Shown: in pieces, positions 1-64,000 of the stretch
How positions within the stretch are numbered: the stretch's first letter is position 1
Layout: each line of letters starts with the position of its first letter
Assembly (NCBI GenBank): GCA_051294375.1
Contig: CM119268.1
Coordinates: 22,881,427 to 22,945,426, forward strand
DNA from: Paraspadella gotoi
Lineage: Eukaryota; Animalia; Chaetognatha
DNA length: 64,000 bases
Direction of reading: 5' to 3'
Position numbers and translations under genes: made by a program
Notes under the pieces: generated by a model
What the model was told of the DNA's origin: nothing
The model's database searches: none
Seen by the model: the letters and a program-made list of their open reading frames with translations, nothing else

Positions 1-695
1 TTGATCAATCAGTTTTTGTGAATGACACCGCTGCCACCACATTTAAGTAAAGAGACAGGGATTTCTAGGCGAAATCAATGTGGATTTTATTCTCATAAAA
101 ACAGACAATTTTGAGGCAGAGTAAAACAAGACAAACGTTGGCTATTTATACAATGGAATCGGATCCGAGGTAAGGGCATTCTCCGCAGGCAGATGGAAGC
201 CAGTGCCATCATTTGCCGGTGCCATTGGTAGTTTTACCAATGAGTCGTATTTTATTTCCGGAAGATTCTTCTCGAGCCGTTGATCCGATTCCGGTTTCTG
301 GAATCTTGATTCCTCTGCGATGGTAGGATAGAGAAGTATGAATGTCTCACGCATTCTTTTTAAAACTGTCGACTTATTGACAGCGGCAAAAGTGGCTGAG
401 ATGGCAGCATTCCTTACGGGCGCGGTCGCAAAAGCATATGCTGCCTTCTCTGAACACTTTGAAAAGGTCATGGTTGCCGAAAGTGAATTATTTTAATATA
501 TTTTGTTCTCTTAACATTATTTTACATGAATACCAATTTTCATATCATTGTTATATTTACAATATATTTAAAATTTAGTCCCAAAAGAGCTGGACCTCCC
601 TGTATTGCTATGCTCGACTACACATTTATCGATCTTTTCCCTGCGATATTTTTTGTTTCTGAAAAGGTATCCTAACCAGAAGTAAAGTCACGAGA

Positions 696-1976
696 ATGCA
701 GGAAAATAATATATTGACGACAGGAAAATCTATATGGCGACAAAATCATGAGGGTAAAAAAGGGGAGAAACTAGTAGTAGAAGAGAGAGAAAGGTGATCT
801 GAACCTCGTGAACGCGGCCCCGAATCCCTGTGAGGAGGAGGAGGCGAATGAAAATGGGGGTAATAGACTCGCGTCGCCCTATCGCCTTTTATACTGATTG
901 TCTTTCCAACATTTAATCTTCCTCTTCCCATTTTTTTCTCCCAAGGTTCCCGCACCTTCCTCCCCCACACCGAACTTTCCCCATTGACGCCCCGCGACGA
1001 ACTTGGCTCTCGATTCCAACGCCCCGCGCCGCCTGAGCCAACGCCAGAGGTCGAGCTGAAGCCGGGCTACTGGTGCAACGTCTGTTCTGCCTGCTACCCG
1101 AAGGAAAAGTTTCTTCGTTTCCACCTCCAATCTAAGAAACATCAAATGGTGAGTCGATGTTTCTTACTCATGGATCCGCCTCCGTCTCGCTAATACTCTT
1201 TTCAGTCTCTCCGTCTCTCGATTGGAAAGTAAAATTTGTTACGGAGAAAAGCGCTCTCGTCTAAAATTTAAATAATAAGTTTTCGGATATCAAATGAAAA
1301 ACGAATTAGATCATACCGTGAGATCTTAACCGAATGAACAAATACGAGAACTAATCCTTATTGCCGCAATATGCAAATGAGATTAAATAACTGGATCTCA
1401 TTTGAAATTAACCACAAGTTGCTATGCTACAACTATGGTTCAATTCGTTGATCATAATCGATCCCATTACAGGTCCTATCATCTTACGGCGCGGAAGCCT
1501 CCAAGTTCCTCTCCGTCGCCGGCCCCCTCGGCGCACCCTACGGCCGCGGCTCCGCCCAGGTGGGCTTTAAGGACGACTCCTTCTTCTGCTTCCTCTGCCA
1601 ATTGTCTCTCGCGGACGGAAATGAGATCGAGTCTCACCTCAACGGCGAATATCACGAGGCCAAGACGGTGGAGTCGGAGGAGGTGTTCGAGGAGGAGGTG
1701 GTGGGGGCGGGTGAGCCGGGGGACTGGGTCCTCATTAACGAGACGATGGAAGATAGGGAGGGGAAGGAGAAAGGGGGCGAGGGGGAGAAAGAGAAAAAGG
1801 TGGAGAAGGAAGAGAAGGAGGACGAGGAGGAGACTGAGATGAAGAAGGACGAAGAGAAGGAAGAGGAAAAGGAAGAAGAGAAGGAAGAGGAAAAAGAGAA
1901 AGATGATAACGAAAATGGAAACCCGGAAGACGAAGTCGCTCCTGAGAAAACAAACGGAGAGAAGGAAGTCCCTTGA
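696..1976 (+). CDS. Matrin/U1-type double zinc-finger protein with acidic Glu-rich tail (exons 696-753, 946-1148, 1473-1976)
   Basis: GT-AG introns with consistent phases. Two CxxC-x12-HxxxxxH fingers (CNVC..HLQSKKH; CFLC..HLNGEYH) and an E/K-rich C-terminus. Confidence 0.7.
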
Positions 1977-2036
1977 ACTTATAATTATATTCTTCATTTA
2001 TTTGACATATAATTTGGTTTAAATTTCGGTTTTCAT

Positions 2037-2361
2037 GCCCCGCCCTTTTGCTTCGTGATTGGCCGAAATAATTACGTATTTTGTTAGAAAATTACGTAGA
2101 CCTATACTTTGAAGTGAAGTGGTTTCACTCGAACAAAGTCGATATTATTATGTAGTTGTTCCGTCCCTAATAATTTTTTCGCGATTTGGCCTCTGAAAAA
2201 GGTTGCACTTTTTAACTGCGATCAATGCTAAATGGTTTTTAGCTTCAGGCTATTGTTCATTTATGGTCACAGTTTGTTGTTGCCATCGCCAATGTCCAAA
2301 ATCACTTTTGAATACTTGTCACGCGAGTGACGCCAGGAATTTGATTCTGCGCCGCCATCTT
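2037..2361 (+). promoter_or_regulatory. Probable promoter upstream of OGT (GC box, reverse CCAAT, YY1 site)
   Basis: GCCCCGCCC 2037-2045, GATTGG ~2057, GCCGCCATCTT (YY1 consensus) ~2351-2361. Further CCAAT boxes at ~3160 and ~3190. Confidence 0.4.
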
Positions 2362-3369
2362 GGATTAAACTTAAAGGAGTCACTTTTACTTTAAATAGTG
2401 TAAGCAATTTTACTGTATTTAGTATTATTCTAAGAATCAATCTCTTACAATTCTCTATCCTCTTTTCTCAGAATCATATTTTTCATCAAGCATCCTCTGA
2501 TTTTTTTTATTATCATGCCCCACGTATTAATACATTCGATGTCATTAGTTAAACAGAATCAAGTAGTTAATTTTAAATTTTCCGCTGCCATTTTAAATTA
2601 TCTTGACTCATCGTTTTAATTTGATTGATTTAATTCGATTTCCATTGTTCACCATTGCCCATTGTCCACCCAGAGTCCAAAACGATCAGAGCGAATCTAA
2701 GGAGAAATTCCCCTTTCCTCAATTTAAACTCAAAAAAGATTTTCTCTTCGTCGTCCATCAAAATTTCACTCTCGACTGATTTGAGTTATTCACTTGACTT
2801 TTCACTCTCCTCACTCACTGCTTCATGATGTGAATACAAAAAAATCCTATCATCGGGGTTAGGCGATTAAATTTTTTTTTTTAACAGTATACCGTGTATA
2901 CGTTCATTTAACTATAACTTTTCAAACTCTCTCAAAGTTTTAATTTGAGCCTTAAAACTCTATTTTTTTCTCTGTCGGTCGAGAGGGAGGAAGGTTTTTC
3001 TTCTTTTTGTCAAAAATTCCATCCATCGTTTCGTAGGAGAAAAACGTCTAAAATTGAAATTACGTATTTTCGAGCGTCGATAACGCAAAATCGATCTTTC
3101 CTTTCGTTTGGGGAAAAAAATAAACGACTCGAAACGGAAAAACGACATTCAAGGCCGCTGATTGGCTGAAACGGGAATCTCCTTCTCATCCAATCGTTTC
3201 TCTTTTCAGTCCGCGTCTCACGAAAAACGATGAAGCATTAGGTCGAACCGTCGGGGGGGGATTAGGGTAAAACTACTTACGTGTCTGAGGTTAAATCAAG
3301 TTTCAGCCTTCGTCTCTCTCTCTCTCGCTCTCGCTCTCGCTCTCGCTCTCCCTCTCCCTCGTCGCCGAG

Positions 3370-5912
3370 ATGACTTCATCGCCGTCGTCTGCCGTCGCCA
3401 TCCCCGTCTCGACACTCGCCATCGCCAACGGCGCCGCCCTCATGCTCCCTCTTCCGGCGGCGGCGCAAATCACCAACACGCAGACGCTGTCCGAACTCGC
3501 GCATAGGGAATACCAGGTGAAGATCGAACAATCATTTAATTAATCAATCAATCGTTACAATCAGCTCTCTCTCTCTCTCATCCCAGAACGGCGACTACGC
3601 CGCGGCGGAGCTGCACTGCTTCCAGCTGTGGCAGGCTGAACCCACCAACATCGGCGCCTTGCTTCTTCTCAGCTCCATTCACTTCCAGAACGGGAAATAC
3701 AGCAAATCTGCCCACTACTCCAAACTCGCCATCAAGTCTAATCCCTTGCTCGCCGAGGCCTACTCCAATTTGGGTGAGAGAATATAATAAAAATTAATTA
3801 AAATTAAAGTAGTTATAATTACCCCTCCTCCCATCGTTAGGCAATGTGTACAAAGAAACGGGAAAGTTGCCTCAAGCCCTCGAGAATTACAAATACGCGT
3901 TGCGACTCAAACCGGATTTTATCGACGGCTACATAAACATGGCCGCCGCTTTGGTCGCCTCGGGAGACATGGAAGGTACGATGCTTTACTCCTTTTTTTT
4001 TCTTTTTAATGAATGTACTCGGATGTAATATTATTTATTATTAATCAAATGTTATGTTTCTTTTAAAAGGCGCGGTAAGCTCCTACCTTTCGGCGCTCTC
4101 CCTCAATCCCAACCTTTATTCGGTCCGAAGCGATTTGGGAAACATCCTCAAAGCCATGGGACGGTTGGAGGAAGCCAAGGCCTGTTACCTCAAAGGTTAA
4201 TTCGCGCTCGTTGGCAAAATGACATTTTCTTCCTCTTTATATTTATTTAATATTTATCTGTTATTTATCTGTCTCTTTGATATTTTTTATTCATGAATTT
4301 ATTTATAAATTGATATTTTTTTTATATAATTTATCTTTTTTATTTATTTTCTTTAATTTTTAAAATTTTTATTTTATGATAATGTATTTTCCTTGTTTTT
4401 TTGTTTTTCAGCGATCGAGACGCGACCTACGTTCGCCGTGGCGTGGAACAACCTCGGCTGCGTCTTCAACGCCCAAGGGGAAGTGTGGCTCGCCATCCAC
4501 CACTTCGAGAAGGCCGTCAGCCACGACGCAAGCTTCCTCGACGCTTGGATCAATTTGGGTAAAACACGTCTCCAATACCAAGCCTTTACTTTTTAAAAAA
4601 AACTTTTTTATATTTACATTTCTATTTATTTCTATAGGAAACGTCCTGAAGGAAGCAAAGATTCTTGACCGAGCGGCTACGACCTACCTCCACGCCCTCC
4701 AGCTCGCGCCCAATCACGCCGTCGTCCACGGAAATCTGGCCTGCGTCTACGCGGAACAGGGTCTACTCGATCTGGCCATCGACACTTACCGAAGGGCGAT
4801 TCTGCTGCAGGTAGGGGATTTCCATGGCTTTTTTGGATTCGTATGGTAGAACTAAGTTTTCACGTCTCTTGTTACTTTTCCTCTTTTCCTCCCTATACTA
4901 TCTTTTTCCTCTCTTTTTTCTTCCCTTTTTTTCTTCCTTTTTATCTTTTTCCCCTCGCCGTTTTCTACAGCCCCATTTTCCCGACGCCTATTGCAACTTG
5001 GCCAACGCTCTGGGTCAAAAAGGCCTGATCGCGGCGGCGGAGGAGTGCTACAACACGGCCTTGGCGCTCTGCCCGTCCCATGCCGACTCCCTCAACAACT
5101 TGGCCAACATCAAGCGAGAGCAGGGTCTCGTCGACGAGTCAGTTGCTCTCTACAAGAAGGCGCTCAACGTCTACCCAGAGTTCGCCGCTGCCCACTCTAA
5201 TCTGGCCTCGGTGCTTCAACAGCAGGGGAAACTGCAAGACGCGCTGACGCATTATAAGGAAGCTATCAGGTGCTTTGTTTATTGAATCAAATTGTTTATT
5301 AATTTTGTTTTTTGATGAGACGAAGCTCGTTCCAAAGTTTTTGTCACTTACAGTAATTGGCAGGTTGTCTCTTTAACAGAATTCACACAACATTCGCTGA
5401 CGCCTATTCCAACATGGGCAACGCGCTCAAGGAGTTGGGCGACCTCAACAACGCCATCTCCTGCTACTTGCGCGCCATTCAGATCAATCCCGCCTTCGCC
5501 GATGCCTACTCAAACCTAGCCGCCATCTACAAAGACTCGGGCAACGTCAACGAAGCCATCACTTACTACACCAAGGTCAAAAAGCTCATCTGAATGACAG
5601 AAACGCAACAATTCAATTTGCAAGTCTTAAATCTTCTATTTTTTCGTTTCGACAGGCGCTCAAGCTGAAGCCAGAGTTTCCCGACGCCTATTGCAACTTG
5701 GCCCACTGCATGCAACTGGTGTGCGACTGGTCCAACTACGAGGAGCGAATGGAGATGCTGGTGCAGATCACCCACGACCAGCTGGCCAAGAACTGCATCA
5801 CCTCGATTCATCCCCACCACAGCATGTTGTATCCCTTGACCTATGAGCAGGTTAGAAAAACGGAAAGAAGATGACGTCATTTGAGGATTAAACTCTATGA
5901 ATTAACCTCGAT

Positions 5913-5944
<32 letters not shown>

Positions 5945-8900
5945 TTCCCCACTCAGCGCAAAAACATCGCGGCCAAACACGGACTTCTATGCTCGGTGAA
6001 GATGGCCTACTTCCACAAGGACTACACTTACCCGTCGTCATTGTCTTCCGACGGGCGACTGCGAATTGGCTACGTCTCATCCGACTTCTGCAACCATCCG
6101 ACGTCGCACCTCATGCAGAGCATCCCTGGTCTTCACGACAGAACCAGGGTCGAGGTCTTTTGCTACTCATTGTCCGCAGGTCTGGTTTACAATAATTCAA
6201 TCATTTATCCTTTTATTCATTGATTCATTCATTCATTTAATTATTTATTCATAAGACGACGGCACCAATTTCCGTGCCAAGATTGAGCGGGAGGCGGAGC
6301 ACTTCATCGACTTGTCCAAGATCCCTTGCAACCTCCAAGCGGCCGACAGAATTAACGCCGACGGAATCCATGTCCTCGTCAACATGAACGGCTACACCAA
6401 AGGCGCCAGGTCGGTCTTGAATAATAGTATTTAGACAATTGGTCATTATTGTTTAAAATGTTTCTTAATTTTAAAATTCAGGAACGAGATCTTCGCTCTT
6501 CATCCTGCTCCAGTTCAGGTTATGTGGCTGGGGTATCCGGGATCTAGCGGAGCCTCTTACATGGAGTACATCATCACTGGTTAGTTTTGTGAATCGGTGA
6601 TTTCATTAATTCATTTCGTCGCCCCGATACGAATATCGCCTTCCTCATCCCGATCCTCGATTTCTCCTTCAGACGAACAGACTTCCCCTCGCCGCTTCGA
6701 GTCCCACTACACGGAGAAACTGGCCCACATGCCCCACACGTTCTTCATCGGCGACCACAAGTTCATGTTCCCTCAGTTGAAGCAACGCGTCATTCTCTGG
6801 GAACGGAAGGAAGAGGAAGAGGGTGAGGGTAATTGAGGATGAGGAAGCATTCGTACAAATCTTCTTTTTCACACTAATCTCACCGATCAGGCAGTGAGAG
6901 TCTTGTGATAAAACGGGGTCCTTCTGTATCATTTTTTTGTCATAGGGATGGAGGCCTTAAACCACCATAGCCCGTCCAAAGCCAGGGCAAGATAGTTTAT
7001 TTATTGAATCGAGTACAATTTCGTATAAACGTATTGGTTTTACCCAATTTCATTTCATAATTTTTTTTTCAGAGAATTTGGCGATGGAATCGGCTCCGGA
7101 CAACGTGATGATTCTTCACGGTTTAGATATGAATCCTGTCTTCGATCTGGCAAAAACCGTTGGCGAGGTCAAGGCTTTGCCCGGTAAGGGAGTGGTCTTT
7201 TCATGCAGTTAAAACTTTCTTTGAAATATTATAACACTGCATGGATTGGGAAGCCAGGTACTCTGGGAGTGAATAAGTACGACTGCGAGAGAGTCTTGAT
7301 TGAAAGCTTGCAGGCACCTGCCATGTCATTATCTTGTAAGAGTGATGGAGGCCTTAAACCACCAAAGTCAGGGGCAAGAAAGCATATTTATTAAATGAAT
7401 GGATAATTTTAATAATAAATGTAACTGGCATTTAAAACTTTAAAAATACTTGTCTTTTAGGATAGTCTTCAAAGCATCTGAAGTTAATTCTCAATATTCT
7501 CAACCTCCTTCAGCCCCAGGCCGGTTCGTGGCCGACTCCGCCGATCCGGTCGTCACGTCCGTGGTCGAACTTCCGCCCAAATCGATGGCGAAAGTGAAGG
7601 CGATGGTCAACTCGATGGCGCCGAAGGTGGAACTCACAGGAAGCGACGCCGACGCGGAACCCGTCGTCATTCTCAACGGCGCCATCCAGACCAACTCAAA
7701 AATCGCGTCGGGTGAGGCAGTCATGTGATACTTTTATTTATAAGGCAACAATACTACAATAAAATGTTTATATATTATTTGGAAACCGAAATTATTATTA
7801 AACCCTATTAAAAGTATTCTTGAAATATTTAAAGAAGGCTTATAATAAATTTAATTAAGAGATGTAGGGGATATTTTAAACTGCTACAATATGCAAATGA
7901 GATTGAAGCACTTTGTCGTTATTGGTCAGGGGTCGCCTTGGATTCAATAGCGCCTTTCTTGGTTTATCCCGTGACAAAAAAAATAAAGTCAGACATATTT
8001 TCGTTATGCCATAAATAATTAAATAAAGTAAATGACTTAATATTTTCAACTTTGTTTCTTTAAGGCGAAGAGGTCCCTCACGATATCCTTCTGACCTCGC
8101 GAGCTCAATACGGCCTTCCCGACGTCGGCGTCGTATTTTGCAATTTCAACCAACTTTACAAGATCGACCCTCGGACCTTCGAGTGCTGGTGTCGAATTGT
8201 CAAGCGCGTGCCCAACTCTTACCTCTGGCTCTTGAGATTTCCCGCCGCCGGTAATGGATAATAACTAATTATAATTAATAATAATAATAAATTATTCACT
8301 CATTGACATCGTTAAAAGGCGAAGCGAACATCGTGGAGTTCGCTCAGTCCAAATGCGGCCTTTCTTCCTCTCGAATCATCTTCTCCAACGTCGCCAACAA
8401 AGAGGAACACGTGAGACGTGGGAGCATCGCCGATATCTGCCTGGACACGCCCCTTTGCAACGGACACACCACCGGTGCGGAACAGTTATTTTTTTCCCCA
8501 TATACTTATTTTCTTACACAACCTCTTTCTTTTAGGGCTCGACATGTTGTGGACCGGCACGCCCATGGTGACGCTTCCGGCGGACACGTTGGCGTCTCGC
8601 GTCGCGTCGTCTCAACTCAAAACTTTAGGTGAGTGAGAATTGATAAGTGGGTATTGGGTAAGGGAGCTGACGTAAGGGATATGCAAAGAGCGGAGGAAAG
8701 AAAGTAAATTCAATTTATAGTATAGTAAATGAGAAAGATTCCCTTTCTCCTATAGGCTGCCCGGAACTCATTGCCAAAGATTACAAGGAATATGAGAACA
8801 TTGCGGTGAAATTAGGACTGGACGCCAAATACAGGTCAGCCCCGAAATCTGATTCGACAATTAATTTATAGAAAAATAACCAATTGTGGACGAACATCTA

Positions 8901-9723
8901 GAACACGCAACCTCGGTCAAACCACATGACCTTACCAACCTTACCTCGCTCAATTCCCCCAACTTATTTATGGTCAAAACGGTTGATCTTTATGGTCAAA
9001 CGTTGACCTTTGTAAATACCATTGTAATAGACTTAGTATCTGAGCATTTTGACTGTTATTGTTTATAACCTTGTTGAAGAATAAATCATTCTTGATCTGA
9101 AACTTGTATCGTCCATACAATACTCATTTTCTTACCATCTCTCCTCCTTTCCTTCCAACAGAAAATCCATTCGCGCCAAAGTGTGGGCGTCGCGTCATCT
9201 ATCGAGTCTCTTTGACGTCGAGAACTACGCCTCCGATTTGGAGGATCTTCTCCGCCGGATCTGGGATCGACACGCCGCGGGTCTGACGCCCGGTCACATC
9301 CTCAACGCCGCCGACCCCGCCGAGGACGAAGACGTCGAGGACGCCGCCGTCGCCGCCGCCGCAGATGACGAAGACATCGACGACTCCTTGCAGTCACGGA
9401 CAGACAAGATCTCCCTCCACGCCGGCGGCGCCACCGCTGCCACCTCTTCCGCCGCGGGTCTCAGCTTCAAGTTCAGCGCCCCCTTGTCGGAAAATCCAGA
9501 GGGCGCCGCGGCTTTGCGCGCCAAGACGAAGACGGCGGCGCAGTTGGGAATCCCCGTGGTGAAACCGCGACAGATAGCGGCGTTCCCGGCGGAGGCGGCA
9601 TCAACAGGCGTCGTTAACGGGATGGCGTCGAGCCCCGTCGCTGGCGTCGCCGCCGCAGCATCACATCACATAGTCACCATTAATGGGAACGCCTACCTGG
9701 CCATTCCCGGGGTCAGAGACTAG
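3370..9723 (+). CDS. OGT: O-GlcNAc transferase (TPR repeats + GT41 catalytic domains), ~20 exons
   Basis: Spliced translation matches animal OGT throughout: [28 protein letters not shown], [18 protein letters not shown], [22 protein letters not shown]. All introns are GT-AG and in phase. Confidence 0.97.
7185..7425 (+). mobile_element. Dispersed intronic repeat family A copy (~250 bp, unclassified non-autonomous element)
   Basis: Near-identical to 60535-60789 and 57386-57641 (TAAGGGAGTGGTCTTTTCAT...AAGAGTGATGGAGGCCTTAAACCAC...GGGGCAAGA). Confidence 0.85.
7790..7910 (+). repeat. Dispersed intronic repeat family B (core CAATATGCAAATGAGATT)
   Basis: Extended similarity to 15760-15915 and to 52540-52690 (minus). 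Core also at ~1367, 12293, 13196, 14947, 19292, 20020, 27251, 28411, 40297 and 60840. Confidence 0.75.
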
Positions 9724-11237
9724 AGAGGAAGGGGGGGAGGTGCCCGTCCGTCGTAACCATTATTATTTCCGTTTTCGGTTTTTTATTTACTGGCTGTTTT
9801 ACATGGACCGCGGAATAGCTAAATTTTGTCAAGCTATGACCGCGGGACACAGACGTGTAGTATTTGAAGAAATAACACAACCAAAATCGAGAACCTCTAC
9901 ATTAGAGGAAAGATTTATATATCTACGTTTGGTCTTGCTTCCAACCAAAATCCTTCTCTCCCGCCCCTCTCTATTTAATCTCTTTCCATCCATCCCTTTT
10001 TAATCCTTCGACCACTTTTTTTCTTTGCTTTTTTTGTGTTTTCAATTAATTTATAGTTTATCTAGCTGTCTCCATCATCGGTTAATATAGTAGCCTGACT
10101 TAAACGCTTTCTTACGATTCAAAACTTTTTTTTTTCAAAAGGAAAAAAGATTCCTAAAGATTCTCGGGCGAAAAGTTCGTCCTCCTCCCTTTTTTTAATC
10201 ACCCTGTACCCCCTTCGCTTTTTACGTCTTAATTCAATCATTTAACGAGACAGTTGTTTTAAACGTCTCCTTAGTAGAATTTAGCTCGATACTCAACTCA
10301 TCGATATACTTGTTTTGTGTTGTACCGTTTTATTTTAAAGTTTAAACCTCCTCAACTATACAATCGTTTGTTTTTTTTTTAAGTATTCGTGTATAATCTT
10401 AAAAAGACAAAAAAACGGAATTTCTTTTCTTTTTTTTTATTCTCAGTCGGTTTTGTAAAGCACTCTCTTTTTGGTCAGGGCTTCCGCGGGCAGAATTTAG
10501 CCAAATTAACTTTCTACTTAGATCTCCAGTTTTTGGAGGTCATCGTTCCTTAAATAGAAAAAAATTAGTGCAGATTAGACTTTCATATTTTAAAAAAAAA
10601 TGTATTTTTGAGTGAGAAAGAGAAAGATAGAGAGCGAGACAGTGTCTAACTCTAAGGCCGGAAATCGGCCGCCTTCCGTCGTTTTAAAGAGTTGAAATGA
10701 ACTTTGGATGAGCTCAACTCTTTTTTGCTTTTTTAATCAACCAAGAGGAACTGAGTTGAGCTTGACAAAATCTCTTGGAAGAATTTGGATGATCTCAATT
10801 ATTTTTGAATCCACCGATTTATGTTTTCGATACAAAGGATTAGCTTCGTTCATTAAAACGCTAACGAATGACTATTTAAAATTATATTTATTTACTTGGC
10901 CAACTCAGTTTCCTCATTCTTTGGTCGTCGAAGGCATTCTCGCTGTAAACTTGACAATGAAACTTAAAAAAAAAAAAATATAATATTATCGGTTGAAAGA
11001 ATACATCCATCCAGGATTAAATAAAATTTGAATTAGTTACGAATTCGATGTTTGAAAAAACATAATTTTTTTAAAAATCGGTTCCGCCCTTTTTTTTCTT
11101 CGCGAAGTTTTTTTTTTATGAAAAATGCGCTTAACATTTTCCTATCGGGAGAGCGGGGTTTTCCCCATGCCGGACGATCATCCTTGAGGGACAGAGTCAT
11201 TCCAACAGAGAGAGAGAGAGGAAGACAGAGACACAAA

Positions 11238-14200
11238 ATGAGCATTCGTTGGGCCGAGGATGAAGCCGGACCTTCGAGTCCTGAACCAAATCGGAGAAGA
11301 TTTTACTTTATTCTCAAGAAAAGTTTTAAATCGGTCGCCGACGGATCCTCAAATCCCGTCACGCAGGTATTAGTTATTGATTGTTGATATTTAATAAGAG
11401 TTATCATTAGTTGATATTTGGAAAGAGTTAATATTACTCACTTACTTAAAAATATTAGCTAGAAAATAAATGTCGGAAACAAATCTTTGTGGTATCGCGA
11501 ATCAACTGTGGAAATGTGGATAAACTTCTGTGAATTAACTCTCTCCCTTCCCTCACTTCCCCTCTCCCTTCCCTCCCTCCCCATTCTCTCCCTCCCTCCC
11601 CCACTCCCTTCCCCTCCCCCCCTCTAGGTCTTCCGCCTTCTTCCTCTCCTCCGCTCCACCTCCCGATCTCTTTCTCTCGCCGATGATCTCTTCCTTGATC
11701 TTCGTCACTTCCTCCTTTATTCTCTCGTCGTCGGCGAGCGCGACGAAGCCGTCGACCGGACGATGCGATTCGCCGCGCGGCTCTGCTGCGCCGACGGAGG
11801 AAGCGGCGACCGTCCGCTGCGCGGCGCCGCAGCGTCTACGAGGACCGGCTGCGGCAGCGGCGATGGAGAGAATGAGCGGTTCGAAAATCCGCTGCTGCGG
11901 CGAATGCTGCGGTTTATTTGCGAGAATCACGATGTGGACGATCACGTAGTTCGCTCGAGGTTGTGTCAGGTCGGATTATGGGGCCTTGTAAAAGGTTGGG
12001 TCTTGGGGTTTATGACAAATTGGTTTTGGGGCCCCCCCCCGAGTACCTATCGTTCCTGAATTGAGTCAATATATCGTCATTTTGAAATGTATCTCCTTTT
12101 TTCCTTTTCAAGATGGCGGGTCTTTTGCTCGAGTCCCTTCCCGACGGACACACCCTGGAGGAAGAGGACGACCTCTTGGACGACCTGACCTCGAAACTCC
12201 TTCGTCGCCTCAATGACCGCATTCCGGGGGTCAGGGTTCAAGCCGCTGCGGCTTTGGAAAGACTTCAGGTGGTGGATATTCTAAAATCATTTCAAATGAG
12301 ATAATTCGTTAATCTTATTTGCATATTTGGATAAGGTATTCAATATTCATACCTTTTTATTCTCTGCCCTTAAAATATTAATATTGTTATTTTATTGTTT
12401 TTTGGGGTTTAGCAGTAAAATATTATAAATAAATCAATTATAAAAACCTTTTATTTATAGTACATGCATTAAAATATTTTTTTTATATATCGGGGAGGAG
12501 AATTTCTTCCTCGTCCTTATTTTCACACCTACTCCCCCCCCCCAACCCAGGATCCCTCTGACCCCGAGTGTCCCGTCGCCTCCGCCTTTTCCTTCCATCT
12601 ATCCTGCGATCCTTCGCCCGAACTCCGTCGCGCACTCCTCCCTCTCGTCGCCGTCACGCCCGGCGTCGTCGGCGCCATCGCGCGCCGAGTCAACGACGCT
12701 CACGAGTCCGTGCGGCGCCGCGCCTTCGAGGTTCTCGTCGACGCCGTTCCTTTTAAAGGTTAGGGAGGTTGGTTGGGGGAAGAGGGTTCCATGAGGATGA
12801 CTCAATGGAAATGACTTTTTGTTTGTTTTTTTTGCAACAAGAAAAACAAGAAAGAGTGCACGAAAAAAAGAAATGATGAAAGGTGGCAAAAAAAAGTGTG
12901 GTGAGGCGAGAGCGAATGTCCATGATACAGCGATGCGCGCAGCCTTGATTTGTGCAAACGTAATCGCGTTTAATTTTGTAACATTTGTATCAAAAAAGAC
13001 CAAGACAATCTCTTGAAGACATTCTTAAAAGTTTGTCTCAATTTACTCTTGAGGGACTTGCCATATTTTATTGGAGGGCAATATTGCTGACCGCAAGTAA
13101 CCGATTTTAATTAAATAATTTATAAGTAACTTATTTGAGATTAAAACTGCATGACTTTAGTACACTTAATATTTCTGGTACGACTAATTTACTGCAATAT
13201 GCAAATGCTTTTATAAACTAATTCTGATTCAGCTTTGACGACGAATCAGCGAATCTTCGTACTCAAGTCGGGAATCGAAGATGTCGACTCGGTCAAGTCG
13301 GTGGTGGAGCGAAGGCTGCTTCCCAAGTGGCTCGTCGACTGCGACGGAGACTGGATCAAGTTTTTAAAGTCGCTGCCTTTGGAAGAGGTGAGTTCGTGAG
13401 GAACCTATGTTTCCAGTTGGACATTTTAATCTTAATGCGAATCCTGGTTTTTGGGTCAGGAGTCGAGTCTTATCGAAGAAGCTTTTGTTTCGTTGCTTCG
13501 GACGCGAGAATCAGAAGAAGAAATCAAAAGTTTAGTTTCGAAATTCCATCGTCGATTTCTCAACGGAAACAGTTGTATCCCTTTCGAGGTGAGGCATCTC
13601 ATATTGTTTTAAATATTGTTTTAAATAAATAAAAATGGATCCATTTACATCGCAGCTGTTGTCCCCCGAATCGGCATTTTATTGGCGCCACTTGTCGAGC
13701 CTCTTGTCGAGCCACGCCCACGAACTTTCTCATGAATTCCGTCGCCCTTTTCGCTTTAAATCGTCTACCGACTTTAACGAATTTCGCATCTCTCCAACTC
13801 AATCTCAATTTCGAATTCCTCAAGGAATTTCTCACGATTCTGGCGGCGAAGATTTTCCCGCCAAACCTTTTTCCTCTCACTTTGTCGGCGCGTTGTCTCC
13901 GTCGTCGTCCACGACGTCGTCTTCCTCGTTTTCCACTCCGTCTCACTCTCACTCATTTTCGAGGGACGTGGAGAAAAAGACCTGCGTTCGTTGTTGTCTC
14001 GGTCCTTCGTCGTTCGCTTCACATTCCACGGATCCTTTTGTCTCTCGTCCTTTAATTGCCGAAGACGTGGATCGCACGGCCTCGATCGAAAAAACCGAAG
14101 CGTCGAGTCACAAGACGGAATCTTCTGCGGAATCTTCCGCCGCCGCCGCCGCCGCCGCCGCAGGACCCGCAGCCGGCGACCGCGAATCGATCGTCGATCT

Positions 14201-15331
14201 CCTTCCGTCGAATCCCTCGGATTTCCTCTCTTACATTAAAGACGTTTTCGATCATTTAAGTTGGAATCTGACGACGACAACGACGACGCCAGCATCAACG
14301 TCTTCGCCTCAGTCGCCATCTCGACTTAATCCTTTTGACGTCAAATCGACCGAGAAACGAAATGAGGAAAAGTCGTCGTCATCGTCGTCGTCATCGTCGT
14401 CGTTCATATTTCGTCAGCTCATCCAAATGTTGTCCGTTTACGACTGGAGTCTTTTTCCAGAATATCGGTGAGTAAAACGAAATAATTTATAATTTGACGC
14501 CAGAAATGAAAAAAAAAATCTCTTCATTTTCTATTTTCCTCTTCCTCCCATCTCTTCATCTCTCTCCACAGTTCTGTGGCCAAAGACTCTCTCTCCCTCC
14601 TCGCCTCCTCCTCCTCCCTCCCTCTCTCCCTCCTTCCTCCCCTCCTCCTCCAATGGCGCCGCCTCCTCGATCCAGCGACGGAGATCGCCGCCGTCGCCGA
14701 GATCATCGCCGATGTGCAGCCCGACGACGCCGCAGCCGACGCAGCTGCTGCCGCTGTCGACGCTGCCGATGCCGCGGCGACGTCTTCCGTCGTCAGTCCT
14801 TTATCCCCAAAGGACGAGGAGCGATTGACGAGAGCTTTGAGCCTCTTGGCCGACACTTTGGAAAACACGCCCGACTCTTTCGCCGACAACGAAAAGGTTT
14901 TTTTTGTGGAGAAGGCTGTTTCTTAGATTATTAAATTGAGTTCATCAATCTCGTTTGCATATAGTACTAATTTATTTAAAGTGTCATTGGTTTACTTTTC
15001 GTTTCAATATTTGGCGCAGTTTTGGGTTTCTCAATGCTTAATTAATATTTATTTGCTCCTTTAAACAAACTCTCCTTTTCCCCCTCTGTTTTCCTTCATC
15101 CCTTCCTTTCTCTCTCCCCTCTTCTGACCCTTCGACAGTTCCACCCGACCCTCCAAGAGATGATCCCCAGCCTCGTCCTTCCGGGCGTCGCCTGCCGCAG
15201 TCCCGCAGTCAGAGCTGTCGCCGTTCGATGTCTGGGTCTCTTGTCGCTTTACTCCCTTCGCTGCGCCAGACAGCATTTCAACCTTTTCTTTCAAGGTGAC
15301 AGAGAGTGAGGAGAGAGAGGAGAGATAAACT

Positions 15332-15386
<55 letters not shown>

Positions 15387-17780
15387 AATAGTAACTCTTC
15401 GACCCTGCAATCTTCAGCCCTGATGCTGGACACGTCGGAAGTGAAGATCGAAGCCTCTAAGACGATCACGGACTGCCTCTTGGTCTTCGGTCTCAGCTCC
15501 TTCGTCGACGCGGAGATCGTCCTCCCTCAAGGATTCGTCGGCGCGAAGACGACGACGATGACGTCGGCGGAGTCAGATCGGGATGAAGGATTTTTGTCTG
15601 GATTAGAGATGGAGCATGAGGAGAAGTATGTCTCACGTGCGGCATTTAACAGCCTAATACCTTCGACATTAGCAATCTCCTATCTAACATGAATTAGTAA
15701 AATACTTCCATTTGTAAAGCTACAAAACTACAATGAAATATTTGAATATTAATTAGAAAACTAAATTATTAGTAAACCCTATTAAAAGTATTGCTAAAAA
15801 ATTAAAAGGCTTTTATGAAAACCGTTTCAAAAAATATGAGAAATTATCTAAACTGAAACGATATGTAAATGAGTTTAAAGAACTCGATCTCATTGGAAAT
15901 GAACCACAAGTTTTTTTGCTACATATGCTCGTTTTAGACTGTTGTAATTACTGATTAGTTTGTCTATCAGTTTATCAATATGCCATACTAATTAATATTT
16001 AACTTACTCTCAGCATCAAGTACATTCGAAAACGTCGACCGACGAAAAAAAAGGCTGATTCTCTGCTGGAAAACGCGCGTCTCATCTCTGCGTTGGAGGA
16101 GGAGCCGGAGAGCTCGAACCTTACCTCCAAATACTAGTCTCCTTCTTGGAAAAGTGAGTTAGGGAATTCGCTGGCCGTTTTTTGTCTCAATTTTGATCGG
16201 GAAAGAGACGTGGCGTGAAAGTTCATCATCATTCATTTTGAATATTTTTTTGTTGACATTTGACTATTACTTTACTATTTATTTATTTATTGAATATTAC
16301 TTTATTTAATAATATTTTTCCCCCAGTGAAAACCCGACGATCGATAAAATCGTCTCCCTTGGAATCATGAAATTGTTCCTCGCTGAGCGGACGACGTCGC
16401 TTCGTCTTCTTACTCTACTTTTGAAGAGACACTTGACGTTGTCGGACGGAGAGTGCCGCTCTCGCTTCGAGATCTTCGTCGAGAGAATGTCTTCGGCGGG
16501 CGGAGAGAAACAGGTGGGAGAGAGAGGGGGACCGGACGGACCGGACGGGACCCCGCCTCGTTGGTCAATTGTCATTCATGTTTGACCATCTCGATTCCAG
16601 GAGCTTCTCCTCAAAGCCTCCGTCCGCCTTCTCGCCCAATCCGTCGCCTCTAAATCTTCGAATCCGGAATCTCGAGAGAGACTCGCTCAATTATCCTCGT
16701 TGATCGCGCGATCCATTTCCCGATCGGTAAATCTTGACTATAGTATGTACGTTAAAGATCTTTATTTATATCAACATCCCATCACCAGGATGATGAGGAC
16801 GTCCCCTCAGTGCGCCTTGTGCCTCGACTCCATGACGAACTCGCAATCTTTGTCTGCGCGAAATTGCTCAAGGATCCTAAGGGGATTTGGTCCGAGGCTT
16901 TCTTACCACTTCTCGATTTCTTGCAGGTTTTTTTTTGGATATTTGAAAAAAAAAAGCATAGAGTAATCGAAAGGGATTTGTAGTAGTATATTTTATGTTT
17001 TTTCAGCCTTCGTCGCAATCGGCGGTGATGGAACACTGCCGAGATATTCTTACCGATCCCGCTGCGGGTGAAAACGTGCGAAAGATCTTGGCTCGATTCG
17101 CTGGGAAAATGAAGGATCGACGACGAGACGGGGATGAAAAAGATCTGGACGAAACCAACGAAGATGTTCGAAACGACTCGTCCGCGATCCACGAAGATCA
17201 CAACAAAGATACTATTTTTAGAATCGCGGAGAAGAAAAATACGAAGTCGACTCGGGAGGACAAATCGAAGCGAGGGAAGACGAAGGAGGTAAAAAAACGC
17301 GTCGTGGCCAAGAAAGCGTCTTTAAAAACTGCAAATTCAAAGGATGCTACGTCTCGGGCCGCCACATCTCGACGCGCCCCTTCCAAATCGAGAAAGTTAT
17401 CCAAGGAGGCGATGAAAAAATCCGCTGAATCGAAACTAAAGAAAATCGAATTGACTGAAAGGAAAACAAAAAGGGAAAAGACTAAAGACAAAATCGATGA
17501 GACGAAGATTATGAAGAAGAGAAAAGAAGAAATCCGTCCGAAAAAACGTAGCGAGTCAACCGAATCTCGATCGGCGCCTCGTCGCGGAGATTTGAAGAGA
17601 CGCAACGAGGCGGCGTCAACCGTCACCCTCCCGTTTCATCTTGAGAGGTCGACCGGAAAGAGGGCCTGGCGACCGCCGTCGCGATTGATGGACTGTGATT
17701 TGGGAAAACTCGGTTCTGTCGTCGTTGATGCGGGGAAAAAGACGAAACTCGATCCTGTCCTCAGAAAAGGCCGACGATAA
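11238..17780 (+). CDS. NCAPG: Condensin I HEAT subunit CAP-G, divergent; one apparent 1-nt frameshift in exon 16014-16153
   Basis: Motifs RLNDRIPGVRVQAAAALERLQ|DPSDPECPV, DPSPELRR, LSPESAFYW, LVLPGV..VRCLGL, ITDCLLVFG match CAP-G/Ycg1. K/R-rich tail. Confidence 0.85.
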
Positions 17781-18163
17781 GAGAGAGTCCAATGTCTGAG
17801 AGAATTAAAGAATATTGTCAAACTCTTTTGTCAATTACGTAAATTATATTTACGTAATAATCAATCGCTTTTAATTTCGGAAACACCAGTTTTCATAATA
17901 CTCAATATTCAATAATGTTTGGTCGTTTTTACACAATTCTTTTCCGCGATCCTAATTTTTCTTTTTTATACACACGAGTTTTGTTTTAATATTACGGTTG
18001 CGAAATTGCATCTACTTATTTATTCTTGTTTAAGCATGTGATATTTGAAAAAGAAAAACAATTGACCAAAGAAATGACGATGGTTGAGACTCGATTCCTT
18101 CTCCCTCTCTTTTAAATTCTTAATCTTTCTCCGTCGTTATCTCTCTCTCATGCCGTCCCGGCG

Positions 18164-21100
18164 ATGGCGCTCTTCGCGACGCTCCCCTCCGACTCGGCGT
18201 CGTTCGACGGCGTCGCCTCGCCGCGTCGTCGTCGCCGGGCGAGTCAGGACCCCGAGGCGCTCTTCACCAAGTTGGAGCGGATCGGGAAGGGGAGTTTCGG
18301 CGAGGTCTTCAAAGGGATCGAGAATCGAGGGCAGCGGGTCGTCGCCATCAAGATAATCGATCTGGAGGAGGCCGAGGACGAGATAGAGGACATTCAGCAG
18401 GTGGGGGATGGGCTTAGGGATGGGGCTGGTGTCTCTGGTCATTCTTTAACTTTCCTCGCAATTATTTGCAGGAGATTTCCGTCTTGAGCAAATGCGATTC
18501 GTTCTACGTGACCAAATACTTCGGTTCTTATCTGAAGGAGACCAAATTATGGATCATCATGGAATACTTGGGCGGAGGGAGCGCGCTTGATCTCATGAAG
18601 TCGGGTGAGGTGCCGATAATGGGTTCTGATGTATGACATGTTTATTTATGAATAGGAGGAATAAGTTGACATTTTTTGGTCAATGACCAAAAAGTTTCAA
18701 CTTATTCAACTTAATGGTCATTGATGCTGGATTGTTCATTATTGAAAGCTATTTAAACTTAATCTCAATCACTTTCTCTTTTTCTTCGTCATCCCAACTC
18801 TCTCTGCATCCTCCCAAAGGTTCCTTCGAGGAGGTCTACATCGCCACGATCCTCCGCGAGGTCCTCCGCGGCCTCGAGTATCTCCACGGCGAGAACATCC
18901 TCCACCGGGACGTAAAGGCGGCCAACATCCTCGTCAGCGAAACGGGCGACGTCAAGTTGGCCGACTTCGGAGTCGCCGCCCAAATCACGGGCACAACTTC
19001 GCGGCGCAACACCTTCGTGGGCACGCCCTTTTGGATGGCACCGGAAGTGATCAAGCAGAGTTTCTACGACGCCAAGGCCGACGTCTGGTCGCTCGGCATC
19101 ACGGCCATCGAATTGGCCAAAGGGGAACCCCCTCACGCCGATCTGCATCCCATGAAGGTCCTCTTCCTCATCACGAAGAACAATCCGCCGCAGCTCTGCG
19201 GGAATTTTTCGCGGGTGAGAAAGCGGAAGGGGGGCGCGATCATGAATTGGTTGGGGTCAAAGATCAATCTTCGCCAATGTATTGTTTTGGCAATCTCATT
19301 TGACACAAGTTTAAGGATTTTGTTACCTCGGCCGTGAGAGAGTCTTGATTGAAAGCTTGAAAGGTATTGCTGTTGGACATAAACTTATTATTATTTTATT
19401 ATTATGTTATTGTTTTGTAAGAGAGATGGAGGACTTAACACACCATCATAGCCATCCATCCATTCATAGCCATCCATCATAGCCTGTCCAAAGTCAGTCG
19501 GAAAATACCTGTTTTATGAAAGATATCCCATTCCTCATACAGTAAACTACCTTATAACAGAGTATAATGTATTATAATTAACTGCCTTTTTCTTCAGGCC
19601 TTCAAAGAGTTCGCTGAGATTTGCCTGAACAAAGACCCGACGAACAGACCCTCGGCCAAAGAATTGCTCAATCATCACTTCATTCGACGAACGGCAAAGA
19701 AAACCTTTTACCTCACGGAACTCATCGAGAGAAACCGACGGTGGAAGGCCAACGGTGAGACGATTCCGTTCCGGAGCTTGGTCGACATTTGCTTCGATGC
19801 TTGTGGTCATTTATCTAACTGGGTCCCCCCCCCCAATTTTTCGCAGGCGGCGGCCTAGACGACGACTCCAGTTCTGACGAGGACGACGAACCGATGGGCG
19901 GCGGGACGGTCAGATCCGACGTCGGCTGGGATTACCCGACCCTTACAGGTTTGATAATTTGACGGCCGATCAAGATCTAAGATTCTAAAGCGTTATTTTC
20001 AAATAAGATCGCGTTCTTCAATCTCCGTTTGCATATTGTAGCATTAGATTACTTTTAATGTGTTTTGATTCAATTTTTTTATGTAAAGGGTTTTCTTTAA
20101 TAAAATTATTATTCTTTAATTAAATTAGGGATACGTTTAATAATATTTAACTAAGATCAGTTTAAGATTCGATATTACAAATGATGATGATGATGATGAT
20201 GATGATGTCCCACTGATCGTGATTCCAAATCCTTTCGCCCTTCAGGTCATTCGTCCGCCGTCGCCGTCTCGAGTCTTTCGTCGATGATCGAACCCAACAA
20301 ATCGTCGCTCCACGACGCCGGCGCCGCCTTAACAAACGGCGCCGGACCGCGCCGAGTCATCAACGCAGGCGACGCTCGTATCAACGGCTTTGACCCGCGA
20401 CTCCGCCCCGACAACGTCGACGAGGCGTTGGCGCGGTCGGCGCGGACCCAATTGTTGGTAACGGCGCCGCGACCGACGTCTCCTTCGCCGGCGGAACTCA
20501 GACGCGTCGCCAACGAGATCGTCATCAACAACGGCGTCCCGGCGCGAATCAAGAACGAGGTCGTCGTCGTCGGGAGAGACGACGAGCGGCGATTTTTGGA
20601 CAACTCCGGGCGACGGGACGACGTTCGTACGCGAAACGGCGACGGTAAATCTCGTCCGCCGCGCGTCGAGAGCGCCGTCATCGTCGGCGGCGATTGGCGG
20701 CAGAAGCAGTCGGCGGCGTCGACGGCGGCGGCCGCGGCTGTGGCGTCGGCGGCGGATAAACGGCTGACGAGATCCGCCTCGAACATCAGCGTTGTTCAGG
20801 TTTCGTCTTATTCTTATTTAATGATTTAGTTATAGTCGTGTTGACGTTGACATTGCATCTCATCAAGTTAGCGTTTCCGTTCATGTTAGTTTAACAGAGT
20901 ATTCTTGTTATGGGGCGAATCCTGCCTATCCCCTCACTGGTAAAGATGAGGGCGGCTCGTGACAAAAAAGGGTGACACGGAGAGTCACAGCGTCGCTGAA
21001 CGTCTCGAATTGATAGTTCGCGGGAAACTTTGCATCGACAGTCTGTTTCTTCTCGATATTTTCTTATTCGACAGGAGGCTACAAAATATTGTACTTTGCT

Positions 21101-21969
21101 AGTTCCGCGAATCATTTTATTAACTTACCGTCCCCCCCCACCCGTCTCTCCCTCAAGGTGAGTCAAGACGACGACGGTCAACCACCTCACCCTCATCGCT
21201 CCGCCTTCGTCTCCACCATCATTCCTCTTCTCGATCGCATCTCCGTCGCTCATCCTCGCTTCGCCGACGACGACGACGTCCTCCACCGAGTCCCCGGCGC
21301 CGCCGACGACGTCCTCCACCGAATCCCCGGCGCCGACTTTTACCTCGACGCTAACGGGAATTCCGTGGCGGCGCCGTCGCCCGGCGCGTCGGCTGCGGCG
21401 CTGACGTCGGTGGCGACGGTGTCGACGTCGCGACCCTCGACGCAGCATTTGGTCTCTCAGGTTCGGATTATTGGTTTGAATGAAATTTGTATGAAATTGG
21501 TAATGCCAATGTAAAAATAATCTTGCCCCTGACTTTGGGTCAAGGCCTCCGTCCCTCTTACAAGTTTACAATCAAGACTATCTCGCCGTCTCGTTTATTG
21601 ACTACCAGAGAACCTGACTTCCCTATCAATGAAGTGCTATAACGTTTCAAAGAATGTTTTAATTGTATAAAAGGACCTCTCTCTTAAGTATTAGATCCAC
21701 ACTAGCATCACAATGCACGGAGTTGAATTTTATTAGTATTGGTAAATTGAGAAGTGATCACTTTGTCACTCTGACCTCTCCCCCCCCCCACAAAGGTGGA
21801 GAAGGCGGTCTCGGATCTTCGTCAAGCCTTCGCCGTCGTCGACGTCCGCGCACCAGGATTTCTCGACATCTTCCTCGAGCGCCTCGTCCGCCACGTGGTC
21901 TCCTTGGAGACGGGAGACGAGCGGAAGTTGGCTCGAGGGATCGAGATGGTGCGGGGGAGGTTTGGCTGA
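18164..21969 (+). CDS. GckIII: GCKIII-family STE20 kinase (STK24/25/26-like) with C-terminal CCM3-binding helices
   Basis: [67 protein letters not shown]-terminal [14 protein letters not shown]. Confidence 0.93.
20906..21083. mobile_element. Short TG...CA-bounded GC-rich intronic insertion (solo-LTR-like)
   Basis: TGTTATGG...GGCTACA. Shares AATCCTGCCTA and GTGAC..GGGTG.CAC with 32404-32639. No clear TSD. Confidence 0.35.
21481..21685 (-). mobile_element. Repeat family A copy
   Basis: Reverse complement of the 60535-60789 consensus. Confidence 0.75.
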
Positions 21970-22984
21970 TTCGCCGGGGTCTCAATGGGCTTTTGTGCGT
22001 GACCCGAATCGGGTTGTTGGTCCATTCCGGGATTCGGACGATTTGTGGAAACCTCTCCGGAGCAAAAAGGACGATGGATTAAATGCTAATTGATTAACCG
22101 ACGAAACTATTTTCATTTTCAAGAATTAAATTTCTCCTCTGACCAAAATCTAGCAGCCTTAGTTTTATATCGACTTATATATTTACATTGAACGCGTTAT
22201 CCTGAGACTATTAATATAATCAAAGCTCAAAACTGACATTTTCTTATCTGATTATTCGCGCCGACGAATTAATGCATTGATAATGCCATTATTACTAAAA
22301 ATGGGTATATCGTCTCTTCTTTCATAAAAAATTGTAATCATTTCGCTTCGACAATCTTGATCTTTAAAGTTTATGATGCGAGTGACGCTACGATTTAATA
22401 CTTATCCTCGCGGGGAAGAAAAATCTCCCGTTGACCGATCGGTTCTTTTGAAATCATAACTTTTCCAGTGATATTATACTTCGTGCCTTTTCCCGCTCTT
22501 TTTCTCTCTTTCGTTCCGCTTTTTATTTTCGTTTACTATTTTCTAATTCTATTGACAATATTTTAATCTTACACATTCCAAATATAAATCAAAAAAAACT
22601 TTTTTCTTTTGAGTTTCCAAAGACGCTATATAATTTGGCTCGAGTTTTGTCGTTTATGTCGCTCTCTTTATCACTAGATTATCCATACCACCTTTATTAA
22701 ATCACTGTTTTCATACATAAAGTACTACACGGATTTTTACGTAGTTTTTTTAGTAATCTATTGAATGCCTGATCAGAAAAAAAAATTAAGTTATATGAAG
22801 TTACTTAACAATATTAGAAACTAACCTTTATTTTACGACTTTCTCATTGTGTTGTTATGCCTTTTGCGTATATATCTCCTACGTTCGACTTATGCGTTCT
22901 CCTATTCTTTCAATTTTTTTTTCAGTCAAATGCAATAATAAACTTGTTGAGTGTCCAGTCCAAAGATTAATCCATTTAATAAAG

Positions 22985-24700
22985 ATGACGGTGACGACCT
23001 CCTCTTCCCTTCCCAAACGCGTCTTCATCGGCCGCCTTCCCGACGGCGCCACCTCCCTCAATCTCCGCACCCTCTTCTCACCTTTTGGCCGCGTCGATGA
23101 CGCCGAAGTCCGCGGCGCCTTCGGCTTCGTTTCCTTGGCGACGGAGGACGAGGCACGAGCCGCCATCGCCGCTCTTGACGGCACGGAATTACGCGGTCGC
23201 CGCCTCCAAGTCGAGTCCGCCCGCCCCAAGGGTTCGTCGACGGGGCGGCGCGGCGGCGATTGCGACGGACGCGACACTTCGGTCAAACTCTACGTCAACC
23301 GCGTGGCGTCTCTCTCCGAAGAGGATCTCCGCCGTATCTTCGAAGAGTTCGGTCGCGTCGTAACTTGCGAAAAGCATCACCGCAACCAACATGTTTGTTT
23401 CGTGAGACTCGAGACTTACTTCGCCGCCTCCAAAGCGACGACGAAGTTGCACCGGACGAAACTTCCCGGATCGGATCAGATCTCCGTCGTCGAGTTAGCC
23501 AACGACAACAAAGTCTTCGGCATCCCGCTCTCGGCTTTCGTCCGTCGAGGAGAGATCGTCAAGCTCTTCGTGGGTAACCTGGTCGAGGGATGCGCCGCCG
23601 ACGTCTTGGCTCGCCTCTTCGAACGCTTCGGTCCCGTCGACGAGGTCATCCTCATTTCCGGGAAAAGCTTCGGCTTCGTCAAGATGTTGAGCCAGGAGCA
23701 CGCCGAGGCCGCCGTCGCTGGGTTGGATCGCCACGAGTTTCTTGGCAAACCGCTTAAGGTGGCCTTCTCGGTCAAAAATGGCCCGCGAGGATCGAGCCAG
23801 TGGCATGCGGGGGCGTTGGACGAAAGCGAGAATGTCTTCGACGTGCGATCTATCGGAGAAAGGCATGGTTATAGCCGTCCGTTGGGATTTTCTGCATCTA
23901 TGACGTCTGGTGGACGATCGATGGGCTCTCGCTCGGTGATGCCGCGTCTCTCTGGTTTTCGTCGCGATTCCGAGTCGGACTTTTTTCGCGGCGTCGGATG
24001 GCGTTCCGATTTCGGACGAAGCGGCGCCGGTTTGGGCGCCGATCTGGGACGAACCGGCGCTTTTTGGCGCGACGGGCTTTTGGATCGACGACCTCGACCC
24101 GAAGTCAACCGTCGATCGCGTCTCGACTCTCTTCAAGAGGTCTTTGGCCCCAGGGGGATCCCCTACAGGACCCGCCGCGATCCGGGATCTCCCAGCCCTA
24201 CCGGACGCGTCAGGCGCAGCCCGACCGGACGCGTCAGGCGCAGCCGCAGCCGCAGCCCGATCGCGGGCGAAACGAGCGGACGACGACGGATTTGGACCGA
24301 GAATCTCCATTACGGAAGAGAAGAGGAACATAGGGCGACCAGACCCACGGTCCGCTTCGAAGACGAATCCACGGACGAGGTCCGAGATCGAGTCGCCGCG
24401 ACGACCGTACGATTCCGCGACGAACCCATGGAACAGGCCGTCCGCTTTCAAGACGACCTTTCCAGAGTCGGAATGCGGTTCGACGATATTGGCAACTCCG
24501 GCGCCCTTTCCTTTGAAGGAGGTTTTCGAAAAGATTCTTACGGCGTCAGTTTCGCGACGCCAACTAAGACGACGACGGAGAGCGATAGGGATGACCCGAG
24601 ATCGTCGTTCAACCCCAGCTCTTACAACAACGACTACAACAGCATCGCCTCCGCTAAATACAGCTCCATCATGTCGATGCCACCGAGGATGAAATATTAG
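22985..24700 (+). CDS. Intronless RNA-binding protein with three RRMs and an R/S/D-rich tail (lark/RBM4-like RRMs)
   Basis: RNP2/RNP1 pairs VFIGRL/GAFGFV, LYVNRV/HVCFV, LFVGNL/KSFGFV. Single open exon; RSRSRSP segment. Confidence 0.85.
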   Translation: MTVTTSSSLPKRVFIGRLPDGATSLNLRTLFSPFGRVDDAEVRGAFGFVSLATEDEARAAIAALDGTELRGRRLQVESARPKGSSTGRRGGDCDGRDTSVKLYVNRVASLSEEDLRRIFEEFGRVVTCEKHHRNQHVCFVRLETYFAASKATTKLHRTKLPGSDQISVVELANDNKVFGIPLSAFVRRGEIVKLFVGNLVEGCAADVLARLFERFGPVDEVILISGKSFGFVKMLSQEHAEAAVAGLDRHEFLGKPLKVAFSVKNGPRGSSQWHAGALDESENVFDVRSIGERHGYSRPLGFSASMTSGGRSMGSRSVMPRLSGFRRDSESDFFRGVGWRSDFGRSGAGLGADLGRTGAFWRDGLLDRRPRPEVNRRSRLDSLQEVFGPRGIPYRTRRDPGSPSPTGRVRRSPTGRVRRSRSRSPIAGETSGRRRIWTENLHYGREEEHRATRPTVRFEDESTDEVRDRVAATTVRFRDEPMEQAVRFQDDLSRVGMRFDDIGNSGALSFEGGFRKDSYGVSFATPTKTTTESDRDDPRSSFNPSSYNNDYNSIASAKYSSIMSMPPRMKY

Positions 24701-25259
24701 ATCTTACATCGATTCGCGAAAAAATGTTAATTAACTGTTATTTATATAAATAATTTATACATAAAATTAAAATTCTCGCCGTGATGTTTTAAGTAATTAA
24801 GAACGATATCTACAGAATAGTGTTTGATTGACTTTTCTAATTCCCTGTGGGATTTTTTTTTCCAAATCGCCCTTCCATTGAAGGGCTGAATTTTAAAATT
24901 GGTTGCACAATGCACATTAGATAATTGATATATAATTTTATTTTTTACAGACATAGAAATCGCGTTATTATTAAAAACGTTCAGCTACGACCAACGAACG
25001 AATCGAATTTGTCTGGAGCATTTTCCAGCTCCGAACTTCAACGAGAATGATATCGCTCGCTGACTAAACCGGCTCCATCTCCAACATCAACAGCCTCGTC
25101 TCGAGGACAAGTTTAGGACGCTGACCGAGAGAAATAAACGCTGAAATTTAAACTCTAAACACTGCTCTCGCTCATTGTAGTCAAGTTTTGATTATCAACT
25201 ATTGAGGTATAATAGTACATTGCATAGAATTCGAGCATAACTTTCGACTCTTGTCCAGA

Positions 25260-26316
25260 ATGGCGTTAAAACTTTACACGGATCTCCTCTCTCCTCCTTG
25301 TCGCGCCGTTCAACTTCTTATGGCGATAAACAAAATCCCTTTCGAGTCGATCAGAATCGATATCGGAAAGAAGCGTCAGTTTTCTCCCGAGTTTCTCGCC
25401 GTCAACCCTTTCCACAAGATCCCCGTCCTCGTCGACGGAGACACGAAGGTCTTGCAGAGTTCGGCCGCCTTGCGATACTTGGCCGCCACTCGAGACCTAC
25501 CCAGTCACTGGTATCCGCTGAAGGATCCCAAACAATGCGCGGCAGTGGAAGAGTTCCTCCACTGGCAACATCGAAACCTTTTTCTCAACGGTGAGAGGTG
25601 GATCATTTAATCTCGGGTCGTACCTTGGCCTCTCTGCCTTTTCTTTTGGCCTCTCTGCCTTTTCTTTTGGCCTCTCTGCCTTTTCTTTTGGCCTCTCTGC
25701 CTTTTCTTTTGGCCTGGGGGGGGGAAGGATCGTCAATTTAGTGATCAGTGATCATCTCTTCATCGCCCAATCCCCCCCAGCCGTACGAGTTTTTGTGACG
25801 GCGTTCAGCATTCCGAATCTAGAGAAGAAGACGCCCAATTTCAAAACTGTTCACAGCTGGGTCAAACTTTTCCGATATTCCTGCAGGTTTGGTTTTGACA
25901 GATGTTGTAAATCTTTGGCTCGTCTCTCTCTGAGCCACGCCCCCTTTTCATTCAATCAATCAGAGAAGTGGAAAACGTGTTTCTTTCTTCCGGTGATTTC
26001 ATCGGCAATCGATCGGAGATCAGTGTCGCGGATTTGGTCGCTCTCACGATCCTCGAGAATCCGCTCGCTCTCGGCTTCGGATTAGGTTCTTAGAATATCT
26101 GTAATAAAACGTTGACATGACATGACATGTCACACAGGCTTTCTTTACTTTTTTTGGGTGATTTCGTTCAAAGAGGAAACTCCCAAACTCCGTGATTACG
26201 TCGAGAGAGTGATCGAAGCGACGCAACCACATTTCGACGAGACGCATAAAATCCTCGCCATCGTAGAATCGAAATTCGCAGACGGAATTCAAAAAGGTTC
26301 TAATAATATTATTTAG
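25260..26316 (+). CDS. Glutathione S-transferase, theta class (4 exons)
   Basis: LYTDLLSPPCRAV (catalytic Ser), NPFHKIPVL, HWYP, EEFLHWQH, ISVADL. Splice phases are consistent. Confidence 0.9.
25625..25714. repeat. 21-bp tandem repeat x4 (TTGGCCTCTCTGCCTTTTCTT) in GST intron 1
   Basis: Seen directly. Confidence 0.9.
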
Positions 26317-26964
26317 ATATTATTATTAGATATTAACCAACTCGGTCTGAATGTTATATCATCCGACGTTAATTTTTTTTCGGTGGAAATCTTAGGTTAT
26401 CGAGAGTACACCTCAAATCTTTCGAAAGAAGACGACGACGACGACTTGGGAATGTCCATCGCCGCTTTGAGCAAAGGCACGATTCCTATTTGAGTTTGTG
26501 AGCCGAACGTTTAGCTTCTTGCAAATCGACCTTTTATCCACGTCTCTTTTAAATTTGCCCCTGGGACCGTAGGTGCTGGTTCTTCTCGAAGTCATGAGAA
26601 TTAAACGTCGCCAAAAAAAAAAAAGATTCCAGTTTGGCGGGAATTTTTCGATCCCACTTACCGTCAGCGTCCGGGAGTTGATTCTTTTTTGCTAGTCCTT
26701 GCTTCTCTTGAGCCGTTGTGGATTTTATACCCATGATTAAATTTGTTTTTGTTATTATTATCAGCTGATTTTGATTTTATTTTCACACAATCAGGATTTT
26801 CTCTTTTTATACAAATCTTTATAAAAATGTCATCCAAAAGACAATTGACGACGGTCGGTTTACTTTGACCGAGTGACATTTGACGACAGGAGGAGAAAAT
26901 AAAATGTGATTTGAAACCCGGAAAAAAAAAACCTGATTAAAACCAAAAAAGGGGGAAAAAAACG

Positions 26965-29900
26965 ATGACAATGAACATCACTTACCTTCCGATCGGATCG
27001 ATGCAGTTGGGGCCCAACGGAGAACTCATCCCCACCTCGCTCGCCGTCTCACTCACCTCCAACTCGGATCAAGGTGAGGACGACGGATTAAATTAACTCG
27101 AGATTAATCATTTTCCCACCCGATTAAATTATTAATTATTTAACGGTTAATTAATTCCCAACGAGCATAATCATTTACCTACGAAAAAATAACGATAATA
27201 AACCTTTGAGGCAATACAATCAATACTATCAATACTTGATCGAAATACGACAATATGCAGATGAGACCGATGAACTCAATCTCAAATTTACTTTGCTACA
27301 ACTATTTTCAGTGGGCGTGTCGACGACGACGGCGACCTCCGGCGCCCAATCGACGCAGGGATGGAAAGTTTCGGACTTGACGTCCGTCTACTCGGCCCCG
27401 CATTCCTTCGCCATGATGGAACCCATCAACTCGGCGCCTTCTCACGGCGCGACAGGGGCTGGCGCCACCGCCACCATGGTACCGATGCAGATCAACCAAT
27501 TAAACGGTGAGGAGAGAGAGCGCCTGTCTGTTTGTGTGTGACTGTGAATGTCATTCACCATCCCGTCCGTCCTCAGGGGCGAACGTTGTCACGGCCGGCG
27601 GCCAGATCTTACAAACGACGGGCGAGCTCTCCGGCGCTCAAATCATTCAAGCGGCGCCCGGCACTCAGATCCTCCAAACCGGCGCCGTCTCGGGGAAGGC
27701 AGGCGGCGCCGCCAAAAACGTCGGCGTAAAAACTAAGACCAAATTTAAGCAAATGCAACAGCTGCAACCGCTGCAGTTGCAACAGCAGATCATTCTACAG
27801 CCTCAACAACTCCAGCATATACAGGTGGCCGCAGCGCCCGAGGGCCAAGTGCAGCAGCAGAATCAGCAACAGCAGCTGACGCAACAATTAGCGCAGGTAT
27901 ATCAAAAGTTGAATGAATAACAAACATCTATTACCAAATTATAACTTAAATGATTGTATTAGTTACAAACTGGAGCCACCATCATCGCCACTCCATTGTC
28001 TCAAATCCTTACCGAGGAAGGTCTTCCCGGTTACACCATCATTAAGATCGATCCTCAGCTGCAACAAGAACTCGCTCGAGTCCAGCAGCAGCAGCAACAA
28101 CAACAACAACAACAACAGCAAACTACGACGCAACCTCCACCGCCGCCGCCGTTGCAGCAGCACAGTCAGTCGGTTCAGCAACCTTCGCTACAGCAACAGA
28201 CGCATCGACAACAAGCCTCTCGTCAGGCTCTTCCGTTGCAGCAGCATCAGCAGCAACAACAGCCCCAACAGCAAATTCAGACGCTGACGCAGCCTCACGT
28301 CGGACAGCAAATCATTAAAGTAATTAAATTAAAATTATAGCTCTACGGCTAATTAGCAAGGGATATGTTGATATTTCAATTTAAATTATTTCAAGTCTTT
28401 AAGAATGCTACGATATGTAAATGAGATTAAAAAGGTCTTAATCTCATCTAATGAATGTTTTTTCCATTCCATCTCAACTCTTTCTTTCCTCTATCGATCA
28501 ATGAATAGAGGAAAGGTTTCTTTTGGAACTGCATATTGCATAGTGCATATTGCATAAACATTGACAAATGACAAGTGTGATGATGAATAATCTTCCCTCG
28601 TCATTGTCGCTTCAGATTCCCGCGAGTCAAAAGAAGAAGAAGAAAAGTCCAGTCGAAAGTTCAGCGGTGACGACGACGACCCCGACGTCGACGGTCGCCA
28701 CGACGACCACGATGGTCGATAAGGTTTCTGCTTTTTTTTTATTATTTTAAGTGATTCTAATTTTACTTTCACAAGAAAAAGGTTGGTTTTTAAAGTAATA
28801 ATATTTGTTCAAGAAAAAAAACATTTTTAACTTAAATAGTACAATTTATTTTAAAATTGTAATTATTATATTTAAATATTATTTACTTTTATCATATTTA
28901 TGAATATTTTAGGGGGGGGTGAGGGAAGGTAAGTGTTATTTCCTGGAGAGAGTGATCATTTACCTACAACGCATGGTTTATAAACTTTATGGTTAAAAAC
29001 GTAATGTTCTATTAGCGCCCCCCTCCTCTTTTTTTTCCCCCAACAGGTGACGTTTCAATGCGACCTCTGCCGCAAAGAATTCCAAAACCGGTTCAACCTG
29101 CGACGCCATCGAATCGGCGTCCACGGCGAAGAGAAACGATCCTTCCAGTGCGACATCTGCTTCAAGTTCCTCCACTACAGCGACAATCTGAGAAGACACA
29201 AGAAGAACGTGCACAACGTCCAATTGGGTAAAATGGGGAATTAGGGCGGACGGATTGGGGGAGGGCTGATCGCATTATCCTAATTTGAAAATTATGTTAT
29301 GAAGATCCTTCAACGCCTTCGCACTCACAACGATTAAAATTGAGGAAGAAATTTGTTCATTATTTTTTTTTATTTGATAATGAAGTGAAAACTTTTAAAA
29401 TATTTGGCAAAGAAATTTAATTATGCACAGAAATCTCATAAATGTTAAGAAGATATTTTATTTGGGTATTCCTTCGATTTGGATATGTTATCCGTTGAGG
29501 TATAACCGCATGTACTACATGTTTTTCATATCTAAGATAGAAATCCTTGTATTGGCTGTACTAATGGATTTCATTATTGTTATTATGCTATGTTATTATC
29601 TTGGAACAAGATAGATTATTTATTAATGCCTTATTTTTTTTGTTGGTTGTACTAATGTACTAATATAATGTATTAAAAATAAAATATTAACATCCGTCAT
29701 CGATTTCCAGGTTTGGTCGGTCGGTCCTCCGACGCTGGCGGCGTCCGCATCAAGCAAGAGGCGGATCAGCCCGTCCTTCCCGAGCTGCAGACGTCGGGCG
29801 AGCCTCTGACTATCAACGCCGAGTCGGGCGTCTCCGCCGCCACCGACTCCTCCCTCGCCGCCCTCGCCGCCTCCTCCTCCTCCTCCCTCTCCCTCGCCGT

Positions 29901-30333
29901 CGTTCCCAAGGTGGAGCGGCCGTCTTCGGCGTCCCGCCCCCACAAGACCTACATCTGCGACATCTGCGAGAAGAACCTGCACAACAACTACAACCTCAAG
30001 CGGCACAAGCAGGCGATCCACAAGGACACTCGCATCCTTTACGGATGCGACGAGTGCGAGAAGAACTTCACCTCCATCACCAACTACCGTCGGCACAAAA
30101 TCATGATCCACGGACCCGGCAAGCTCGCCTACCACTGCGACCGCTGTGATAAAAACCTGGCCAGCAAGGACGGGCTCAAGCGGCACATGGAGAGCGTCCA
30201 CGAGACCATTGGGAAGAACTTCGTCTGCACCACTTGCGGGAATCGATTCTTGCGGAAGGAATACCTCGCCAAACACGTCAAGACTCACGAGTTTAACTAC
30301 GCCATCTTGCCCGCGGACACTACCTTCGATTGA
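26965..30333 (+). CDS. Gln-rich transcription factor with six C2H2 zinc fingers (7 exons)
   Basis: Poly-Q region, two fingers in exon 29047-29227 and four in exon 29711-30333. GT-AG splicing in phase. Confidence 0.85.
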
Positions 30334-30745
30334 GGAGGAGGAGGGGTGGCCATATTTTGGGTGGTTTGACGAGGCCTTGGATCGAGAGACCTCTTTATTT
30401 TGTCTTTTACCTTTTTTTGTAAAGAGGCTTCTGCTCGATTCGAGTCGTTAAATCCTAACTAACGTCGTTGTAACAAGCTTCACACATAAAAGAAAACCAC
30501 ACACAAACACACACACTCTCTCTCTCGCGCGGATGAAAAAACAAACAACAAAACTAACCCTTTTCTTTATTTTCTCTCTCTCTCTCTCTCTCTTTTCATA
30601 TCTCTTTTACACTATCACCATATTATTATAATCCAATCATCCGATTTTTAAAAAAAGTGATAATGCCATCTTCTTTTTGCAATTTTTAGCTTCGAGCATT
30701 TTTTTTTCATATTTTTTATCATTTAAGTCGATTAATCCCCTTCAC

Positions 30746-30856
<111 letters not shown>

Positions 30857-31627
30857 CCCCCACAGTTCTCGATAATCTTCCACTAATGTAGAAATCCGGT
30901 TTTTTTAGACAACATATTCCGAGCTAGTCCTTTGAATGCTGATTTTTTCTCGTTCTCTTAGTTTTACTGTTTTCTAGTATTTTCTTAGAAATGCGCACCG
31001 ATTTTTCGTCGATTGATAATTGGGATCACGACTTACGTTCGTGGGCGGGCACTTTTTTTCATTTTGTTTCGGAAGGGGAAAAGGCGCGGGGTCTTGTTCA
31101 AGACCGTCGTTTACACCGATCGCTGTTTTTTTTTTTTTTTTTTTTTTACAGTCATTTAGTTAGCGGTATTTGTGCATTAATTTATACCATTTTATTAAAT
31201 GTCGTGGATATTGATCAGGGAAATCATTTTAAAGCCCCTTTTTTTTTCAAACAAAACGGAATAAAAAAAAACATAAAAAATAAACATACTTTATCTCTTT
31301 TTTTGTGATATGCATAAATATTTAATTACAAAAATACTTTGTATGCAGATGAATGTAATAACCAACGGTTTGCCAAAGACAAAGAATCGGAGGACAAGTT
31401 ATGTCTCTCGAATGCCCGATTTCATTATAATGTACTCTCGCACAAAATAAAACTTACTAATCGTTGACGAATTGGCATCCTGGGTCCTGTCCGGCCTCGT
31501 GACGGGTCTGTCTCGGCATGCCTCGTCCTGTTAAGGATCGTAACCCCCCGTCTTGGCTCGTCAAACATTGCGATATCAAAGAAAGAAAAAAGACGCCCGA
31601 ATTTTGTATCAAAAAAGAAAGAGAAAA

Positions 31628-34354
31628 ATGACTCTCAAAGTTTTAAAGTCTTTTGTACTTGGACACAAATTTATCTTTCGTCGTCCTTATTCGCGTGTGA
31701 TGCTTGTGGTCCAAAAGGGCGATGTTGGGTCCCCATCCAACCCTTCCCCGGATTCTAAGTCGAATCGCGAGCGGGTCGTCATCCTGGGATCAGGATGGGC
31801 CGGGTTTCGCCTGGCGAAAGACTTGGACAAGTCAAAGTTTGAAGTCGTCGTTGTATCGCCGAGGTAATCATCATCGTAGATATTATAACACTGACGACGA
31901 CTCACGTTTTTGTCGTCGTTAATTTTAAAATAGATATGAAAAAGGCGATAAATGGGCTGAAGAGTGCTATCCGCAACTTCTTTAAACCCTCTAGCAGCCA
32001 TAGAATGGGTCCTGGGCTTGGAACCAGGCTTGAGGGTTTTCCAGACGCCAAAGGCGATTTAATGCTGTCTTCACTTCTCACGCTTCCGGCTGGGTAGGTA
32101 CTAGGTACCTTTGTCGATTGATCCCGTTAAATTGTGGCCATGGTATTACTCAATGAGCCACCAGGTCAAGACTGAAGGTGTCCTGCTTATAGGCGCTTAA
32201 ACTTATTGCAATGCCCGACTACATATCTAATAACTTTCTTCTATTTTGAATACTGTGCATTCTGTGCATACTGTTAATGATACATAGATTTCTCCCCCAA
32301 ACCATCTAGAAATCACTTCCTCTTTACTCCTCTCCTTCCTTCGACCACGACGGGGACTCTGGAATTTCGCTGCGCCCAAGAACCTGTCAGAACCATCAAA
32401 GGTTGTTTAATCCTGCCTACCCCGTAGGCATAACGGGTATATATGAGCGTGGGGAGTGACCAAATGGGTGTCACCGAGAATCTTGGCGGGTCAGAATGTC
32501 TCGCTATAACCCGAGGACAGATTGATTACGGGCAGAGGTGTGTTGACAGTCTATGCACCCTAAAATCTACCCTGTAATAGATCAGATAGGAAACACAACG
32601 ACGATCAGTAACCACTGATAAGCTAATTATAGCCCAACACCTCTTTTATAATAATTAAACGCCCAGAATACTGAAGGAGAAAGCAGTAAACAATAAATCA
32701 TAATCAAAGAATAATGAGCGAACGATATAAGAATAATAAATGAATGAGCAGCCGCTTAATATAATGTTTCATTTGTAAACATTAACATTTAAACGAATAA
32801 GAGGAACCTTTACGAAAGTTTCTTCCCAACAACTTCTCACCGATGATATGTTTCTTTGTGATCAGGCGTGAAGTATCACCAGTCGAGGGCGGAGTCGATC
32901 GACTTTGAGCAAAAATTTGTCAGATGTCTCGACTTTTATCCGCAGCATCAAAGAGGTGAATTAGATCGCAGGTTGTTAATCCTCAGCGTAGATTAAATTT
33001 AATTTCTTCCTGCAGAACTCATCCGATTCAACTTACCATTTGACAAACTCGTCATCGCGGTTGGGACCAAATCTACAACCTTCGGCGTTCCCGGTCTCGC
33101 CAGCTACGAAGGTGAGGTCTCATCGTCTTTCACTCGATTCACGTTTCTCTGTATTTTCTCTCTTGGCTTTATTTCCTCGTGTTCGTCCTCAGAAACGGGG
33201 GATCCCCGCGTGGTCTCCGTCACCGGAACCGATCGTCACAACGTCATGTTCCTCAAGCAGCTCACCCACGCGCGCTCCATTCGCAACCGAATCATCGAGT
33301 GCTTCGAACGCGCCTCCAACCCTCACGTCACCGATGTCGAGAGGCGAGTCCCAATCTAGAAAACTTACCTAGAACCACAAAAATCTTATAAAAATATAAT
33401 AACAAGACGACAATAAGCAAATAAGATGGATGATCTCTATTTCACTGAAAATGATACACAAAATTAATCTGATAAATGTTCACTGGGATGTTGACAATTG
33501 TCCAACTTGTAAAGTGGTCAGCCAGGCAATGATTTATGTCTTCATTTCCACCGATTCGTCATTTTTGTCTTCAGATCTCGACTCCTAACGTTCGTCGTCG
33601 TCGGCGGCGGACCTACCTCCGTAGAATTCGCCTCCGAACTTCACGACTTTCTCAAGAACGACGTGACGATGTGGTTCAAGGTTCGAGACCCGTTCGAGTT
33701 CGAGTCTTTTCCTTATTTTTTTTAATATTTTTTTTTAAATTGACAATATATGGATCGACCAGGATCTTAAAGCGGAAGTTCGTGTCATCATCGTCGAAGC
33801 GGGAAAAAATCTCTTGGGTTCCTTCGACTCTTCACTTCAGTCTTACGTCAAGAAAAAATTTCAAAAGAGGTGAGAGGGATTAGAGGGGACTGAGGTCTAG
33901 GGATTCGGGGAATAGGGTTTGGGGATTGTGGAGGAGGGTATGAGCAGAAAAAGAAAATAGGATTCTAGAGGGAGGAAAGAAGAAAATGTTTCCTTTTTTT
34001 TCTTTTAGTTTTTGATTTTTTTTCTTTTACTTTTTCACGTAGAAACATCGAAGTTCTCACCGAAGTTTTTGTGACGGAAGTGAAGGCTGAATCTGTGATG
34101 GTTAAACGGATCGGGATCGAAAGAGGTTGGTCATCGCGCTCTCTCTCTCTCTCTCTCTCGTATCTAATTGGATTTCAGATCTCTAATCTCTCTCTCTCTG
34201 TCAGAGGATGAAATTCCCTTCGGCATCTGCGTTTGGGCGACTGGGAACGAGACGTTACACTTCGTCAAGAATCTCGGGTTGGAGACTTTTAAGGGCGGAC
34301 CAGCGAAGGGGAGGATCAAGATAGACGAGTGCCTCAATGTCGCCGATCGCTCGG

Positions 34355-34413
<59 letters not shown>

Positions 34414-34962
34414 AAAATCATATTTTGTTAATTTAATTTTGTAGTCTCATGTCGCGAAGACGTTTACGCGTTGGGTGACTGCGCGGGGAATCAAAATGAT
34501 CCGCTCGGACTTTTGGCTCAGGTTATTCTTTTGTTTCAACCTTCTCTTTTTGCCCCTCGACTTCGTCCCAACCCCGAGAGCATCAATGGTTGATCACCCC
34601 TGCTTGGCTTGCTCCCTAGGTTGCCAATCAACAGGGCAAATACCTGGCCAAGTCTTTGAACAAAGGTCGGCGGGATCCTTTTTGTTACACCTTCATGGGA
34701 TCGATGGCGCAACTGGGGACGTTCGACGCCGTCGTCGAAGGTCGGTCTATTTTTTTTTTTATAAAAGAATAGTTATGTAATTTTTAAATAATTATATAAT
34801 ACAACAGGCCCGTTCAAGAAATCAAGTTTCTCCGGTCTGATGGCTTTCCTCGCCTGGCGATCTGCCTACTGGACTTACTCCGTCTCCATCACCAACAAGA
34901 TGCTCATCCCGATGTATTGGTTCAAGTCTTTCTGGTTCGGCAGAGACATCTCCAAGTTTTAA
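31628..34962 (+). CDS. Type II (alternative) NADH:quinone oxidoreductase, NDH-2 / NDA-Ndi1-like, with N-terminal mitochondrial-type presequence (12 exons)
   Basis: [51 protein letters not shown], quinone-site [22 protein letters not shown]. One GC-AG intron. Confidence 0.93.
31937..32223. mobile_element. Structured TG...CA-bounded insertion in NDH-2 intron 1
   Basis: GC-richer than the flanking intron, with several hairpins. Ends lie within an 8-bp inverted repeat TAGATATG/CATATCTA. Confidence 0.35.
32404..32639. mobile_element. Structured TGTT...AACA insertion at the start of NDH-2 intron 2
   Basis: TGTT/AACA ends, multiple hairpins, motifs shared with 20906-21083. Confidence 0.4.
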
Positions 34963-35410
34963 AGAAATGCTGCTGATGCTGCTGCTGCCGCGGCGGTATG
35001 CGTCGCCGAAATTACCCGCGGCTGCTGATGCTGCTGATTTGTTGTGACTCTAGCAGCGGATATAAAGAGACGTGTTTCGCTTTTTTTTTTTTTGTTGTGC
35101 CTCGTGGAAACGAACTGATTTTCGTGACTGTTTTGTTTTCGAATAAAATGTGGTCCGCGCTGGATTGATTTATTTTATTTTCGTTGTTTTTTTGAATTAT
35201 TAATCACGTGATTAGATTAATTTTTAATTATTTTGAAAATTAATTTTTTAAAAATGTTCTGAATTAGTGCCAATCATGTTAATGGAGCGGAGTTGATTTA
35301 TACGATTTTTATTTTATAAAGATATATTTTTTCCCAGTATTGTTTTTTCCGAACGATTTACGAGTCGGAAAGTTTTCTTTCTTCAGATTTCGATCTCGTA
35401 AAAGAATTAG

Positions 35411-35418
35411 TATCGATA
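35411..35418. promoter_or_regulatory. DRE-like element TATCGATA upstream of the RING gene
   Basis: Perfect TATCGATA plus adjacent ATCGAT/CGATA copies, ~230 bp before the ATG. Confidence 0.4.
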
Positions 35419-35645
35419 GCGATCGATGATACTAACGATAGCAGCTCTCGATGCTTTGTGTCGCTTTAAATGTCTTGGTGTTGATTCGCACGTTTCTTGT
35501 TCGCGGGTCGGGACCTAAAAAAAAATCATATTGTGCAAATTCAAAAATAATAATAATAACTTAACACTATTTTTTACGATTTGATGTTAAACTTAATGTT
35601 TATTATTAATTTGTTTCACCCGACGAAATTCGACTTTTTTCAGAA

Positions 35646-38562
<2,917 letters not shown>

Positions 38563-39096
38563 GGAGGAAAAAAGACCTGCGTCCGAATTTAATTGTTAAT
38601 TAGTTAATCTCATACTAGATTTGTAGATTGGAGTAAATTCATCGTCGCGATTCTCTCCCCCTCCCTCCTCCACTTAATTTTCGAAACGCGGCCATATCTA
38701 GATTCTTTTTATTTTTTTTTTTTGGTTTTTATTCGTTCGTTCAATTTTTTTTGTGGTCTTATTTGTTAATTCAATGTTAGTAAACGTTTGTTTTTATTCA
38801 CTACAGGGAAATAGTTGTGACGAAAAAAAAAACAAACTGGTAACAGATACGTGAAAAAAACAAAAAAAAACAAACTGAAATCCGCCTCAAGATTTCTGAG
38901 AAAAATACAAGACCGAAGTTGTGGTCCTAAAAATCTCAACTTCCTGTTTCTCTCTGGATCATTATCCCTCGCTCCTTTCTCCTTTCTCCTTTTTCCTTTT
39001 TCCTTTCTCCTTTTCCAGTTCTCCTTTTCCAGTTCAAATCCCTTTTTTTTTTCTAAAATCCTCTCAAACAGCAACTCTCCCAACCCTGACCCAGCC

Positions 39097-41582
39097 ATGC
39101 ACCGCCCATCTCCCAACTCCTCCCCTCGAGGTCACCCGAACCAACAACATCACCATCATCTCATCTCCCATCCTCAAACTCCGGCCACGCCCTCCATCCC
39201 CGGCGCCCCTTCGTCGCCGCATCTCTCGGCGTCGCCGTCGGCCGCGACGCCGGGATCCGATCCGGCGTCGCCGATCGCTCACGCGTCTCACGCTCATCTG
39301 AGTCATCATCATCCATCGCTGCTTCACTTTCTTCCCTTTCACGGGGCGCCCGTCGTCGCGGGTGAGCTTGGGGGGGGGTGGGGGGAGTGGTAAGCTTGCC
39401 TTCTTTAGGGAATAATTTAACTAAACCATTATGGCAACGGGAGGATAGCCTGTGATACCCGGGGCGCGGGGTATCTCACCACCTGGCGTCGGGGCTGCGG
39501 ACCCTCAGTGACCGCCTCCTGTCACTGGCATGTTTATACCGGCACCGTCACATTTAAGCCAGAACCGGATAACCCAGGGATTGAACCCGGGACGCACGGA
39601 TGGAATGAGATGATTTAGCCTGCTCAGCCATTGAGACGAGGCTGAGGACGCCAGTGAGGCAGCTTTAAGTCTTGCTGCCACAGGATCCCCACCAGACTTC
39701 TCCACAGGGGCCTCAATCCTGAGGAGATGTCTGAGAGAAGGTTTTGATCTCATTGCCTAGTGAGAGCGAGCGGGCGAATGAGCAAGCGAGTCTGGAGCGT
39801 TACCAGAGAAGTAGGGCATAGGCGTGATATGCATACCCTAAGCGACGTAAGCATGGGCGCACGGTGCGCAGCGGTTGCGTGTTCGAGAGTAGGGCTCACC
39901 ACTTATGGCAACGGGAGGATAGCCTGTGATGCGCGGGGTATCTCACCACCTGGCGTAGGGGCTGCGGACCCTCAGTGACCGCCTCCTGTCACTGGCATGT
40001 TTATACGCCACCGTCACATTTAAGCCAGAACCGGGATACCCAGGGATTGAACCGGGACGCAGGATGGAATGAGATGATTTAGCCTGCTCAGCCATTGAGA
40101 CGAGGCTGAGGACGGACAGCAGTGAGGCAGTTTAAAGTCTTGCTGCCACACCATCCCTTTTTTTTTTATTAATTGTAAAACTAAATGATTATTACTCATA
40201 ATTAAAAGTATTTTTTTTTAAATTATTTTTAATTAAGCTTTTGAAAAAAAAAACTATGACCGAATCCAAAGATAGGGGAAATATTCCAAACTGCTACAAT
40301 ATTCAAATGAGATTAAGAAACTCGATCAATTTTACATTCTTATATCTTCGATGTTTTTCTCGTTCCTTCTCTTTCCCCTTTCTTTTCTCCCCTTCCTTTT
40401 CTCCCATTCCTTTTCTCTCCCCATCTCTTTCTTTTCTTCCCCCATCTCTTTCTTTTCTTCCCCTATTTTTCTCTCCTTCCCCCTTCGTCCCTCCCCTCCC
40501 TCAAGATCAGCGCGCGAAATTCGAAAACGACGAACTCTTGCGAAAATTGTCCCGGGAATCCGAGATCCGCTACACGGGTCATCGGGATCGACCTCACGAC
40601 GAGAGGGTCATGAGGTAAAGGGTCTCGACTCTCGAGAGTCTCGAGTCTGAAACGGATTTATTTAAATTATTATTAATTCTTTTAACTCCCAATTGATCCG
40701 GGATTTTCCTTCCGTCAGATTCGCAGCGGATTGCCGCGACGGTCGATTGGACATCGCTTACGCTTCGACGGGAACGAATTTCGGTCTCGTCAGGTCAGAT
40801 ACCATTTATCAATTAACTAATCGTTTTAACTCGTTGGGAAAACCTTTTTTAATTTTTTTTTTTTAACACGGTTATTGATTTAGTAATAGTTTATAATTGA
40901 TTCAGTCTTTGCATATGGATGGAAAATAATAAAACAAAGTAGATTTAATATGTTATTCCTTGTGAATAAATCTACTTTTTTATTATTTCCCATCCATATG
41001 CCAGACGGAATCAATTATCAACTATGACTAGACACTAATCCTCCCAGAATCATGACTGAAACTCTATCCGATTTTGATTTCTTTTTTCTCCGATTTTAGT
41101 TCCAATTCCGATTCTGACTTTTTCGATTTCGATCGCGAACCCGGAAAAGTTCACGTCTCCTCTTCGCTCATCTTCAACGGAGTCTGCGTCAAGTGGGTCG
41201 GGGTGCTCGATCTGCAGGTTAGTCTTCTTAATATCATGTATATATTGTTACAATTTTTAGTTAGATATTAAATACTACCTTAGTCTTTCGGTTTTTCGAC
41301 AATGTTAAAGATTTAACAAGAATCGGTGGGAGTATTTTGATTAAATAGATGCTGAGCCATTAGGACGTGAAGATTTAAAAAAATAAGATAAAATATTATA
41401 CATTGACTTAATATTTTCTTTTCCCCTTTCCTTACCTTCTCTTTCCTTACCTCCAGCGCATCGACGGTGTTGGTCAGTTACAGTTCGACGAGGTTGCGGC
41501 ACGTGCCTTCCAGGGCCAGTGCGCCCCGCCCGCAGAGGCGCAGCAGCAGGCCGACCACCCCGTCGTTACGGCATCCGCTTAA
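39097..41582 (+). CDS. CBFB: Core-binding factor beta (Brother/Big brother) with His/Pro-rich N-terminal extension (5 exons)
   Basis: VVADQRAKFENDELLRKLSRESEIRYTGHRDRP, CRDGR..STGTN, DREPGKVH..IFNGVCVKW.G.LDLQRIDGVG. Confidence 0.93.
39483..39562 (-). ncRNA. Type-P5 twister ribozyme in the 3' LTR (predicted U|A cleavage between 39536 and 39535)
   Basis: Minus strand: P5 CUGGC, UUAA, P2' AUGU, GA, CGG, short P1 hairpin UGCCGGUA, UAA, P2 ACAU, GC, P3 hairpin CAGUGAC/GUCACUG, AGGG-U-CCG-CA-GC-CCCG, P5' GCCAG. Confidence 0.85.
39950..40028 (-). ncRNA. Type-P5 twister ribozyme in the 5' LTR (predicted cleavage between 40003 and 40002)
   Basis: Same fold as 39483-39562, with a perfect P4 AGGG/CCCU. 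Confidence 0.85.
40881..41030. repeat. Imperfect ~150-bp palindrome (MITE-like) in CBFB intron 3
   Basis: The arm TAGT..ATAATTGATTC..GCATATGGATGG.AAATAATAAAA..AGTAGATTTA pairs with its downstream reverse complement. Confidence 0.75.
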
Positions 41583-41966
41583 AATATTGGGCGTAGTCCT
41601 TCAGGAGAACGTTGTGCCAATTAATACTCTTTCTCTCTTACTAATTTTACGTGTAGCTTCTACCAGTTGCTAATACTTTCAAGCCAGTTATCGAGATTCG
41701 AACAAAAACGATTTTTATCTGAATCAGCATTCATTTTTCCCCACTTTCTATCCAGTACTACTTTTCGCGCACAAATTATTTATTTTTATACCGAATTATT
41801 TACAAAATTCACCCATTTTAATAATATGTCACCCAGTGTCTCACGTCTTTTTGTTTGTTTTTGAGTTTCAAAATTTATTTTACGTATACGTTTGAGCATA
41901 TTGTATAACTTTATGCTGCGCCATCGTCCGTGAACTAATATTTGGAAATTGAGTAACTGATAAATA

Positions 41967-43226
41967 CAGAGTGTCTCAAACGTACTGTCACTTTACAAAT
42001 GAACGCTGTGTTAAATTGGTATGGTAAATTATCAAGGTGATAGAACCACCGGAAAGATAAGTTCATACAGTTTTTTTTGGTATCTATATTATCATTTTTA
42101 TTTTTATTTTTATTGACACAATGCAAATTCCAAATGAAGGGAAATTTTGTTTTGAGAGTCGATCAAAAAATTTTGGTGATATTAAATTTATAAAGTATTC
42201 CTGCTTTTGGTGAAAAATATAATTGTGCATATTATATTATAGTAGGCCACTATGTTTATGTAGGCGAGCTATTTGGTCCTAAAATAACAGTAAACTTAGC
42301 TCTAGTAGTATTCCCAATAAACATACCAATTAACTTACTTGTAGAAGAATAGATGCTAACAAGAGTCTTTAATAATAAACAAATATATAATGCTTCTAAC
42401 ATAATTCCTAACCCAATAAGTAAGAACTAAGACCAGAGAGGATGGGACTGCCATATTGGAAGCCAACTCTGTTCCAAGTCAAAGCATAGAATTCATCCTG
42501 AAGCTTTAAACTATAATTGAAATACCTAAGAGTGGCTTCCAATATGGCAGTGCCATCCTCTCTGGTCTTAGTTCTTACTTATTGGGTTAGGAATTATGTT
42601 TATTATTAAAGACTCTTTCTTTCCTCCATAGGGTATGTATGCTTATGACTTTACTTCCCTTAAGCTAGCTATATGCTTCAAGCATGCGAGTATTCTACCA
42701 CAGCAAGTTAGCATCTATTCTTCTACAAGTAAGTTAATTGGTATGATTATTGGGAATACTACTAGAGCTAAGTTTACTGTTATTTTAGGACCAAATAGCT
42801 CGCTTACATTTATTGTGCCCTTTACTAAGAATTTTGTGAATTAAGAATGATTTACGATGATGATAATGATTTCAGAAGAGAAGATTCAAAGAATGATTAC
42901 AAAGAAAATTTGTTTTTTTAGGAGCTCAGTAATTTTACCTTCAGGAACTGATTAACGCTACAAATTTAGTATCCTATGATTCAGCATATGATTCATAGAT
43001 GCATAGAGTACATTCTACTGCTAAAGCTATTTTCCAGCTGAGTGCAGCTCATAAGTATTGCCAATGTAATTGGCTCCGTCAAACAAGCTGCATGTCTGTA
43101 ACAATCTGTCAAAGACATATAAAACTGTAAGAACTTTTGGATCCAACGAGTAAAGTAAATGCATTTTTTATTACTTTACTGATTCGCTGTATTCATTTGT
43201 AAAGAGACAGTACGCTTGAGACTCTG
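41967..43226. mobile_element. Non-autonomous Tc1/mariner-type DNA transposon remnant
   Basis: ~37-bp imperfect TIRs CAGAGTGTCTCAAACGTACTGTCACTTTACAAATGAA, with TA on both sides. Confidence 0.75.
42259..42808. mobile_element. Foldback/MITE with long TIRs, TGT...ACA ends and 4-bp TSD TTTA (Ginger-like), nested in the Tc1-type element
   Basis: 42259-~42470 is the near-perfect reverse complement of ~42530-42808 apart from indels. TTTA at 42255-42258 and 42809-42812. Confidence 0.8.
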
Positions 43227-43720
43227 TAGTAGTCCTAACTTTTTTGGCCTCAGTTACAGCATTTCTTACTAAGTTGGTGTTTTCGTTGTTAATTTTCACG
43301 TTGTGACCGGGTTCGAGGTGTTTCAATGTCTTGTTTTTCAAATCTTATGAAAATCATTTTCCTCCGTCTATTAGAAAAATCGTTTTTAAATATTCTTTTC
43401 TTTTTTTAAGCGATATTCATATCTTCATCCAGCAGCAGCAGCTGCAACCGCAGCCTGCCGCTTTCTCCGCATTTACCCGTCGCTGCTGTCGAAAGCCTTC
43501 GTTACGAATATGAAGTCTCTCTTGCTAAATACGCGGTAGAAGTTGATATTTCTTCCTATGAACCCAAACGCTCTCGACTCGAAATCAAAATGTCATTGAC
43601 GATTCGCTGAATTTAGTGTCTTGACTCCACACACTCGGATTTCTGCGTCTCCTTTTAAAAGAGAGCGAGACAGAGAGGGAGACGGTCTAACTCCTTCCCC
43701 TCTCAAAAACTCTGAAAGCC

Positions 43721-47303
<3,583 letters not shown>

Positions 47304-48253
47304 ACAACTCTTCCAATCGGTCGATGAGAGCATTTCCCCCCCCCTCCCTCTCGCCCCGATTCCTATTTTCTTTTTTACGATCCCTTTCGACGCTCTGCCC
47401 CTTCTGTCCCCCACCCCAGCCCTCGCCCCTCTTTTTGTCCCCCCCCAGCCCTCAGCCCCCTCTTTTTGTCATAAAGAAGCCCGCCTTCGATCTCTTAAAC
47501 TAGTTTTTATTATTTACATTGAGATAAGTTTCTAAAATAGCGGACCGGATTCAGTTCGTTCCTTCGTTTAATTATTATCGTTATGATACAGGTTTAATCG
47601 TGAATCGGGTTACGTTTTTTTTCCCTATTTTTAAAAATTCTAAAAAGAAGTTAACATCGTCAATTAAAGTAGTTAATTTTCCTTAACAGATTTTAATTAT
47701 AATGTTTTGGACGGGAATTTTCATGTTTCTTTTTATTTAAAGCTCGCTGGAAAGATACTATTTACTACAGTAGCTGATAAATTTTACTAAGGCAAGATGA
47801 AACCTAAAATCCCCGTTGTAATGGTGGGACACGGCTTTGAGCGCCTTATTTAAACCTCTAAGGAAAGAGTAGAAAAATTATAAAAGTATAATTTTTTTTT
47901 AAGTTCTAAATATTTCCTCCTGATGGTTTCATTTCTTACAATTGCCTTGTTAATTCAAAATTTTTCACAGGTAAAAAAATGTTCTTTGGATCATACGCGA
48001 CTTTATTAATCGAAAAATTGAACTGCCTTCAATCCAATTTTTAACTTTCGCCTCCCCAGTACATTGAACAACATGATTTTCTTAGCCTACATATAATATT
48101 GTTATGCAACTTATAACGCAGGGAAACATTATAGTTCGCATTTTCTATTTTCTAGTTCCATTTGAACTATTTCCTGCGAATTATTCTCGCAAATTGGATT
48201 ATCTTAAAAGAAGAGGGTCTAAGGTCCACCCCTGTCCAGTGCCCCCCCAAATA

Positions 48254-50162
48254 ATGTCGAAAGGCGACGAAGCGGAGCGGCTCTTCCAGCAGCTCCTCAC
48301 TGAGGCTGCCAAACCCGAATCGGCGGGCGTGGAGCTTCCCTCCCAACTCATCGTGCCCGAGCCGGGGTTTTGCATGAAGACGGTCAAGATCCCCGAAGGA
48401 GCAGAGGCCTCCTACGACGGGCGGGGTTGGCCCCTCGGCGCCGAGAAGGCCTTCGTCAACGTCTGCTTCTCGTCGAAGCTTCCAGATCCGCCCGACATCT
48501 CGGAGGAGAAACTAGTTGAGATCCTGCAAGTCACGGGTGAGTCAATTGGTGGAGGGTGTGTTGAAGATGAATTGGTAATTTTATCTCTCTCTCTCTAGAA
48601 GACGCGCCGGGCGCTGAGTCCTTCAGTGTGCCGATGTCTCTCGGCGAACCCCACGCGGAGTTGGACAAGAACGGAAAAGGTAAAGAGTCTCGTGATTCTT
48701 TTTGTCTTCGTCGTCGCTTCTCATTAACCCTTTAACTCACCTTTGCTTTAACCTTTAACCTTTGCTTTAACCTTTAACCTTTGCTTTAACCTTTGCTTTA
48801 ACCTTTGCTTTAACCTTTGCTTTAACCTTTCTTTGCTTTAACCTTTCTTTGCTTTAACCTTTCTTTGCTTTAACCTTTAACCTTTGCTTTAACCTTTGCT
48901 TTAACCTTTAACCTTTGCTTTAACCTTTAACCTTTGCTTTAACCTCCGCTCAGGTTGCACGGTCTACGACGTCGTCATCAGTCATGGATTCTTCGAGAAA
49001 ATCAAGGAGAAGGAACTCTTCATGTCTTTCTTCACCACGGTAATTTGGTTGTCATGATATTCGTGTTAAAAAGTCATTTGGTTGTCATGATATTCGTGTT
49101 AAAAAGTCATTTGGTTGTCATGATATTCGTGTTTAAAAGTCATTTGGTTGTCATGATATTCGTGTTTAAAAGTCATTTGGTTGTCATGATATTCGTGTTA
49201 AAAAGTCATTTGGTTGTCATGATATTCGTGTTAAAAAGTCATTTGGTTGTCATGATATTCGTGTTAAAAAGTTACGATGCTCTTCTATTTATTGGTGGTA
49301 GATGATCTAACGTTGTTTCAAATTGTTTTCTTGGATTGTAACCAATTTCTGAATCTTAAAACGAATATTAAACTTGAATGAGTAGTTGAGTACGAATGAG
49401 TACAACGAATAACAATCGACTTATTAGTATCATGAAAACCACTAGCAATTCTTTTGTCAGTTATCATATCTTTAAGTTTACCTTGTAAATTTTAAATATA
49501 ACCGACGCCAGGTGGCTCTCGAAGGCATCGAAGACAAGTACAAAGTGAATCTTGCCCGCGACGTCAAACTCCTCAAGAACAAGAAGTTCATGGGGACTTT
49601 GCCGGAACACAACGTCAGGACGAAATCGAAGCCTCGGATCCAGGAAGTGCAGCGACTCATGAAGGAACTCGAGTTACGCGACGGAGGGAAGCAGATAGAG
49701 GAGGCGCAAAAGATCGTCGAGATGCCGGGTGAAGACATTGTTTTGACCGTTACAAATATTGTTTTGCCTACTTTTGAGCTAATATAATATTTAAATAATT
49801 TATATATTTATTTATTTTCTTCTGACGATATCCTTCGCTCGTCCATCATCTCCCCCCCCATTCTTCCTCCTCCAGCCTCGACAACTGCGTCAACTCCCTC
49901 CACTGAACCCAGCTACACGATCCGTCGCGACCCGATCGAGGGGCACCCCCAATTCCTCGTCGTCGAAGTCCTTCTCCCAGGCGTCGTCTCCGCCAAAAGT
50001 CTCTCCCTCTCTCTCAACGAAGACACTCTGTCTCTATCGTCGCGTTCGGGACTGTATCGCCTCCACGTCGCCTGTCTGCCCTTCGATGTCGAACCCGAAG
50101 ACTCAGTCGCAGAGTTCAATAAAATCTCCCAGGTTTTGACAGTCACGCTTCCGGTCTCTTGA
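48254..50162 (+). CDS. PIH1D1: PIH1 domain-containing protein 1 (R2TP co-chaperone), 5 exons
   Basis: PEPGFCMKT, KAFVNVC, VPMSLGEPHAELDKNGKGCTVYDVV, LKNKKFMG. C-terminal CS domain AEFNKISQVLTVTLP. Confidence 0.92.
48737..48945. repeat. Pyrimidine-rich tandem repeat (CCTTTGCTTTAA/CCTTTAA units) directly upstream of a 3' splice site
   Basis: Seen directly. Confidence 0.9.
49043..49272. repeat. 33-bp minisatellite x7 (ATTTGGTTGTCATGATATTCGTGTTAAAAAGTC)
   Basis: Seen directly, at the start of PIH1D1 intron 3. Confidence 0.95.
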
Positions 50163-50538
50163 CGGCGGCGGTGAGAGTCGTTAGAGCCACGCCCCCCAGC
50201 GCTTCCCCCTAGTAGTCCTGTTTTGTGATATCTCGTTATGCAGCATTATTTTGGCCATTTCATTTTTGATAATGTCTCATAAAACTTTCTTCACCAGAAT
50301 TTTGATTCAATTCGAATGAAACGAAGCTTTTATTGATGTTTTTTTTTTTTTTTTTTAAAGATAAAAATTAGTGTATACAAAGACGTGAGTTTATTGTTAT
50401 CTCGTTATTATTTCTTTACTTTTTTTTTTCATCAGAAGGAATAAAAAATACGATAAACTCTTTGATCTTAAAAAGTCTTTGTAGCAAATTTGGGAGGCCA
50501 ATTTTGTAGCAAGTTTCGGAGGCCATTGTCGCGGCAAA

Positions 50539-52817
50539 ATGTCTCGTGGAGAATTGGCCTGCAAAGTCTACGTGGGGGAGTTGGATCCGAGGGCGGAGAA
50601 GAAGGAGGTGGAGGATTGTTTCGCCAAATGCGGACGAATTAGGTGAGGACTGACTGACTGACTTTTTTGTTGTGAGGAGAAAAGGAAAAAGGAATTTGAT
50701 TAATGATCTCATTTTCAGGGTGGCAACTGAGAATATTCCCTTCTTTAGATTTCCTCGCAACTTGAACTTTATTTGAATGCATGTAAATTATATGTAAATA
50801 TAACTAAAAGCGAGTCTCTTAAGGTGTGGTTTTTCTCAATTGCCTCCTGCTTTTTTTTTTATTTGGTTTTAATTTTTTGTCGGCCAGGTCTAGTCATAAG
50901 CGTAATTCTGACAACGCTTCTCAAATGTGGCGGTACTCTGTACCGCGTCTTATAAATTATTTATTCAAGTTTGATTTCAATATTGCTATATTCATCTAAT
51001 AAATGTCTTTTTAATAAAGCTTAAATTTATAAAAGGTAACCCCGAATTAATATGTTTAAAAATTGCCAAAAGTGTAACACGAAAACTATTTTCTATCTTA
51101 AGTAATGACCTTCCTACCTTCGTGGGAGGCTGATAAAATCCTCGCCCCTTCGCGCCCTTCCTACGGCCCCTTATTAAATGGCGACCCGTCTGGCACTCTT
51201 CCGGCGCGTCGCTACGTATCACGCGCGCCCGTGCCTTCGCGTCGCGGCGCGTTCCATGCTACGCGCCGGGCCTTCTCGTCGCTTCCTTGTTACGCGCGTC
51301 GTCTTGTCACGTCCCCTTGCGCCGCGTCCCGTCGCGTCACGTCCGTCGGCGTCCGTCCGTCCGTCCGCGCGATTAGATTCTTGATTGAGACAATCGTCAG
51401 ATGAGAGCGAGACAAAATAGAGGGTGTGTTGAGAGAGACAGAGAGTGAGTTTGAGATAAAAAAGTGAGAAAAATGGGAGAGTAAGTTGTTAAGGAGTCAT
51501 AGAGAGAAAGAGAGAGACGGAGATCATGAGATTAATCTCCAAAGAGATAGAGTGTTAGAAAGAGAGAGAAAGCGAGACAGAGAGAGAGTTGCACAGGGGA
51601 ACGCTTCCTTCCTTGCTTCCTCCTCGACGCGTCTTCCTTCTTCTCCGTTCGTCGTAATTAATTCTCTGCTTTAGTCTCGTCTTAACTTCGTTTCACTTCG
51701 GTCAAATTCAAGGGTAAAAAAAAAAAGAAAAACAGAAACTGTTTTGCCTATATATTTTGTCATTTGTCTATTAGTTAAAAAAATATTCATTTTGTTGGAA
51801 TATAAATTTTATTTTCGTTATCATTTGGGTGTTGATATTTTCCTGTGCATAAATGGCATAATGCCGTATAACTCAAGCAAGCCATTTGTTATAAAGCGTT
51901 TTTAACTGGATTTAACTGCTCCGCAAATTGACCTTTCAAATATTTTTCAACAATGTTTAATATTTAATAATTGTTCTGTGCCTTCCTTTAAATTAAGCTG
52001 AACTTCTCCTTCTCCCCTTCCCCTCCGATCCCCTTCCCCACTTATCCCCACCCCCGCCATTAGATCCGTCTGGGTCGCCCGCAATCCTCCCGGTTTCGCT
52101 TTCGTCGAGTACGAGGATCCGCGCGACGCCGAAGACGCGGTGCGCCATCTAGACGGGTCGCGCATCGGACAGGGACGCGTCCGCGTGGAGATGTCACGCG
52201 GTGGGCGTGGCCGTCGCAAGGACGAGTATCGCGAACAGAGACGCTACTCGCCGCCGAGATACGCTCCGAGGTTTGAACGGTTACGTATATATTAAATAAT
52301 GAAATTGGTACAACCAATATAAAAATTATCCATTCATTTAATAAATAAGCAATCTTGCCCCTGACTTTGGACAGGCTTTGGTGGTTTAAGGCCTCCATCA
52401 CTCTTACAAGATAATGACATAGCAGGTCCTTGCAAGCTTTCAATCAAGACTCTCTCACAGTCTCGTTTATTCACTCCCAGAGTATATATCCCAGATATAT
52501 ATATCCCAGATAATAATAATTTCAAAAGAAATTGTGTTCTCCAATCTCATTTGCATATTGTAGCAGTTTAGATTATTTATTTTTTATACGGTTTTCATAG
52601 AAGTATTATTTTACTATTTTAGCGATAATTTTAATAGGGTTTAATGATAATTTAGTTATCCAATTAATATCTCAATATTTATAATAGAAAATTACTTAGT
52701 TTTTACTAAGGCGCTCTCAATTTCCTCGACAGGTCCCGTTCCCGTGAACGTCGTCGCTCTCCTTCGCGCGAAAGAAGCTACAGGCGCTACTCTCGCTCTC
52801 GCTCCAGAAGCCACTAA
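50539..52817 (+). CDS. SRSF3: SR splicing factor, SRSF3/Rbp1-like (exons 50539-50642, 52064-52269, 52733-52817)
   Basis: [45 protein letters not shown] plus an RS tail. No zinc knuckle. Confidence 0.88.
52299..52482 (-). mobile_element. Repeat family A copy (5'-truncated), adjacent to a family B copy
   Basis: Reverse complement of the family A consensus. Confidence 0.8.
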
Positions 52818-53617
52818 AAAGCTGGGGGAGCGGAATCTCTAGATCCAGAAGCCAATTGAAAGCGGCTGAAGGGGTAGAATCGGCTGCTTCAAGAAGCCGG
52901 CTTAAAGCGGAAGTGGAGAACCTCTCTCTCTCTCTCTCTCTCGTCTTTCCTCTCATCTCTCTGCTCTCTCTTCCGGGAGTCGCCTCTTCTCTCTCTCATC
53001 TCCTCCTCTCTCTCCTCTCCCTCCGCAATCAAATTTTTACAAATTTTTCAAGTTTTCTTTCTTTTTCTTTTTCTCGGTTCTCCTGTTTTTGTATCCACTA
53101 CGAAAAAAATCTTTCCGTTGGAGAAACGTAAATAATTATTAATTATTTGTATTTTCTTTGTTCCCGGTAAATTTCTTCTTTGTTGTTTGGATTGTAAACC
53201 GATATCTATCATAATCTCTTTTTTTTTTTCGTATTTTTTCTCTTTTCGTTTCGTTTTGTCGACCAGATATATTAATAAAAAGAATTATAAACAAACATTT
53301 ATTCGTTTTCTTTTTTCTTAGTCTGATTGACTCCGAGAAGGCAAAGTCTGCCGGGGAAGGAAAAATAAACAAAAAACAAAAAAGGAAGTGTCGACTTTGA
53401 TTTTCGAGTTGAAAATCTTGTTTTTTTATGGGAGAACTCGTAAATTCGATAAATAAATCGATGAAAAAAAAAAACAATAAAACAACTGAATGAAACCAAC
53501 GCACTGACTTTGAATTTGGGACGCGCGATTCATAGACTCACAGATTACGATCTTAGAATCCAGATTCGTAAGAAGCTTTAAGTTTAACCCGCGTCTTTCT
53601 TTCGCGTCCCGATTCAT

Positions 53618-53752
53618 CGCTCTTCCCCATCAACGACGCTCTTCCCCATCAACGACGCTCTTCCCCATCAACGACGCTCTTCCCCATCAGCAGCGCTCTT
53701 CCCCATCAACGACGCTCTTCCCCATCAACGACGCTCTTCCCCACCACTGCCG
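53618..53752. repeat. 19-bp tandem repeat x~7 (CGCTCTTCCCCATCAACGA) just upstream of the Ly6 ATG
   Basis: Seen directly. Confidence 0.9.
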
Positions 53753-53803
53753 CTCTCCCCTCTCGCGCTTCATCCATTTCTTTCCCGATTAAAAATCCCA
53801 AAG

Positions 53804-54884
53804 ATGGCGCGGCCCGTTTCGTCTTCCGCCTGGCTGCTGTGCGGCCTCATCGGTCTCCTCGCCTTCGTGACTCCCAGTTTGGGCGAGGATTTTAAGTGTT
53901 ACAGGTCGGTCGGGCGCTCCAACTTCACGTGTCTCGTGATACGTGATAAAGTTTACTTTTGTTTTTGGGGAAGAAAATATCGTCCTTGGAGTTATGTTTG
54001 TAAAAAAATCAGAATATGAAATAAAAAAAAAAATTTCACGTAGTTTTTGTGTTAATTCAGTTTCGAGAGAAATTGTTATGATTTATACATGTAATCTATA
54101 ATCTACGAAGCAACGATACATAAACAAACAAACAAACAATGTTTCTCTGTCATTGAATCTCAATCCTCGATCTTCAGATGCGAAATGGACTCCGAGGCTA
54201 AGAAGCCCTCGCGTTGCGACTCGGTCCAGGTGTGCTCCGGCGAGAGGCCCGTCTGCGGCAAGCTCGAGTTCTCCGCCTTCTTCCACGGAGTTATGGGCGT
54301 CCGGACGCTCAAGTTCTGCTACGACATGGTAAATCTGCTCGAGACATTCTTTTCAACGATCCCACCTTTGCCACGCCCACTGACCCCTTGACCTCTTCCC
54401 ATTCAGCGCCGCAAAGACTCTGGTCGCCCACTAGAGGACATCGATCTCTGCGACGTTCCGCATCACGACTTCCACTCCGTCTTCTCTCTTGAAACTCGTT
54501 CCATTCTTGGCACGGTGAGACTTGAGGGCGCTTTAGAAAACTCTCCCTTTTATGTGTAGTTTTCAAATCTTGATTTTGGTTGACTCTATGGGTGAAATCT
54601 GTGAGCGTTGTCAATTTTCATTTAGTTTATTAATAGTTTAATAATACAATTATTTTGCATCCGCTGGCGTATTATAAAGAAAAATCCAAGGCCGCAAAAT
54701 CACCCAATTTTGACAACCCTTTTTTTTCCCCCGTCTTTTCCAGGTGTGCAAGAACAAGCATTCGACATGGCATATGTCTCACAGTTGCACCACGAGTATG
54801 TGCAATGGTGCCGACCAAAGGACGAAGACTGCGACGTCTTTGCTTCTGTTCGTAACTGCTCTCGCGCTGTGGGCCGCTTGGTGA
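53804..54884 (+). CDS. Ly6/uPAR (three-finger) GPI-anchored protein, 4 exons
   Basis: Signal peptide, KCYRC start, 10 Cys, terminal C-x4-CNG, hydrophobic C-terminal GPI signal. Confidence 0.8.
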
Positions 54885-55599
54885 ACAGACTTGACCCCGT
54901 CGTCCTCTTTTTAAGTCTTTAGCCTTAGTCCCTTTTTTTTAATAATTACTTTTTCTTTCGTCATCGAAATTTTTTTTTCAGAGTTTTATCGTTCGTTGTT
55001 GTTGTTGTTGTTGTTGTTTTGGAACCTGTTAATTCCTCGCAGAAATGTTTCATGCGGATGACTCGTTAACTTGATTAAAAGTCTGATCTTTTAATTAAAT
55101 TTTGATCTATTTTTAGTTTCGTTGGTTTTTTTTTGTCAAATGCGAGAGTCATCCCCGTGCGACTTTGTTTTTGTAATCCCCGTTATGAAACGACTTTAGT
55201 GTCTTACTGTTCGTTAATCGTTGAATCATTGTCAAGAAATCTATTTTTATTAATTCATACATACTTTCAGTTGCTTCGCCTCTTTATGGATTATGGAATC
55301 AAGGTTTTTTTTGTTGTAGCGCTGATTATATTTAACCAATTGGCATCTTCTATTTTTTTTCAAAATCGTTGGGCGTTCGATTTATGATCATTGCTCTTCT
55401 CGTTTCTGTTGCTCTTGAGAATAACAAATATACAAATCATGTTACGACAACAAAAAAAAAATTATTTTCAGTTTGTGAACGATGAAACTATTGGAAGAAA
55501 AAAAAAAAAGCCTTTCAGATATTTAGCGCAGTTGTAAAAAAAGTTAAATTAATTAGACTTTAATTAAAAACCAGTTATTCAATTAAAAACCTTTATAAG

Positions 55600-58500
55600 A
55601 TGTCTTCTCTGGCGGCGCGGCGCCTTCTTTGGCGTCGATGCGGCGCCCCCGACGCCGGCCTGGCACGCCGGCAAACGCAGTTGCGCGCCGCGTCCTCTTA
55701 CGTGGTTCTGCTTCCGGAAATTCCCACGGACTCTCCGGAGACGAACGCCCTCATGCGGCCAGATTCCTTACCCGCTTTCAGGTAGCCTTTGACCCGTTTT
55801 TTGTGATAGGGCGAGAACGAGGACTGGGCGACTTACCAACCTTCTTCTCCTTACTCCACAGCGAGATAACCCCCGAGTCCTCCGTCAGCGGCGTCGCCAA
55901 ACTCTCCATCGAATTCGAGACCGAATTAAGTCTCCACGTCCAACGCCTCCCCAGCCTCCCTTCCACCTTCGACCAAGTCATTCGGCCTCTGGAGCTCGTC
56001 GCTTCTCCACTCGATTTCGCGTGGAAGACGGTTCGTCACCTCAGCAACGTTCAGAGGTGCGAGGATCAACGGATCTTAGTTGATCAGTACTTTTGTAACA
56101 GATGGTTTCTTGGTATATTTCTGAATGAGACTCAGAATAGTTTTAGTTTAGTTTGTTTAGTGATAAATAAATCAAATTGCTTCTGTTTCAATATTTGACT
56201 CGTTTTGGGGTTTTTCTGAGTCTTTCTTTATTCGCCTCATGGCCCAACCAATTGAATATCTCAGGAGCGAGAAGTATCCCAAGGCGTATCGACGAATCCA
56301 CCCTCACGCTCTCACGGCCAAAAACGAGATGTGGACCCACAAAGCTCTTTACGAGGCTGTCAAGGAATTACGGAAAGACGAGAGTCTGGGTAAGATAATT
56401 CGAGCAGTGTCGCCGATTGTAGTACTAAAATTTTAAATCTGTAAAATAAAAAACAGATACTTAGTTAAGGTCCTTTTAAACATTAGTTGGGAAGGCCAGG
56501 TGCTGAGATTCCCTGGATGTTAATAAATTAGACGGTGAAAGTTTTTATTTAAAGCTTGCATGGTCCTGATATGTTATTACTTGTTACCTTTACCCACTGA
56601 AGCCTGTCTAATGTCAGGAGGCAAGAAAGCTTATTTATTACAATGGTTGCGCCAATTTGATAGAAATCTTGTGGGGTATTGAAGGCGTGAAGAACTCGAG
56701 GGAAAAATAATGGTATATTTCGCGAAGAGTAGAAACGAGAGAATGTATCGCTAGACAAAATATACTGAGGGGCAGGAGGAGGAAAGAAGAAGAAGAGGAG
56801 AATTGGACGGCAGGCCAAATCCTCCTCTGGAAATGAACCTATTAAATGGAACTGGAATTCCTCTTTGCTTTCTCCCAGACGAATTCCAACGTCGCGTCTT
56901 GGACGTTTACGATTTAAACTTTCGACTCAACGGAACTCAACTCGACGCGGATGAATACGAGAAGCTCAAGTATTTTCTCGATCGGTTGAACGAGGAGAGA
57001 ACGATCTTTAGAGACGTTGTTGCCTCGACAGAAAAGAAATTCAGGTTTGGGAAGAGAATTAGGAGCTTAACTCCTGGATTCAACTTTGATTGATACGAAT
57101 AAGAAAAATTGTAAAAAATTGTCTTCTTTCCCCATGTACCTTTTCAAGCTCGACGCTAACCAACCCGGACGACGTGCTCGACATGCCCCATTTCCTGATC
57201 AAGTATCTCGCCGAAGACAAGCTTAACCCGATTCGCGGCCCCTGGAAGGTCACTTTAGATCCCGCCATCTTCCACCCTTTCATGGAGTACTGCCCCAATA
57301 GGCGAGATTTTCTATGGAATTATAAAGTGTGTTTGTATTTTGATGCTGGGCGGAGTACAATATAGTATTCCCCGATCTAATACAATAAGGGAGTGGTATT
57401 TTCATACAATTGAACCTTTCTTTGAAATACTATACACTTCATTGATAGGAAGCCAGGTACTCTGGGAGTGAATAAACGAAACTGTGAGCGAGTTTTGATT
57501 TAAAACTTGCAGGGACCTGCTATGTCATTTTCTTGTAAGAGTGATTGGAAGCCTTAAAAACCACCAAAAGCCTGTCCAATAGTCAGGGACAAGAATTTAT
57601 TGAATGAATGGATAATTTTTATATTGGTTGTTCCCATTTCATGAGATTAGAATCCATTTATTTATCCAGACTAGCTCGGTGGAACGCCTGGCAGGCGTTT
57701 TACGACAAGGCGGGTCCGTCTCACGGAGTCTACAAGACGAACAAGAAACGAATCGAAGACATGAGGTTTAATCGAATGAGCATCGCAAATCTCCTCGGGT
57801 TTAAAGTGCGACGGATAATTGAATTATTTATTAAATAAAAAAAACCTAAATTAACCGTCGATGTCATCCTTAATCCGATCAGAACTTCGCGTCGATGTCT
57901 CAAGAGACGAAGATGTCGGGATCCGTCGACGTCGTCCTCGGATTCCTGGAGAATTTGAGATCCTTCGCCAAACCTGTCGTCGACGAATCCGTCAAGGAGT
58001 TGGAGGCTTTCGCCAAAGAAAACGGTGAGACATCTGAGAGGCATCTATTTCTCTTTCTTCTCGTCTCTGTTTTACAATATTTTTTAGTTTCTCATATACT
58101 TTCTTTGATGTCCAAAAAAGCCCATTTATATGTAATTTGGATGAAAGCTCGTTCAGGCCTCAGAGAGAGTTTCCATGGACTTGACTGTAAATTCATTCAA
58201 TCATTTTTTAATTCATTTATCCTTTCATTCTTTCCATTCCATCCAAGGCTTCGACGGTCCCAACCTCGAACTCCACGACGTCCCCTTCTGGCGACGCCTC
58301 CACCGCCAATCCCTCTTCCCCGCCGTCGCCGACGCCGCCGACGCCGCCGAATACTTTCCTTTCGAGTTTGTCTTCGACAAGATGTTGGAGACGCTCGGCC
58401 GCCTCTTCGAGATCGACTTCCAACGGGTCGTCGATGCTGAGGTGGACGCTTATCACCCCGATGTCAGGTGAAGGCAGATTTGGGTGGTTGGAAGTGTGGT

Positions 58501-61500
58501 GGACGGTTGTGGTGAAAAAGTGTGGTGGACGGTTGTGATGGAAAAAGTGTGGTGGACGGTTGTGGTGGACTTTTTAAAAGATGATTACTGTGTCGAGTCT
58601 CTTGTCCAGACTTTACCGAGTGACCGACCGGACGACTGGATCCACTTCTCATCTTTACGTCGATCCTTTCGCCCGAAAAGACAAAGTCAATGGAATTTGG
58701 TTCCAAAGCGGGAGAGAGAGATGCGATTATACAGGTTCTTTTTTGAAAGAGAGAGACAGAGACAGACCTTTTTAGGTCCTAAAGATGAACTTGTTTATCA
58801 TTGACTAATTGTTAATGACGTTTATGAGATATTTACCAAGGAATTGTATCTTACTCTTAGATATTATTTAAAGCGAAACAAGACTTAATTCCTTGATTTA
58901 ATTTCTATTTTTATTCCAATTCATAAAGTATAATTATATAAATTAACGCGAGAATAATATTATATATATGCTATGTCATTATGCTATGTCATTATCTTGT
59001 AAGAGTGATGGAGGCTTAAACCACAAAGCCTGTCCAAAGTCAGGGGCAAGATAGCTTATTTATTAAATAAATGGATAATTTTTATATTGGTTGTACCAAT
59101 TTCATAAAATTCAGCTCCTTGTATTTTGATGCTAATGCGGAGTACAATAAGTATTCCCCGATCTAATACAAAAAAATTCAACATTTTTCTAATAGAGAAT
59201 TCCGTTCAAATCTGACTACCCAAATTGCAAACGCGTTTGCCAGAAATTCGGTTAAAAAACACTTGTAAAAACACACGATTCCGAGAGCATTACATCTGAA
59301 GAGCTTGTCCTATTCATTTTATGGCATTTGATAAAGGATTTAATATCTAACAAGCCAGGGGAAATGCACTACTCATCTCCGGAGAATTTTCAAACCTCAT
59401 TTTTACTATAGAAATGAAAGGGAAAGTTTACAAACTTAAAATTGCAAACGGGATTGCTATGTTCCTGTTACATGAGCGACTTCGAATTTCGCGATTCTGA
59501 TAGCTTTGTGTCTGAAGAGCTTGTCCTATTTTCTTTTTTCATTTTATAATGATTTTGACATAAAATGATCAGGTTTAAATGAAATAGTCCGGTTTGAATC
59601 GCAAAATTTTTATTTAAAAAGAAATTAAAAGGAAGGTTGAGAAAAAAACTGATTTTTCCTAATATCTTTTGAAGGAATAAAGATAAAGGGATGGTAATAG
59701 TACCAAAATGAAGCCATAATCATAGGGCACATACAAGATACAATTTTAGAATTACTTATGCTGAAACCTCCTTACAGAGTGAGTGTCAAACTAAGTCAAA
59801 ATTATAATGAATTTTAAAACTAATGACACCCCATAAGAATAAATGGAAATTTAATTCTTTTAATGATTCTGAAAAAAAAAAGGCTAAATTGTACTTTAGT
59901 AAAACTTTAAAGTTTTTTGGATAAAGAAAATGTGAATTTTTTGTCACTTAAATATTTGCTTGTCTGATTTTACAAGCATGCTTACAAAATTCTACAAAAT
60001 ATTATTCACCCCATCACAGCCTAAGTATTTATCTTTCTTTTCCACAGCAAAAAGTAAACATTGTTTTATGCTAGAGAACAGGGATGTTTACTGAAATGAG
60101 CCGAAAGACATTCAACTTCTTCACTTTACTGTCATTTTTCAATAATAAATAGGCGAATTTTTTAATTATTTAACTCTCACAGGCTTTACAAGACATTATA
60201 CTTTCATAATATCAATGTTAATGTAATTTATTATATTTTTTACCCAGAAATCATAAAATAACAGAAAGTTGTGGATTCCCTTCGCTCGTTTAAGAAAAAA
60301 AAAATTTTAACTACGGAATTATAAGTTTGTAAGAGGAAGTCAGAATCGGCGAAAATCTTAAAAGGCGAGAATGTTGAAAAAAAGGGGTGGAATTTTGATG
60401 GGTTTCCTAAGATTTCTCCACAATGTGAGTCCGATTAAAGCGAAACTTGAGATTTACAATATTCCCGTCATTCCACATCTATCGATATAAAAATATAAGA
60501 AAAAAGTCACTGGCTTCTTTTTATAGCGGCTTCCTAGGGAGTGGTCTTTTCATACAATTGAAACATTCTTTGAAATATTTTCCACTTCATTGATAGGGAA
60601 GCCAGGTACTCTGGGAGTGAATAAACGGGACTGTGAGAGAGTCATTGAAAGCTTGCAGGGACCTGCTATGGCATTATCTTGTAAGAGTGATGGAGGCCTT
60701 AAACCACAAAAGCCTGTCCAAAGTCAGGGGCAAGATAGCTTATTTATTAAATGAATGGATAATTTTTATATTGGTTGTACCAATTTCATAACTTCAAATC
60801 AACAGAATAAAAAATTTTCGATACGTAATCAAAATACGACAATATGCAAATGAGATTAAAGGACTAAAAATCGTTCATGATCTTATCCTAGGCACGACGC
60901 CCATCGGTTACCTCAACTGCAGTCTGGCGCCAAAATCTCCCGGCGCCGACGTGACCCTCACCTTCGCCGAACTCAATGACCTCTTTTTCGAGATGGGGAT
61001 GGCGTTGAGAGATTTGGTCACGGCCACGCCCTACGGGGAAATATCGGGTCAGTTAATGACGGCGGTATATCTTATAAAAGTTAACATCGATCGGTCGAGC
61101 ATTGAAGAAAGGTAAACTCGTTGATTTGGAGACGAGATAATCTGGTACATCAGTTCCAAAATGTCCCATTATGAAAATCCGATGATGAGATAAATTAAAC
61201 TTAACCTCCTTAGGCTCAAAGAACGTGGAATGGGACGCGGTGGACGTCCCCGGTTTCGTCCTCACCCATTTCCTCACCTCCTACCCTTTCGTCCGCCGCC
61301 TTTCCCGCCACGTCTCCACGGGCGAGCTCCTCCCCTCCGACCTCTTCACCGCCGCCCTCTCCTCTCGCCGCCATTTCTCCGCTTTCGATCTCCAGTGGCA
61401 GGTTCTCCTCTCCGCCTTCGACGTCGAATGCCACGCCTCCACCCGGACGTTTTGGCCCGACCTCTTTCGTCAAATGTTTCCCCTTCACTTTCCTTTCTCC

Positions 61501-61794
61501 GTCGATCGCGCCACCTTCACGCCGCCTTGCTCCTTCTCCGCCGCCTTCGCCGACGAATATCCCGCCGCCTACTATTCGCGCAAATGGGCGGAGATGGTGG
61601 CGGCCGACGCTTGGACCGAGTTCGAGGAGCGAGGATTCGATCCGGACGACGAAGAGACGATGGGCGTGGCGAGGAAGTTCAAGGCCACGTTTTTAGCCTC
61701 GGGGGGCGGGGCGCACTCGACGGAAGTGTTCAGGAGGTTCAAAGGGAACGATCCGTCGACGGACGCGATGTTGAAGAAATACGGGTTGATGTGA
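55600..61794 (+). CDS. Peptidase M3 (oligopeptidase A-like) with mitochondrial-type presequence; zinc motif degenerate
   Basis: GPWKVTL, FMEYCPNR, ANLLGFKNFA, HDVPFW, YFPF, VEWDAV, YYSRKWAEMVAAD, VFRRFKGNDPS. The HExxH position reads FEMGM. Confidence 0.88.
57386..57641 (+). mobile_element. Repeat family A copy
   Basis: Near-identical to 60535-60789. Confidence 0.85.
58493..58570. repeat. ~27-bp tandem repeat x3 (GTGTGGTGGACGGTTGTG..)
   Basis: Seen directly. Confidence 0.8.
60535..60789 (+). mobile_element. Repeat family A, best-preserved copy
   Basis: 5' palindrome TTTCATACAATTGAAA and 3' hairpin ATTGGT-TGT-ACCAAT. About 10 copies or fragments in the window. Confidence 0.85.
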
Positions 61795-62079
61795 CGGGAG
61801 AGATGAGATGATGGGGTAAACAATGCTTAGTGCAATTCTATTCGAGTTCCCTCTCCCCCCCCCCAAATCTCATTAAAGTGATTATTTAAAATTGCGAAAA
61901 ACGTTTCACTGTGATCAAGAGTTCGCTTCGTTTTTATCGGAATTAGCTAAATTCGAGTTCCCAGTTCTTCGCCGTTACGTTGTTCCTGTTTTTTTAAGGG
62001 GAGAGAGAGGTGGTGGATTAAAATGTGAATAGCTGGATGTTAAGTTGACTCCGTCGAGAACGATCTCCGCGACGTCGTC

Positions 62080-62544
62080 ATGGCAACCGACATGTCTCCC
62101 GACGACACATCCCCACTCTCCACCTCCCTCCACGGCCGCTGGACTCTCTCTTCCCGCGACAACGTGGACGCTTTCCTCGCTTGTCGCGGCGTCTCATGGT
62201 TCGTCCGCGCCGCCGTCCTCTCTCTCCGCGCCGACCTCGAATTCTCTCCCGGCGAAGGACCCGACTCGATGCTGAAACGAACCCACTCGGCGCTGGGCCT
62301 GCGTCAGGAGACCCTTCCCTGTCCCGGCGTCTACGAGCCGACCAAGACTCTCTCGGGTCGACCCGAAGTCGGCGCCGTGTTCTTCGAGGACGGAGCGGTG
62401 GTGCAGAGGATGTCGTCGAAAGAGAGCGGGGAGGTGGTGGCGAGGGTGGAGCGGAGGGTGCTCCAAGATCGGCTGCACGTGACTTTCAAGTGTGGGGACA
62501 TCGTCGCCACTGAGGTTTACGAAAGAGTCGGACAAACAGTCTAG
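62080..62544 (+). CDS. Intronless fatty-acid-binding protein (iLBP)-like
   Basis: GRWTLSSRDNVDAFL..GVSWFVR N-terminal signature and C-terminal CGDIVATEVYER. Confidence 0.75.
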   Translation: MATDMSPDDTSPLSTSLHGRWTLSSRDNVDAFLACRGVSWFVRAAVLSLRADLEFSPGEGPDSMLKRTHSALGLRQETLPCPGVYEPTKTLSGRPEVGAVFFEDGAVVQRMSSKESGEVVARVERRVLQDRLHVTFKCGDIVATEVYERVGQTV

Positions 62545-62756
62545 TCTTTTTTTTTGGGGGGGGGGCTTTTTGGAGGTTATACAAATGTTTTTTGGTTCTA
62601 AAAATTATAAAACTTTATTTTTTAGAGACTACTCCACCAGAAATATTATGAATAGACGTGTTTTTTAGAATAATCCTGTGGATTTCACTCTCTCTCTCTC
62701 TCTCGATTAAATGAAGCACGCAGCTGACAAGGCTTCGAAGCTATGAATTGAGAAAG

Positions 62757-64000
62757 ATGGATTGGTACAGAGTTTCACGTTTAAAGCGATCCACGTTCCG
62801 AAATTTGGAAAGAGTGACCTTTCGCCGATTATTCTCCCTCGCTCTTCTCTTCCTCATCTTCTTCCTCCTCTGGCGCCGACTTTTTCCAGAGCGGCGCCCT
62901 CTCCTTCGCTTGGACGCGGCGTCGCGGCGTCTTTCACTTGCGCGCCTCAACGCCTTTTCGCGCCGCGACGTCTCCGGCGCTTACGTCATCGTCGACGATC
63001 TGACGACGGCGCTGCCCTCTATTTTCAAAAACGACGACGACGACGCTAACAACCTCCGAAAAAGCAACGTACCTTACCTCCTCACTCTGGCGACCCAGAC
63101 TTCCGTCTCTAATCTGCGACGCGCGTTGACGCTCTCTCGTCGATGGACCGGCGCCGTCTCCGTTGCCGTTTTCGCCGCCGACGCCAACGACGTGGCGTCG
63201 TCGGTCGGCGTCGTTCGTATCTTGACTCAATGCGGCGTCGGAATCGAGCGTCGATTCAAATTTCATTTGGTTTTCGCCGGTTCGGAATTTCCGGACGAGG
63301 AGTGGGAAGTTCCGGAAATTCCGGAAGAGACGAATTGCGACGGGGCGGATGCGTTTTTGAAGCGGGTTTTTTGGAAGAGGAAAAACTACGCGGAGAATGG
63401 TGAGTCGCAAAAATCCTGAGATCCTGAGAATCCCGAGGGAAGGAAATAATTTATTTATTAATACAATATTTATTTATTTATTAAATAAGCTATCTTGCCA
63501 CTGACTATATAGTGGGTTTATTAACATTCAGATAAACTAAATCTGAAGGGTGGATTTTTTTTTCTATCTCAATGATCTTTTGTTTCGATCGTTAAGTAAT
63601 AAATGCTTGGTGATATAATTTCAAGTCATTAGTTAAATGTTAGAGCCTTAAATACTCCTTCTCTCCAGCCCCATCCCAGTCTCCATCAAACCCTTACCCC
63701 ATCCCTTACCCCGTCAACCTTCTTCGCAACGTCGCTCTCTCCAACGTCGCCTCTCCCTTTGTCTGCGTCATCGACGTCGATCTTCTTCCTTCTCTCGATC
63801 TCGAGCGAAGATTCGAGGAGCTCATCGCGCCGGGCGAGCGGGCGCGGTCCGCGCGAGTCGGCGCCGCTCTAGAGTGGCGCCGATATCCGCCGTCGCCGGA
63901 GAATCTCGTCTACGTCCTGCCCGCCTACGAGATGGACGAGGGGGAGGAAGTGCCGGAGACGAAGAGGGCGCTGATGTCGATGAGGAAGGAGCGAAGAGTG
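62757..64000 (+). CDS. B4GAT1: GT49 glycosyltransferase (B4GAT1/LARGE glucuronyltransferase-like), type II membrane protein; truncated by the window end
   Basis: N-terminal TM, LTLATQTS, RWTGAVSVAVF, YPVNLLRNVA, DVD motif, VYVLPAYE. Exons 62757-63399 and 63669->end. Confidence 0.8.

Follow-up and report, generated by a model that had tools for sequence, protein, structure and literature searches.

Does the window analysed here, a stretch of 64,000 nucleotides from the chaetognath Paraspadella gotoi, hold an LTR retroelement that carries a self-cleaving ribozyme in each of its repeats, and if so, could such an element spread by way of a circular RNA? An earlier note had described a candidate 'twister retrozyme' at this locus. 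In order to judge this proposal, I consider in turn the architecture of the element, the conservation of the putative ribozyme, its unusual P1 segment, and the explanations that compete with a retrozyme.

Architecture and backbone of the element

The 721-bp element with two LTRs of about 250 bp, its 4-bp target-site duplication and a primer-binding-site-like TGG tract, all described in the earlier note, were recovered at the positions given in Table 1, with repeats that are direct and align with 235 matches, 8 substitutions and 14 gap columns. The element is 57% GC, and contigs exit from it into unrelated flanks at 39428-39430 and at 40150, which confirms both ends. The claim that it contains no open reading frame stands for frames of protein size, but not literally, as the longest ATG-led frames have 82 and 66 codons. 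At the interior ends the TGG tract is in the right place and only a short G-rich tract is present at the position of the polypurine tract (PPT), which in part of the family is two G longer (insertion behind 39686 in the contigs). A plus-strand orientation was rejected, since the A and B boxes, the TGG tract and the twister motif all lie on the minus strand, and a T4 run is present on the plus strand at 39742.

Table 1. Positions in the window of the element, its parts and two related solo LTRs
Feature	Coordinates	Strand	Remarks
Full non-autonomous LTR element (TRIM)	39430..40150	-	721 bp
5' LTR	39904..40150	-	247 bp; TG...TA termini, imperfect terminal inverted repeat
3' LTR	39430..39682	-	253 bp
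Target-site duplication, left copy	39426..39429	.	CCAT
Target-site duplication, right copy	40151..40154	.	CCAT
Primer-binding-site-like tract	39890..39901	-	starts TGG; 2 nt past 5' LTR
PPT-like short G-rich tract	39685..39692	-	directly before 3' LTR
A box (from 40094) and B box (from 40053), 5' LTR	40043..40094	-	tRNA-derived
A box (from 39630) and B box (from 39587), 3' LTR	39577..39630	-	tRNA-derived
Type-P5-ordered twister motif, 5' LTR	39950..40028	-	predicted cut 40003/40002
Type-P5-ordered twister motif, 3' LTR	39483..39562	-	predicted cut 39536/39535
Predicted unit-length RNA between both cut sites	39536..40002	-	467 nt
P1 segment, 5' copy	40004..40010	-	7 nt, damaged; self-duplex -4.5 kcal/mol
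P1 segment, 3' copy	39537..39544	-	8 nt, fully self-complementary; self-duplex -10.9 kcal/mol; no hairpin
Solo LTR, sister subfamily 2, with twister motif	44070..44301	-	core 44172-44111; flanks match at 3/4 bases
Solo LTR, subfamily 2, twister motif without P3	45464..45698	-	core 45566-45526; 4-bp duplication AAAC

The TRGCY and GGTTC motifs of the tRNA-derived boxes are present in both LTRs, with AGG in place of YGG, and the B box of subfamily 2 is degenerate. ARAGORN called no tRNA in the window. On the minus strand there is no T4 run inside the element, the first lying at 39058. Judged by their sequence, the boxes of the 5' LTR are likely to act as an internal Pol III promoter, and transcription of the element by Pol III is predicted with reasonable confidence. 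The tRNA-derived boxes identify the backbone as that of a Helenus-like (Pol III) TRIM. In the parts of Kojima (2024, PMC10886601) covered here, Helenus and TRIMp3 are likewise TRIMs of less than 1 kb with two LTRs, no coding capacity and tRNA-like sequence in the LTR (TRGCY, GGTTC); animal Helenus elements share the 4-bp duplication, and Helenus has a TGG primer site and also comes as several families per genome, with solo LTRs. This likeness rests on architecture and on short motif look-ups in the supplement of that paper, in the covered parts of which Pol III transcription of Helenus is putative as well. In the Helenus LTRs examined there, the tRNA-like part is found near the 3' end of the LTR, typically with a T-rich tract behind it, whereas in the present element it is followed by about 140 nt that lack T4 and contain the twister motif. 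The same parts of the paper make no mention of twisters, ribozymes appearing only in a reference, and 0 of 27 AAGCCC/CAGCCC places in the supplement were in twister context (as seen by eye, an approach that misses matches split across lines).

Conservation of the twister motif

All the twister parts named in the earlier note are present in the claimed order in both LTRs, both pseudoknots (T1 and T2) pair, and the cut sites proposed do give 467 nt, a matter of arithmetic on predicted sites. A 5-bp P5 helix, missing from the list in that note, is also present, giving the strand order P5/P2'-GA-T1/P1/UAA-P2-GC/P3/P4-L4/P5, and P3 forms a 7-bp hairpin. The description as a 'complete' type-P5 twister is borne out for order, core and pseudoknots, but not for P1, which forms no stable hairpin, nor for the Rfam score, which is below threshold.

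Across the four copies in the window, two in the full element and two in solo LTRs, 16 of 17 checked core positions are identical, among them the equivalents of G45, A46, U6, A7, A8, G13, C14, U24, A29, G30 and C31 (numbered after the header of the Osa-1-4 mutation matrix). The catalytic G45 and A7 equivalents and the U-A scissile site are the same in all four. In contrast, the 5' half of the LTR is identical between the subfamilies at only 61 of 126-128 positions (48%). Pairing is found in 66 of 69 cells, including every cell of T1 and T2, and the P5 arms pair in each copy with letters that differ between the two subfamilies. Three of 19 pairs are changed on both sides between the subfamilies, two in P2 and one in pseudoknot T1, a count that is not above the shuffle control (292/500) and whose basis, two subfamilies, is a single divergence event. 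Slid alignments gave 28-44% pairing and no double-sided changes.

In L4, subfamily 1 holds C for A. In the mutation matrix of the Osa-1-4 twister (PMC5113685), the corresponding change A28C has a relative activity of 1.00, C27G/G47C of 0.86, C26G/G48C of 0.74 and G44A of 0.97; these values were read by column counting (a method checked on A28G, 0.48 vs. 0.39/0.821) and are 2-hour end points of another ribozyme, with no variant that combines these changes. Every substitution looked up was tolerated in Osa-1-4, and by analogy with this mutagenesis the unusual L4 base would be tolerated too.

A descriptor of the motif was written after the motif had been seen, and its odds are therefore flattering: it has four matches in the window, each inside one of these LTRs, whereas 100 shuffled windows gave 4 loose and 0 strict matches and 20,000 shuffled LTRs gave one loose match. 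The type-P5 descriptor is insensitive, recovering one of the seven Rfam type-P5 loci among 20 phage controls, so that it may overlook other copies. L047, a type-P5 twister confirmed by Rfam, is also detected by a related descriptor.

The covariance-model check set in the earlier note fails at the Rfam threshold. At E<=10 over 38-42 kb, Rfam found neither a twister nor a hammerhead match, and on a 101-base stretch it returned only twister-P1 (RF03160), with 15.5 bits and E 0.48 against a gathering score of 67.2. The type-P5 family RF02684 gave no match in the Rfam scans, and scans of both subfamily-2 solo LTRs gave nothing relevant; the control yielded 19 matches among 20 phage loci. The twister-P1 model does align the UAA-P2-GC-P3-P4-L4 part, weakly but independently, and a P1 this short together with an additional P3 hairpin plausibly accounts for the low score. 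In a nested folding model, which leaves aside pseudoknots and dimers, the twister skeleton lies 4-9 kcal/mol above the minimum-energy fold, with pair probabilities near zero for P2 and P5 in the LTR context. Shuffled sequences fold as well as the twister region (z -0.1 and +0.2), and the predicted 467-nt circle is only modestly stable (z -1.9; 2 of 100 shuffles equally good). I consider it very probable, from the conserved sequence, that the fold is a selected twister, and typical family members are predicted, with only a little less assurance, to cleave.

The type-P5 twister (RF02684, clan CL00120), reportedly described by Roth and colleagues in 2014, and the motif of this element share strand order, core bases, both pseudoknots, P2, P4 and P5. 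The element differs in having a self-complementary P1 of 7-8 nt instead of a hairpin of 5-13 bp, and also in its 7-bp P3 hairpin, the L4 base of subfamily 1 and the missing RF02684 match.

The P1 segment

For the P1 segments of 7-8 nt, no hairpin is predicted in either LTR. In a comparison set of 39 phage motifs of type-P5 order, P1 measures 14-39 nt with hairpins of 5-13 bp, and 38 of the 39 segments fold at -7.9 kcal/mol or better. Self-complementarity such as that of the 3' copy (Table 1) is expected by chance in 2% of random 8-mers. Most matching contigs carry this 8-nt form (rows 40005 and 40008); the particular insertion at 39430-40150 is somewhat decayed, with a damaged P1 in its 5' LTR. 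P1 is fully palindromic in neither solo LTR as found, and with the commonest contig letters at 44159, 45554 and 45555 (read by eye) the subfamily-2 8-mer becomes self-complementary, using letters other than those of subfamily 1. About 11% of the depth of run X1 differs at 39544, where P1 begins, and in run X11 a single low-depth contig shows three changes across T1/P1, its partner strand being uncovered.

The palindromic P1 of the intact LTR suggests that two twister copies cut as a pair. Whether cleavage needs, or gains much from, P1 pairing between two copies I regard as evenly balanced. The literature search returned no paper on natural twister dimers. Dimeric hammerheads, in the covered parts of a review (PMC7229834) and a 2026 preprint (bioRxiv 10.64898/2026.07.22.740005), similarly have a weak, palindrome-capped helix, cleave better as dimers and form circles.

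Distribution of the family

In run X1, 1,974 contigs match the element; at 39428-39430, 58 contigs run out loosely into unrelated flanks, and at 40150 another 31 do so, the corresponding counts for subfamily 2 being 94 and 111 contigs. The family consists of many independent insertions. In one contig of run X10, an LTR of subfamily 2 is linked to the same primer-site region. Runs X10 and X11, recorded as other organisms, contribute only 3 and 4 low-depth contigs, too few for inferring a spread across species, and run X12 has no matching contig. Among the runs listed as matching, none is recorded as RNA, which speaks neither for nor against transcription. In contigs, a circle junction and an LTR-to-LTR match look alike, and summed contig depths are not usable here as copy number or expression level. 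The exact LTR motif had no match in public metagenomes; the sole metagenome match to the gapped subfamily-2 motif (L028) was rejected as chance, being apparent bacterial coding DNA with no twister match. A degenerate motif matched 27 viral loci, none of which fitted the type-P5 descriptor. These searches thus yielded no covariation set beyond this genome.

Proposed mechanism and relation to known retrozymes

I lean towards reading this locus as a non-coding animal LTR element with tRNA-derived boxes and a conserved twister motif in each LTR that serves as a retrozyme. Transcription by Pol III would begin in the 5' LTR and continue across the whole element, both twisters, probably paired with each other via the palindromic P1, would cut the transcript and free the 467-nt unit-length RNA, a host ligase would close it, and a Gypsy-type helper would copy the circle from a tRNA primer. 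That both sites are cut and the product circularised is predicted with somewhat better than even chances. For an RNA cut at both sites and left without a terminal repeat, a circle would be the simplest template for LTR-type reverse transcription, an argument already made for plant retrozymes in the covered part of Cervera et al. (2016, PMC4918200). The closed circle would be kept stable, as a lone twister with an unpairable P1 should cut poorly. A bolder version, to which I give less than even credence, holds that neither LTR twister of this Pol III TRIM is active by itself and that the two exchange strands via an 8-bp palindromic P1 to make a single double ribozyme; cutting would then occur only with both LTRs in the transcript or with two RNAs paired. 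The 467-nt RNA released would be stable as a circle and serve a Gypsy-type element as template, and this would be the first LTR retrozyme from an animal as well as the first based on twisters. The interpretation in the earlier note stands as to an animal non-coding LTR element with a conserved twister motif per LTR; the A and B boxes, the P1 palindrome and the damage to the 5' P1 had been missed.

Animal non-LTR retrozymes and dimeric hammerheads are reportedly also the subject of work by Lunse and colleagues from 2017. Plant LTR retrozymes, as far as the covered part of PMC4918200 goes, resemble the element in their non-coding interior, the ribozyme motif in each LTR, the 4-bp target duplication, the primer site, the solo LTRs, the predicted unit-length RNA without terminal repeat and the presumed Gypsy helper; their primer-binding site (tRNA-Met) and PPT are shared with Ty3-gypsy. 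They differ in having a type III hammerhead instead of a twister, and the present element has an animal host, a smaller size (721 bp, 467-nt unit) and A and B boxes in the LTR; circles have been shown for the plant elements, whereas this one is known from sequence. In the covered part of Liu et al. (2021, PMC8501958), the T-variant twisters of Perere-3 in Schistosoma mansoni likewise have a weak or absent P1 and belong to an animal retroelement, but there an autonomous non-LTR element carries a single twister at its 5' end, with P1 completed by the target site, unlike the circularly permuted, self-contained motif duplicated here in true LTRs. The animal non-LTR retrozymes, too, are small, non-coding retroelements, yet consist of tandem type I hammerhead repeats without LTR, primer site or PPT and are linked to Penelope-like elements (PMC7229834; bioRxiv 10.64898/2026.07.22.740005, in the parts covered).

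According to reviews and the 2026 preprint, in the parts covered, retrozymes are either plant LTR elements with type III hammerheads or animal non-LTR elements with type I hammerheads. The element breaks both rules, combining LTR architecture in an animal with a non-hammerhead ribozyme class. The earlier note knew of no description of this combination in animals, and none was found in the literature searched, although Repbase and subscription journals, which lay outside the search, could hold the family. If the retrozyme reading is true, LTR elements came to rely on a ribozyme and a circle a second time, without hammerheads and starting from a Pol III TRIM, and twisters would gain a second function in retroelements besides trimming the 5' ends of RTE-type elements. 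It would also provide a natural test of whether twisters work as dimers like hammerheads, and would answer how a tRNA-promoter TRIM ends its RNA without a terminator in the first LTR.

Alternative explanations

The twister could be active only as a maker of 3' ends that replaces the Pol III terminator, the template being linear, with ordinary strand transfer and no circle. Such a template would begin where Pol III starts in the 5' LTR and end where the 3' LTR is cut, and a start near 40101 with a cut at 39536 does give a terminal repeat of about 99 nt. The location of the motif fits this, some 15 nt past the B box, at the place where Helenus LTRs typically have their T-rich tract (PMC10886601, parts covered), in an element without T4, and misfolding of the first twister copy is plausible. 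However, the same motif is present in the same local context in both LTRs, the palindromic P1 leads one to expect a symmetric pair, active at both sites, and hence an RNA cut twice and left without a repeat, and plant LTR retrozymes of the same layout yield circles (PMC4918200, part covered). I consider the linear template unlikely, though worth keeping in mind.

Alternatively, an ordinary Helenus-type TRIM may have acquired its twister from some other retroelement, the motif being by now no more than an inactive passenger or a structural or dimerisation signal. The missing Rfam call at threshold, a P1 unable to fold as a hairpin and the poor predicted folding in the LTR context point in this direction. 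A passenger would not be expected to keep its catalytic and pseudoknot positions, with compensated pairs, in LTRs whose 5' halves are 48% identical; all the looked-up substitutions are tolerated in Osa-1-4, and P1 has been reported dispensable (PMC5113685), which makes this explanation improbable. Least of all do I expect the resemblance to be a chance pattern in a GC-rich LTR: the post-hoc descriptor and the Rfam E-value of 0.48 leave some room for it, but the scarcity of matches in the 100 shuffled windows (4 loose, 0 strict), the compensatory changes, one of them in a pseudoknot pair, and the recovery of L047 by the related descriptor render it very improbable. The reading as a retrozyme is the one I prefer.

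Neighbouring genes

Both subfamily-2 solo LTRs lie antisense inside introns of a YY1/Pho gene, 4-5 kb from the full element, the gene being identified by its REPO motif and zinc fingers. Run X9 covers nine bins overlapping YY1 exons and 0 of 11 purely intronic or flanking bins, and thus behaves like RNA; it holds both LTR families, which is a hint of transcription only. An M3 peptidase exon, also in the window, is nearer to plant than to human structures, a likeness that was set aside, as the REPO motif and zinc fingers of YY1/Pho establish an animal host.

Structure of the element and its relatives

The two-LTR element of 721 bp reported in the earlier note is borne out on the minus strand of 39430-40150, with a pair of direct repeats 253 and 247 bp long whose alignment shows 8 substitutions and 14 gap columns; the claimed 4-bp duplication, CCAT, flanks the element on both sides. 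On this strand the element begins with TG, the PBS-like TGG tract described before lies 2 nt past the first LTR, and a short G-rich tract stands just ahead of the second. The statement that it has no ORF needs qualification, as the longest ATG-led frames count 82 and 66 codons. As the element sits between a RING-H2 and a YY1/Pho gene (table), its host is an animal. It is matched by 1,974 contigs of the DNA sequencing run X1, and dozens of contigs run on from its precise termini into unrelated flanking sequence (at 39428-39430 in 58 contigs, at 40150 in 31), so that it belongs to a dispersed family. Next to the termini (39430, 40150, 45464, 45698), the loose-end consensus in X1 and the further run X9 is AT-rich and frequently has AT as its first or last letters, which may point to a target preference, though agreement is low (0.42-0.67).

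Each LTR contains an A box followed 41-43 nt on by a B box, which the earlier note overlooked; ARAGORN called no tRNA in the window. In the consulted portions of PMC10886601 and its supplement, such boxes within the LTR define the Helenus TRIMs, whose LTRs are tRNA-derived; the animal members of this group have 4-bp duplications and Gypsy-like primer sites, and some LTRs of the group likewise terminate in TA. The element shows most of the group's features. However, Helenus LTRs there typically have a T-rich tract between their tRNA-like part and the LTR end, whereas here a twister motif begins about 15 nt past the B box. Twisters are nowhere mentioned in the Helenus paper, and the 27 places with L4-P4 (twister loop and helix) hexamers in its supplement included, by eye, none in a twister context.

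A search of the literature on twisters with LTR, retrozyme, TRIM, Naiad and Helenus elements, with Repbase, subscription journals and preprint supplements outside its scope, gave no LTR element with twisters. The parts consulted of PMC6765202, PMC5680766, PMC9695139, PMC10085705, PMC9901934, PMC6154101, PMC8501958 and two 2026 preprints tie twisters solely to RTE/Perere non-LTR elements. The element lacks a hammerhead and is thus no plant-type retrozyme; the description that suits it best is that of a Helenus-like TRIM with a putative retrozyme mode of working.

Features of the window
Feature	Position	Strand	Remark
RING-H2 gene	ends near 38557	plus	on one side of the element
YY1/Pho gene	starts near 43720	plus	on the other side
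Solo LTR, subfamily 2	44070-44301	minus	with twister motif
Solo LTR, subfamily 2	45464-45698	minus	with twister motif
Second repeat family, pieces	7185-7414, 21558-21697, 45752-45993, 52299-52484, 57386-57648, 58982-59111, 60536-60791	both	about 250 bp, at least 7 pieces
Long inverted repeats	42258-42809, 40881-41030		MITE-like or hairpin-forming

The twister motif

The type-P5 twister motif claimed for each LTR is borne out in both, but not as a complete twister, as P1 is short and the Rfam score low. A type-P5 descriptor, composed after the motif had been seen, has exactly 4 matches in 64 kb, two in the LTRs of the element and two in the solo LTRs, which belong to a sister subfamily, subfamily 2. 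This subfamily is high-copy (7,030 X1 contigs match 44000-45760), and one contig connects its LTR with the primer-site region that the element also has. Between element LTRs and subfamily 2, 61 of 126-128 bases are identical in the 5' half and 46 of 62 in the core, where 16 of the 17 positions examined are invariant over the four window copies. P5 is paired in all four, with subfamily-specific letters, and double-sided changes occur in three pairs, of which two belong to P2 and the third to pseudoknot T1, a covariation that represents a single divergence event.

The twister copy at 45526-45566 (minus strand) lacks the whole P3 hairpin and keeps all core bases; since P3 is present in most matching contigs, the loss is private, and the copy is a natural minimal variant. 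Both solo LTRs lie in YY1/Pho introns, antisense to the gene. An active ribozyme on the sense strand would cut the pre-mRNA, but a pair of insertions does not suffice to demonstrate selection.

The covariance check proposed earlier went against a standard twister: the Rfam scan of 4 kb around the element gave no match, a 101-base stretch matched twister-P1 at 15.5 bits over the 3' half of the motif, and the solo LTRs returned nothing relevant. Among 133 viral loci with the canonical L4 motif, 20 were scanned as a control and gave 19 twister matches, 7 of type P5. The 39 distinct motifs in type-P5 order from these 133 loci have a P1 of 14-39 nt, which in 38 of them folds at -7.9 kcal/mol or below; the P1 of the element, at 7-8 nt, is predicted to form no hairpin. 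In P1 and Rfam score it therefore falls outside the canonical type-P5 twisters. Three viral contigs (L064, L077, L093) each carry two twister L4 motifs on the same strand, 314-463 bases apart.

The P1 of the 5' LTR in this insertion is shortened and altered, a minority form among matching contigs (rows 40005, 40008). At position 39544 about 11% of the depth is changed, and one low-depth contig of run X11 has three changes across T1/P1, its pairing partner lying outside the contig. The P1 of the 3' LTR is fully self-complementary (duplex -10.9 kcal/mol), as 2% of random 8-mers would be by chance. The P1 segments of the solo LTRs fall short of this in the window sequence; with the commonest contig letters at 44159, 45554 and 45555 the subfamily-2 8-mer becomes, by eye, self-complementary with a different sequence. 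As animal hammerheads with a weak, palindrome-capped helix cleave better as dimers (consulted part of PMC7229834), I infer that the two LTR twisters may form a strand-swapped pair.

Proposed mechanism and alternatives

Pol III would start near 40101 and, as a terminator is absent, read through the element; the nearest run of four T lies 370 nt downstream, with none on its whole minus strand. Cleavage at 40003/40002 and 39536/39535 is predicted to release a 467-nt RNA, whose ends the host tRNA ligase could join, and a Gypsy-type helper might copy it from a tRNA primer. Cutting, ligation and tRNA-primed Gypsy-type copying are the model for plant retrozymes in the sections consulted of PMC4918200 and PMC7761336. 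I lean slightly towards this whole scheme. Alternatively, the twister may be solely a 3'-end maker, with a linear RNA carrying a 99-nt repeat as template, which seems doubtful.

That the motif is an inactive passenger is improbable. Single-strand folding does speak against the twister skeleton: it lies 4-9 kcal/mol above the minimum-energy fold, pairing probabilities of P2 and P5 are near zero in context, and the folding z of the region is about 0 against shuffles. P1 is reported as non-essential (PMC5113685), and the mutant matrix of the published twister Osa-1-4 in that paper, consulted for the deviations of the motif, gives relative activities of 1.00 for A28C, 0.97 for G44A, 0.86 for C27G/G47C and 0.74 for C26G/G48C; these are 2-hour end points of another ribozyme that do not combine the listed changes, located by counting columns (verified on A28G). 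A chance resemblance to twisters is very improbable. The four-row alignment has 66 of 69 cells paired (28-44% in slid controls), and its percentage paired and covariation score exceed the shuffle control (1/500); the number of pairs with both sides changed is not above it (292/500). The descriptor found 4 loose and 0 strict matches in 100 shuffled windows.

None of the runs matching the element is recorded as RNA. X9, however, has depth in 9 of 9 bins overlapping two YY1 exons and in none of the 11 bins that lie wholly in introns or flanks, all 11 of which have depth in X1, and therefore behaves like RNA. Both LTR families are present in it, and one 231-nt contig spans the interior at a depth of 897, where the YY1 exons have 40-130. 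This only hints at transcription of the element, because contigs carry no information on strand, RNA ends or circularity, many of those in X9 extend into genomic flanks, and high-copy repeats ride passively in transcripts.

Other observations

Over some 60 kb (4364-63419) all Pfam-matching ORFs (TPR, STK24-like kinase, RRM, PIH1, peptidase M3, glycosyltransferase 49), like RING-H2 and YY1, are on the plus strand. A second dispersed repeat family occurs in both orientations. The inverted repeat at 40881-41030 has miRNA-family matches, all sub-threshold. The RING-H2 region includes a CT-rich, low-complexity degenerate tandem array (37290-38140). The peptidase M3 exon (61189-61791) matches plant oligopeptidase A structures at 96 bits and human thimet oligopeptidase at 52, despite the animal host.
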